A DNA stretch of 63,996 bases, the filler included, from Asterionella formosa (Eukaryota): assembly GCA_002256025.1 (NCBI GenBank). It is 26 parts of 26 records of this genome, joined end to end, with 100 filler letters (N's around TTAATTAATTAA, not from the genome) between each part and the next. Parts side by side here need not be neighbours in the genome. Positions count along the whole stretch, not along the records: positions 2,393 to 20,015 come from NKIB01004356.1; 25 more parts are not named here. The stretch is one strand, 5' to 3'. The position numbers and the translations under genes were made by a program. Within the stretch, counting starts at the first letter, position 1. The number at the start of each line of letters is the position of its first letter. Shown here in pieces: positions 1 through 63,996 of the stretch. The notes below the pieces were generated by a model. It saw nothing but the letters and a program-made list of their open reading frames with translations. It made no database searches and had not been told where the DNA came from.

Positions 1-166
1 CAATGGGCATGCATGGTTTTGTACATTTTCAAATGATGAGAGTAATTCAAAACCTACACACATCCTAAACTCCACTTTTTTATACAGTACAGTATAGCAT
101 AGTGCCACTGAGAATGAGAATTTGAATAAGAGAGTCAGGGTTTAAACCTTATGCATTAATTGTCAA

Positions 167-811
167 TCATAGTATCTTTTGGATGATTCGTATAATTTCT
201 TCCGATGTGTGCACTCCTTCAATTCGTTCCCGCACTGTCCCATGATGGAAAATCATGACCGTTGGGAGACCAGAGACGTGATATCGTTGTCCCAACTTGG
301 GGTACAGTTCTGTATCCACAGCAAACATTTTGACATCATCCTTCAACGTATCGCCCACCACATTGAGTTCCTTACGCATTAGTTTACAAGGTCCACAAAG
401 TTGATTGTGAAAATTGACAACAACAGGTGTGTCGGAAAATTGAGTCAGCATTTCTTCAAATGTTTTGAATTTAATAGAGTTGGAATGCTGATGCTCTGCC
501 TTTAGACTAGTCCGTGACATGAGTTCCACGGCATCTTGTGTGATGATGCTCCATAGCCTCGGTTTGAGATGACCCAATCGACCCTTGAATTCCCGAGGAT
601 GAATGGATGTGGAACGAAGTTGGCCATGTCGATCCGAGACTCGCAGTGACATCATGACAGTCCTTCCATGTGTTGAATGAAGTGTGTGTCGGGCAGTGGA
701 CCACCAGGCGCTTGCTTTTGATGTTACCAGCAGTAACAGAACTATTACCGGGAATAAATTTACTACTGAAAGCAGAGAACCATTTCCTTTCTTCGTGCGT
801 AAATTGGTCAT
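167..811 (-). CDS. Plastid-targeted thioredoxin (Trx y-like) with LCGPC active site
   Basis: C-terminal Trx fold (PVVVNFHNQLCGPCKLM...YHVSGLPTVMIF...RIEG). Likely start is ATG 811 (MTNLR), followed by a hydrophobic stretch and ASA-W, resembling the diatom ASAF(AP) cleavage motif. Confidence 0.8.
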   Translation of the reverse strand: MTNLRTKKGNGSLLSVVNLFPVIVLLLLVTSKASAWWSTARHTLHSTHGRTVMMSLRVSDRHGQLRSTSIHPREFKGRLGHLKPRLWSIITQDAVELMSRTSLKAEHQHSNSIKFKTFEEMLTQFSDTPVVVNFHNQLCGPCKLMRKELNVVGDTLKDDVKMFAVDTELYPKLGQRYHVSGLPTVMIFHHGTVRERIEGVHTSEEIIRIIQKIL

Positions 812-1096
812 CACTACTAGCGGGATTTCTGACTTGACTTTGCAACAAACAACAACAAATAATAATCGCAACAATGACGGTGATACAGTTGAGCAAGAGG
901 AGTATACAATGATGAAAATGTAGAATGGGCAGCAGATCTGTTCGAGACTATTATATGATTTGTAAAATGCCGGAATTGGGAGCACGTCATGCATCTGTCT
1001 GGCATGAATTCTGTCACCAAATCAATCAATGAGAACGTGCTCCACATGCATGACGCGATGTGTCTGTTTGAATGTATACAATCACGTATAAAGGTA

Positions 1097-1196
1097 NNNN
1101 NNNNNNNNNNNNNNNNNNNNNNNNNNNNNNNNNNNNNNNNTTAATTAATTAANNNNNNNNNNNNNNNNNNNNNNNNNNNNNNNNNNNNNNNNNNNN
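1097..1196. other. Artificial contig-joining spacer (first of 25)
   Basis: N44-TTAATTAATTAA-N44, stops in all six frames. Recurs at 2293, 20016, 21212, 22408, 23604, 41316, 42511, 43706, 44901, 46096, 47290, 48484, 49678, 50872, 52066, 53260, 54454, 55647, 56840, 58033, 59226, 60419, 61612 and 62805. Confidence 0.99.
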
Positions 1197-2292
1197 TTCA
1201 TTCCATCCATGCAAAGAATCACTTCGCGTTGAGCTTGGATAAGCTCCTTAGGAATCTCAATGTAGTGGTTCACAACTGGCAGTGGCTTGCGACAAGTTGT
1301 CTTGCCTTTTAGTGTTCCGATGTCAGGTCCAAAAATTTTCTCTGCAATTTTGATATCATCGGTAGTCACTGGATTATTATTGATTGTATTCATACAAATT
1401 ATTGCCCTGAAATCATTAATTGATGATGTACCCAAGGCATGAAATAGATCACAAGCTCGCTTAGCTCTCTGAAATTGACGTTCAGTGTAAAATGTGATGT
1501 TTTCTTCAACTGAATTTAACATTTGAGCATTCTCCGCTTTAATTGTTGTAGTAGGCTTGAAAACATATAAGTTTATCCCAATTCTTTTGAATCAAACTGG
1601 CTTGTCAGGCAAATGAACAATGAATGCATCTTCTTTCTCAGAGTCATAGGTAATTCTGTACCTATCTGCCATGTCGGCATAACTGAAGATGTTTGTGATT
1701 GCCTTTTTATTAAACAATACTTCTCCCCATTGTGGAAGATCAGCCTTCATATTAGTGACCATCATGGATCCACCATTTGTGGCCAGGTGCATGCTTCCAT
1801 TGGTTGACATTCGAATGTTTTCAACCATTTTTGGATTGCAAAAGACTGTGACACTTGATTGATTATCCAATAGTATCCAGTCACGCATCTCAGATGCTTG
1901 GTAAAATTGTAGTTTCATATGAGCTCCCGCCCATCCAAATTGATTGACATTTGCTTGTTGTGAAGCTTGTGATGATGGCGGGTTGTTGGAATTAACAGAC
2001 ATAACTGTACTTGTGTCCGATGTATTTGCCTGTGCCTGTGCATGGCTTTGTGCCCTGTTGATAGCCCATTCCTCTTTGGTTTTGTTCTTGTCTCGGAACG
2101 AAGGAGATTTGTGACCTGCTTTTCCACAGCAGTAACATTTTCCTTCTAACTGTGCAAATGATAAGTTCATATCTTCATCTTCCTTGCCTGCATCCTTTTG
2201 TTCTCTCTCTTTATTATTATCTCCTGGTTTCTTGTAGTTGGCTTTATTTGTTACGTCAAACCGATGGTTGCTGAGAACATCATTTTTTGATT
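1197..2292 (-). mobile_element. Ty1/copia-type LTR retrotransposon gag-pol fragment, interrupted
   Basis: Degenerate zinc knuckle CYCCGKAGHKSPSF and protease motif WILLDNQSSVTVF. Downstream RAKRACDLFHALG...AEKIFGPDIGTLKGKT segment; the ORF is broken by a stop near 1592. Confidence 0.75.
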
Positions 2293-2859
2293 NNNNNNNN
2301 NNNNNNNNNNNNNNNNNNNNNNNNNNNNNNNNNNNNTTAATTAATTAANNNNNNNNNNNNNNNNNNNNNNNNNNNNNNNNNNNNNNNNNNNNAGATAAAA
2401 TGGGAGCAAACTAACAGAATTAATGGTAGTCAGAGTGAAGAATATTTGTGAACGGAAATGTTGCGAATTGTCGAGAAAAGTACCGTATTATAGAGATTAT
2501 TACTGAACAAATTTTTCTTCGTGTCGCCAGAAAATATTGTCAGTTGGCCCCAAAAATTATGTGGGTTTCTAAAATAATTATGGAAGTTGTCGAAACTATT
2601 TAAGTTCACTCCGTCCATATATATTGTATGATGCATCATATTTTTTTGTGATGTCATACCCTTAAATTATGTACGTAGCTAAATTCGTCATATTGGGCCA
2701 CCCAAATAATTAATTTGGGTGATCATATTTGACTAGCGTTTTTTTTGTGGCGGCTGTACCAGTAATCGGCGTTGTAGATGTAGCAGCACCATTTCTGCCA
2801 CTAGAACCCTGCCCTATGGTGGTTGTCCAAAGGGAACAACCGCAGTAGCCAGCTCCATC

Positions 2860-3250
2860 ATGGCAGAAAAAGTGAAAGAATGTATTTCCAATTCGGCAGC
2901 AGAATATATGAGGGTGAGAGAAGAGGGAAAGGAAAAAGGAGGAGGAGAATCACGAGTGAAGAGAAATACACTTGCCTGTATAATATTGAGAGAAAAGGAG
3001 GCGCTTGGTATTCCTCCTGCTGTCAATATTAATTTCGAAACAGTTAGAACACGTGCAAAAAGAAAAAACAATCAAGGAACAAACACAGCTCGCATCTCAC
3101 CTATGCTTGAAGTGGAACCTTACATTGTGGAGCTCATTGATCAGTTGGGTAAAATGCGTCCGCCCATCACATGCCGAGAGGGAGCGACTGCAACTTGCAA
3201 ATTCACTTCTTGGGAAAAAAGATTTGCGAGGCATGGAAAAGGTGTAGTCG
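2860..3250 (+). pseudogene. Possible DNA-transposon N-terminal DNA-binding fragment
   Basis: ISPMLEVEPYIVELIDQLGKMRPPITCREG then a frameshift to LQLANSLL, resembling CENP-B/pogo-like helical leaders. No catalytic domain is visible. Confidence 0.3.
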
Positions 3251-4003
3251 AACTAATCAAACGAATAGGAGAACTCAGTGGGTCACAGCAGTTCTTTCTT
3301 GGTACCGGAAGAGTTAGGCTGGCTTTCCATTCCAAACTCTCTAAAGTAACTTTCTATGCCGTTAAATATTGAATCATTAGATCCAAGTCGTGTTCGTCTG
3401 ATCGAAATCGTGTTCACCTACTTCTACTGAACGTATTCAAGAGCTAGAAGACGGTTTGGTTATGAAGTTCAAAAATCGCTCTGTAACTTCTAGTCGTACG
3501 GTAGTCAACAAATTCTAATAATAATCAGCAAATTCTATTCCGTAGTCAGCAAATTCTATTCATACTAGCTACTTCGAGTAGTCTGCGATTTCTAGTCGTA
3601 GTCAGCAAATTTCTAGTCATATGTAGTCACCAACTGGATCAGTAATCAATCATAAACAAAAGAGTCATTTTGAAAAATATCAAAGGACTATAATTTAATA
3701 TTGTTTCAAGGTTCCTGCATTTGAAGAAACCCTACGGTAGGCAAAAATAAAAATATTGCCTAGGGTTGCCGAACTTCCCTAGAAGGAGGCCTGCCAGTAC
3801 TAGCGCACATTTTATGCGCACTTATTCAGTTTCGATTCACTCCCAATGTGCATCTCGTCCCATGCTTACTGGACGAGATCGGCTGACTTTCCATTTCAAA
3901 CTCTCTCATTGTATATATACCCTATACTATGATCAACATTTATGAGTCATACAACCCGCAAATATTTGTTGATGACTTATAACCGAAAATGCAACAATTC
4001 ACC

Positions 4004-4413
4004 ATGACTGAAAATACACACCATTTAGACAGCAATGGCGTCTTCGAATTCAACTACAGTCATGATACATGTCCAACATGTCAAGACCAGTTAATTATAG
4101 AGTCGTAAGTAAGGGATATGAGGCATGCATCTTCTGCAAATGCTGCGATTTTAGTTGCCCTGCATGTCAGTGTCAATGTGATGAAGGCGAAGATTTTAAG
4201 TTTTTGGAATATGATTTCATTCTCACAAGAATGAAGGATGAAGACATTGCGAGATCAAGAGCACGAAATCTTGTCTACAAGTTTTTGATCAGAACTTTTT
4301 GTGAACCATTGGGAAAAGGTGTTCAGGAGGAACTCCGCCATGTTTGTCATTTGAAGGGCGGGGTTCGATCCCTTTTGAAAAACAAGCACCCAAACAAAGA
4401 GTGCACTGTTTAA
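4004..4413 (+). pseudogene. KolX-like accessory protein (frameshifted)
   Basis: Cys cluster CIFCKCCDFSCPACQCQC, then RNLVYKFLIRTFCEPLGKGVQEELRHVC...VRSLL. This matches the R..Y...LG.G.R..LP.C...IR pattern of KolX / P2X7-tail-like domains. Confidence 0.65.
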
Positions 4414-4633
4414 AACCAACTCCCAAACGTTCAAAACATTCTAAATCTAGCAGTTATTAATGATTTTACCATTTTCATTTATTTCATTAGTTTCAACTTC
4501 AATCCACCTACATGCACTGTTTCAAAAACGACTAGAAGTGAGGTGGCTGGCATGAAATATCAAATAGAATTTATTTTTAAAAGGTTCTAGCAAATCAACC
4601 ACAAAAACAACAACACCAACTAACAAGAAAATC

Positions 4634-6750
4634 ATGCCACGCACGTTCCAATGGTGGCCGTCTCATTTCCAAAATTGGAGTTGGTGAGGAGAAAGGAGGA
4701 CGAAATATAGTACCCGATGAACATCAGAAACCTCTAAAGTGACTTTTCTTCCTCCTACAACAATCACATCACCAATTGAAACAAACGCTCAGCAATCATT
4801 GATAAGGAATCATTTAATTGACTATAATACATTGTTGAAATTGCTGCAAGAAGATATGTATTGCAAAAGTTGTTTTAATAAATTTGTAAACGAATATTGC
4901 AAACAATCACTTTGTAACTTTGTCACTTTACATCAAACAGAAATCAAAAGCTGTCCAGCATCGAATAGCAATGTGAAGCATTTCTAGACCAGGATGCTAT
5001 GTTTGACTTTTCGATTTCAACAATGATCCAACCGTTGATTGTTGTCTCTACCGAAAATTTCGGCTTTGCAGCAAGCGAATTCAAGTTTCCTGTTTAACCT
5101 GTCAGAAACTGATTTCTAAACTCGAATCTGCAAGAAGCAACAGCAATGGAGACAGAAATGATGAGATAAGAAATAAGGAAATAGATGCAAATATTTCTTA
5201 TCAACAAACAGTTTTTTTTGGGCTGTCACTAAGCAAGCCGGAATGGGACCGGCTGATGCTGATATCATCTGCTCCACAATGAACTTACCACTTACCTTTG
5301 GATGTTGGTCTATGGAAGGTAACTTTGGTGTTGTAGAAGAACTGGTCGGAAAAACTGAAGTTGCTGCAACTGCTATATCAGACACTCAATGTGCATGAAC
5401 GAGGAGACTGGGCTAACAAAGGACATGATTTTCAGTGGTGGAACAGTCTTACTGGTATGATCCGCTTACCTGTACTCAATATACCACGACTCACCATTAG
5501 TTACGCAGGTTATCATGGGCTGGCAGCAACGGTCCAGCAAGAATAAGTACAACTCCTTAACTGGACATGCTTTTGTATTGACGGCTACACGAAAAAGATA
5601 CGAGACTACCGGTACAGAGTGAAATCTACTAAGGTCTGTAATGTGTGCAAAAGGGCTATATGGTACAAGACACCAATCAATGAACATGTCTGCCCCGAGA
5701 ATCACGTAACTGGTAGCTCAAATGCAATGGAACCAGTCAGACACCGGTGTGGAAATGATGATTGATGCAGTTATAACAAATGTTATCTACTCAATATAAT
5801 CATCTGTGATGATAATTCTATTACTATTAGAGCTGTTTCGAAATGGTCCTATACGAACAAGGAGTTATTGAAACTACGGCCACCATCCTTCCAATGGCCA
5901 AGAGCATTGAAAGTATTTAAAACATCGGATAAAGGAAGCCTTTCACTGAATGTACTCAAACCTAAATTTCTCTCTGACCCATCCCACAGAGTACAGGTCC
6001 TTCTTCACCCTGCTTTTCTGAAATCCAATGGCCCAGTCTCCCTCAAGAATCCTTCAAAGCTGATTGTCTCCAGTGGAAATCTTACTATGGCGCTTCGATA
6101 ACAAATCCGGAACCTCTCTCTGATCGAATTTATTCATTCTTCCAAGGCACCAATCAACCATTTATTTGGCTGCCATGCTTAAGCAATGCTCTGTGACATG
6201 GTGCCCTGTAAAAGCAGGAAAAATGGTTAGTAATGGAAAATATCATGACAAGGAAAAGGAAACAAAATCAGCTATATGAATGGTTGATGCTGCATGTTGC
6301 AACGAATATTGAAGGCGAGAAACTGCTATCATTGCATCATCCCTTTGATACGCAGATTAATGAGGCAATCGACAATGCAGTGTCGTGATGATGTCTGAAA
6401 AAAATGTTTGCAGGATCCAGAGACCTTCAATATCGAGTGGCTTCGGTTGCTGGGCAACACAAACAAGGAGCAACACAATACATAAGGGATGTATAAAAGC
6501 AATGTGGAATGCAGATTTCAGCACTGCAAGAATCCTTCTGAAGACAAAAGGAAAGGCGACAAAGTGACGATGGAGCGAGCCTACAAAGCGTACTAATTCA
6601 AACGAAAGAGGAAACAAAACGAAAAAATACATGCAGCACGATTTGAAATTGTCAAACAAGAAAGGCAAGACAACAAGCAAATCAGGTAAGACTTACAGTT
6701 CTGGTGTTGCATTCTTAAAAAAGTAACATCAGGAAACAAGAAGTAAAGGA
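4634..6750 (+). pseudogene. Kolobok (PF20700-like) DDE transposase with multiple stops and frameshifts
   Basis: Motifs in order across frames: MGWQQRSSKNKYNSLTGHAF (about 5515), CNVC, NHVTGSSNAME (about 5700), IICDDNS (about 5800), FLSDPSHRV (about 5970), LHHPFDTQINEA (about 6335). End coordinate approximate. Confidence 0.7.
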
Positions 6751-8420
6751 ACAAATGTCTGCCATGATTCTGGCCGCAATGATCAGCCATCTAGCTAGAG
6801 AAAATCAGCATACTCTGTCAATTCAATGCAGGCAAAATGCATTCTAGTACTGGTATGCATACAATCACTGATGAGCACGTACCGGTCAACACCCAAGAAA
6901 ATGTTACATGTGCATCCAGTGTGGCCAGCATGGGTTTGCAAAACCGCGCAAACCGGGCCAATCAAAGTCATTGATGGGAAGTAGTAATTGAATTTGACCA
7001 ATCAAAATATTTATACACTAGTGAAGCGGTTACTTAAAATGGAATTTTTGTACAGGAGATTGTAAAACGAAAATTCGAATCTCAAGACTCCCATTCCGAT
7101 GATTAAGTTTCGGCGATTAGTGATTCTGATTCCGACATTTTGGAGACCATTGAAAAGGCCGATATTGTCGAATTTTTGGACAACGATGCATAGCTCAATG
7201 TTGGCAGGGTTTGAAGAAGAGTTAAGTTCATAGGTAATCTCCATATCGGCCCAGAAGTTAACGTTCGGCAAGAAAGTGCAGAAAGGAACTTCGGTTTTTA
7301 CTAGGCCAAATAAACCGTTTGGCCCGGTAAAATTCACTATTTTCAGCATAGTAAAAGAACCGAACTTTCTCGGCAGATCCTATATCCTGACGATATACAG
7401 CGTTCAACTGTACCCTTACTCTGATTAATGACTGTATCTAAGCATATGGAAAGGGTGTATATTGGTGAAATCTCCATTTAGCGATATACATTTATATTTT
7501 AGTAGCCTAGCTACTTGTAAGAAGTGTCTGTTTGACTACTTTGACTTAATATTACCGTTTTAACCATACCTCTAGCTAGGGGTTCAAATGCAGGAACCTT
7601 AATAGCAAATCAAACAAAATTTGGCTTGACCTTCAGATTGCCGTAGTGTAGCGTGTTGCGTACTGTGAAAGTGTTCAATCTCATTCCAACTTTGTCGATT
7701 TGAATTTGTGCAAGCAACGTGAAGCAATGCGCCATCGGCGACTTCAATTTTTTCGCCCCCGAGTTCTACTAGTTGTTAGCAAATTATATTCATAGTCTGC
7801 AAGTTCTAGTCGTTGTCAGGAAGTTCTAAACATAGAATGATTCCTATAAGTAGTAATCTGGATCAAGAAGACGGTTTGCTGAGGAATCGCTTCATCAGGC
7901 AACAAGTCTGAGTAGTGTTCAGAGTTTGATTCTGCAAATCGTCTTCGGTCAATAAGGGTTCAGTTTTCCTAAATTACTTAAGGAATATTATTTTCATCGA
8001 AAGCTGGCCTTTCTCGTCCGGCAGGCATGGGACGAATCACCCACCAGGACACTGAAATTAAGCTACATTTAGTTTCTACTGACAAGCAAAATACATGTGA
8101 CACCAGCATGATGATACAGCCATCATACTCTTGATATTCATTGTCACATGCATTGTTGGTTTCAATGAAATAACCATTAAAAATTCCACCAGTTTGAAAA
8201 GGCCAATGTGAATCATACTGGAGATATTGAAGGTTTTTTGACTAGTCTGTCTGAAACAACCACCAAAGACCTCAAAAATGTATGGATTTTTGTCCTGTTT
8301 TGGCAAATACCTTTGGATTCTCCAGGATGTATTCCTCCATTTATAGAAATCCATTCTTCTTGATTTACCTCAAATAAATGAGGACGATCCATGTGGTATT
8401 GAAGAATTCTCAAATGCAAC

Positions 8421-8734
8421 ACCTGGTTGCTCAACGCAGGTTTGAGAAATCAGGGAATTCAAACAAGGCAAAAATCATGATGGTCTCCCATCCAAGTGGT
8501 TGTCTTTCGCTTGAAAGTTTTTCCGATAGGTAGCAAGTCACTAGTATTCTGCATGGGTGATTCTTGAATATGGTGAAAACCTGGTTGCTCAACGCAGGAT
8601 TGAGAAATCAGGGAATTCAAACAAGGCAAAAATTATGATGGTCTCCCATCCAAGTGGTTGTCTTTCGCTTGAAAGTTTTTCCGATAGGTAGCAAGTCACT
8701 AGTAGTCTGCATGGGTGATTGAATATGGTGAAAA
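8421..8734. repeat. Tandem duplication, about 158 bp x2
   Basis: ACCTGGTTGCTCAACGCAGG...GAATATGGTGAAAA starts at 8421 and again at 8579 with few differences. Confidence 0.9.
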
Positions 8735-9063
8735 ATTAATGTTTTTGGCACTAGTCCTTCAGAATTTGTTACAGATAAATTATACGTCTGACTATACATC
8801 TATAAATTATGTATGTTAAAAGGTATCTCATGTTTTGGCATTTTGTACTTTTCTAGCTCTATAGAACTTTCTTGCTCCTGAAAATCCAATCTGTCTAACT
8901 GTGTGATGCTATACCAGTCGTTTATTCTTCTAGTATTGACTTGACGATTGCATGCCTTACTGCAGCTCCACATGTTCAAACCATTAACCTTCCTCATTGG
9001 TGTAATTATTTCAGAGTCGTCATCACCATTGCTAAGCCCTTCTCAGACCAAAACAAGCACAGT

Positions 9064-10379
9064 TCACCTCCTCACAAACAAATAATGGGAAACAATCCAC
9101 TCTTGTCCTTGATCTAATCCCCATAATTCGGCACATGCCATAAAGAAGAGTCTCCAATTGATATACCATTCACGTTCCTTGCCTTCACCATAAGCTTCTT
9201 GCAAGATTGGTGCCAGACTACCATTTTTCCAATTTGTGTCTAGATAATCTAACCACCCATTGGATGTTTTTTCATAATGAACACCACTTACTCGCCAATG
9301 CTGCTGCACACTAAAATCTTGACAAAAGTATAACAATAAGTCATCACTGGGCATGGTACCACCAGTAAAGAAATTGTCAGACATCCAGCCTTTCTCAAAG
9401 TGATAGGCAAAGTCACGATGAGTAAAAATGTGGACAAAGAGTTTTCCACCAGGCTTCAAAAAGCCATGAACTTTTTGAAGGAGACTGTTGTAGTTCTTCA
9501 TGTGTTCAAACATTTCCACAGTCATGACACGATCATTGTTCTGAACCACATCCAAGGCACCCTGGTCATCAGCAACATTGCACTAGACAATATACAAGCA
9601 AGTAATACAACAGTGAGTTGCGATGTTTGAATTTAACTGTAGCAAAGTCACATGCAGGCACACACATAAACAAACAAGACACTCACAGTAACGACATTGA
9701 TATTGTTGACATTGTAGCCACGCTTAGCCGCTGTTTTCATAATATATTCCTTTTGTGAATGCGAATTACTAATGGCCGTTATCTTGGCATTCGGATATTT
9801 GGAAGCCAAATGCAGCGTCAAACTTCCCCAACCACATCCTAAATCCACAATGGACATACCATCGACCAGCTCCGCGCGCTCACAGTACAAATCGAGCATA
9901 TGGACTTCTGATTCTTCAAAGGTGGTGGTGGGAGTTGGCCACAATCCCGAAGAATATTTCTTACGGGGTCCTAAGCACTTGTCATAAAAGGCAGCGGGTA
10001 CTTCATAATGCTGATCATTGGCTTCATTGGTGTTAATGGCAATGGGCATGTCATGCAGTTGTTGAACAATGGCCATCTTGTCGGCGAGTTCTGATTCGAC
10101 CGCATCACTACGCAGAATGGCAAGATGATCATACAACTGAATGCGGATGCCAAGGCGGATGAGGGCGTCAGGAACAATGCCCATGTACACGAGAGGAATG
10201 AGATTTTCCGTGGTGTTCGAGAGGAGAGAAAGGAGTTTGTTGACGAGCTTCTTGTAGACGCCTGTTTGGGTCACAAGCTTGACGAGTCCATACAAGGCAA
10301 TGACATGATGAGGCCGGATGCCTTTGTAGTCCTTTGGAAGGATCAAAAGCGATCTGGACGTTTCCATCAGGGACATCAT
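9064..10379 (-). CDS. SAM-dependent methyltransferase, CMAS / coclaurine N-methyltransferase-like, 2 exons, about 403 aa
   Basis: Motifs ANDQHYEVP, LGPRKKYSS, VDLGCGWGSL, VEMFEHMKNY, FFTGGTMPS, WRLFFMACAELWG. Phase-0 intron 9686-9583 (GTGAGT...TAG) joins VVT to CNVADD. Confidence 0.9.
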
Positions 10380-11293
10380 GGCGGCCTGTGTTTATAAGTT
10401 TAAGAAGGCGCTTGATGGAGGAACAACCAAGATCAGCGATGATCAAATTAATTTGATGGACGCTTATTTGTTTTGGCTGAGGTGGATATCATTACAATGA
10501 TGTGTTGGATCCATCCAGCCAAGGTGGCGCTGGCAAAAACGCAAGGCGAAGATCCACTACTACATAAAATAATTCGGATGCTGATACCGGTAACTGGTAC
10601 CAGGGTGGAGTACCAGGTACTGGAACCGCTAGTATCGTCCTCACCATCACAGCCGTCGTCATCCTGACATCATACAGGTACCGGTACCTGGTATCTTCGT
10701 AAAAACATACCAATATACACTGTATATAGTATATTCATATTTATATGGTAAACATTATGCACCGTAGTACTCCCGCCCAAAAAGGGCTGGAGCCATTGGC
10801 TGTAGTCCATCACAAACGATTGTAAATTATTATCTGTTTAGACTACCGGTAGTTTAGTATGTAGGTATGCAATGATAGTCCGCACATACCGGTATACTCG
10901 TGGTACCTGGTACCAGGGTATTATTCCGGCCGAATGATGGCTTGTTCCTCCTGATGTGATGTTTGTGATATCAGGCAGAGTTGCTATAGTACCGATACCA
11001 TACGTATGACAAATCTAATACGCACATCGGCGACCATACCAGAAACACCGAAGGAGGCCGTACCGGTCGTGGCGTTATCCTGTGGCCTCGAGGCCCAAAA
11101 GCACCGACATCACAACCCAAATTTTGACCTTCGGCCGTTCTCAAATTATCAAATCCCGGTCGTAGTCACATCACTTGTTTTCGTTTCGCTATGATATGAT
11201 ACTCTGTTGGTAGATCAGACCCATCCTATTATACTATCATTCTAATTTCTATTGACAATTACTGGAGTCTTCCCGATATATATACTCACATAC

Positions 11294-11992
11294 ATGAATC
11301 TCTCCGTGACATTCATCTTCGGTCTGTTAGTACTTCATGACTGTATTGCTTGGGTCAGTCATCCCAAACGCAGAGATCTCTTTCAACGAACTATTGCAGT
11401 CGCTACTACATCCCTTATTTTGTCGGGTACACCCGCCGTTGCTGTTACTAGTACCAAAAAATGCACTGATATCGAGTCCTGCCGTGAGATTGGAGATCGA
11501 AAAGTTGAACAAGACATGAAAGAAAATCCAGTCGTAACTCTTGGATCTGGTCTAAGATACAAGGTTGTCAAACCTGGATTTGGGTCACGGTCGGTTACTG
11601 ATAGTACGTCCAGCGTGGATTTGATCTATAGTATTACACAAGCAAATGGTGCATACATGTACAGTCGAGGATTTGGATTCGAAAAGATCAATGTTGGGGG
11701 CACTATGGTACCGGATGTTGGATTGGATTCCCTGAGAGTTGCTATGGGCGCCAAGGAGGTACCAGTTGGAATCGAGAGAGCTTTAGTCGGGATGAGGAAA
11801 GGTGAACGACGACGAGTGGAACTCCCTCCCGAACTGGGATTCCCAACGAGTCAAGGGAGACCAGCACCAACAACTCGGAGAGCCAAGGCGTCCTTAGTAG
11901 GATACCAGCGCCTCGTAGATGGCAATGGATCGACTCAGCCTGGGTTTCCTGCGCCAACTATTTGGGATGTGGAAGTCCTCAGTATTAAATAA
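11294..11992 (+). CDS. FKBP-type peptidyl-prolyl isomerase, probably thylakoid lumen
   Basis: SGLRYKVVKPGFG...VPVGIERALVGMRKGERRRVELPPELGF...IWDVEVL. Signal peptide, twin-Arg KRRDLF and AVA cleavage site. Confidence 0.85.
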   Translation: MNLSVTFIFGLLVLHDCIAWVSHPKRRDLFQRTIAVATTSLILSGTPAVAVTSTKKCTDIESCREIGDRKVEQDMKENPVVTLGSGLRYKVVKPGFGSRSVTDSTSSVDLIYSITQANGAYMYSRGFGFEKINVGGTMVPDVGLDSLRVAMGAKEVPVGIERALVGMRKGERRRVELPPELGFPTSQGRPAPTTRRAKASLVGYQRLVDGNGSTQPGFPAPTIWDVEVLSIK

Positions 11993-12479
11993 GCTACCAA
12001 GACGTGTCATGTCGAATCACGATTGACTTCATGTTTACATTTACATGTCTCCTTTTCGAAATTCGACTCTTTGGACGATTCCTGATTCATGTTTAGCTTG
12101 ACAAATTAGTAGCAAGATGACCGACTGATAAACCCTCATAAAATTCCTGACGTTGCCATGAATTCGCATAATTTTTTCTAAAGTTAGAGAAAATGGGCTT
12201 TATCTCCAGGGCCAAACGTTAGGCTCAGGTAAGTGGTGAAGCCCGCCCATTGCCTGTAATTTGCTGACAACATGATACACGGTGCCTTCCAGAAACATGC
12301 AAACCTAAACCTGGGAAGCCGCGAAATCGGTTGCTGCGAGGAGAGTATTGAATCACTACTCTTACAGTCAAGAGGCGGAATTCATGTAACAGACATTCTA
12401 AAATTGTTTTGTTTCTCTATCATTCCTAAATTTTCGCAAACATTCAGTTCAACCTTGGTCTTCTTCGACGCCTTGAATT

Positions 12480-12873
12480 TTATTTCTTTTTCTTTCCCAG
12501 TCCAGCAGCTAGAATGTCATCCAAAGAATCTGCTTTCTCTTGCTTCTTTTTGGGTTTCACTGTCACGTGAGTGGCACTATAGTTTGCGTTCTTCGCCTCT
12601 TCTTCCGCTCGACGTTTCTTTTCTTCTACTTTTGCAAGTAGTGCTGCCTTGTCATTGTCATTACGTTTCAATACGTCTCCACCCTGTTCGTGTTTGCGTG
12701 AGCGAAAAAACATTTTGCTTCTTCACAATGAACCATTCGTTTTATGCAATTCAATTCCCATGTTGTTATTATAAATCAGTATCAGAACCTACCTTACTTT
12801 TGGCATTCGCAGCTGCCTGAAGCTTGGCCTGATTCTTGGCTCGATCAGTTTCACGTTGATTTCCTCGAGACAT
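12480..12873 (-). CDS. SERF / 4F5 family small basic protein, 2 exons, about 94 aa
   Basis: Exon 1 MSRGNQRETDRAKNQAK (12873-12793) is the family hallmark. Intron 12792-12684 (GTAGGT...CAG). Exon 2 begins GGDVLKRNDNDKAALLAK. Confidence 0.85.
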
Positions 12874-13738
12874 GATGTGATACTTGATATAAATGTATTT
12901 AATGAATGAATGAATGGAACCAAGAGGAGAGCGACGAAAAGGTCTGTCCCTTCAGCGAGTTGCTGTTGAGAAGGAAAGCCCCTTTTCTATTGCGCGCTAG
13001 GATGTCTGTTGTTTTTGTTGGTGTGCCTCTCCTTTTGAAACTCACTTTATAACGGTGCAACCAACCACACTCCTAAGAAATGCATGTGGATGGGCGGGCG
13101 ACAGCAAGACGGAAGAAGAAAATGCGGAGGGAAGCGGGAAATCGCAATGCTGATACTCCTACCGGTAGATACGTAACAAGTAATTAAAATACTATGGTCT
13201 ATGAGAACTCTTCAAACCAACGCTTCTGCATCCAGCAAACAATCATGCTTGGTGCGCGAGCCTCCTCAATCTCCACTGCTCCTCATTTACTCCCATCCGC
13301 CCTATGTAGACTACCAGGTACTAGACTACAGCCATATCATGTTGTGCATACACATGTTCGGAGTAGTAAATAAAATAATATGGTACCCTGGTAGGAGTAC
13401 CAGGTACTCTGGGTCATAGTCTTCTAGTACCGTAGTACCGGTACTCTGATAACATAAATTACTGTTCTGAAGCCTAGTGATTTTTGCTTTTGTTGGACTT
13501 GTCCTGTTGTCGAAAGCCTCGTCCTTACTAGCAATACATTACCGGTAGTTTGGTTCTTTTGGTAAAATTCAGGATCATGTATGTACCGGTATATCCGTCT
13601 ATGCTATGAAGAAAAAGGAGCCGAGCAGACAGGTAAGATTAGTGCGTATTAATTATGCTAACTGCCCGCAATTCCCAAAACTTTGTGATCACATGTCACT
13701 ATAAACAAGCAAGACAGAACAAGGTGCACAATAAACGC

Positions 13739-14564
13739 TTAATGGCATCCATATTCATGCTGGCTGACAATTAGTGCAACGATCAACCCATACAGAGCGA
13801 GAGCTTCCGAGAAGATGAGCATAATGAGCATGCTGACAAATAGTTTGTTCTGATCATCGGATCCGCTTACATCGTCACCATCTGCTCCCGACGCCGCTTC
13901 CTCGTTATCCGGAATATTCGAATAGCCTTCTCCTTCCGCTCTGTGCGTAGGAAAGAGTGTAATGGAGGACGCACGGTAGCCGACCGCTCGGACCCCATAG
14001 TCCCCGACGATACCGATGCATCCACCTGCTGCCAATCCCGAAATGCCGCAGCACAAGCCAGCGGCGAGATGAGCCATACCCGAGTAGATCGAGTAGATAT
14101 TTTGACGTTCACCGTTGGGCGTTTGGATCCCTTGTCCGAGGATAACCCCAACAATGAGACCGTAAATTCCAATCACTCCCGCCATGACAATGGGAATGAC
14201 ATTCTTCATGACCGACTTTGGATGCCGAATGCCCGTGTGCAGCATACTCACGCCAGACTTCCACGTTCCCCACTGAGCAGACATGGGAGGTCAAATGGCA
14301 ATGCAACAGGCAGGCAGGTAGTTGGGCAGGCAAGCAAAACGATGGAGGTTAGCAGTCGGAATGCGCATGGAAATCAGAGGCACAGCTACTAGGTGGCAGC
14401 TGTGGCCGCAGACCAACCCGGAGACCGAGCCATTCCGCCACGAACAACGAACTTACCGCGGAACCAAAGTTGCTAAGCACAACAGCGGCAGAAACACCCA
14501 GATATCCGAGACTAACAGCCCATGAAGGACATTGAACTGCTTCGAAATGTGCGTCGGCGTTCAT
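13739..14564 (-). CDS. V-ATPase proteolipid subunit c, copy A, 2 exons, about 213 aa
   Basis: [69 protein letters not shown] with the proton-binding Glu. Intron 14456-14273 (GTAAGT...CAG). Confidence 0.92.
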
Positions 14565-15447
14565 AGCAAAGGATAGAATGTGCAACAAGATTTCTTGTGT
14601 CTCTGTATTACGGGGATCTTGTTGCACTCGACTTTCACAATTTACAAATGTCTTATATTAGTCATGTATCATTATTTCATGCACTCTTTTTTTAATACTC
14701 CAGCTATTTTATACTCCAGTAGACTACTCCCTACTTCTTGCAATTGCTTTTGCCTATCCTCATGGTGTACACAGCACGTGTATACCCTGGTATCCTGGTA
14801 CCAGTACCAGGTACCTGGTAGGGTAATCCTACCAGGTACAAAAATATGTAAATACTGTGTGTACATAACGAGAGAGACTACGGTACTTGGTTCCAGTACT
14901 CGTACATGAATTTGTTTTTGCCATACATTTTTACCTGTTCTGTGCTCCTAAACATACATACCGGTAGTATCATTGTTATATTCTGGCTGTGCGTTGTGAA
15001 ATTTCTTGCTACCAGGGTACCTGGTACGAGGTACTGGGTAGGCAGTTCCTGGATGATAGTAAGAGCAGAGGCCGGTGGTCGGTACATAGCAAGGAGGCAT
15101 CATCATTCTTTAATTAACATAAATTTATATACTTGTAAATGACTCTAAACATGTAACATTTGTATATTTTCAAAGTTACTTAGATATAACCGAGGTTAAC
15201 TCTATTAATATGCCCAGTAGCCGAGTACGGGGTAAACAAGAAAAACATCTCAATTTTCTATGTTGTATTATACCATAATTTTTTTTTAACTGTTTTAGAC
15301 TAACGGTATGTATCTGTTCTGTATAAATTATAGGAGGTGATTTTTATAAGAAGCAAATGGTAACCTGAAAATCTTCCCTTCCATGATGATGATTATATTT
15401 CCAAAGCGATCGAACTTTTTTCGCTGTGATCATCATCAATAATTGTC

Positions 15448-16346
15448 ATGGACAACTACGCCACTTCTGTCACTGCCGGTACAGATGATTGTCCTATCTG
15501 GGCGCCTGCAATGTGAGTTTCATGGATCAAAAATAATTGTCATCGTGAGGAGAACGAGGTGTCAAGGGATCATCTCCCACCATACGCAAGAAAGAGGCGT
15601 TCTCAACGGTCGCTCTCTTCTAGGTACAGTCCGTGTTTTTGATTCGAACTGCAGTTCCCCAACATTTTTTTGACCTAATCCATGCATTTACTCATTTTCG
15701 GATGGAACAAGGGGGTATGCCGGAGCTGCGTCATGTATAATCTTAGCGAATTTTGGATCAGCTTGGGGAACATGGAAGGCCGGACTTGGAGTATGTAGTA
15801 TGGGCGTGAATTATCCTAGGGGTACGTGCTGCGAATGTGTGGTTGTGCTAGTAAGCTAGAGATGCACCCGTTTGACTAACATGCTTCAGTACTGTACTTG
15901 AAGGTATTATTAAGAATATTGTTCCAATTGTCATGGCGGGCGTTCTAGGTATTTACGGCCTAATTGTCGCAGTTATCATTGCACAAGCTATTAGTCCGCC
16001 GAATGCAGATAGCAGTACTTCCTATTCAATCTACAATGGCTGGGCACACTTGGCTGCTGGCCTATGTTGTGGGCTTTCGTGTCTTGCTGCAGGTGGGACT
16101 ATTGGGATCATTGGTGATGTTGGTGTCAGATCCTTTGGCATCAAAGCATCAGCTGGGAGACAATTTTGGAATGCGGATGATGGGAATACGGAAATCAATG
16201 ATACTGCTGACAACTCCGTGGAGGATGCTAACAAGCTTTATGTTGGATTGTTAATTATGCTCATCTTTGCTGAAGCACTGGCATTGTATGGGCTCATTGT
16301 GGCCTTGATTCTGAGCCAGCACTCATACTATTGCAAGCAAATGTAG
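15448..16346 (+). CDS. V-ATPase proteolipid subunit c, copy B, 3 exons
   Basis: [46 protein letters not shown]...[21 protein letters not shown]...[17 protein letters not shown]. Introns 15513-15711 and 15822-15903, with CTAAT and CTAAC branch-like sites. Confidence 0.9.
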
Positions 16347-17099
16347 CCTATACAGTGTGTCAATGGCAATATCAATCATGGTTATATTTGCTGGGCTTAT
16401 CACTTCCTCGTTGAACTGATTGCAGCTTTCACCCTATAGAATGATTTAGAGTTTGTTTCTTTATAATATCTGCTAACAATAATGATGTAATAACAGCAAC
16501 TGAGTGTCTGAGTGAATTTTGTCATTGCTGCATGGTACTCCAAGTACCAGGCACCATGATTGATGCTGCACTTGACAAGTGTACATATTTTAATTATAGA
16601 TATGGATTCTTGAATTTCTCAAAGTATCAGATGTACCTTATTTTCTGTTCTATCTGCCCAACCCAATAATCCAAGTACCAGCGGTATTACCTGGTACCAG
16701 GTTAAGTTAGATAGCAATATTGCTTGATAACTATTAGAGGTTATAAGTTAGTTAGTACATCGAGATAAACATACGAAGGTAAGTTTTTGGACTGCTTCAT
16801 CATTCAATATTAATATATATATGCCTGTATTTAGTTCTGATATCTGGAGCTTAGCCATATCCATAAAGCGCTCGATATAGATCGCTCACTCTCCTATACT
16901 CAAGGAAAAACTTAACTGATGAGAAGGTTTGATAGTACAAATATAATTTTGTTTGGTCATTTGCATGGAATGTTAAAAAGTCGTAATGCCATTTGCATGT
17001 ACCGGTACGTGAATAATAGTAACAGGAACAGAGGTAGTAGCTATGCATGATAACTTAAAGTATGATTCCAGACACAGCCGGCGGCATTCACAATTTCAT

Positions 17100-17620
17100 G
17101 TTCCCTGCCACTACCATTTGGTTTAAAATTGAAGCATAGAAAATGGCACCTAACAGCACGCTCATTTTCTTGATAGATCACAAAAATGTCTTGAGCTATG
17201 CAAAGGCGATCTTGGGTTAGCTATGGTAGAGAAGCAATGCTTGGTATGATCCTCTAATTGATTGTCGAGTCACAATGTTAGTCAAAACCAACCGATCGAT
17301 TAATCTGTGCTCCTGTCATTGTTAATTCAAAGTCCCGTTGCAATGAATCGGTCAATAGAAAGACTGATAGGGTTACCCCTTGGATTTCTAGAAAGCATGT
17401 ACAAAAGAGGAAAATGAACAGGGTTAGCACTGTCATTATGATATCTCCCTTTGTGTGGAATTTCCATGCAAGAGGAAAAGGAACAGGAATAGACAAAAGA
17501 CTCAAACCATTCACTGGATAAAGCGACATGGAAAGTCTTGGTTCTGATGTTCAATACATCATAATCCTTGATCAATGAAATCACCGGGACTCTAGAGTAG
17601 TATCTAGCCAGATTATATTA
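17100..17620 (-). pseudogene. Degraded copy of the gag-like ORF seen at 56368
   Basis: SRVPVISLIKDYDVLNIRTKTFHVALSSEWFESF matches SRVPVIPLIKDYNVLTIKTKTFRVALTGGRFESF at 56368. Lower boundary approximate. Confidence 0.6.
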
Positions 17621-19484
17621 TAAAAATGCATAAGCCTAAATGATTAGTGAATTCATTTAAATAAAAACCAGAAGGTACATTCATGAAATGCTTCATTGTT
17701 CAATTTACCCATTTATTCCATCATTCTGCTGAGTTACAATGTAACCCTATCCACATCATAGCTACTACTCAGGATCGCTCACCAGGTCTTACTACAAGGT
17801 ACTCCTACCAGGGTTTTTTGAATTGCGGTTGAGAAAGCTTAAGTCTGGAATGCTGCCAAGATTTGCTGAGAGATGACAGCCATCAACCCATCATTTTGCA
17901 TCAGTCCATTGGCATCACGAAACAATAAAAATTTAGCTAAGTAAACACCAGACAGATTAGTGTTCTTTTTATAATGATTTTTCAATTGCCCATTTTGTCA
18001 ACAAGAAGACGCTTGAATCCCAAAGGTTGCATTTGTGTGAGGAAGAAGGAGGGAAATGAGGCAAGTAAGAGTACTACTGGCATCCCTGCCCAGCAGTGGG
18101 TGTATGTACTAACTTGAAGTTTGCGTGCCTTGTGGAAGGTCCGGTAAAAGACGGTTTGTATCCCGGGAAACATGAGGCAAAATATCTCAATTTCAGGTCC
18201 TTTTTCTGCACAGAACACATGCTGGTAGCGTACATTGTATTCTTCAACTAGAGTTGACCTGACTAGACCGGCATCATGACCAATTTTGGATTTGACCTTG
18301 TAGTACAGCCCCCATAGATCTTCCGTAGGATCTTGTATTATTTTTAGTTCATTCAATTTATAATATTTTTTCATTATTCTAAATGATTTCGAATGCTGCT
18401 GGCGCGAGCTCCCGAATCCGTCGTGAAAAGGTACGCAATAGCAGTACAACAAGTTTTATGGCCAACTCAGATTTTTTGCGCACTGGTGGATGAATGTTTA
18501 TCATCTTCATTAATTTGCGTCACTTACTCATTTCGCTCACTGCACATTCAATTCCAACAATCAAACCATGTCTGGGAGGCCAAAGACTAGGCAAGAACAG
18601 ACAAGGCTGAAAGGGTCTGGTGACTTGTGATCGTGAGAAGCAATGCCAGTAATGAGCAACGGACGTCCAGAGTCATTGCAATGTGCTCATTTTCTTGTTT
18701 ACTTGTTCTGTTAGAAGAACGGCGCAGAAGACCTCCAAATGATCAGTCTGATTTGTCTCACCAGAAACCAATGACAGCAACAGCAAAAGCAAAAACGAAA
18801 ACGATGAAGTAAGGCAACCAAGACCAAGCACAGCCATTCAGTCAAGTGTGATTACAAAAGAAATAAATGATGTTGAAAATTTAGTGACTCTATCACTGGT
18901 TTCGATGAAGAATCTTTGCGGTTGATACAAGAACTGGAACTTGGCTGGTAACATCAGGGTACTGTTGGAAGAATTGAACAACATGGGAGGGAATGATGCA
19001 AATATCATGATGCACACTCAAAGAATTCTGAGATCAACATTGTATGATGCAAGAAATGACTGCAGGTTGCCAACCCCAACAAAAAGAATTTGGTGGTAAT
19101 TGTAACCATAGAAAGCTGCGCCCAACTTGTCCTTCACCCAGATCTTTAACAACATTGTCAGAAAAAGATGAGCTTCAAGGGATTGCTTCTGTAATTTCTG
19201 ATGCAATCGGTGTTGGAGCAAAGAAGAACATTTCAAAATGGAGAATCATCATGTTAGAGGGCAATGTGGCCAGCTACTCAAGGGTATTGAGTTCAGAAAG
19301 CCAAATGTAAAGAGTTAAAGAGATGAATGAAGTCATGTCTATTGTTGGGGAGATTTGTGGAGAAAATGACTGGGCAAAGGAAGCAAGGTCATCGCTTGCA
19401 AAGACAGTTGAAACCCTGGGTAAGGAGAGAAAGAAGGTGGCAGCTGTAGCCCTGCTTGTAATGGTTAGGATCATTTTTGAAATA

Positions 19485-19605
19485 CATTTCCTGAAGTTTC
19501 CTTAACTTTCCTGAAAGTCATAGGCATTTCCTGAAAGTCATAGTCATTTCCTGAAATTTATAGGATTTTCCTGAGAGTCATTATGCTTCCTGAATGTCAT
19601 AGTCT
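19485..19605. repeat. Minisatellite, about 20 bp x6 (TTTCCTGAAAGTCATAGGCA)
   Basis: Direct reading of successive TTCCTGA cores. Confidence 0.85.
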
Positions 19606-20511
19606 TATGCTGGGTGTTCTCGTTTTTGCAATTAGAAGAATTCCGCTATTTATTTCGCTGAATCGTGCAAGAATGATTAGAAAATGTTCTTTATACGTTA
19701 TGAAATATGTCGATGTCCGGTAACATGTTGTCCGTTTCAGGAAAATGACCACTGGTTGAAGGTACAACAACGAGATGCGGTCATTTTGCTTAAATAAACA
19801 ATTCGATATGGGATTAAAAAGCTAAATTCTTAGTTAAGCAAAATTACCGCAACTTGCTGATACGCACCTGACATGAAGCATTGATGTACCCGTAAATAAA
19901 TAGAGAATTATACTGGATGGTATTTATGACTTACTATGATATTATGAAGTACCAATACCGGTACGAGGTACCAGGTACCTGGTACCTGATGGATGCGCAT
20001 ACATACATGTAAGTANNNNNNNNNNNNNNNNNNNNNNNNNNNNNNNNNNNNNNNNNNNNTTAATTAATTAANNNNNNNNNNNNNNNNNNNNNNNNNNNNN
20101 NNNNNNNNNNNNNNNCTTCACTTACCACAAATTGAGGAAGTAACTGATGCATATTTCTGTAGAAGAATGTGTCAGTCGAAGATTGAATGAGAAGCAAAGT
20201 ATCGATCAATAAATGGGCTCCAACACTGCTGTTTGTAACTTACAATTACTGTTTGTCTACCATTATCCTGAAAGAAGCAACACATATGTGTCAGTTTTTC
20301 TAACAGTTGTAGATTGATCCAAAGATGGCTGATAGGCAGCGCTTACCGATTTCTTTTGTCCACAGCCATTGATGGTTGGCCACCAGTCACCAAATCGAAA
20401 AGGAGCTATTGAATCACTGAAAGCAAGGGGACGAATCATTCCGTAATTGTAATCTCAACAATTGATTGGCCTGGCATATGCTCTTGACATGCTGTGATAC
20501 TATACACAGCT

Positions 20512-20760
20512 TGTTGATTCCGCCCTTCTCCGCCCATCATATTCACTCCTTCTTAGCCGCATCGTGTATTGTCACTTCAGTTTTTCGCATCATGTGTTGC
20601 TTGAGATCCTTCATTTCAGGAAGTGGATACAGCATGACAAGGAACATGAAAGGCATCTGCTCTTGACTTACCATCAATTGATTCCGCCCTTCTCTTCTAA
20701 GCCGCAAGTATCGCTCATTGTGCTTTATTATCACTTTCGTTTTCCGCGTCATCATCTGTG
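20512..20760. repeat. Imperfect direct repeat, two copies about 165 bp apart
   Basis: TTGATTCCGCCCTTCTC...TCACTT...TTTTCGC-TCAT occurs near 20514 and 20678. Confidence 0.6.
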
Positions 20761-21311
20761 TTAATCCTTCAATTCAGGAGCAAAGTGTATGCATGACAAG
20801 GAACCACATGAAAACATGATTTCAAATGTTTCAGCCATGAATACATATATAAAAAGATTTGTAAGAAGTTTAAATGTACATATAGTTGAACATTTGCATA
20901 GTTTGAAACACCCTCATGATAAAGGCACATCCTGTGTATACTTTCATTAATTTTGATTATACATAATTCAAATATATATACAATGCATGAAGAGTTCATA
21001 GTTTTCCACGACCTGTTGAGTTTTTTCAATTTTTTTTGTGTCAATTCTTGTACCTACAAGTCAGTGGCTGATTTAATTAAGCCCCTTAATAAACGGGGGG
21101 AGTCATGACCAATTTTTCAAATGGTCGAAATCATACATTTATGTATATAGACATATTGACCAAAATTCATATGGCCTACCGGTAGTCCTGTATAATTGCT
21201 GGTAATTACTTNNNNNNNNNNNNNNNNNNNNNNNNNNNNNNNNNNNNNNNNNNNNTTAATTAATTAANNNNNNNNNNNNNNNNNNNNNNNNNNNNNNNNN
21301 NNNNNNNNNNN

Positions 21312-22407
21312 CTCGTTTCATCACGTTTACAAATCAAAAATCCGTTGTTGTTTCTGATCGTCATCTTATCATCGTCAAACATAACTTTATTTCCCTTGTC
21401 AATAATTCTCGAAATACTGATAATGTTCTGCTTGAACTCCGGTGCATAGAGCACATTGGTGAGTTTCAACACTTTTCCTTTGTCTGTCGTCGTAAGGGTC
21501 ACCGTGCCTGATACGGTCGCAACAATTGCTGCGCCGTTTCCCACAAGAACAGTTTCACGCACTGCGCGCTTGTCCTCCATGATGCGCTCATCATTGCATA
21601 TATGTACCGTAGCGCCACTATCTAGTAGCCAACGGTCCTTATGCACGCACGTATAATTTACCTCTTCATTGTACCTTGCCTCAATACACGTCACCACGAA
21701 CATTCCTTGCGTAGTAGTATTGGCGTCTTCTCCCTTCTGTTTGATTGGTGCATTTTTTTGATTGTTGCACTCACTGGCATAGTGCCCCATCTTCTGGCAA
21801 TTATAACACTTCACATTCTTTCTCTTATTTCGTTGCTCGGGAGTTAATTCTCTCTTTTCTGTAGTATTGCCCTTGCTTCGGCAATCAACTGCCTTGTGGC
21901 CATACTTGCCACACTTCCTGCAGTCTCCCTTAAACTTGCTTTTTGAAAAGAAGGCCTGCTCGCCATTCTTATTCGTCTTGGTTTCGTCACGCACATACAA
22001 ATCGTAATAGTCGCGTACATTCTTCTTGACCTCTTGGATCGTGAGCTCGGAGCTCGCGAGACCAAATTTTCCAACCACCAAACTCTTGTAGACTTCCGGT
22101 AGGTTGTTGATAACATGGGCCACATAGGCACCATCCGAAATTGCGGAGCTCGTATGACTCAATCGTTCTCGAATTCTATCCAACTCCACAAACCAAATGT
22201 CGGGGTTCTCATTCTCGTTAATCGTGCATTTTGTCCACTGACCTGACAAGGCAATCACATTTGCCATATTACTTGACTCGTACGTAGACACTAACTTGTC
22301 CCACGCTTCCTTCGCATTTCCATTGGGGAACTCTTCACTTCTGGCACCATTTACGTATCCAAATGGTCCACTCTGACATGCCATAATCAAACTTGCATAG
22401 GCAACCG
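21312..22407 (-). mobile_element. Ty1/copia gag-protease fragment, open frame
   Basis: Gag helix region (NAKEAWDKL...INNLPEVY), two CCHC knuckles (CRKCGKYGHKAVDC, CYNCQKMGHYASEC), protease WLLDSGATVH, and LTNVLYAPEFKQNIISIS. Confidence 0.92.
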
Positions 22408-23383
22408 NNNNNNNNNNNNNNNNNNNNNNNNNNNNNNNNNNNNNNNNNNNNTTAATTAATTAANNNNNNNNNNNNNNNNNNNNNNNNNNNNNNNNNNNNN
22501 NNNNNNNTATTTCGATTCAGCATAGAAGGAGATACGAAAATGTGCGTAACAGACTACTGTCCACATAGCTATAGTTATAGAATGATTCTGATTAGAACGC
22601 ATTTCATTTTCATATCGCTCGCTCGTTTCTGCATTTGGTATACTGTACTTGAATTAACTATTGAACTTGTCCGCATCTTTGATACCATCAAGAGAGCGAA
22701 AGCAAGTGGCTCTTTTCATTGTTGTTTGCTCGTAGGAAGAATTTGATATCTGTATCGTCATTTGCTTGTTGGAATTGTCCGTTGCCTCAAACTTGCTTGG
22801 CGTGTGCGTGCACACACTGTCAACTTGTTTTCAATGGTATGTTGTTCTTTGTATTCACTGTTGAACTTGTCCGCATCTTTTTTACCATCAATAGAGCGAC
22901 AAGTGGGTCTCTTCATTGTTGTTTGCTCCTGAAAAAGTCGGTGTCCGTGTCCGTGTCATCCTCATCAATAGAGAGACAAGTTCTTTCGTTGGAAAAATTG
23001 GTACCGTATCATCATTCGCTCGTTCGAACCACTGTCCGTTGCCTCAAACCTGATTAGCGTTTGAGTACCGGTACCCGGTATGTGCACTGTCGACTTTTGT
23101 ACATTACAGGCGGAGTGACTGCGCTACTAAATTGCGTGATATAATAATATACCCTGTAGCATGATGCAGAATACAGTTGCTTCCCAATCATCTCATCATG
23201 ATTGATAAGATGATACTGTGATATCATGATAAGGTTACATCGATGCATACATCACCAAAGTATGATACGTAATATTGAATAAAAAATATCACAGAGCTAT
23301 GATACATTGATCCTAAAATTATGATGATTTTATGAAATATATATGATATAATTTTGATCAAAATATGATCATGTAAAAATAGT

Positions 23384-23603
23384 ACAATGACAATAAAATA
23401 CGATAAAATATGTACGCAAGTGTTATCGATACATCACAGAATAAAAATCAAGCAATCATACATAAAGTATGTTAATTAATATATGTGTTTGTTGTTTAAT
23501 GTATACAGTTAAACTCAACAGTTAATATGATAGTATTATACAGTGGATAGGATCTAAGTATACGGATGCGTTGATATGTACATCACTATATTATGATTTG
23601 TGA
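23384..23603. repeat. Dispersed repeat family X, copy 1
   Basis: Near-identical to 42611-42770 and the reverse complement of 32813-33027. Preceded by a TATGAT-rich tract (23200-23380). Confidence 0.9.
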
Positions 23604-23790
23604 NNNNNNNNNNNNNNNNNNNNNNNNNNNNNNNNNNNNNNNNNNNNTTAATTAATTAANNNNNNNNNNNNNNNNNNNNNNNNNNNNNNNNNNNNNNNNN
23701 NNNTGGATCAAAAATATGATCAAGGTATCTTGTATATATGATAATTTTTGGATCAAAAATATGATCATGGTATCTTGTAACTATGATGAT

Positions 23791-25183
23791 TTATCTTAAT
23801 ATTTTACCGACCTTGAAGTATAATGGTAATGAATTTGTGTCGTTATCGAACAAACTCAGTGCGTTTTCAATGGTTTGGTCCATGTTAAAGTACTTGTAAT
23901 TGGCAAGGCGCCCAGCGAAGGTAACCCCGTGTTCCTTCGCAGCCATATCTTGATACTTTTTGAACAAACCCTCATTCTCTGGGTTAGGAACCGGGTAGTA
24001 CGGTTCCCCGCCATCCTTGCTGTATTCGTAAAAACAAAATTGTGTGATCCGACTTTTGATTCAAAAAGTGCTTGTATTCGACAATTCTTGTATACTTTGT
24101 AGTTGCATTGGGATGATTGACCACACCCTTGGGTTGAAAGTAATCAGTATTCTTGACGACTTTGCGTTCAAAGTCCAATGAACGATACTCCAATTTATCC
24201 CAACCCAAATCAACAAAGTACCTATCAATGGGTCCAGTGTAATACACTTTTCCACACTTGAGCCGGTTCCGTACTTTGAAAAAGTCAGTACTAGTCTTTA
24301 CGGTAATGAGTGGGTTGTCCATCATCTTTTCAAAAATGGCAGTGTAACCATTGGTAGGCAGGGCCTGGAATGGATCAGCAAAGTATCGGCCATCGTGATT
24401 GTTCCGCACAGGGATGCGAGCTGTCACTTCTGGTCCCAGATCTCTTGGTTCCTTGGCCCACTGCTTAATCGTGTAGGGATGAAAAATGAGTTCGTAGAGA
24501 CGTTGGCCAACTCTTGACAGGGCCATTTCTTCCGAGTTTTTTGGGTTGTCGAAAAGAACTTGTTCTTTCTTTAGCCACTCGTCCATCTCCTGCTCATTGT
24601 TGATGGTGAGACCAAACAATTCATTGACAGTATCTATGTTGACAGGAACTGGAACATGCTTTCCATTCACAAGAGCGAGTACTTCATGCTCGTACTTGGT
24701 CCATTCACTGAATTGCTGTACATAATTCCACACTCTCGGATAGTAGGTATGGAACAAGTGTGCGCCATACTTGGAGACGCGAATGCCAGTTTCTTTATCA
24801 ATGTAATCATAGCAGTTCCCAACAATGTGATCTCTGCGCTCAATAATCAGAGAGGTTTGGTTGCGCACGTTGGCATAACGCTCTGCAATGACCGTTCCAG
24901 ACAAGCCAGCTCCAACAATGCAAAGATCATGATAGTCGTTCAAGGACCTTGTGGAGTACCGGTTGTCCGCCATGTTGGAAACACTGCTCCTGAAATTGGT
25001 GAAATCGCAGTTCAAAGAATTTCTACCGCTCAGTAAAAGCAAGACACCAAAAAGTGAGGAGTAGACGATTTTTTTCTTTGTTGACAAACCGACAAGAGGT
25101 AAGCGCTTGTCCTTCTTATAGCGCAACAGGGGCGCAACATCGTCGCCAGCGGCGATTTCTCCGACGCCGTTTCGCGAGTGCAT
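23791..25183 (-). pseudogene. glf: Bacterial-type UDP-galactopyranose mutase with N-terminal membrane segment; +1 frameshift near 24030
   Basis: CIVGAGLSG, YGAHLFHT, YTIKQW, RYFADPFQALP, YTGPIDRYF, LEYRSL, TRIVEYKHF. Removing one T from the T5 run at 24030-24034 restores FYEYSKDGGEPYYPVP...GRLANYKYFNMDQ to the stop at 23791. Confidence 0.85.
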
Positions 25184-25277
25184 GATAGCAAAGTACCTAA
25201 GAAAACTGTTCAGAATTTACAACAGCAATCGGGTTTACGAGAAAAATAATTTTTAATCGCGAGACGACCAGTTCGTG

Positions 25278-25313
25278 TGAGGGTTAGGGTTAGGGTTAGG
25301 GTCAGGGTCAAGG
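25278..25313 (+). repeat. Interstitial telomere-type repeat (TTAGGG)3 with degenerate flanking units
   Basis: TGAGGG TTAGGG TTAGGG TTAGGG TCAGGG TCAAGG. Confidence 0.85.
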
Positions 25314-26053
25314 TCTATCGGAAATTTTATTCACAGATGTTGATGAGTGAACTTGTAACCTCATCATTTCCGAGTGCCCCAAAATTTGTTTCAAGCCCAG
25401 GTCAAGAAAAGCACAATCTTTTGTTCCAAAAAATTGGTCTGGAAAGAAAGCAAGACAAATTCATCAAAAAGATCTTCCCATCTTTGTTCCACTGACAATG
25501 TTGGCACCTTTCTTTTAGAGTCACCCTTGAAACCCTTCAAATACATCTTGGATTTCCAGATCCCCTCCTCACATATCCCTTCTCGGTCATCTCAAAATAT
25601 GTTGAACCCACATGGCTGACCTCCACTCCCCCTGGATCGCGTCAACGACTATTTTGTCATGCCTGTAGTTGCTGCTGTTGCCACCACCCCCCGCCTCTCC
25701 ACCGCAGATTTGATCAAATTCAATATTGGCTAGACCAACCACATTGTGGACACTCTCCCAAACAATTCAGTTCCTGTAACTGTCTCATCATGGACTCCTC
25801 ATCTGCAGCTTCTTGCGCACCACAGCCGTCAGCCATCCCCACCTTCCCCCCTGACAAAATATCGAATAGTGGATTCTATTTATGTGATTCGATCAATTCG
25901 ATTAATGACAATATGATTATATTTGAATGAACAATGGCATGTAATAGTTCAATGGAATGAATCTTGGTTTTGACATGAGATGTCAATTCATTTATTGTAA
26001 AGTATGAACAACCAAGACATTGGAGTACTCATGGTGGGGATGGGAATGAGCAG

Positions 26054-26235
26054 TTGTTGCGATGGACAACAATCTGAGAAAGTTCATCTTTGGAGTTTTA
26101 GTTTTAGCTCATAACAAGTAAATTGTGAAATCTGTTTTCAACTTTGTTGCGATGGACAACAATCTGAGAAAGTTCATCTTTGGAGTTTTAGTTTTAGCTC
26201 ATAACAAGTAAATTGTGAAATCTGTTTTCAACTTT
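26054..26235. repeat. Perfect tandem duplication, 90 bp x2
   Basis: TTGTTGCGATGGACAAC...TTTTCAACT at 26054 and 26144. Confidence 0.93.
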
Positions 26236-26379
26236 AGTTTGGAGTCTTAAAACGTAAGAAAATCAAGTTATCACCGAAGCTAGCAATACAAATAGTTGGA
26301 CGAGTAAGCTTGCAGCTATTAACGTAAACTAGATACTTTAACACCCCCCCCCTCCTCCCTCCTTTGCAGGCTATCTCTC

Positions 26380-26745
26380 CTCTCTCCCTCCACTAGAGCA
26401 GCATTTTCTTGGCAAAGTTACCCTCCCACCCGATATCCTCCTTCTTCTTGTAGACATCACCAAGAATCGCTTCGTACTTGCAACATCCGGATCCGTTCGC
26501 CAGCCAAACAGATCCTTTGGCTGGATTATCATGGCACTCAGAGTAAACTCCAAATCACCGGCATGAACACTCAAACTCCCAAAGCCAATGCCATCAATTC
26601 CTTCCGCACTGAGGCTGCCGGTATCCTTGGTGGATCATTTGCTCTCCGCGCTGTCCTCAATTTCCGCAACCTACTCACCCCCATGGCACCCTATTCAGCC
26701 AAAGATCACAGCGAAAATGAAGCCTTGTCAAGAGACACTGCCTAA
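26380..26745 (+). pseudogene. RNase H-like relic of a non-LTR retrotransposon
   Basis: VLATSGSVRQPNRSFGWII and NSFRTEAAGILG resemble the SDGSV...FGW and SFRAEA.G motifs of LINE RNase H domains; broken frames. Confidence 0.5.
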
Positions 26746-29700
26746 TTCCACCAGAAATATCATCTACCCACACTCATACTTCTCATTTCCCAATGTAAGT
26801 GAAGAGGATATGCATCAATTGATGTCATCATTTGAAATTTGCAATGTCTTTGCGGACATTGCAATGGTGTTATCTGTGTAACTACAAATTTTGGAAGAAC
26901 AAATCCCCATCTGAGTCACACAATCGAAATTGTTGCAACCGTGTTTTTTATGCATATGGTCCCTGTCAACATTGCATGCAAGAACATCGAGTTCCTGGAA
27001 TACATAGTGAAACTATGTATTGCGGTAGTGCATCGAATCATTCAAGGAAAGAAGTTAATGGCAGTGTAACTGCTGCAGCATCATTTATGCAGCAGGAAGA
27101 GTAGACAACAAGAAGAGATTATGTGTCCTATCCTTTAATCAAGTGGCCATAATCATCCATTCCATGATGACAGCAACAATTCAGTTTATAACAATATTCA
27201 GTCACAACAGGACGAACAATTGAGACTAAAAACTCTCCAAGGGATGAATTCAGAAACCATGCAATATTCAGATTTTCAAGATCACATCGGCTTTCTCCCT
27301 GAAAATGCAATGGAAATGCCCCTTCCTCCTCGATTTCAACTTCCAAGTAAACATTCCCTAAACATGCGCGCATCCAATCGAATTGGAACTCATGTTATTC
27401 CTCAACGAGATTTAACTTCCACCAGTTTACTTTGATCATCTAATGAAATGGCTGTTCAAGGCCAAAGCAATGAAATATTTTGATGGAAGCAAGGTATCAA
27501 GCTCCATCCTACCAGACTTTGAAAAAACGCATGGATATTTCATTTCCACCAACATTAGCTGGTGGTCAACTGTTGACCAAACAAATAAAGATTGATAACA
27601 ATTCAAATATGATCATCCCACGCACACTCCATTATTTCGAACCAGTACAGCAGCTCATGGCAGGATTGCTACGTGATTCCGATATCATGCAACATTTTGT
27701 ATGTCACCCACAAGTGAAACTTACAACTTGTGGAGAACGCATGCATAGTACATGACAAAGTAACTTCCGCGAAAATGCATTCAACAATTCTCCTGCATCC
27801 GAAAATGGAGTGTTGAAGACAGGGTGTTTATTTGTTGCCCTAGCAGTTTTCAGTGATGGTTCACTTATTGATAAATAAATGAAACATTCCGAGCATCCGT
27901 TTTTGCTGACAATGTTAAACTTAACGTTAGAAGGAAGAAAAAAAGTTGATGGATGGCAATAAGTATCTCTTTTGCCAGCCATTGAAGTCAGTGATCTGGA
28001 GAAACAAATCAATAATAATAAGTTATCTGGTGACGACTTGTCCTTATGTAGACTCAAATTATATCATTCTGTTACAGGATTTCTATTGTCGCCTTTCGAA
28101 GATCCAAACAAGTCATACGATATTTGGGTTAATGGTCTTGGTATGACAAAAGTATTTCCAAGTTGGAATGATCATTGGTGATAGAGAAGAACACAATAAA
28201 ATTTGTGGCTTCAGGGGTGGTAATGGATTATTTCGACGATATGTTTGTCGTGATTGCCTGGTTTCAACTGAGGATGCTGATAATCTTGATATTGGATGTG
28301 AACGTCGTAAAGTGTCAGATGTTAAAAAGTTTTTAAACAAATTTCTTGACAAAAATGCATAGCCCGATGGAAAATTGATATGTTTCCCACCTGAGTATTG
28401 TGTCTCCCAGTCTAATGGGAAATAGACCTACGCAACAGCAAATGAGTTGTGCCATGTGTGTTATATCGCATAATTCTATTATGCCTGAACTAATAAATGA
28501 TTATCTTTTTTTGGTGGTTACTTAGAAGGATTATTTGGTGCAACTCCATTTGAGGTTCTTCATCAATTACTACATTGAATATTTAAGTTTGCACATTTGG
28601 GAATCTTTGTACAATTATCGGACAATTCCTGAAGGATGGACATGTTATTTTAAGAAAAAAAACTCCAGATATTCCAGAAACATCTCCAATCATAAACGTA
28701 ACACTGAAACAACAGACTCTACTTTTCTTGATCAAGAGAAGCAGAAGTAGCGGGCAAAGACCAAAACGGAGCGACACACGCACCAGTTATCAAAAATATT
28801 TTTACTGGCAAAAATCAAGACCCACACTTATACCAGCACCAGAAATGCATTTTCGAAACTATACTATACTTCGAACAAAGTGCTAGATATATCAATAGTC
28901 ATTTGGAAAGCAAGGCAAAGCGATCGTGAAATTCTAAAATTGTCATACAGATCTGGGATGACAGCTTTGTCGAAAATGTCAGGGCAAGAAATTCCTGGAT
29001 TATGTATGTTAACTATTTTTTCGATGAGTGGAATGATGGGTTCAGAGAACATGCGCCTAGAAAAGGATTTCACATTGCTGTTATGGTTAATATGTAAATC
29101 TATCAATGACACCCTATTCATACCACAACATACATCAACATGTTTTTATATTTTAGAGGAAAGGGTAAAGAGATTTATGTCAGTTACTAAGATTATGATT
29201 GGTCCCCAACGGGAAATGATATCTCAAATCGGCTTACGAATGGCAAAATTTCATGGAGTGAAACATTACCCTCATCTGATTAGGAAGCTCGGATCTCCTC
29301 TTAATTTTTTTGGTGGATATTTGGGGTTTTTTTTAAAGACACATTGAAACAACCCAGTAAGCATGTCAATGGACAATTACATCGATTAAAGCATGACATT
29401 TTAACAAGGTCATATGAAACAAGGCAGTTTGCCTTGTCACGAAAAATTGTTTTTGTAAGTGATTCATTACATACAGAAAACAAACAAAAGAAGATGAGTA
29501 GAGAAAATACCATCAATGTAACTTCGGGTATTTCAACAGAAATTGAGGGCCAACTACGTAAAGAGCATTGCGAATTCAGCAATAGAAATAGCAATAATAA
29601 AAATTTAGAAGATGGGCGAAGTTATCATGTTAAAATTAAAAAAAAAGTTATTGGCCAAATTCAAAGGCAGGAATCTCTGGTCGTGAATGGTTTGACTGGG

Positions 29701-30030
29701 TCGAAGTGAACTGGGAGAAGGGAGATGGATCAAGTTCCTTCACAGCTCCTGCAAAACTACTTCTTTGGGGAAATGTTATTTTCTCCAACACAACAACCAT
29801 TCTCTTGGCGTGTATTAACACCTTATGCAATGATACAACTGAATTGAGCGTTGTTGAATTTCATAACATACTTTCGGCAGCATTTGTTGTTCCTGCTTTG
29901 AAACCACAGAAATCAAGGAAAACTCTGAAACCGCAAGAAGTTTTGGAACAGATGCGGAAAGATAATTTTTATGTTGCCATGCCCCCACATCATGATGGAA
30001 ATCAATCGGTTGGGACCAAAAACTAACAAG
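26746..30030 (+). pseudogene. Plavaka/CMC-like transposase relic (left copy)
   Basis: LAVFSDGS, IIGDREEHNKICG...YVCRDC and KFHGVKHYPHLIRKLGSPLNFFGG motifs with many stops and frameshifts. Confidence 0.6.
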
Positions 30031-30032
30031 CG

Positions 30033-30273
30033 AACGTTGATAAATATATAAGAATAATTTAAATGATAATGGTAACGTTGATAAATATATAAGAATAATA
30101 TAAATGATAATGGTAGCAATATGGTTTCACATACTAAATTGGTTATTATGATGTTTTCACAACCTACAATTTCCTAAGAAATGATGACATTGGATAATCC
30201 CCATACTAAATTGGTTATTATGATGTTTTCACAACCTACAATTTCCTAAGAAATGATGACATTGGATAATCCC
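30033..30273. repeat. Two adjacent tandem duplications (about 42 bp x2 and 72 bp x2)
   Basis: AACGTTGATAAATATATAAGAATAAT...GATAATGGT twice (30033-30115). CATACTAAATTGG...GGATAATCCC at 30130 and 30202. Confidence 0.88.
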
Positions 30274-30274
30274 A

Positions 30275-32560
30275 ATGGTCCATTATTTGTTCTTTTTCAC
30301 TCCCAAAGAACCTAAGATGGTTCTTCTCGTTTCGTCCGAAATTTTGCTTCTCCACTTTCCAACTGCAGTTCGATATGAGTCTGTAAACTTTTTCAATTCG
30401 ATTCCAGAAGGGCTACCATCAGATTTAAAAAAAATTCAACATTTTGTCATCCAGAAATTTGGCCAAGAGGTGCATGATTATACCATTTGAAGGGAGGAAG
30501 ATTGTCATTACTTTGTTGTATCATGGAGTTTACGTAGACAACTTCATCCTTCTTGAAAGAAGAGTTGCAAGGAACTCGTCCAAATACTTCTTTCAACATT
30601 TTTAAATCTAAATTTGATGTCAAAATACTGTCGATACAAAATTGAAGAGAAGATATTTCCAACTGAAACATATCCTCTCGAGAATTTTTCGTTGTCACTT
30701 GAGGCCAAACTGTTCCAAGATGACAGTATGTTGACTTGGTTGGTAGGTCAGATGCAATTTATAAGAAATCGGCTGTTTGATCTGTTGCTACCACCTGACG
30801 TTTTAGGACTCAGTCTCCAAACGGAAATGTGCCGCCCCGTTTGCCAAGAAATTTGGTTTTGCCATTCCTTTCTTTCAAAATTGTAAAAGATCCACATGAC
30901 CATCCACTGTCATCTTCTGGTTGAAATAACATGGAATCAAGTTCAGTGGCCACACTGATCTGCAATGGTGAACACTTTCACAATTGTAAAATGTTCACAA
31001 GACCATCCACTGTCATCTTCTGGTTGATATAACATGGAATCATGTTCAGTGGCCACACTGATCTGCAATGGTGCTTTGGTGCGCCAGTATAGAAAGATTC
31101 CTAGAACCAAATTGCTTCAGGTATATGGGATTCTTGTGGAAGATATCCTGTATCGGTGCATAACAATTCCAATTCTTTTCTGCATCCGGGGATGATGCAG
31201 TACTTACAGGCAAGGTGAAATACTTGATCATAATTTTCATCCAAACTTGCATCTTTTCCTGGATTACGGACTTGACATAATCCATCAGCCATTTATAGCA
31301 AAAAGATAATACAGAAAATAATTGTTTTCCTCCTCATCTGATCTTTTCCAATACACAATTAGAACATAGTTACTTTTGTGATGAAGTGGATAACAATCAC
31401 CTTGGTATATATATGGATTGTTATTACCCTTTTCTGGGTTCTCATCCAGATCAAATATAACCTTTACATCACTTAGATCAAGTTCATGAATTATATAATG
31501 GATCATAGAGCAAGGTAATTGTTTCAAGGTCCCAATATGCAAGATCTTTAAAATCTGAAGATGATTTTTTGATACCTTTGACTCCATAAAATACAGAGGC
31601 GTAATTGCATATATCTTGTGGGGTACGAGTGTACAACTCTTTCCACAATTTTAGGTCAAGGAAAATGCTGTTTGCTTTGCCATAATAACTCAACACATTT
31701 CACATTCCGACTCTTCATAAGAGTAGCTAGCTGCCTTCGGGATTATTCTCAATGATTTTACAAAGAAATTCTTTTTCTTCCATGTATGATTTGGAAAGAG
31801 ATTCAATTTTGTGTTTCTGACTTCGTTCCAGACTCAGTGCATCAACTGCCTTAGCCAGCATCACATCTCTGTCTGCATTGATCTTCTTGAATTCGAGGTC
31901 TTGATCTAGCTCAGACTTTTTCTTGAATATCTTTTCTTTTAGAAATGCAATAGTTTCTCTGCTTTCATGATGGTCATCTTGATGTTCTGGATGAATAGTG
32001 AGATATGTTTCTTGGTTTTGCAACTTTTCAACCATTTCTACTTCTGAAGTGTTGTCTGCCACATTTCCGCCGATATTTTCATTCATCGCATGAATTTGTT
32101 CATCAAATGAATGAGAATCACTGAGTTCTTCTTCATTATCAGCGATTTCGGGAGAATGAGGAGCAAAATACGACACTGGATGGTGGAACTGTGACTCTGC
32201 ACGAATAGAGTCTTCATCCACGAAGACCAGCGGTTTGGGTTTCCTCGGCTCTTCGAAAGCAATCTTTCCTTCTTTCCAATCTCAGTCACTATTGTATCGG
32301 CATACTTTATTCATTATTTTTATGGAGTATTATGAATCTGTTCAAATTCATTTGATCTTTGAGTGTATTCAAAGGAATCTTCGATTGATTTCATAACCTT
32401 GTTCATCTTCTTTTCCGAAAACATAAAGTCGTGTAGTGTAAACAATGGAAGTAAATCTCGTTTCTTGTTTGAATGATCCTTTCCATGAAATCCATGAAAT
32501 GCCATTTGGAAAGTTGTCAAAGGGCCAGAAGACTATGATGTAAAACAGTGGAAAGGAAAT
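30275..32560 (-). pseudogene. Fragmented long ORF of unknown family, possibly the second gene of the transposon
   Basis: Chain of minus-strand ORF pieces (acidic/coiled-coil 31727-32221, Cys-containing 31101-31292) convergent with the transposase relic. Internal duplication of about 103 bp at 30880-31075. Confidence 0.35.
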
Positions 32561-32644
32561 GCGGAGATTTTTGTGGAGCTTTTTGCGAACTTTTTGCGGC
32601 GCTTGTGGAGGTGGAACTGGTGTGATGGTAACCGAGTGTAGTAA

Positions 32645-33027
32645 TTGTTGAACAGAGCACAGTGTAATATGCATGTTCCGCCAGCGTAGTGTTTACACAA
32701 TACACATGCCGGCATATACCGGTATATAGCTAAAACAAGGAAAGACGACACGACAATGAACGTGATGGCTGGTTGTTGAGGATACCGGTATGTGATATGC
32801 AACAATCCATGTCACAAATCATATTATAGTGATGTACATATCAACGCATCCGTATACTTAGATCCTATCCACTGTATAACACTATCATATTAACTGTTGA
32901 CTTTAACTGTATACATTAAACGACAAACATATATATAAATAAACATACTTTATGATTGCTTGATTTATATTCTATGATGTCTTGGTAACACTTGCGTACA
33001 TATTTTATCGTATTTTATTGTCATTGT
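32645..33027. repeat. Dispersed repeat family X, copy 2
   Basis: Reverse complement of 42611-42933 and 23384-23603. Confidence 0.9.
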
Positions 33028-33039
33028 TTTATTTTACCA

Positions 33040-36000
33040 TATACATAACCATAACAGCAATGTGAAAGAATCCATTTCTAGGTTCATGTTCTCTGAACCC
33101 ATCATTCCACCCATTGAAAGAATAGTTAACAGGCAGCCATAATCCGGGAATTTCATTCCCTGACATTTTCGACAAAGCTGTCATCCCAGATCTGTACGAC
33201 AATTTTGGAATATCACGATCGTTTTGCCTTGCTTTCCAAATGACTATTGATACTTGATCTAGCAGCCACTTTGTTCGAAGTATAGTCTCGAAAATACGTT
33301 TCTGGTGCTGGTACAAGTGTTGGGTCTTGATTTTTACCGGTGTAGATAATTTCAATAACTGGGGTGTGTGTCGCTCCTTTTTGGTCTTTGCCCGTTTCTT
33401 CGGGTGCTCTTGATCAAGAAAAGCAGAGTCTGCTGTTTAAGTGTTACGTTTATGATTGGAGATGTTTTCTGGAATATCTGGTGATTTTCTTTCTTTAAAA
33501 AAACATGTCCATTCTTCAGGGATAGTCCGATAATTGTACAATGATTCCAAAATGTGCGTACTTAAATATTCCAAGTAGTAATTGATGAAGAACCTCAAAT
33601 GGAGTTGCACCAAATAATCCTTCTAAGTCACCACCAAAAAATGATTTATTAGTAAAGGCATAATAGGATTATGCGATATAACACGGCACCACTCGTTTGC
33701 TGTTGCGTATTTGCCATTAGATGGGGAGACACAATACTCAGGTGGGATATATGGTAATTTTTTATCAGGATATGCATTTTTGTCAAGAAATTTATTTAAA
33801 AAAATTTTAACATCTGACACTTTACGACATTCACATCTAATATCGGGATTATCAGCATCTTCAGTTGAAACCAGTCAATCACGACAAACATGCATATCGT
33901 CGATATAATCCATTACCACCCATGAAACCAAACATTTTGTTGTGCTCTTCTGTATCACCAATGATCATTCCAATCTGGAAATTAACTTTTGTCATACCAA
34001 GACCATGAACTCAAATATCGTATGACTTGTTTGGATCGCTCTTCGAAAGGCAACAATAGAAATCCTGTAACAGAATGCATGGTATAACTTGAGTCTACAT
34101 AAGGACAAGTTGTCACCAGATAACTTTTTTTTCATTTGTTTTTCCAGATCACTGACTTCAATGTCTGGCAAAAGAGATAATAATTGCCATCCATTAACGT
34201 TAAGTTTAACATTGTCAAAAAACGGGTGCTCGGAATGTTTCATTTGTTTATCAATAGGTGTCCATCACTGAAAACTGCTAGGGCAACAAATTAACACCCT
34301 GCCTTGACTTCAACACTCCATTTTCTGATGCAGGAGAATTGTTGAATGCATTATCCAACCAAATCGCAGAAGTTCCTTTGTAATATATGCATGCGTTCTC
34401 CACAAGTTGTAAGTTTCACTTGTGGGTGACATACAAAATGTTGCATGATATCGGAATCACGTAGCAATCCTGCCATGAGCTGCTGTACTGGTTCGAAATA
34501 ATGGAGTGTGCGTGGAATGATTATATTTGAATTGTTATCAATCTTTTTTTGTTTTGCTGGTCAACAGTTGACCAACAGCTAATGTTGGTGGAAATGAAAT
34601 ATTCATGCTTTTTTTCAAAGTCTGGTAGGATGGAGCTTGATACCTTCTTCCATCAAAATATTTCATTGCTTTTGCCTTGAAAAGCCTTTTCATTAGATGA
34701 TTAAAGTAAACTGGTGGAAGGTAGAAAATTCTGGTTGAAGAATAACATGAGATCTAATTTGATTGGATGAATGTTCAGAGAATGTTTACTTGGAAGTTGA
34801 AATTGAGGAGGATGGGGCATTTCCATTGCATTTTCAGGGAGAAAGCCGGTGCGATCTTGAAAATCTGAATATTGCATGGTTTCTGAATTCAACCCTTGGA
34901 GAGTTTTAAGTCTCAATTGTTCGTCCTGTTGTGACTGAATATTGATATAAGCTGAATCATGTTGGAATTCTTATCAATCTGTTCTTTTTGGTCAACAGTT
35001 GACCACCAGCTAATGTTGGTGGAAATGAAATATCCATGCGTTTTTTCAAAGTCTGGTAGGATGGAGCTTGATACCTTGCTTCCATCAAAATATTTCATTG
35101 CTTTGGCCTTGAACAGCCATTTCATTAGATGATCAAAGTAAACTGGTGGAAGTTAAATCTCGTTGAGGAATAACATGAGTTCCAATTCGATTGGATGCGC
35201 GCATGTTTAGGGAATGTTTACTTGGAAGTTGAAATCGAGGAGGAAGGGGCATTTCCATTGCATTTTCAGGGAGAAAGCCGATGTGATCTTGAAAATCTGA
35301 ATATTGCATGGTTTCTGAATTCATCCCTTGGAGAGTTTTTAGTCTCAATTGTTCGTCCTGTTGTGACTGAATATTGTTATAAACTGAATTGTTGCTGTCA
35401 TCATGGAATGGATGATTATGGCCACTTGATTAAAGGATAGGACACATAATCTCTTCTTGTTGTCTACTCTCCCTGCTGCCTAAATGATGCTGCAGCAGTT
35501 ACACTGCCATTAACTTCTTTCCTTGAATGATTCGATGCACTACCGCAATACATAGTTTCACTATGTATTCCAGGAACTCAATGTTCTTGCATGCAATGTT
35601 GACAGTGACCACATGCATAGAAAACACGGTTGCTAAAATTTCGATTGTGAGACTCAGATGGGGATTTGTTCTTCCAAAATTTGTAGTTACACAGATAACA
35701 CTATTGCAATGTCCACAAAGACATTGCAAATTGCAAATGATGGCCAAGTCAGGACATTAACAAGATAGAATGAAAATCAATAATTAATGATAAATTGAGC
35801 ATCACTCCGATCATGCTGTGCTGGACAATACAGAGTCGTGAAATTATCACTCCACCATAGTAGTAAAAATGGAGGTATACCGCTACATACAGTACAGGCG
35901 CCACTTCTAGTTGTAGAGAGGAGCATAAATGTTTTCCTAACATGTATGATATGTTTCTTGCATTGTAGATGTCTCACACTAACTATATTTATTATGTAAC

Positions 36001-36217
36001 TACTAAACATGCATTCGATTAAGCATGCATTCAATTCTATTAGATCCATTCAAAATCAACGTCGTCATCAATGTCCCGTTGATTAATGTGTTCATTGTAA
36101 TCAATATTCTTCTCAGGATCATTTGGTTGAAGTGGTTCAACATATTGATGCATATCATCTTCACTTACATTAGGAAATGAGAAGTATAAGTGTGGGTAGA
36201 TTATATTTGTTGTGGAA
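33040..36217 (-). pseudogene. Plavaka/CMC-like transposase relic (right copy, inverted, 3'-truncated)
   Basis: Reverse complement of 26746-29090. Peptide MRLKTLQGMNSETMQYSDFQ is identical at 27220 and 35348, with a more diverged third copy at 34916. Confidence 0.75.
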
Positions 36218-39200
36218 GTAGCAATTCCACTAGGTTTCCTTCCATATTCAGATCGATTCTTTTGTGAAAGTCCAGTGTAGATTTCCTTATAATAACCAAG
36301 TAAATCATCAGTCTATTGATCAGTGAGACCATTTGAAACTGAACTTTCTTCCCTCACACTTTTTTGATAAGTGGTCTCCCACCAATGTCGTCAAAATCAG
36401 TAGAATGACAAATATCGTTGCTTTCTCTGAAATTTCATGCATATCTGGATTGAGACCCAAATATTTTTGTTGCAATCGGAATTTTCCTTTCAGCACCAAG
36501 AAGCAAAAGGCTTCTGTACTGGCATTGATCAGCGAACCAACAAAACTTGATTGCAATTCACACTGTGCCCGAAGACTTAGTCGAAATTTGGCTTAGTCAC
36601 AGTTCTCCACGGCTTGTCCTGCCTATAAAATACACCGGAGCAAGAACATCACGTATCCTTGGCTTCCCCTGCCCTGTCAATGTCCTTTGATTGCGCAAAA
36701 CGATAAAGCGTGAACGCCTACCTAATAAAGTCATCAATATCCATAGTCTGGAAGTTATATTCTATTAGACCAGCTGGTGTGTCAGGAATTATGTTAGCAA
36801 TTTTTAAATTCAAACATATTTGATAAGAATATAATCACCGACTCAAAACATCATGCTTTCAGGGCATCTCCCGCCCTGCAAGAATTTACCTAAGATTCCT
36901 TTAAATTGATTATTCAATACATTCTGACATTCTCTCAACTTTTTAATGCACATGCCACCAAATGTTGATGTTATATAATCTAAATGTGCCTTGCTGGTAT
37001 GTTCAACGGTCTGATTCATCGGAAGTAGTGCATCGGAAGCATTCAATATGAAATTTGCAAGCTCTGGGTCACTCTCCACTTCTTTGCCTAGTGCATCATT
37101 TATGCCCTGTTATTTTTTGATTCCTATGAAATCTCTTGATCTGTTCTGCGCTTTTTCGCCACAATTGTTTTCATTGGCTGTTTCACTGGACATTATTCGA
37201 ATTGATTGTGCTTCGAACGAAGCAATGATCAAAGCAAGTCCACCCCATTGCAGAATGGTGAGTCTCACAATTAAGTATGAGCCAGTCGATTAAAGTTGGA
37301 CTGTCTTTTGTGCACACTCGTTGTGTTTGTACTTGACTTGTCAACTGTCCGCTCCTAAGAGCAGCCATGGTATGCCACCAGCCCATTTATTGTCTATACG
37401 AGTTTCAAATGTGTTCAGCTATGATAACTTTTGCTCCCCCCTCCTAAACACTATCTCACTACCCTTTTCATATATTTCTCTTTATCCTTTGGCTTCACAG
37501 GCCCAGGTTACTCAATGCCTTCATCTGCAAGTTCAGCCAAGCACGTTGGTGTCAAGAAAACCTCAACCCCGATTTTCCTCACATGCTCTACCCATTGACT
37601 TCTTCATTGCTGAAATCGAGGTAGCTATGTTGATGTCATGTGGCGCAGACTTGTGTATAGATTTATGATGCCAAAAGCATTGCTTCCTTTTTCCATAGGT
37701 ACCTATTTGTCAACATTGTTTGGGTCAATCCATTCTTGTTCCCGCAAAGCACAGCAGAAGCAATTATCCCTTTACTTCTCCTCCCAAAGAACAACCTTCA
37801 TTTCTCTTTCACAATTGTCCTGATGTTTGCAGAGCATTTTCAGTTCCCTTTTGATTTTTCCACTGGTTTTGATCCCTTTTGTATTCAAGTCAAGAAACAA
37901 GCAACTCATTGACCTCTCTGGAGGTTTTGGTCCTCAGTGGGACCATACAGCAACAATCAACAGATCATGGCGGCTGTTCTCCATTTTTTGTAGCAAGTGA
38001 CATTCAAGAAGGGTCTGGGATCATTGGGGAGAAAAATTAGTAGGATTCTCTGTGTTTTCCCAAGCCTGTTTGGCATTCTACCATTGCTTCCTCTCAATCA
38101 ATAATAGCTAGTATAGCTAATAAAAACCGTAATTTGATGAAATGTGACTTCCGGTTTCTAATATTTAACATTGTTGCACTACTGAAACTTGAATCCGTAA
38201 ATGGGCATTCAACTTGTGCTTCTTGCATTTTTGCAGTATAGACTGACTGGTGGTCGATGGGCCAAGGTGGTCGATGGGCCAAAGTGTCTCGCTTTTCATA
38301 AACATCTTCAAAGTACTAGTGCTTTTGTCGAGGTTTTTTTTAAATCCAACTGCTGCTATCCATTGAAATATTCCAGATACATCAAAGAATACGCTCCTGT
38401 CTTCAAAGGTAAGGAACTAGTACGGTGACAAAGGAAATCTGATGAGACATGAAAATTACGAAACCAGAATCACTCTGGCACTATACATAGACAGTCTCAT
38501 GCTTCTTTGTTCATATCGCCTGCTATGCTGGGTTTCAATTCTAGATTTATAACATTCTTGTTAGAGAGATGATGTTACTTCAGAGAATTAGATTGTGCTG
38601 TTCTATAATGGATGCTGTTTAGCTATGATTGAGATTGTAACACTGATTGATGCTCTGGTGACAGACTGGCCGGAAATATTCGTCTTGTGTGATGAGCCAT
38701 TTCGTTTTCATTGGATTTCTTTTCAAGCTCTTAATGGATTGCATTCACGAACATACTGTGCAATGTAGATGATGATTCATCGAACACATATGATGACTTG
38801 AACGACAAATGAAGATTTTATCACAAACACTTGTTCCTCTCGACAAGGCTGCTTTGTCGTTGTTGCAAGAATCAGAGTGAGTACTGGCAAGGATGATGAG
38901 CCTAACCACATTACTTTAACTGGTTCATTATCCTACCAAGAAATTTAAATAACGGAACCTCACAGAAACAATACATATAATAATTAAATTTCCATAGTCA
39001 AAAGGGTTACTATTTAAATTACGAGGGCATTTATCAAAATCATTAGATGATATAACGAAAAATTATGATCATATGATCATAATCCCATGATGCATCATAG
39101 GAATATGATTGTTTTTATTTGCAGATGGTAGCACCACTAGGTATCAGTTGAATACAGATGAGATTACTTCTACTGTTGCTGCTAACCATTTCAATTCTGA

Positions 39201-40083
39201 GATCTCTCAAACTCCGGACTATCCATTGTCTAGAAACATTAGCGTGGTCACTACTGGCTGTCGTGGCAGTGGCCATGGCGGGCAAAATGGTGGATGAGGA
39301 TGCAGAGGAAATAGACAAGGGCAAGCGACTGTAGTAGATGAAATGGTCAGGAAAGAGCCAGCACTGGATACTTTGACAATTACTGGTTCTACTCATTTTA
39401 TCTCATTTTGTTATGAGGGGGGGTGTTATGAATCACTACTTTGTGACATGTCCTCACTCTATGTCTGTTTGTCCGACAGTAACTATCTTCACTATTTATT
39501 TTTCTTCTATTTTAACTTAATCTACTAGTAATCACTCTTCAACAAACCAGCCTTCCAATATCCTTCAGAGCTTGTCAGGTCAGTTAACAGACTCACTCCT
39601 CCCCTTGTTATTTCCTCATTGCCAATTTCCCTCATCCCCTCTTTCATAGTATAATCCACCCCTTACATGCCCTGTTGGGCCCTTGGTTTGCCCCTTTTGG
39701 CAAATACAGGCATCCTGGTGGCTCCAAATACTTCCTGATCTGATGTTTGTATGAAATCATACCTAATTCGGAGATAATCCTGATAAGAAGTAGTACTTCA
39801 AGAAATCCTTAAGATTCAACATGCATAATCTTAAATAACTGACGCAGCCAGAGGAATTTAAATGTAATCTCATGGCTGGTCATTGCACCTTCTGTTGTCA
39901 CGTAGCTTAGCAAGAAGAGTCAATACTGGTAATAGTATCCTTGATGCAATGGCATCATCTGGCCTGCATATTCCCTGTGTTGAATCACAGATCTCACATC
40001 TGACTTTTAAAATTCATGATAATAGGGGAGTATAGTCACACAATATGCCATGGGTAACAATAGATGCAGTGTATGGTTGTTAT

Positions 40084-40830
40084 CTACTTGCTCTTTTTCA
40101 ACGCCGACCCGCTTGAATGAGCCGCATCCATAACATTTCGATTACCCACCTTGTCCCTTGTATACTTGTCTAATTCTGCAAACGTTCTTGGTGGCAACGC
40201 GTCCACGATGATTTCAATTGATGTACTGTTGGGGTGGTTCGATGCAATTGTTTCCAATGCATGTGGAGCTTGTTGTTCAATGAGTGACACAACATGACCC
40301 AGTTCGACCCCCCACAAAAGAAAAATTCGTTCCGACAGAGCTCCCTTAGTGTCAAGAGATGTGGGAGAGACTGCGCGTTCAGAAACATCACCTGCAGGAA
40401 GGCTAGATGGCGAGGAAGCTGCTGCAGTTGCGGTTTCCGGATCTGGTTCGCCCACGTCAACTAATATGGAAGCGAAATGAAACGAGAACGAATGAGTCAC
40501 CAAGTACAGAAACAAAACAAAACAAAATGCAAGCTTTGTACGTCACTACACAACTGAAACCCCCCAGCTCACACTACACTTACACTAGGCTTTGACCTTT
40601 TTGTAGCGCTCTTCAAATCTCCTTGAAAAGCTCTTGGCCAATAGCCAAAAATCACTCCCATCACTATTGTACGTCTGAAAATTGCTCCATATGAGTCGCA
40701 CGTCTTGAGCACAGTCATGGGCGTTGGCATACACGCCCCGTTCTAGCTTCCTCTTGACCGTTCCCAGATCCATCATTTTGGTAATTACTTTGGGATAATG
40801 CCAGAGTTCGAGCTCTTGATAAATACGGGA
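40084..40830 (-). pseudogene. Bromodomain + ET (NET) domain gene, 5'-truncated with in-frame TAG
   Basis: YPKVITKMMDLGTVKRKL...DVRLIWSNFQTYN...RFEERY, then TAG at 40585-40587 just before a GTAAGT donor. Downstream exon ELGHVVSLIEQ...IEIIVDALPPRTFAEL is ET-like. Confidence 0.75.
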
Positions 40831-41118
40831 ACAAGATTGCTCGGGTTCTCCGGGTAATTGGTGACTTACTGTTTACTGCAACTGATGAATCAGATATCCA
40901 CAGTATTGATGGGTACTGGTACAACGTGGTTGTACCATCTACGTAGATACATACTAACCTAGTAAAAAGTACTGCTGGAACGGCCTCAAGTCACAACTTG
41001 TTGGACCTACCATTACAGCAGGGCACTAACAGGCCAATTCGTCTTTAGATAGCATCTTATCAGATTATGAGACCGAGTCTACTAGTTCATGAACCGACAA
41101 AGAGTGACTAGTAGAACC

Positions 41119-41315
41119 ATGGATCCGAAAGTGGTGGAATTGTCTGGAATGACTCAACATGAGTTGGAAACACTCGCAAACGCCGGTGTGACAAATACAG
41201 ACAATCTTTCCGTCCTCGAAGAAGCGGACATCGTCCAGTTACTTCCCAACTCTTCTATCCTGCTTAGGCGCAAGTTGGCAAGACTTGGGACATTTCTCGC
41301 AAGAGGACATGTCGT
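41119..41315 (+). CDS. Partial ORF, possibly a retroelement gag N-terminus
   Basis: MDPKVVELSG...LANAGVTNTDNLSVLEEADIVQLL, open to the contig end. No diagnostic motif. Confidence 0.25.
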
Positions 41316-41878
41316 NNNNNNNNNNNNNNNNNNNNNNNNNNNNNNNNNNNNNNNNNNNNTTAATTAATTAANNNNNNNNNNNNNNNNNNNNNNNNNNNNN
41401 NNNNNNNNNNNNNNNCGAAAATTACAACAATCAACCGATAAAGGCTACTGAAGAGGCTAGATGGGTCTGATAAACCGACTAATTCTCCTATCAAACAGGC
41501 GATGGGGAGAATACTGAACCTAATGTTGCAATTAGCGCTATCAAAGGGTACCACATAAAAGAAGTAATCACAAAGCAATATCCAACACAACTTGTTGGAT
41601 GGGAAAAACTCGACATATTCCAGACAAGGATTACCCACTCAAGGATGACCAAAATACACGCTGGTCCTACAGGCCGCTAGTACCAGGCGCCTGCATGTCA
41701 CAAGACAGACCTCGCAGGAATACACCTAACGGTTTCCCCGTTGAGCATACGCCTGAGACACCCTGACGTATACTCAGAATTTACCATAGACTACTTCTAC
41801 AAAGAAATGGAAGTGACCGGAGGGAGAACCTGTACCTCCCTGTCAATCATTGAACAAGAGTCGTAATTGAAGTCATGG

Positions 41879-42090
41879 TGTTGAAGTGAGCTTGTCGACG
41901 TACTGTAGTTAAAACTCACAGTCAAATGAGTCAACATATTCGAATGAGTCGACTTTGATGTACTAAGCTCTCATCAACCACACATTCGACATTGTTACTC
42001 TGGCTATAATGAGTTGGATGATACAAGCTATTTCGGAAGACCATTAGTTTGCAATGAATGATCAATGGTTATAAACATATGATAAGTATA
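41879..42090 (+). mobile_element. Diverged 5' end (LTR region) of the copia element at 52166-52902
   Basis: Begins TGTTGAAGTGAGC. Alignable by eye to the reverse complement of 52690-52902 (CGAATGAGTC-ACTTTGATGTAC-AAGCTCTCATCAACCACACATT; AAGCTATTTCGGAAGACC). Confidence 0.7.
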
Positions 42091-42610
42091 AGCACCTCAT
42101 CCTCTTCATAATCATCAATTGAGTGAACAGAGATTGATCACAAGGAGTTCAAAAATGTGACCACAAAAAGCATAATTTGTCACACCACAGCTGGCACAGA
42201 TTTTCAAAAGTAATTTCTCATGTCTTACGGTAAAAGCTAGTATACCCTTCCAAAAGAATGTTCGATAGGCAACTAACACCAAAAGATACAAAGGCGTATT
42301 GCGATAAGCTGCCTTCTTTCCCTTACCAGGAATTGAATACTTCCTATCGTTATACAATTTATTGCCTCTCATTGACAAAATGCCACCAACTGCTGATTCT
42401 ATGATACCAACAAACAAGATTGTGCATAATTCATTCTCTTCATAATCATTGATAGAGAAGTTAGAGGAAATCAGTTTCTACACCTGCCAGGTCACCTCAC
42501 CAGTAACCTCNNNNNNNNNNNNNNNNNNNNNNNNNNNNNNNNNNNNNNNNNNNNTTAATTAATTAANNNNNNNNNNNNNNNNNNNNNNNNNNNNNNNNNN
42601 NNNNNNNNNN

Positions 42611-42933
42611 ATAAATCAAGCAATCATAAAGTATGTTAATTAATATATGTGTTTGTCGTTTAATGTATACAGTTAAAGTCAACAGTTAATATGATAGTAT
42701 TATACAGTGGATAGGATCTAAGTATACAGATGTGTTGATATGTACATCACTATAATATGATTTGTGATATGGATTGATGCATATCACATACCGGTATCCT
42801 CAACAACCGGCCATCACGTTCATTGTCGTGTCGTCTTTCCTTGTTTTAGCTATATACCGGTATATGCCAGCATGTGTATTGTGTAAACACTACGCTGGCA
42901 GAACATGCATATTACACTGTGCTCTGTTCAACA
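42611..42933. repeat. Dispersed repeat family X, copy 3
   Basis: Matches 23446-23603 directly and 32645-32968 as reverse complement. Confidence 0.9.
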
Positions 42934-42958
42934 AGGAAGTGTAGCAAGTGTTGGTCGA

Positions 42959-43705
42959 TCAATAGGCGAAATCACTGGAGAAAGCAATGAATTTACCAGG
43001 GAAGAGAAGCTCCTCTGTAATAAATTTAGATCCGGTGTAGAGGAACGGAGTGCCAATGAGGAGGAAGAACAACGGGTTGATTCTCAACACAGTCGACAAG
43101 AGTTCGAAACCAATACCAAGCCAAACACTTGTGAGAACAATAATGGCGGGAAGGTAGAGAAGATTTGATCTGAATTGGTCTTCTTTCAATGTGACAGTGC
43201 AAATTCCAGTGTCGATCTAGCATTTTGGAGATGTTGAGACTGCAAACTTCGATCCAGTTTCCTTGAGCTCCGTCTTCAATGCGTCAAACTCAGCATCTGG
43301 CATCATCGGTTCACCTTTCAAGTATGCCTGCATGGCGGCGAGATATGTGGCTTCCTTTCGCTTCATGACAACCATGTCAGATCCGTTCCATTGCAAATCT
43401 TTCTTCAATAGGTCAAACTCGTCATCCTTGAGCATTTGCCTTCCAGTGGCATAGTAGGACTGAAGCGCGTCCAGAAAGATACGCTCCTTTTCGGCTACTG
43501 TGAGACGAATGAGTTCCCCACTTTCCGGATCGACGACACAGTATTCCTCGTCAGGAATGCATTCTTCTTCCTGCAAGTTACCGGTAGTCTCAAAGAATCG
43601 TCCAGACTTGGCGTCGTAAGCGATTTCTCTCGTTCCGCTCGTAATGGTGATCTTTTCGTCGCTTCCTTCTTCGGCCATTAAAAGTGGACCAGCAACGGCC
43701 ACACG
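42959..43705 (-). pseudogene. PGRL1: PGRL1 (PGR5-like 1) copy with in-frame TAG and missing C-terminus
   Basis: EKERIFLDALQSYY...DDEFDLLKKDLQWNGS...YLAAMQAYLKGEPMMPDAEFDALK...PKC*IDTGICTVT. The frame continues past TAG (43217-43219) through two TM helices, then ends without the C-terminal CPxC. Confidence 0.8.
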
Positions 43706-43896
43706 NNNNNNNNNNNNNNNNNNNNNNNNNNNNNNNNNNNNNNNNNNNNTTAATTAATTAANNNNNNNNNNNNNNNNNNNNNNNNNNNNNNNNNNNNNNN
43801 NNNNNGAATATAATGATGGTCTTGATATCAAGCAACAACAAAATATAATTACCGGGAAACTAAATATAATATTAAAAACACACATTTGCATGAATC

Positions 43897-44900
43897 ATGT
43901 CGTCGCCATTTGATTTACTTGATGATAATGACGATGACAGTAGTGATCTTGATTTCTTCTTCCTCTGTCATTTAGCTAAGGAAGCAGAGGAAAAAGAACA
44001 CTCATCCAAACGACAAAGGCGACGCTGTAAACGGCAGCTTCAGTCATCTGAACGACGACGACAACGAAGGCACAAGTGGCACCACGAAAGAATCTCCTGG
44101 CAATCACATGTCGAGAAACTCAATCACGAGATTGCTTTCGAGAAGACATACAGAATGTCACACAGAGCATTCAAAAAACTCACCTCCATGCTGGAAATTC
44201 AGATTGCAGGGAATTATTCCAAATGTGGCACTTCTGAGCCCATAATTCCCGAAATTGTGGTAGCCATTGGTTTGCGATGGCTGGCTGGTGGCAGTTACAT
44301 CGACATTCGTCATGCCTACGGTTGTAGCATTGCTTCACTTTATCGATGTCGTGATTTGTTCATTGATGCTGTACTAAACTGTGAAGAACTCGAAATTATT
44401 TTTCCAAAAGAAAAAGAAGAATTTATCAAATTGGCTTCCAGCTTTGAATGCAAAAGCTCAGAGGGCATGATGAGAGGATGTGTTGGTGCTATTGACGGCT
44501 TCCTAGCCACCATCAACCGCCCGACTATAGTTGAAAGTGGCAACAACCCTGGTTCATTTTTTTCCGGTCACTACATGACTTATGGAATCAATGTCCAGGC
44601 TGTTTGTGATGCTGACTCAAGATTTATTTATTTTGGTGTAATTGCAACGGGAAAATGCAGTGACCAAGTAGCTTTTGAACGAACTTCCATTTTCGATCGA
44701 GTTGCAGCATTCAACACAGGTTTTTATCTGGTCGGCGATGCAGCTTACACATTGTCTGATGTAATGCTTGTTACCTTTGTTGGCTCACAACGTGATGATC
44801 CAACACAGGATACATTTAACTTTTTCCTTTCACAGCTAAGGATAAGAATAGAAATGGCATTTGGTCTTCTTCAGACAAAATGGTGTGTTCTGAAAAAAAA
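43897..44900 (+). mobile_element. PIF/Harbinger (DDE_Tnp_4) transposase, copy 1, partial
   Basis: YRMSHRAF, LRWLAGGSY, GAIDG, NVQAVCD, LVGDAAY, FNFFLSQLRIRIEMAFGLL. Confidence 0.93.
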
Positions 44901-45000
44901 NNNNNNNNNNNNNNNNNNNNNNNNNNNNNNNNNNNNNNNNNNNNTTAATTAATTAANNNNNNNNNNNNNNNNNNNNNNNNNNNNNNNNNNNNNNNNNNNN

Positions 45001-46004
45001 TTTTTTTTCAGAACACACCATTTTGTCTGAAGAAGACCAAATGCCATTTCTATTCTTATCCTTAGCTGTGAAAGGAAAAAGTTAAATGTATCCTGTGTTG
45101 GATCATCACGTTGTGAGCCAACAAAGGGAACAAGCATTACATCAGACAATGTGTAAGCTGCATCGCCGACCAGATAAAAACCTGTGTTGAATGCTGCAAC
45201 TCGATCGAAAATGGAAGTTTTTTCAAAAGCTACTTGGTCACTGCATTTTCCCGGTTTAATTACACCTAAATAAATAAATCTTGAGTCAGCATCACAAACA
45301 GCCTGGACATTGATTCCATAAGTCATGTAGTGACCGGAAAAAAATGAACCAGGGTTGTTGCCACTTTCAACTATAGTCGGGCGGTTGATGGTGGCTAGGA
45401 AGCCGTCAATAGCACCAACACATCCTCTCATCATGCCCTCTGAGCTTTTGCATTCAAAGCTGGAAGCCAATTTGATAAATTCTTCTTTTTCTTTTGGAAA
45501 AACAATTTCGAGTTCTCCACAGTTTAGTACAGCATCAATGAACAAATCACGACATCGATAAAGTGAAGCAATGCTACAACCGTAGGCATGACGAATGTCG
45601 ATGTAACTGCCACCAGCCAGCCATCGCAAACCAATGGCTACCACAATTTCGGGAATTATGGGCTCAGAAGTGCCACATTTGGAATAATTCCCTGCAATCT
45701 GAATTTCCAGCATGGAGGTGAGTTTTTTGAATGCTCTGTGTGACATTCTGTATGTCTTCTCGAAAGCAATCTCGTGATTGAGTTTCTCGACATGTGATTG
45801 CCAGGAGATTCTTTCGTGGTGCCACTTGTGCCTTCGTTGTCGTCGTCGTTCAGATGACTGAAGCTGCCGTTTACAGCGTCGCCTTTGTCGTTTGGATGAG
45901 TGTTCTTTTTCCTCTGCTTCCTTAGCTAAATGACAGAGGAAGAAGAAATCAAGATCACTACTGTCATCGTCATTATCATCAAGTAAATCAAATGGCGACG
46001 ACAT
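45001..46004 (-). mobile_element. PIF/Harbinger transposase, copy 2, partial
   Basis: Same protein as copy 1 apart from a few substitutions. Confidence 0.93.
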
Positions 46005-47478
46005 GATTCATGCAAATGTGTGTTTTTAATATTATATTTAGTTTCCCGGTAATTATATTTTGTTGTTGCTTGATATCAAGACCATCATTATATTCNNNNN
46101 NNNNNNNNNNNNNNNNNNNNNNNNNNNNNNNNNNNNNNNTTAATTAATTAANNNNNNNNNNNNNNNNNNNNNNNNNNNNNNNNNNNNNNNNNNNNCAGTA
46201 TTTCCGCCACAGTCATTCCTCTCCGCTGCCCACCAAACAAGCAAGAACCCTGATCATTCCATTCTGAGCAAGCGTGATCGCCACGCTGCTCCAGAACTAT
46301 TGACTCTCTCTAGCTGAGTATTGTCATGTAGCTTCTGATACGAACTCGTTGTAGAAATGTAGCAAAGCGCATTAGTACAAGAAAAGCACTGCTTGGCGGC
46401 AATATTGACATCATTGTCAATGACAATACAAATCAACAAATGCAATCAACAACGGCACAATACCACATCTTCAATGAGTAGTCATTGATAAATGCATTGG
46501 TTCTTATGTAGATATGTAAAATCAAAACAAAACGACAGTGCGTAACAACAGATCAAAACAAACCACGGAAGCAATCAAATCGGAAAAGCGATAAATACGA
46601 TCTACAATCCACATTCAGTGTTTCACTGTTGTACTTACCGATCCTCTTCAACTAGTATAACAAGCAGCAGACTATGGGATCAAAGAAAGACGAACGTTGC
46701 CTATTGCAAGCCCGAATAGAGCAAAGGCAGGCAAGATAGAGTGAGAACTATATTTGTGAGGACGAAATCGGGCATACGGTACGTAAAATCAATGAATATG
46801 TGAACGATATAATTCAACATTTCAGGTCTCGTAAAAATAATACCGTGTCTACAGAGATAATATTATTACGTGTTCAAAGTAAGCGTTAAAGCATAGCTTA
46901 AACCATGCATGGTTGTTTTAGTACCACGTACGTATGTAGACTGGATGACTGCCGGTAACCGGTAGAATATCCGTTAAGCATCATTACATACATGACCGGA
47001 GCAAAAACTTGCCACCAACAACAGATGTATCGATATCATCGTTCGTCCGACGAAAAATGGACGATGCGACTACATGAATGCCTCGAGAAGACAAGCAATC
47101 TAACAATCAACTGCATCCGTTAGGCGAAGAATCGCTACCAGTACTGCTGGCGTCATCGCGCCACTGATTTCGCTTCAAACCGGTCATGATTGACGACGAT
47201 TGGCATGGTGAAAGATGAATTTCCGGAGTCCACTTTTCAGGAGACGAACGAAAACAAGGTGAATTCTAGATATAAATTATTAAAATCTGNNNNNNNNNNN
47301 NNNNNNNNNNNNNNNNNNNNNNNNNNNNNNNNNTTAATTAATTAANNNNNNNNNNNNNNNNNNNNNNNNNNNNNNNNNNNNNNNNNNNNGACTATTGAGA
47401 AGGGTTAGCATGGGAGTGGAAAGAGATGAGAGACTGACACTGTGTAAGGCAAAGAGATTAATTATTCCTTGAACTTAC

Positions 47479-48180
47479 CGTGTCGTTGTATGTTTCTACT
47501 AGTAATAACATGAACCGCTGCTCAATAACGGAGTCTGGCATACTCTCAGCAGCAGCCTTGTACAAAACTCTACGATCCTTGGGTGCAACCTTCCATCCGT
47601 CTAGAATGACAACAGCACGAGGCACTACTTGATGCAAAATTGAAGCCGATTCTTGTTCCAGCAATAGATTTCCGAGCGCTTGCCCTTCTTGCAGCATTGC
47701 GGGTTGATACAACTTGGCCAGACTAATCATCTTGGCCAGCAAGTCACATTTTTCTGTCCCATCATGGCGCAAATTGTAGAGTGCAGAAAGCAAGGTAATG
47801 CGTCGGACCGCAAGAGTTACCTCTTCAACTCCTGTCACTTCAGTAGTATGCACTGCTTCTGCTAACGCTGCTGCCAAAGGAGCTTCTTCGAGTGGTCGAT
47901 CCGCTCTCACCCTTTGCAACAGGGCCGCCAGTAGCGAAAAGGCGGATGTGGCTTCGTCAGACGATTCCAAAACAAGCAAAGAGCTGATTGCACCAGGGTC
48001 TCCAACGATCGCCGCCATTAGTCCCGAGGCATCAGAATGAACAATGCAATTCTCACAGGAGGAGACAAAGGAACTGCCCAGGGCGACGGGCGATTCTGTT
48101 TCGGCCAAGAGTTTCACCAAACGGACTTCAGCATCTTCTGCGACGTTCACTAGAGTAGACGAGGATCTGGCTGCTGCCAT
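47479..48180 (-). CDS. eIF3m: Eukaryotic translation initiation factor 3 subunit M, first exon (partial gene)
   Basis: TLVNVAEDAEVRL...RRITLLSALYNL...LDGWKVAPKDRRVLY...LLLVETYND follows the eIF3m N-terminal pattern. GTAAGT donor at 47478. Confidence 0.6.
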
Positions 48181-48583
48181 TGTCTAGCTGTTGCGTGTTC
48201 TACGGTGATTAAGTGAACTAAGGCAATGAAGGCGACTGTCCGCAATCAACAAGATAACATCACTCGAGTTTTATTATAGGCGGTACATAAAGCAGCCATG
48301 ATGATCGAAACGAGACAAATTGCTGCCACAGCACGTATTGAGTCCGAGTGGCTGGAGCGAGTTTGCGGTCGTGAGAGACTGTCCGTCCCTCGTCCGTATC
48401 AAGTCGTAGCTTCTCTTGCTGGGTGGCACTTTCTAGATTCGCTGGAAGAATGAAAATAACGCTGGCGAGTTTGACTTGATGATNNNNNNNNNNNNNNNNN
48501 NNNNNNNNNNNNNNNNNNNNNNNNNNNTTAATTAATTAANNNNNNNNNNNNNNNNNNNNNNNNNNNNNNNNNNNNNNNNNNNN

Positions 48584-49596
48584 TGTGGTTGGCATAACAT
48601 TTTGACTTGTTCATGTGCACGTTGTAGAGAGGAAAAATAGTATAGTTCCTCTTCCTCCATCCACAAAAGTGTACTGTCATGAGAATGATTGTCCCTCCTC
48701 CGTGGTCTGTATATTTCCGAAACGACTCTATCAAATTCATTTTGACTGGCATAGCCCAACCACCTTCCAATATCCATGTAGGTTGGTGGTATGGCATAAT
48801 CCCAACACGATACCAATTGATGTGCATGTCCTAGTAGTTGTCCATAAATGACATACAACATGGTCGTATAGAGGTGCATGGCTTCCAATCGTGTATGAAA
48901 GTGTCGATGGACTGTGGTGGATGTTAGTACTTGTCCAATATCTCGATGTAAATATAAATGTCCACATGTAACCTTGGCATCGCGACAGGCTTGATAAAGT
49001 AGATCCATATTTGGATATTTGGTCAATGCACATCTCTGGGTGTTATCCCCTTTCTTGTCTAGCGACATGGACGAGTAGGTGGGATACGACATGAGACCAA
49101 ATCCTGTTCGTTTGTACTTGGGACCATTGATTGGAATAGTAATTGTAGGGTCAACAACATTTTGTGAAAGTGCCTTGAGATTCGTGACCACTCGAGTCAT
49201 GAGTTTTTGGGAGGTTGTTGTTGTAGCATTGTAATTCTTCCCTTGTCCACTATTGTTATTGGTATTACAATGAGCTCCCCAGAGCGAATTGGCCTTTTGA
49301 TGATTGTTGTACAGTGACTGCTGAAGGGCAATGATATCGCTTGTTGGGAGTCTCTGAAACGTTGGAGATCTGTGGACAAGGTCAGAGTACAAATGATGTC
49401 CTGTACCTTCCAACCCAATAAGAAAGATGAATCGAGGCTTTGCTGCTTTCGTTGTTGTTGTTGCTGCTGCTGCTGTCTTTGCCATTATTGGCTGTCCAAG
49501 GTATTTTGTCAGAAGCAGCAAGGGCGGTAGTAGTAACAGTAATATCAGAATTGACAGTACTACAGCTCGTTGAAGATGATTGCTTTTGCGCCGCAT
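48584..49596 (-). CDS. Type II membrane protein, sulfotransferase-like P-loop fold (partial)
   Basis: Basic N-terminus, TM helix, then RFIFLIGLEGTGHHLY and a later LYLHRD strand. ORF open to the contig end. Confidence 0.5.
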
Positions 49597-50319
49597 TGTA
49601 TTCTTATTAACAGCTGTTCATAAAGTGATATCACTCCATTTCATCTTTTGTTTGGCGTGTTTTTATTGTCCTTGTTCNNNNNNNNNNNNNNNNNNNNNNN
49701 NNNNNNNNNNNNNNNNNNNNNTTAATTAATTAANNNNNNNNNNNNNNNNNNNNNNNNNNNNNNNNNNNNNNNNNNNNGTCTCACTTAAACCACTTACAAT
49801 TTTGATTTTGCATTCTTCTTCCCACAACCTTTTCCAAACTTTGTTGAAAGTTGTAGATATCTTCCTCCTATCCTTGTACTTTTATTGAAACTTATAGACA
49901 TTCACCTCGGCAAGCAGCTTTTGGTAATTCTGACAAGTTGTCTCTTTGTATTTGGACATGGGCTTGGATTAATTAATGCCGACATGCAAGGATTTACTTC
50001 TGTGCCTTGATTTGTTCGTCTTCTTCTTGTTAGTCTTGTTCCTTCTTATTCCCTTTCCCTTCTTAACTGAAAATCAATTTCATGCTTCGAACAATCCCAT
50101 GAAACATGGAATGAATGGTACAAACTGCCTGTCACCAAGAGTGGCTGGGACTGTTTTCAATCAGGAAGGAAACATAATGCGTTGATGGCTGGCAAGGATC
50201 AAACAATGACAAACGGAGGAATTGATTATGGTGACAGAGGTGATCAAGCGAGTGCAAGGTAGTGGCTGAGCAAAAATTGAAATGGCATGTGTTGCCAAGA
50301 GAGTCATCATGATTAATTA

Positions 50320-50871
50320 CCCAAAAATTAAAATATTGCTTAGGGTGGCCAAAATTCCCTGGAACTACGAATTTCTATGGAATAATTTTGGATTAAATGA
50401 TTCCATTTGAAATATTTAAATTAGACTAGTGGAAATTTGTTCATGAGTATGTAGATTTCTTTTCGAATTCGCTAAATATATGCATAAACATTCTCCATCG
50501 CTAAATGTATATATACCCAATAATACAATCAACATATATGTGTCATACGAGCTGGCAGCATGGCATATATTGTTGATGATTAATAGTGAGAAACAAACAG
50601 ATGCAACAATTAACCATGAGTGAAAATACACACCATTTGGACAACAATGGCATCTTCGAATTCAACTACAGTCATAATGCATTGCCAACATGTCAAGACT
50701 GCTGGTTAATTGTAGAGTGGGAATTGGAGGGATGTGAGGCACGCATCTTCTGTGAATGCTGCGATTTTGGTTGCCCTGAATGTCAGTGTCGATGGGATGA
50801 AGTCAAATAGTTGATGGAGAAGTTTTTGGAAGATGATTTCATTCTCACAAGAATGAAAGATGAAGACATCA
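50320..50871 (+). mobile_element. Second diverged Kolobok left arm with KolX relic
   Basis: CAAAAATTAAAATATTGCTTAGGGTGGCC resembles 3742-3770. MSENTHHLDNNGIFEFNYSH...IFCECCDFGCPECQC matches 4004-4250; in-frame stop at 50808-50810. Confidence 0.75.
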
Positions 50872-51262
50872 NNNNNNNNNNNNNNNNNNNNNNNNNNNNN
50901 NNNNNNNNNNNNNNNTTAATTAATTAANNNNNNNNNNNNNNNNNNNNNNNNNNNNNNNNNNNNNNNNNNNNTCATACTCGCATATACATAATTCGAAAAT
51001 ACTCAATGCACTATATGTCCATTGTTTTCCACGACTACGTGTACCGGAATTGTTTCTGAAATTTGTTTGCATCGATATTTTCTACGTCCGTTGAAACTTA
51101 TTATTTAGACCGTTCAAATGCCCCTTTTTTGGGCGGGAGCTCTTCATGTGTACCGGTACATCATATGACAATAACAATGTATCATTTATACATACAGGGT
51201 ACCAGTAGCAGGTAGTAAGTGATCTACTGGGGGTAGTCAGAGTAGTACCGGTAAACTAGCAA

Positions 51263-51578
51263 CAGAACACCATATGTTCAGGACTGTTGCTACTGCAGTG
51301 GGACAGTAAATCATCATAGTTTTAGGATCGTATGATCGTAAAATTATGATCCAAAAGAACACCATATGTTTATGACTGTTGCTACTGCAGTGGGACAGTA
51401 AATCATCATAATTTTAGGATTGTATGATCGTAAAACTAAAAACCAATGGAATACCATATATTCAGGACTGTTGCTACTACCGTGGGACAATAAATCATCA
51501 TAGTTCTAGGATTGTATGATCGTAAAACTAAAAACCAATAGTCGGAGTAATAAGCGAGCAACAGAACACCATATGTTC
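51263..51578. repeat. Tandem repeat, about 92-95 bp x3 plus partial
   Basis: AGAACACCATATGTTCAGGACTGTTGCTACTGCAGTGGGACAGTAAATCATCATA...TATGATCGTAAAA repeated. Confidence 0.9.
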
Positions 51579-52165
51579 TGGCATACCTACCCGGTAGTTA
51601 TCATAATATTGCTTTTATGAATTTAACTGGCGCGATAATTAGCCAGGCTGACGAGTTACTACCGGTACCAGGTAGTACGTCTACATCTTTTATCAGCACC
51701 TTTAAGTAGCACCTACGGTTATGGTGGTATGACAGGGTGGCTGTGGTTATGGAGCAGGGGGTAGAACGCCACAACATGACGAAGTCCCAAGGATCATGAA
51801 TGGGAAGAAAACTTTGCTGCATTCTGGTGGTACCATTGGACTTGGGAAACAGCGAGGAAGGTTGTATCCCGCCATATCAAACGGTTTCGAATAAGAGGAG
51901 TTGGAACGAAGAGATGTGACAAGAACTGACCTGACACTTCTGTCCGACTTGGTCGATGGATGTCTCCCGCCTATTTGTGACTTCCTGCGCAACACAACAA
52001 AACTTGCCACAACGACGAATCAAACGGGTTTCGAATATGAGGAGTGGTTGGAACGAAGAGACTTGNNNNNNNNNNNNNNNNNNNNNNNNNNNNNNNNNNN
52101 NNNNNNNNNTTAATTAATTAANNNNNNNNNNNNNNNNNNNNNNNNNNNNNNNNNNNNNNNNNNNN

Positions 52166-52902
52166 AACGTTTTCGTTTTGGCTTGGTTTACGAGTCCGAA
52201 GGCGATTCCGGTGCAGCTCATGATGAGCAACTGGTACGCCTTGTCGTTGGCCTCGTAGATAGCCCTGACTCCTTTGTCTGTCTCCAATTCGTACTCTTCG
52301 TCAGAACACGGGTTGTGGTTCTTGGAGTACATCGTTCGGAATCCTCTTGCCTTCGCCAGAGCGAGCGTTTTAACGCTCCACTGGTACCAGTTCGTTTCGT
52401 TGCCATCAAACTTGATGAGCCTCATGCTCTCTTCAGACATTTCTGTAGACATGTTAAAACACTTAAGTCCGTTTATAAACGTGTTAAAGTATTACCTTTT
52501 GTATAGATCTATATCGTTAGACAAAGAAGACTATAGATAGAGACGTTCGTTTCTCTTTCCGTTTCTATATTCTTATTGTGAGTTTACTAATCTAGTTTAG
52601 GTTGTTCTGTTTGAACAAAACAAACGAACTATTCTCCAAATGCTGTTTGCATTTCTAGGAACATACAATCATAGATAGACCCATGTCTATCTCACACTTA
52701 CTGATCATAGGTATTTAACCATGATCATTCATTTCAAACTATCGGTCTTCCGAAATAGCTTATATTGTCCGGCTCATAATAGTCGGAGTAACAAAGTATA
52801 ATGTGTGGTTGATGAGAGCTTGGTACATCAAAGTTGACTCATTCGAATCGTTTGACTCGTTTGACTCCGAGTCCTAACTACGTAGATGAGCTCACTTTAA
52901 CA
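52166..52902 (-). mobile_element. Ty1/copia element 5' end: putative LTR, leader and gag start (52452)
   Basis: Gag FDGNETNWYQWSVKTLALAKARG...ANDKAYQLLIMSC. The element begins TGTT at 52902, and homology with 41879 starts at the same TG. Confidence 0.75.
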
Positions 52903-53359
52903 CCAGGGTACCTGGTAGTAGGAACCACCCCTATCGGTAACTATTTAGGAAAAAAGCGCCAAAAAACCGAGTCAGGTTCACCTAATTCTTGACTGCGGTA
53001 CCTGGTACCAGGGTACCAGGTACTCAGAACATACCAGTTTATTAAATGGACCATTCGGTTCGTAATAATTTTTAAATAGAAAGGGCTGCTACCGGTATCC
53101 GGATAATTATTTGAGGTACCAGGGTACCAGGTACCAACCAGAAACGCTTTTTTCATGAGGAGAGGCAGTGACCTAATAAAGTTTGGTTGTAGACGAACAG
53201 AGGGAGTTACCAGATACCGGTAAGTAAATAATGTGATGTATATGAAATATGCTCAGATANNNNNNNNNNNNNNNNNNNNNNNNNNNNNNNNNNNNNNNNN
53301 NNNTTAATTAATTAANNNNNNNNNNNNNNNNNNNNNNNNNNNNNNNNNNNNNNNNNNNN

Positions 53360-54362
53360 TTTTTTTTCAGAACACACCATTTTGTCTGAAGAAGACCAAA
53401 TGCCATTTCTATTCTTATCCTTAGCTGTGAAAGGAAAAAGTTAAATGTATCCTGTGTTGGATCATCACGTTGTGAGCCAACAAAGGGAACAAGCATTACA
53501 TCAGACAATGTGTAAGCTGCATCGCCGACCAGATAAAAACCTGTGTTGAATGCTGCAACTCGATCGAAAATGGAAGTTTGTTCAAAAGCTACTTGGTCAC
53601 TGCATTTTCCCGGTGCAATTACACCAAAATAAATAAATCTTGAGTCAGCATCACAAACAGCCTGGACATTGATTCCATAAGTCATGTAGTGACCGGAAAA
53701 AATGAACCAGGGTTGTTGCCACTTTCAACTATAGTCGGGCGGTTGATGGTGGCTAGGAAGCCGTCAATAGCACCAACACATCCTCTCATCATGCCCTCTG
53801 AGCTTTTGCATTCAAAGCTGGAAGCCAATTTGATAAATTCTTCTTTTTCTTTTGGAAAAACAATTTCGAGTTCTCCACAGTTTAGTACAGCATCAATGAA
53901 CAAATCACGACATCGATAAAGTGAAGCAATGCTACAACCGTAGGCATGACGAATGTCGATGTAACTGCCACCAGCCAGCCATCGCAAACCAATGGCTACC
54001 ACAATTTCGGGAATTATGGGCTCAGAAGTGCCACATTTGGAATAATTCCCTGCAATCTGAATTTCCAGCATGGAGGTGAGTTTTTTGAATGCTCTGTGTG
54101 ACATTCTGTATGTCTTCTCGAAAGCAATCTTGTGATTGTGTTTCTCGACATGTGATTGCCAGGAGATTCTTTCGTGGTGCCACTTGTGCCTTCGTTGTCG
54201 TCGTCGTTCAGATGACTGAAGCTGCCGTTTACAGCGTCGCCTTTGTCGTTTGGATGAGTGTTCTTTTTCCTCTGCTTCCTTAGCTAAATGACAGAGGAAG
54301 AAGAAATCAAGATCACTACTGTCATCGTCATTATCATCAAGTAAATCAAATGGCGACGACAT
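53360..54362 (-). mobile_element. PIF/Harbinger transposase, copy 3, frameshifted
   Basis: Same sequence as copies 1 and 2. A6 instead of A7 at 53697-53702 shifts the frame after GSFF. Confidence 0.92.
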
Positions 54363-54553
54363 GATTCATGCAAATGTGTGTTTTTAATATTATATTTAGT
54401 TTCCCGGTAATTATATTTTGTTGTTGCTTGATATCAAGACCATCATTATATTCNNNNNNNNNNNNNNNNNNNNNNNNNNNNNNNNNNNNNNNNNNNNTTA
54501 ATTAATTAANNNNNNNNNNNNNNNNNNNNNNNNNNNNNNNNNNNNNNNNNNNN

Positions 54554-55646
54554 TCGGCCTCCCCAGTCGGCAGGAACGACCAGGTGATCGCCTCGTTCAG
54601 CCCGCGCGCGGCAGCGGCGCGGCGCAGGCGGCGCTCCTGCATCTGGGCTGCGGTCGCGGTCGGCTTGGCCACGCCGTCTGCGCGTGGCAGCGGGGTGGAC
54701 GGCACGGCATCGAGACCGTGGACGCGGATCACTTCCTCGACAATGTCGGGCGCGGCGTCGACGTCCGGTCGCCAGGTCGGCACGGTCACGGTCCAATCGG
54801 CCGAGACTTCGAAACCCAGCGCAGCAAGGATGCGCTTCTGCTCGCTGTCCGCCACGTCGATCCCGCCAAGGTTGCCCGCGAGCGCCGGATCATAGGCCAG
54901 CGTCTTGCGCGCGGTCGGCGAGGTGCCTGCGCGGATGACTTCGCTGGCCTCACCGCCGCAGATTTCGAGGATCAGGCTGGTCAGCAGGTCAAGGCCCGTA
55001 TCGAGGAACGCGGGGTCGACCCCGCGCTCGAACCGGCCGCGCGCGTCGGACGTAAGCGCCAGCGCCTGTCCGGTGCGGGCGATGTTGGCGGGCGTGAAGT
55101 AGGCGACTTCGAGGAGAACGTCGGTGGTTGTCTCCGAACAGCCCGAATGCTCGCCGCCCATGATGCCCGCGATATCGTGGACGCCCGATTCGTCGGCGAT
55201 CACCGTCATCCACGGCTGGAGCGGGTATTCCTTGCCATTGAGCGCGAGGCAGGTCTCGCCCTCGCGCGCGCGGCGGGCGATGACTGCGCCATCGAGCTTC
55301 GCCAGATCATAGGCGTGCGCCGGGCGGCCATAGCCGAGCATGACGTAGTTGGTGATATCGACCAGAGCCGAAATCGGGCGCTGGCCCGCACTCTTCAGGC
55401 GGTCTTGCAGCCACTGCGGGCTGGGGCCGTTCTTCACGCCGCGAATGACGCGGCCGTAGAACGCCGGGCAGCCTTCGGGATCATCGGTGCGCACTTCGAC
55501 CGGGCACGGGAAGCGGCCGGCAACGGGTGCGGCGTCGATGGGCTTCAGCACGCCAAGACCCGCCGCGGCGAGATCGCGCGCGATGCCGTGAACGCCCATG
55601 CAGTCCGGGCGGTTGGGCGTGATCGCCACATCGAACACCGGATCGG
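54554..55646 (-). CDS. pheT: Bacterial phenylalanine-tRNA ligase beta subunit (internal fragment)
   Basis: FDVAITPNRPDCMGVHGIARDLAA, RPISALVDITNY, IAGIMGG, RFERGVDP, VPTWRPDV...DIVEEVIRVHG. Strongly GC-rich; alphaproteobacterial (sphingomonad-like) appearance. Confidence 0.96.
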
Positions 55647-56367
55647 NNNNNNNNNNNNNNNNNNNNNNNNNNNNNNNNNNNNNNNNNNNNTTAATTAATT
55701 AANNNNNNNNNNNNNNNNNNNNNNNNNNNNNNNNNNNNNNNNNNNNAACATGCATTGACTAAGGCAACTAACTGCGAAGAATAGCTAATAGTGGTGTTTA
55801 TCGATGATGGCGTCGTGGTTTGATTTCATGGCATTCTCGTTCTGAAATCTTATATAATCATCATTGTCAGGATTTGTTCGTTTTCACCAACTGCTCCAAG
55901 TATGTACCAGTACCAGAGCAAGTTGTTGTAAATAGGAAATTTAGCATAGTTTTCCTGTAAGTAAAAACCGTCTTTTTCTGCAATGTACCAGGCACTGTAA
56001 TATATACCGGTGTAACCCGTTGCTATTCTTTCCTATAATTTGGATTGCATTGGAGCAGATCATCCCTCCTCACCATCCATCCTCACATCATCAAGGAGAG
56101 CGGCAGAAAAAAATTGGAACCACTGGTACCAGGTGAGCAATCCTGCACATCGATACAGATATATATAGAGTTGGGGTTATGTCAAATATATCGGAATTCA
56201 ATAATGAGAGAACTCGACTAACACCCATTCTATACTTTGATGTCAGTTCAGGAAATGAGTTATACATAAGGATTAATTAATAAGCTCATATATTCAACAA
56301 ATACTACTACTTCTAGTTAGATACTTCACTTTGAATTCAAAAAGAGTCGAATTAGAAGACAACAAAC

Positions 56368-56839
56368 ATGGCAATGTATTCAAGGGTTCCTGTGATTCCT
56401 TTGATCAAAGACTACAATGTATTGACTATCAAAACTAAAACGTTCAGAGTTGCTTTAACCGGTGGAAGGTTTGAATCGTTTGATCAAGATATGATCGATG
56501 GAAGCTCAGTGGAAGCATTGTTAATTGGAGTTAGTCAATTTCGTGATATGGCTAACACATGTGACTTTAGCCCTGCAGATACCTTTTCCTATTTTAAAAG
56601 GTGTTTGACAGACATTGCCTTATCGGATTGGTTGAATGTGGAAGTACACCCAGAAGATCAATCTTACGATAGTTTCGAAGAAGCGATGGCTTTATGGTTA
56701 GACGATCGTTTGCCAAATGAGAGTTTTCAACATCAACGACAATGGATGCTACGTTATTTATCTAAACCCTTTTCCATGTTGGTAATGGATTACGGAGCTC
56801 GTATTAAAACTTTAAACAGGCTACTTCAACTAATGCCTC
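56368..56839 (+). CDS. Gag-like ORF of a retroelement (partial)
   Basis: FKRCLTDIALSDW...QRQWMLRYLSKPFSM...ARIKTLNRLL resembles LTR gag capsid helices. A degraded second copy lies at 17100-17620. Confidence 0.5.
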
Positions 56840-57959
56840 NNNNNNNNNNNNNNNNNNNNNNNNNNNNNNNNNNNNNNNNNNNNTTAATTAATTAANNNNN
56901 NNNNNNNNNNNNNNNNNNNNNNNNNNNNNNNNNNNNNNNCAAAAGAAATCGAATCATCCTTGAGCATCATACCTGGTACCAGGTACCGGTAAGTTGAATC
57001 TGAGCACATCAGGTACCAGGTACCAGGACCACTCACTGGTTACCAGGCAATAGGGTACCAGGTACCGGTACCAGAAGGGACCGGGTCTTCCTACGTAGTA
57101 ACCAAGTACCAAGTACCTAAACTATGCACATTCACCTGGAAGATACCAGCACTGGTACCCTGGTGGAGTACCAGGTACCTGGTACCAGGTACCATTGATG
57201 ATGAAGAGGGATGGATATTCTTATAAATTATCATATTTCATACTTGCTACCAGGTACCCTGGTACCTGGTACCTGGTAGTATTCTAACATTATTTACCGG
57301 CATGTAGGATGCATCCTGCCAAATGGTTGGTACCTGGTAGCTGGTACTACCAGGTGCGTAGCAATCGCTCTTCTAGGTAAAATGGCCGATTCATATCTAC
57401 TGGCTTACAGCTGCACTGCTCTGTCATTAGTACGAAGATAGTTGAACTGCTGCTTGGCGCTATGTACACCAGGTACCCGGAGCAGCTGGAAGGTCCGGTA
57501 AAACACGGTTATTAAGCTAAATATCTCGACAAGCGGACCTTCATGGCACTGAGAGTCGTACTACCAGGTACCAGTATGTAGGCGCTGTAGAGCAGACCAA
57601 AAGGCCTGAGTGACGACAAGCACAATCTGTATGTAGTACAAGCTGACAATTAGTCGTGTGCAACATCTCAATCCTGCAAGGAGCAAAGCGGTTGTGATGG
57701 ATGAAGAATGGCAAGCCAAGAGGCAGGAGGGTATTACATACACAAAGTCTCCTCAGATGCCATAGTTATCTCATTGTCTTAAGTACTAGACAAGGTGAGT
57801 AGTAGCTAGCATATCAATAGTGGATAGAATAAAGTCAATTGAGTGAAAATCCATATGATTGAAGAGTAGGTAGGAAGGACGGAAGGAAAGTACAAATAAT
57901 ACAGATTTGTTAAAATTTATAATGTAAATACCATTGCATGTATTAATTGATCTTTTCAC

Positions 57960-57964
57960 TTGTT

Positions 57965-58032
<68 letters not shown>
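57960..58032. repeat. (TTG)n microsatellite
   Basis: More than 20 TTG units running to the contig end. Confidence 0.97.
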
Positions 58033-58132
58033 NNNNNNNNNNNNNNNNNNNNNNNNNNNNNNNNNNNNNNNNNNNNTTAATTAATTAANNNNNNNNNNNN
58101 NNNNNNNNNNNNNNNNNNNNNNNNNNNNNNNN

Positions 58133-59225
58133 GGGTGGGGGGGGTGGGGGGGGGGGGGGGGGGGTGGGGTGGGGGGGGGGGGGGGGGGGGGCGGGGGGGG
58201 GGGTGGAGGCGGTGGTGGTGGAGGCGGATACAGAGAGTTGGGCTTTTACGTTACCAATCCTGAATGCACTTGGGAAAGTTGTGGATGCTCAAACTCTCCT
58301 GTCTACAGCTCTCCAATTATGCCTCGTCCTACTCCTAATAATCCAGTTGAAGCGCCATACACAGCACCTACTGTCCCTAAACCGAAGCCAACGGTGCCTC
58401 GTCCTACCATGCCAATTCCTACCCCAACGGAACCTACACCAGTGACGGCACCATATGAATCGCCATACACATCTCCAGTAACATCGCCTACTGCACCTCA
58501 ACCAAAGCCGACTTTGCCACGTCCTACTCCACAACAACCAGTTGAGGCTCCATATACATCACCTGCGGCCCCTGGACCTAAACCAACTATACCTCGTCCA
58601 ACGCCTCAGCAACCAATAGAGGCACCCATAGAGGCACCATATGAAGCACCCAGTGCCCCTCAAGCGACGCCAACTATGCCTCGCCCAACCCCTACAATGC
58701 CTTTTCCTAACCCCACAAAACCTACCCCTTCTATGCCTGTTCCAATTCCAATGATGCCTGTTCCAACTCCGACTATGCCTTTTCCTAATCCAACATTGCC
58801 TCGGCCAACCCCTACTATGCCATTTCCTACCCCAACTGAGCCCACACCTACTATCCCTCGTCCAAACCCTGAAGGACCAGCTGCAGCTCCAATACCAATG
58901 CCTTCTCCTACTACTATCCCAAAGCCCAGCGCACCAATCCCAACGCCGATCCAACCGCCGTCGACAGATAAAACAAACTCCCCGACATTTCCAACACTTA
59001 CTCCCCAACCAATCAAACAACCCTTCCCGGCTCCCATTCCCACTCCAATTCAAGCACCTCTTCCACAACCCATTACTGCACCTGTCCCATCAATGAATAA
59101 GACACCGGCACCAGCACCAGCAGTTCCGTCAGCTCCTGTCCCATCGGCACCAGTTCCAACGGCGCCAGCAGTTCCATCAGCTCCTGTTCCAACAGCGCCA
59201 GCAGTTCCATCAGCACCAGTTCCAT
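58133..59225 (+). CDS. Pro/Thr-rich repetitive protein fragment, likely extracellular
   Basis: Open frame with Gly run, CTWESCGC, then PVEAPY, PT(M/L)PRPTP and APAVPSAPVP repeats. Both ends are missing. Confidence 0.7.
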
Positions 59226-60518
59226 NNNNNNNNNNNNNNNNNNNNNNNNNNNNNNNNNNNNNNNNNNNNTTAATTAATTAANNNNNNNNNNNNNNNNNNN
59301 NNNNNNNNNNNNNNNNNNNNNNNNNGACTGGTAATAGAATACTAGTACTTACTGGTAAACAAACAACTTTGAAATCTCATCACCATATCTTACTTCCATG
59401 ATAATTCCCATGTCATGCACAATTCATCCTTTGTGCAGACAAGTTGATACAAACAATCAAATAAAGGCTAAAAAATAACTTGTTTCGCATCTTTTGCTTT
59501 AAAAAACTTGTTGTTATGGATGATGATGCTAGCATGTGAATATTTAAATCCTAATTGATATGGTACCATTAATTATTGGTTGTTTTCATCGCTTCGGGGG
59601 CTGGAAAAGGAGAACGATTTTGAGTTTGGAGAGAATAAAGCCATGTAAGCAAGACTTGCTTTCGTTGCTTTCTTTCTTTGCTTACTTTGCTTACTTTTGC
59701 TATGGGTCGCCCCTCTATTGCCCCAGTCATTGTCATTTTCTTTTTCAGACATTTGCCTCGTTAGGACATTTCCGTGTGTTTTTAGACGAAATAATTCTTT
59801 ACGTCACTAAGAGCATCGCCACCGCATCGACCAAATACCAAAGCCAATTGCAGTTGAAAATATCAATACACGTCACTTGGTTGAGAATTTTTTTATCAAT
59901 AGTCGAATTTTTCATATTTTTTCCCACCGCATCGACCAAATCCTAGAATAGTCAAATCTCGCGCCGAAACTTTTAGCGAATAGAAATAGCACTAGAATTT
60001 TATTACATGTGTATCGTTATTTTAATAAACCCGATTACTACCAATAAGAAAATGATGGGACGCACTGCGAAGTTTGTGGTAGCATACCAGGGTACTCATC
60101 CATATGTATCTGCCTGATGAAATCAGCAAAGATAGCGACTCATCAGATGACGACCGCTCCTACACTTCCGTACATACCAGTTAAACATATACAGGAAGAA
60201 AACGAGAAAGGCAACCGAAGGAGGATCAAAGGAAGTCGCTTAGCTACCGGTAGTCTGTACCTGTAGTTTTTTGAATAATTGTAGCACCACGTTTCCTGCA
60301 AATTCCTTATTCTTACGCAGCTAGTACTACGCCTATCTAAACTGCCCATCAAAAACCAATATGACTATGCATTTGTATATTGGTATTCTAGAATAGAAAA
60401 ACCTTCCGTTTTTCCAATNNNNNNNNNNNNNNNNNNNNNNNNNNNNNNNNNNNNNNNNNNNNTTAATTAATTAANNNNNNNNNNNNNNNNNNNNNNNNNN
60501 NNNNNNNNNNNNNNNNNN

Positions 60519-61611
60519 CACCTTCAAGTTTCACTGGAAAATCATCAATCATTAATTTCACATATTTGGTCATGTCCACCCTCAACACTCCTGGAAGAGA
60601 GTAATCTAGTGTCATTGCTAAATAATCATGCTTCTTTCCACACATGACCTTGACTTCTCCAATTTCGTCAGAAGCGTATTTCGTTTTGAGACATTCCAAA
60701 AATTGAGCATTCACTTTGCTGTTCACGTGACTTGATTTCAAATTGTCTACGTGCAAAGTAACTGTGTGCTGATTGCCATTAACAATGCGATTTGCAACGC
60801 ATGGATCATATGGATTGACCTTGATTCCAATTGACTCAGCCAATATCCTTCCGAAATTTCTTGTAATATAACAATGATGATTGTAACATGCCATATAATG
60901 CCTTGATCATCCTAACATATAGGACCTTGTTGTTTCCTTCATAAACAACATATTTTTCATAAGTCTCGGGGCTGGGTTCTGTCAACATATAGACAAGTAA
61001 ACCTCTAATCTTCATAATAATTCGTTCCCCTTTATCTTTCTCATCGATATCCACTTGTACAAATGCATTGGGTATATCTGCTGTCATAACATCGCGATTT
61101 TGCTTTGCATCAATTGTTGCTGTTATCATAACAGATTCAGTCATGGTAGTTGGACTAGCTGCTTCATCTCTTTCCATGTATTCACGTTGCGAACTGCCAT
61201 TGGCAAAAGCTCTGCCTTTAATGCTCTTGTCTCTCTTTTCAACCAAAAAATTAGACTTTCCATTCTGCGTCGCTTTTCGATCTCTGTTAGGTCTTCAATC
61301 CTGATTGGTTCAAATACAGCTCTATCATGTAGTTGTTTCTTTTCTTTATATGCAGCGTCTCTTCCTTTCTGGCCAAATTTCTTGAGGCCTTTTCTTAAGC
61401 TGTATGACTGAACAAAGTGAAATGCTTCTTTATCGATAGACATCTCATTCATATAACACATTGTCATTGCGATCACTTTTGCATTGTCATTTGTATATTC
61501 TTCTTGACAGTGTGCTTGGGTATGCAAATGATGTTGGACCATAGTTAGTTTTGATGGTGGTCTTGAGACTCTTCCAGACCTTGTAGTTCTAACATTTGGG
61601 TCTGAGTCATC
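60519..61611 (-). mobile_element. Ty1/copia reverse transcriptase fragment, frameshifted
   Basis: KGRAFANGSSQR, TADIPNAFVQ, KALYGMLQSSLLYY, NPYDPCVAN and LHVDNL in three frames. Confidence 0.9.
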
Positions 61612-61929
61612 NNNNNNNNNNNNNNNNNNNNNNNNNNNNNNNNNNNNNNNNNNNNTTAATTAATTAANNNNNNNNNNNNNNNNNNNNNNNNNNNNNNNNN
61701 NNNNNNNNNNNTTGACATTGCAGCAAACCCTTTCAATTCAGGAGCATTCGGATGAAATCCAAAAGAACTCTGCAATACAGTTGAATGGTGAGTGTGTTCT
61801 TGTTGTGTACCTAAATGCTAGTATGGCTTGTCAGCTCACGCATTGTTGTTGACAACAGGCAGGGACAATGAGGTTCGGAATGAACGTTGTTCTGGTAAGA
61901 TTACTGCGCTATTTTGACGGCTATATGAG

Positions 61930-62804
61930 CAACGCTACCTGGGAATCTGTGCCAAGAACTGCAAACCTCAATGTATTAAAAGGAACATGGGTATTCAAAC
62001 TGAAATGGCTCCCAGGTGGCACACCTTATTGCTTCCAAGCACGCGTTTGTGCACAAAGAGATCTCCAAAAGGAGGGCATTGTCTTCTTCGAGACCTATGC
62101 ACCTGTTTTACTTTCGTCTACCATTCGCTTGCTATTGTTAACTGTTCTCACTGAGGGCTGGTCAACCCGTCAAGTCAACTACACCAACGCATTTGCTCAA
62201 GCCAATCTCAAAGAATAAGTGTATCTGGAATACCCTCGCATTTTGGACCCAAGTCCGGCACCAATAAAGTGTTGCGACTGCTAAAAAGTCTATATGGACT
62301 TCGTCAAGCTCCTTGCACCTTCTTTGAGAAACTTCGGGAGGGACTTTTGGAACATGGGTACACTCAATCTCAAATTGATCCATGCTTGTTCATGAAACAA
62401 GGAATTATTTGTGTCTGCTATATCGATGACACCATATTTGCTGGAGCGGACTCACTTGTTCTTGAAGCAAAAATCCAAAGCCTTGGCGTCCATGAAAAGG
62501 AACAGCGTCACACTTTTGCACTTAGAAATGAAGGAGAAGTTGGTGCCTTTCTTGGAATTCAAATATAAAAAACTTGACTGCAGGAATATAATCTCACTCA
62601 AACCGGACTAATTGACACAAAGTCCTTGCAGCAACTGGCATGTCTGATTGTAATGGAGTGGATACACCATTGACTAATACTCCCTCAGAAAATGATTTCG
62701 ATGGAGATCCGTTCACTGAAACCTGGCAATACAATTCAATCATTGGCATGCTGATGTACCTGACTGCAAATACCCGCCCAGATATTGCTTATGCCATTCA
62801 TCAA
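61930..62804 (+). mobile_element. Ty1/copia reverse transcriptase fragment with stops and frameshifts
   Basis: GTWVFKLK, ETYAPV, KSLYGLRQAP, DPCLF, YIDD, YNSIIGMLMYL..NTRPDIAYA. Confidence 0.92.
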
Positions 62805-62918
62805 NNNNNNNNNNNNNNNNNNNNNNNNNNNNNNNNNNNNNNNNNNNNTTAATTAATTAANNNNNNNNNNNNNNNNNNNNNNNNNNNNNNNNNNNNNNNN
62901 NNNNTCATTGAATACGCA

Positions 62919-63996
62919 TCATCGCCGCCAAGGGCGTAAAGTTTCGTCATCGTCCTCCGATGCGGCCTCAACAGCGGTTTCTTCACCCTGACTTGAGGGC
63001 AGCCTTACGTCAAACTCGAGCTGATCGTAATGCGCTAACGGTTCATCCTGATCTGTTGATATTTCACGCCTTTTCAGGGCTCGATCTCTGAATCTGAATC
63101 CAAGCGCATTATCAATTCGCCCACACATTTGATCAATGAGCTCTGCGAATCGCTCTGCCGCACCAACTGCGTCGACAGAGATTTCAACTGCTCGCTCAAC
63201 TCGAACACGAGCGCTTCGTGTTGCTCGCTCAGCTGCTGCAAGCGCTGCAGCAACATGGTCTCCAACTGCGTCACCTCTCACCTCCTCGGCTGGTTGCGAC
63301 CGAACATCTGCTCGCGCACTCGTTGCTCGTTCAGCAGCAGCGCTTTCTCGCGCTCCTGCAGGTGTTCTTGGCGTTGATCCAAGGCCTCGCTCCTGCTGAT
63401 GTAAATCGACGCCAGCACCCAGGCCCCGCCCAGCGACAGGCACAGCAGGAACAGGCTGATCAGCACTGGCAACCAGATCAACTTCGACGCCGTGCGTCCG
63501 AGCTTTGCTCGCTCGGCCTCTAGGAGCTTGATCGCGCTCGACGTAGCGCTTTGAATTGAATTCAGCCCGGCGGCTGACGTGTCGCTCAAGCTCTTCGCGT
63601 GCGCGACCTGCTGCTTCGATGTCTGGCGCTGCGCGTCTTCCAGAGCCCTGCGATGCGCCGCCAACATCTCGCTGCGCAGTCTCTCCAACTCCTCGCTGTC
63701 GCTCTGCTGCAGTTGCTGCAGCTTGGCGCCAAGCGCCGCCATCGAACCCGTCGCCATAGATGCTCCCTTTCAACCGAATTGGTTTGTCCGCGCCTTCGAG
63801 GCGCACGCTGATGTAGTCCCTACCGTGGCGCGAGATCTCGCCCAGCTCCGAAAGCTTGGCCAACACATCCGCCCGGCTGTTGACCCCGCCTGCGATAACT
63901 TGGTTGGCAAGCCAGTCGGTCACCGCCTGGCGCAGGTCATCCACCGCCTCAAGCCACTGCCGCAGCCGGCCCGGGCTCATAGAACGGACGTCCTCT
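62919..63996 (-). CDS. mobA: ColE1/MOB-HEN-type plasmid relaxase, C-terminal part
   Basis: SRADVLAKL...EISRHGRDYISV...PIRLKGSIY is the conserved MbeA-family motif. GC-rich; the 5' part lies beyond the window. Confidence 0.8.
   Translation of the reverse strand, partial: EDVRSMSPGRLRQWLEAVDDLRQAVTDWLANQVIAGGVNSRADVLAKLSELGEISRHGRDYISVRLEGADKPIRLKGSIYGDGFDGGAWRQAAATAAERQRGVGETAQRDVGGASQGSGRRAAPDIEAAGRAREELERHVSRRAEFNSKRYVERDQAPRGRASKARTHGVEVDLVASADQPVPAVPVAGRGLGAGVDLHQQERGLGSTPRTPAGARESAAAERATSARADVRSQPAEEVRGDAVGDHVAAALAAAERATRSARVRVERAVEISVDAVGAAERFAELIDQMCGRIDNALGFRFRDRALKRREISTDQDEPLAHYDQLEFDVRLPSSQGEETAVEAASEDDDETLRPWRR
63074..63274 (-). CDS. mobD: MobD/MbeD-like protein nested in the relaxase gene
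   Basis: MTQLETMLLQRLQQLSEQH resembles the MbeD start MTELE..LL.AL.QLQQ. GTG start with a GGAGG RBS right after the mobB stop. Confidence 0.7.
   Translation of the reverse strand: MTQLETMLLQRLQQLSEQHEALVFELSEQLKSLSTQLVRQSDSQSSLIKCVGELIMRLDSDSEIEP
63278..63757 (-). CDS. mobB: MobB/MbeB-like protein nested in the relaxase gene
   Basis: ATG lies inside the RLKGSIY codons with a GGGAG RBS, the position used by mbeB in ColE1-type plasmids. Coiled coil plus one TM helix. Confidence 0.75.
   Translation of the reverse strand: MATGSMAALGAKLQQLQQSDSEELERLRSEMLAAHRRALEDAQRQTSKQQVAHAKSLSDTSAAGLNSIQSATSSAIKLLEAERAKLGRTASKLIWLPVLISLFLLCLSLGGAWVLASIYISRSEALDQRQEHLQEREKALLLNEQRVREQMFGRNQPRR

Follow-up and report, generated by a model that had tools for sequence, protein, structure and literature searches.

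A conserved pair of divergently transcribed V-ATPase c-subunit genes with long TM3-TM4 loops in the diatom Asterionella formosa

Gene structure and transcription of the pair

The window analysed here, a stretch of 63,996 nucleotides from Asterionella formosa, contains at positions 2393-20015 a single contig (G000:C4356, 17.6 kb, without N), the remainder being N or other contigs. Two genes for V-ATPase c subunits, referred to below as A and B, lie head to head within this contig, with no N nearby. Gene A is encoded on the minus strand and its product has 213 amino acids. Its exon 1 (14457..14564, ATG at 14564) comprises 36 codons with most of TM1 and is covered by RNA contigs over 14457-14679; after a single intron (14273..14456, phase 0, GT-AG), exon 2 (13739..14272, stop codon at 13741-13739) encodes the remaining part of TM1 to TM4 and matches PF00137 in two stretches. 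Gene B is encoded on the plus strand by three exons and its product has 205 amino acids. Exon 1 (15448..15512, ATG at 15448) is followed by intron 1 (15513..15711, phase 2), exon 2 with TM1 and the motif WGTWK (15712..15821), intron 2 (15822..15903, phase 1) and exon 3 with TM2 to TM4 (15904..16346, stop codon at 16344-16346). The divergent spacer (14565..15447) measures 883 bp from ATG to ATG and includes the 5' UTRs of the two genes and, presumably, their promoters; RNA contigs reach upstream as far as 14679 for A and 15325 for B, which leaves 645 nt between them. The two proteins share 57% identity (113/197 aligned positions).

RNA evidence consisted of contigs from four runs of four studies, the RNA nature of one run being only guessed, and it informs on presence and splicing rather than on expression levels. 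Spliced contigs dropped exactly the 184 nt of the A intron (joint 14272/14457) in three of the four runs, the 199 nt of B intron 1 in two and the 82 nt of B intron 2 in three. Runs X1, X5 and X8 each contained spliced or long pieces of both A and B, so that both genes are transcribed from divergent starts less than 1 kb apart and neither is silent. The original prediction, made from the sequence alone, had called divergent c-subunit genes with this spacer, one intron against two and clearly diverged proteins; all of this was borne out by the gene models and the RNA joints, and the motifs IFSEAL, IFAEAL and WGTWK and both loop sequences read exactly as given there.

RNA contigs also crossed both TM3-TM4 loops without any joint, and the insertions therefore stay in the mRNA; as the loops are likewise present in orthologues known from transcriptomes, retained introns were ruled out as their source. 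An assembly artefact was excluded by the 57% identity, the single contig without N and the same layout in unrelated loci. It should be added that contig C12700 repeats 13554-20015 in reverse orientation with 100% identity (6462/6462 bases) and was for this reason not counted as independent. The database proteins P0003 and P0123 match the spliced models of A and B letter for letter. A and B are thus intact, expressed and conserved genes.

Subunit identity and the TM3-TM4 loops

Matches to PF00137 were obtained with Pfam for A exon 2 (E 2.9e-24) and B exon 3 (E 2.9e-14). The best PDB match for A was a plant c subunit (E 5e-37), with yeast and mammalian c also among the best solved relatives, and the alignment of A to solved c subunits was interrupted at the loop only. 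The AlphaFold model of A (mean pLDDT 81) has helices at residues 15-50, 62-84, 98-141 and 173-206, with a low-confidence stretch inside the loop (149-170, pLDDT under 50); top Foldseek matches of this model were yeast and mammalian V0 c chains (TM-score to target 0.85-0.95). B aligns without gaps across the helices. As shown by the predicted model for A and by the helix alignment for B, both proteins are expected to fold as four-helix c subunits.

The proton-carrying position in TM4 is occupied by Glu192 in A (13805..13807, minus strand), aligned with its TM4 counterpart in solved c subunits, and by Glu182 in B (16272..16274, plus strand). Retention of this residue in both copies, as predicted originally, was confirmed and extends to 240/240 best orthologue matches, namely 120/120 for A (best 120 of 4469) and 120/120 for B (best 120 of 4213). 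TM2 of both proteins is without Glu and reads MAGV(I/L)GIYG. The c'' subunit (Vma16, ATP6V0B) is similar in length to A and B, at about 200 amino acids, so that automatic annotation could confuse them; it differs in having its Glu on TM2 and its added length at the N-terminus, and the c'' of this genome, encoded by a separate gene on contig C1420, is only 35-36% identical to A and B. A mis-annotated c'' was consequently ruled out.

In their four-helix fold, two PF00137 repeats and Glu on TM4 only, A and B resemble eukaryotic V-ATPase c (yeast Vma3, human ATP6V0C, plant VHA-c; PF00137; PDB 6M0R, 6WLW, 7UW9), and they are 64-66% identical to the canonical c of their own genome over the core. Differences concern the loop, of 48 or 35 residues against 7 (the solved citrus c is gapped by ~41 residues against A), the paralogue-specific motifs conserved within it, and the TM1 motif, xGTW(K/R) against YGTAK. 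The replacement of YGTAK by WGTWK holds for both proteins here but is not fixed among orthologues, those of A being variable at the first position of the motif and those of B at the last (K, R or Q). Canonical c typically has a short TM3-TM4 loop, which catalysis does not require and which neither A nor B has; as their loops exceed the canonical ~7 residues, both were filed as variant paralogues rather than as canonical c. Predicted masses are 22.2 kDa for A and 21.3 kDa for B, against 16.8-17.2 kDa for canonical c.

The A loop (13844..13987, minus strand; residues 132-179) has 48 amino acids, 10 acidic and 3 basic, and the B loop (16131..16235, plus strand; residues 135-169) has 35, of which 7 are acidic and 3 basic. 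From the known topology of subunit c it follows that the TM3-TM4 loop lies on the cytosolic side. The canonical loop had been expected to read RA(N/T)AQQP(K/R); the canonical c of this genome has AVGQQEK instead, only 7 residues, and the insertions thus amount to 41 residues in A and 28 in B. Among the best 120 matches of each, loop length ranged between 40 and 57 in A (median 46) and between 32 and 45 in B (median 39). Conserved in A are GYRASxIxLFP at the loop start, a central GYSxIPD and SGxxDQxK at the end (SGSDDQNK here), the acidic/Gly linker being the sole variable part. B has a conserved FGxKAxxG(K/R)RxW, followed by a variable acidic linker and then ANKLYV; Trp147 (16167-16169, plus strand) was invariant in 120/120 best B matches. 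The description of the loops as long acidic insertions is accordingly right as to their length and acidic linker but incomplete, as they are not merely acidic and carry partly conserved, paralogue-specific motifs.

The central motif of A, GYSNIPD (13907..13927, minus strand), is a candidate tyrosine-based (YxxΦ) sorting or binding motif and lies in the segment predicted to be unstructured. GYxxΦ was present in 120/120 best A matches, with Gly in 120, Tyr in 120, Ser at +1 in 104, a variable +2 position, Ile, Val or Leu at +3 in 120 and Pro at +4 in 116; the Tyr was 16-21 residues from the loop start. These 120 matches per group were the closest of more than 4000 and are therefore biased towards motif keepers. 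Among A-type metagenome loci, the GY motif was found in 58/76. Fourteen of the 18 loci without it have one common shorter loop type, which co-occurs with GY-type A in Thalassiosira sp. NH16 as a second, Thalassiosirales-type paralogue and looks like a further A duplicate that lost the motif; some of the 18 fall outside this paralogue. The 18/76 motif-less loci, and the B loop, where no YxxΦ was detected in any of the best 120 B matches, count against a sorting role.

Gly preceding the Tyr is reminiscent of lysosomal membrane proteins. YxxΦ is one of two main adaptor-binding sorting signals across kingdoms (PMC5264500), and the genome encodes four adaptor mu-type genes, with a mu2 domain close to solved AP50. 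The predicted complex of the A loop (39 aa) with the mu2 domain of this genome, calculated with no alignments, scored 0.61 against 0.56 for an unrelated control and speaks neither for nor against binding. Conservation in A extends to Ser at +1, Pro at +4 and Asp at +5, beyond the needs of a plain YxxΦ, so that another partner is possible.

Age of the paralogues, the wider family and linkage

The best 120 matches of A and of B comprised named centric, araphid and raphid diatoms together with many transcriptome proteins, and all but one of the matches with a readable organism name were diatoms. The closest named relatives of both proteins were araphid pennates, e.g. Synedropsis, Grammatophora, Thalassionema and Fragilaria. 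Leaving aside near-identical copies, orthologues were 73-90% identical to A and 65-83% to B. Thalassiosira pseudonana has A (P0628, 22.1 kDa). Labels pointing outside diatoms, a ciliate (P0186) and a foraminiferan (P0632), probably reflect carry-over from prey or kleptoplasts. In the ESM Atlas the same diatom-dominated cluster (56 members) ranked first for both A and B, a ranking that carries no range information.

The phylogenetic tree was calculated from 137 core columns with both variable loops removed, and 53/67 rows were kept, those dropped being c'' and 13 others that were long, redundant or partial. Since the c'' outgroup branch shifted between quick and careful runs, and fell inside A in the careful one, the tree was rebuilt without c''. 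A, B and the paralogue G1 (see below) grouped together (100/99), as did A (100/99) and B with G1 (98/89), the branching of B alone against G1 being unresolved in this core tree. The A intron position was the same in 5/5 A orthologue loci checked and that of B intron 1 in 4/4 B orthologue loci checked. Tree clades and intron positions tracking orthology show that the pair stems from one old duplication of a long-loop ancestor, which took place before the split of centric and pennate diatoms, and that A and B are ancient diatom-wide paralogues. The phylogeny that had been proposed as a check thus found the loops kept across centric and pennate diatoms, with A and B each forming a group of its own.

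The c-type genes of this genome comprise two for canonical c (with identical proteins), one for c'', A, B and four others, G1, G2a, G2b and G3, which are situated elsewhere, have loops of 31-36 amino acids and share these long loops with A and B but differ in missing the TM4 Glu. Long loops are hence not special to the pair: they occur in 6/8 c-type genes other than c'', and four of those six are without Glu. G3 is conserved at 80-93% in other diatoms, its Glu being replaced by Gly or Ser in 120/120 best matches; G2 is present in Aulacoseira. In the core tree G1 grouped with B, and G2 with G3 formed a clade apart from A and B. A search of a library clustered at 50% gave 150 top representatives, 18 of them with a parsed loop longer than 12 residues, 66 with a short one and 66 unparsed; 14 of the 18 resemble A, B or G1-G3 and four look like mis-predicted canonical genes. 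A and B are members of a broader family of long-loop c subunits found in diatoms, a point absent from the original prediction. On the stator side there are two a genes (about 80% identical), both retaining the YLRLWAL motif, and one d gene.

To assess linkage, the best 80 of 233 confirmed metagenome loci, most of them short, were examined. The head-to-head layout recurred in L014, L041 and L063, where about 1.4, 0.3 and 0.6 kb separate the two genes; B stood downstream of A in tandem in L069, L070 and L072, which represent one lineage, and 3.8 kb ahead of A, i.e. in the other tandem order, in L090. Consecutive gene numbers for A and B, with orientation not given, were found in Cylindrotheca fusiformis (scaffold9948 AAC.4 and AAC.5) and in a Bacillariaceae assembly (SGBAC_002829 and 002830). 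In Stephanocyclus the two genes are on separate short contigs. Of the distinct loci, 13 extended 2 kb or more beyond A on its upstream side; two of them were head to head, one was in tandem and ten were without partner, six of these ten carrying the motif-less A duplicate. Conservation of the head-to-head linkage, as envisaged originally, therefore holds for three loci, with the genes nearby in two more lineages, and fails in others.

None of the other ORFs of the window contig matched in the 15 loci tested, some of which had short flanks; the link between A and B thus outlasts local synteny, and general microsynteny is disfavoured as its cause. No 7-mer or 8-mer was common to the four head-to-head spacers, and the 883-bp spacer contains only short GGTACC-type repeats, which recur across the contig. 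The linkage is older than this genome, but it is neither universal nor tied to a common promoter word. Co-regulation of the two genes, as proposed originally, is at most possible: they occur in the same RNA runs, but the spacers have no word in common. The absence of linkage from 10/13 distinct loci and the lack of a common motif in the spacers speak against the explanation favoured below.

A possible role in a mixed c-ring

Fungal c and c' became obligatory by the loss of complementary interfaces. The c' subunit (Vma11, a single copy in the c8c'c'' ring) is, like A and B, a Glu-retaining duplicate of c beside a canonical gene and would be the best model for minority ring subunits; it differs in its independent origin and short loop (chains of 158-164 aa), and fungi have just this one extra family, against two Glu-retaining and three Glu-less ones in diatoms. 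The known rings are decamers (c8c'c'' in yeast, c9c'' in mammals and citrus) whose cytosolic face bears subunit d (PMC10003446), and the yeast pump is impaired by removing or moving the Glu of c'' (PMC8804929). Since Glu spacing matters in yeast and Glu is strictly retained in A and B, work in a pumping ring is suggested, and by this analogy it appears highly probable. An all-long-loop ring would crowd d and the stator, which makes membership as a minority more likely.

The explanation that we favour, and to which we give roughly an even chance, is that A and B are proton-carrying subunits which make up a minority of a mixed c-ring in diatoms, and that their loops are bound by partners in trafficking or regulation, the A motif serving as a sorting signal. 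They would join the ten-membered ring beside canonical c and c'', as c' does in yeast, and carry protons normally, with the cytosolic loops acting as docking handles. GYSxIPD of A would most likely act as a tyrosine-based sorting signal recognised by the mu subunits of clathrin adaptors. Rings with A, and with B as partner, would thereby be sent to one particular acidic compartment or fetched back from it; candidates are the vacuole or endosome, the chloroplast-surrounding membranes and the silica vesicle. The basic/Trp motif of B would most likely anchor at the membrane surface or bind a second partner, and the retained linkage would help matched production. Sorting is favoured by the motif, its exposed position, the four mu-type genes and the demand for a pump at both the silica vesicle and the chloroplast surroundings; the diatom V-ATPase works in several compartments, including these two (bioRxiv 10.1101/2022.05.26.493626). 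That the pair is specialised, as originally proposed, agrees with its Glu retention, expression, conserved long loops and a linkage older than this genome.

The main rival to sorting is regulation of the motor, in which the loops would contact d, the N-terminal domain of a or V1 and set V1-V0 assembly, autoinhibition or coupling, perhaps via phosphorylation of Ser or Tyr in the acidic stretch. It is in keeping with the best-conserved loop residues, which extend TM3 (its helix reaches residue 141 in the A model) and lead into TM4, and with the conserved loop motifs of B and the Glu-less G3, which have no YxxΦ; the Tyr motif of A, however, is placed centrally in a disordered segment, 19-35 residues ahead of TM4 on a linker whose length varies, which is easier to reconcile with a soluble partner outside the motor than with a fixed contact inside it, so that we regard motor regulation as possible but doubtful. 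Loop motifs that are specific to each paralogue and hardly vary from centric to pennate diatoms point to selection on the loop itself, and together with an A-B link that persists where no other neighbour does they weigh against neutral complexity, in which tandem duplication followed by complementary interface loss made A and B indispensable, each at a set place in the ring, the loops being tolerated and the linkage a slowly decaying relic. Such a history would be in line with A and B being sisters in the tree, with linkage that varies between head-to-head, tandem in both orders and broken, and with the free length of the acidic linker (loops of 40-57 and 32-45 aa), and we consider it quite unlikely.

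Highly unlikely, in our estimate, is that A and B work outside the canonical ring, assembling with the Glu-less paralogues into a long-loop ring or pore of their own that pumps little or not at all, e.g. for membrane fusion or a regulated leak. The preponderance of long-loop genes in the non-c'' set (6/8, four of the six Glu-less) and the position of G1 as a Glu-less offshoot of the B lineage would fit with it, as would the impairment of the yeast pump by loss of one ring Glu (PMC8804929). Against it stand the Glu kept in 240/240 best A and B matches, as expected if it meets the Arg of subunit a, and the YLRLWAL motif retained in both a genes.

A special case of the favoured mixed-ring explanation, namely that the pair makes up the rotor ring of a pump reserved for the silica deposition vesicle (SDV), as suggested originally, appears unlikely. 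That all but one of the name-readable matches are diatoms would accord with it, and so would the acidification of the vesicle by V-ATPase and the presence of clathrin, AP-1 beta and an AP-2 medium subunit in its proteome list (PMC9894196, Dataset S3). In Datasets S1-S3 of that study, which were searched, the only proteolipid in the valve-SDV list, and the only entry so named in the whole fraction, is Tp2233 (PMC9894196); at 16.9 kDa it has the size of canonical c and not that of the T. pseudonana A, and the suggested role in this vesicle was not supported. The T. pseudonana A record comes from another annotation and its cluster is without a UniProt entry for the species, so that the proteome search database may have lacked A; as such gene models may be absent from it, this negative is weak. 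The published SDV proteome is thus compatible with a vesicle role, yet favours no compartment over others.

The literature search, with subscription literature mostly outside its scope, returned no paper on long-loop c subunits or their linkage. The evolution of the diatom V-ATPase was reportedly surveyed by Bussard and Lopez in 2014, and either this survey or the work of Yee et al. of 2020 may list these paralogues. In the parts accessible, PMC4976316 and PMC13403384 mention subunit c in general terms only, and the main text of Brembu 2017 (PMC5501833) has no mention of ATPase. Proteins of the A/B type bear the generic database label 'proteolipid subunit'. A and B are a variant of the known V-ATPase c family for which no description was found in the literature searched.

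Targeting information is carried in subunit a in yeast, plants and mammals, which counts against a sorting role of A and B. A tentative extension of the mixed-ring explanation, which we put forward with considerable reserve, is that the diatom rotor would combine c'' with six or more conserved c-type families in a mosaic, A and B serving as address labels: the ring, and not subunit a, would bear the signal that directs one population of the pump to a diatom-specific acid compartment, i.e. the silica vesicle or the membranes surrounding the chloroplast, and the Glu-less relatives would alter the number of H+ that this pump moves per ATP. If true, the address of the diatom pump would reside on the rotor ring. 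The pair matters since the diatom V-ATPase drives silica wall formation, supports carbon fixation and must reach several compartments. A and B offer concrete, testable handles, two conserved genes in the lineage of the model T. pseudonana, where A is shown (P0628). No solved c subunit has anything like this insertion of 28-41 residues, with its conserved motifs, on the rotating ring face, and only two similar a genes and one d gene are found here, yet six c-type families.

Long-loop c paralogues lacking the TM4 glutamate

Apart from the head-to-head c-subunit genes A and B, the Asterionella formosa assembly harboured four long-loop c paralogues in which the TM4 glutamate was absent, namely G1, G2a, G2b and G3 (L005-L008; C13494:3128-3553, C1968:13728-14153, C2172:61790-62221 and C1912:9511-9927), and approximately 1.4 kb separated a canonical c gene from G2a, situated on its downstream side. 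The 31-aa loop of G3 was nearly invariant, with WKKMGF present in 119 of 120 G3 matches. Two c-like database proteins, P0479 and P0470, likewise lacked this glutamate and possessed mildly lengthened loops; in the tree calculated without the loops, they clustered with diatom G2 and G3 (support 100/95) and probably derive from another algal lineage. Furthermore, the c-like proteins P0434, P0446 and P0498 appeared to combine a long TM3-TM4 loop with a long N-terminal extension and a glutamate in TM2; long loops may have more than one origin.

Variant A-type loops and terminal cysteines

A second A paralogue of Thalassiosirales type, with a shorter loop and loss of the conserved tyrosine motif GYxxΦ, was identified in L060, L061, L067, L068, L074, L075, L077, L078, L081, L083, L084, L087 and L088 and in proteins P0428, P0430 and P0433; Thalassiosira sp. 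NH16 encoded both this paralogue and a motif-bearing A. Four further A-type loops without the tyrosine motif (L055, L064, L065 and L079) carried Leu-Ile, Leu-Val or Leu-Pro-Leu at a similar position, and these leucine stretches did not match the canonical acidic dileucine spacing.

Cys12 and Cys212 of A correspond to cysteines in canonical c and in B and G1-G3, and a cysteine close to each terminus was kept in nearly all diatom c-type proteins. Since both termini are lumenal, a disulfide joining the terminal pair is possible.

Other V-ATPase genes of the genome

The canonical c genes on contigs C2172 and C14686 encoded identical proteins at 83% DNA identity and shared a flanking gene in inverted position, which points to a segmental duplication of older date. 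Subunit a was represented by two genes (C12713 and C13392), approximately 80% identical and both with the essential-Arg motif, and subunit d by a single gene (C10224).

Neighbouring genes and remaining parts of the window

A cyclopropane-synthase-like methyltransferase (9064-10391, minus strand; PF02353) and an FKBP-type isomerase (11246-11992, plus strand; PF00254) were encoded on the same contig as A and B; in 15 further loci, neither gene was seen adjoining A or B. The short palindromic words GGTACC, TACCAGGTA and TACCGGTA occurred at 14780-15040 and throughout 2393-20015; they are common in intergenic DNA of the contig and not peculiar to the A-B spacer. The terminal 6462 bases (13554-20015) recurred as a 100% identical reverse copy on a second contig (C12700:1-6462), probably reflecting assembly redundancy.

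The short pieces outside the main contig (1-2392, 20016-23703 and 41316-63996) showed regular paired 44-N runs every ~1.2 kb. An unbroken 410-aa frame matching UDP-galactopyranose mutase (23984-25216, minus strand; PF03275) is possibly bacterial DNA within the assembly, or a transferred gene, and a Copia-type gag-protease fragment was found at 21260-22459 (minus strand; PF14223, PF00098, PF22936).
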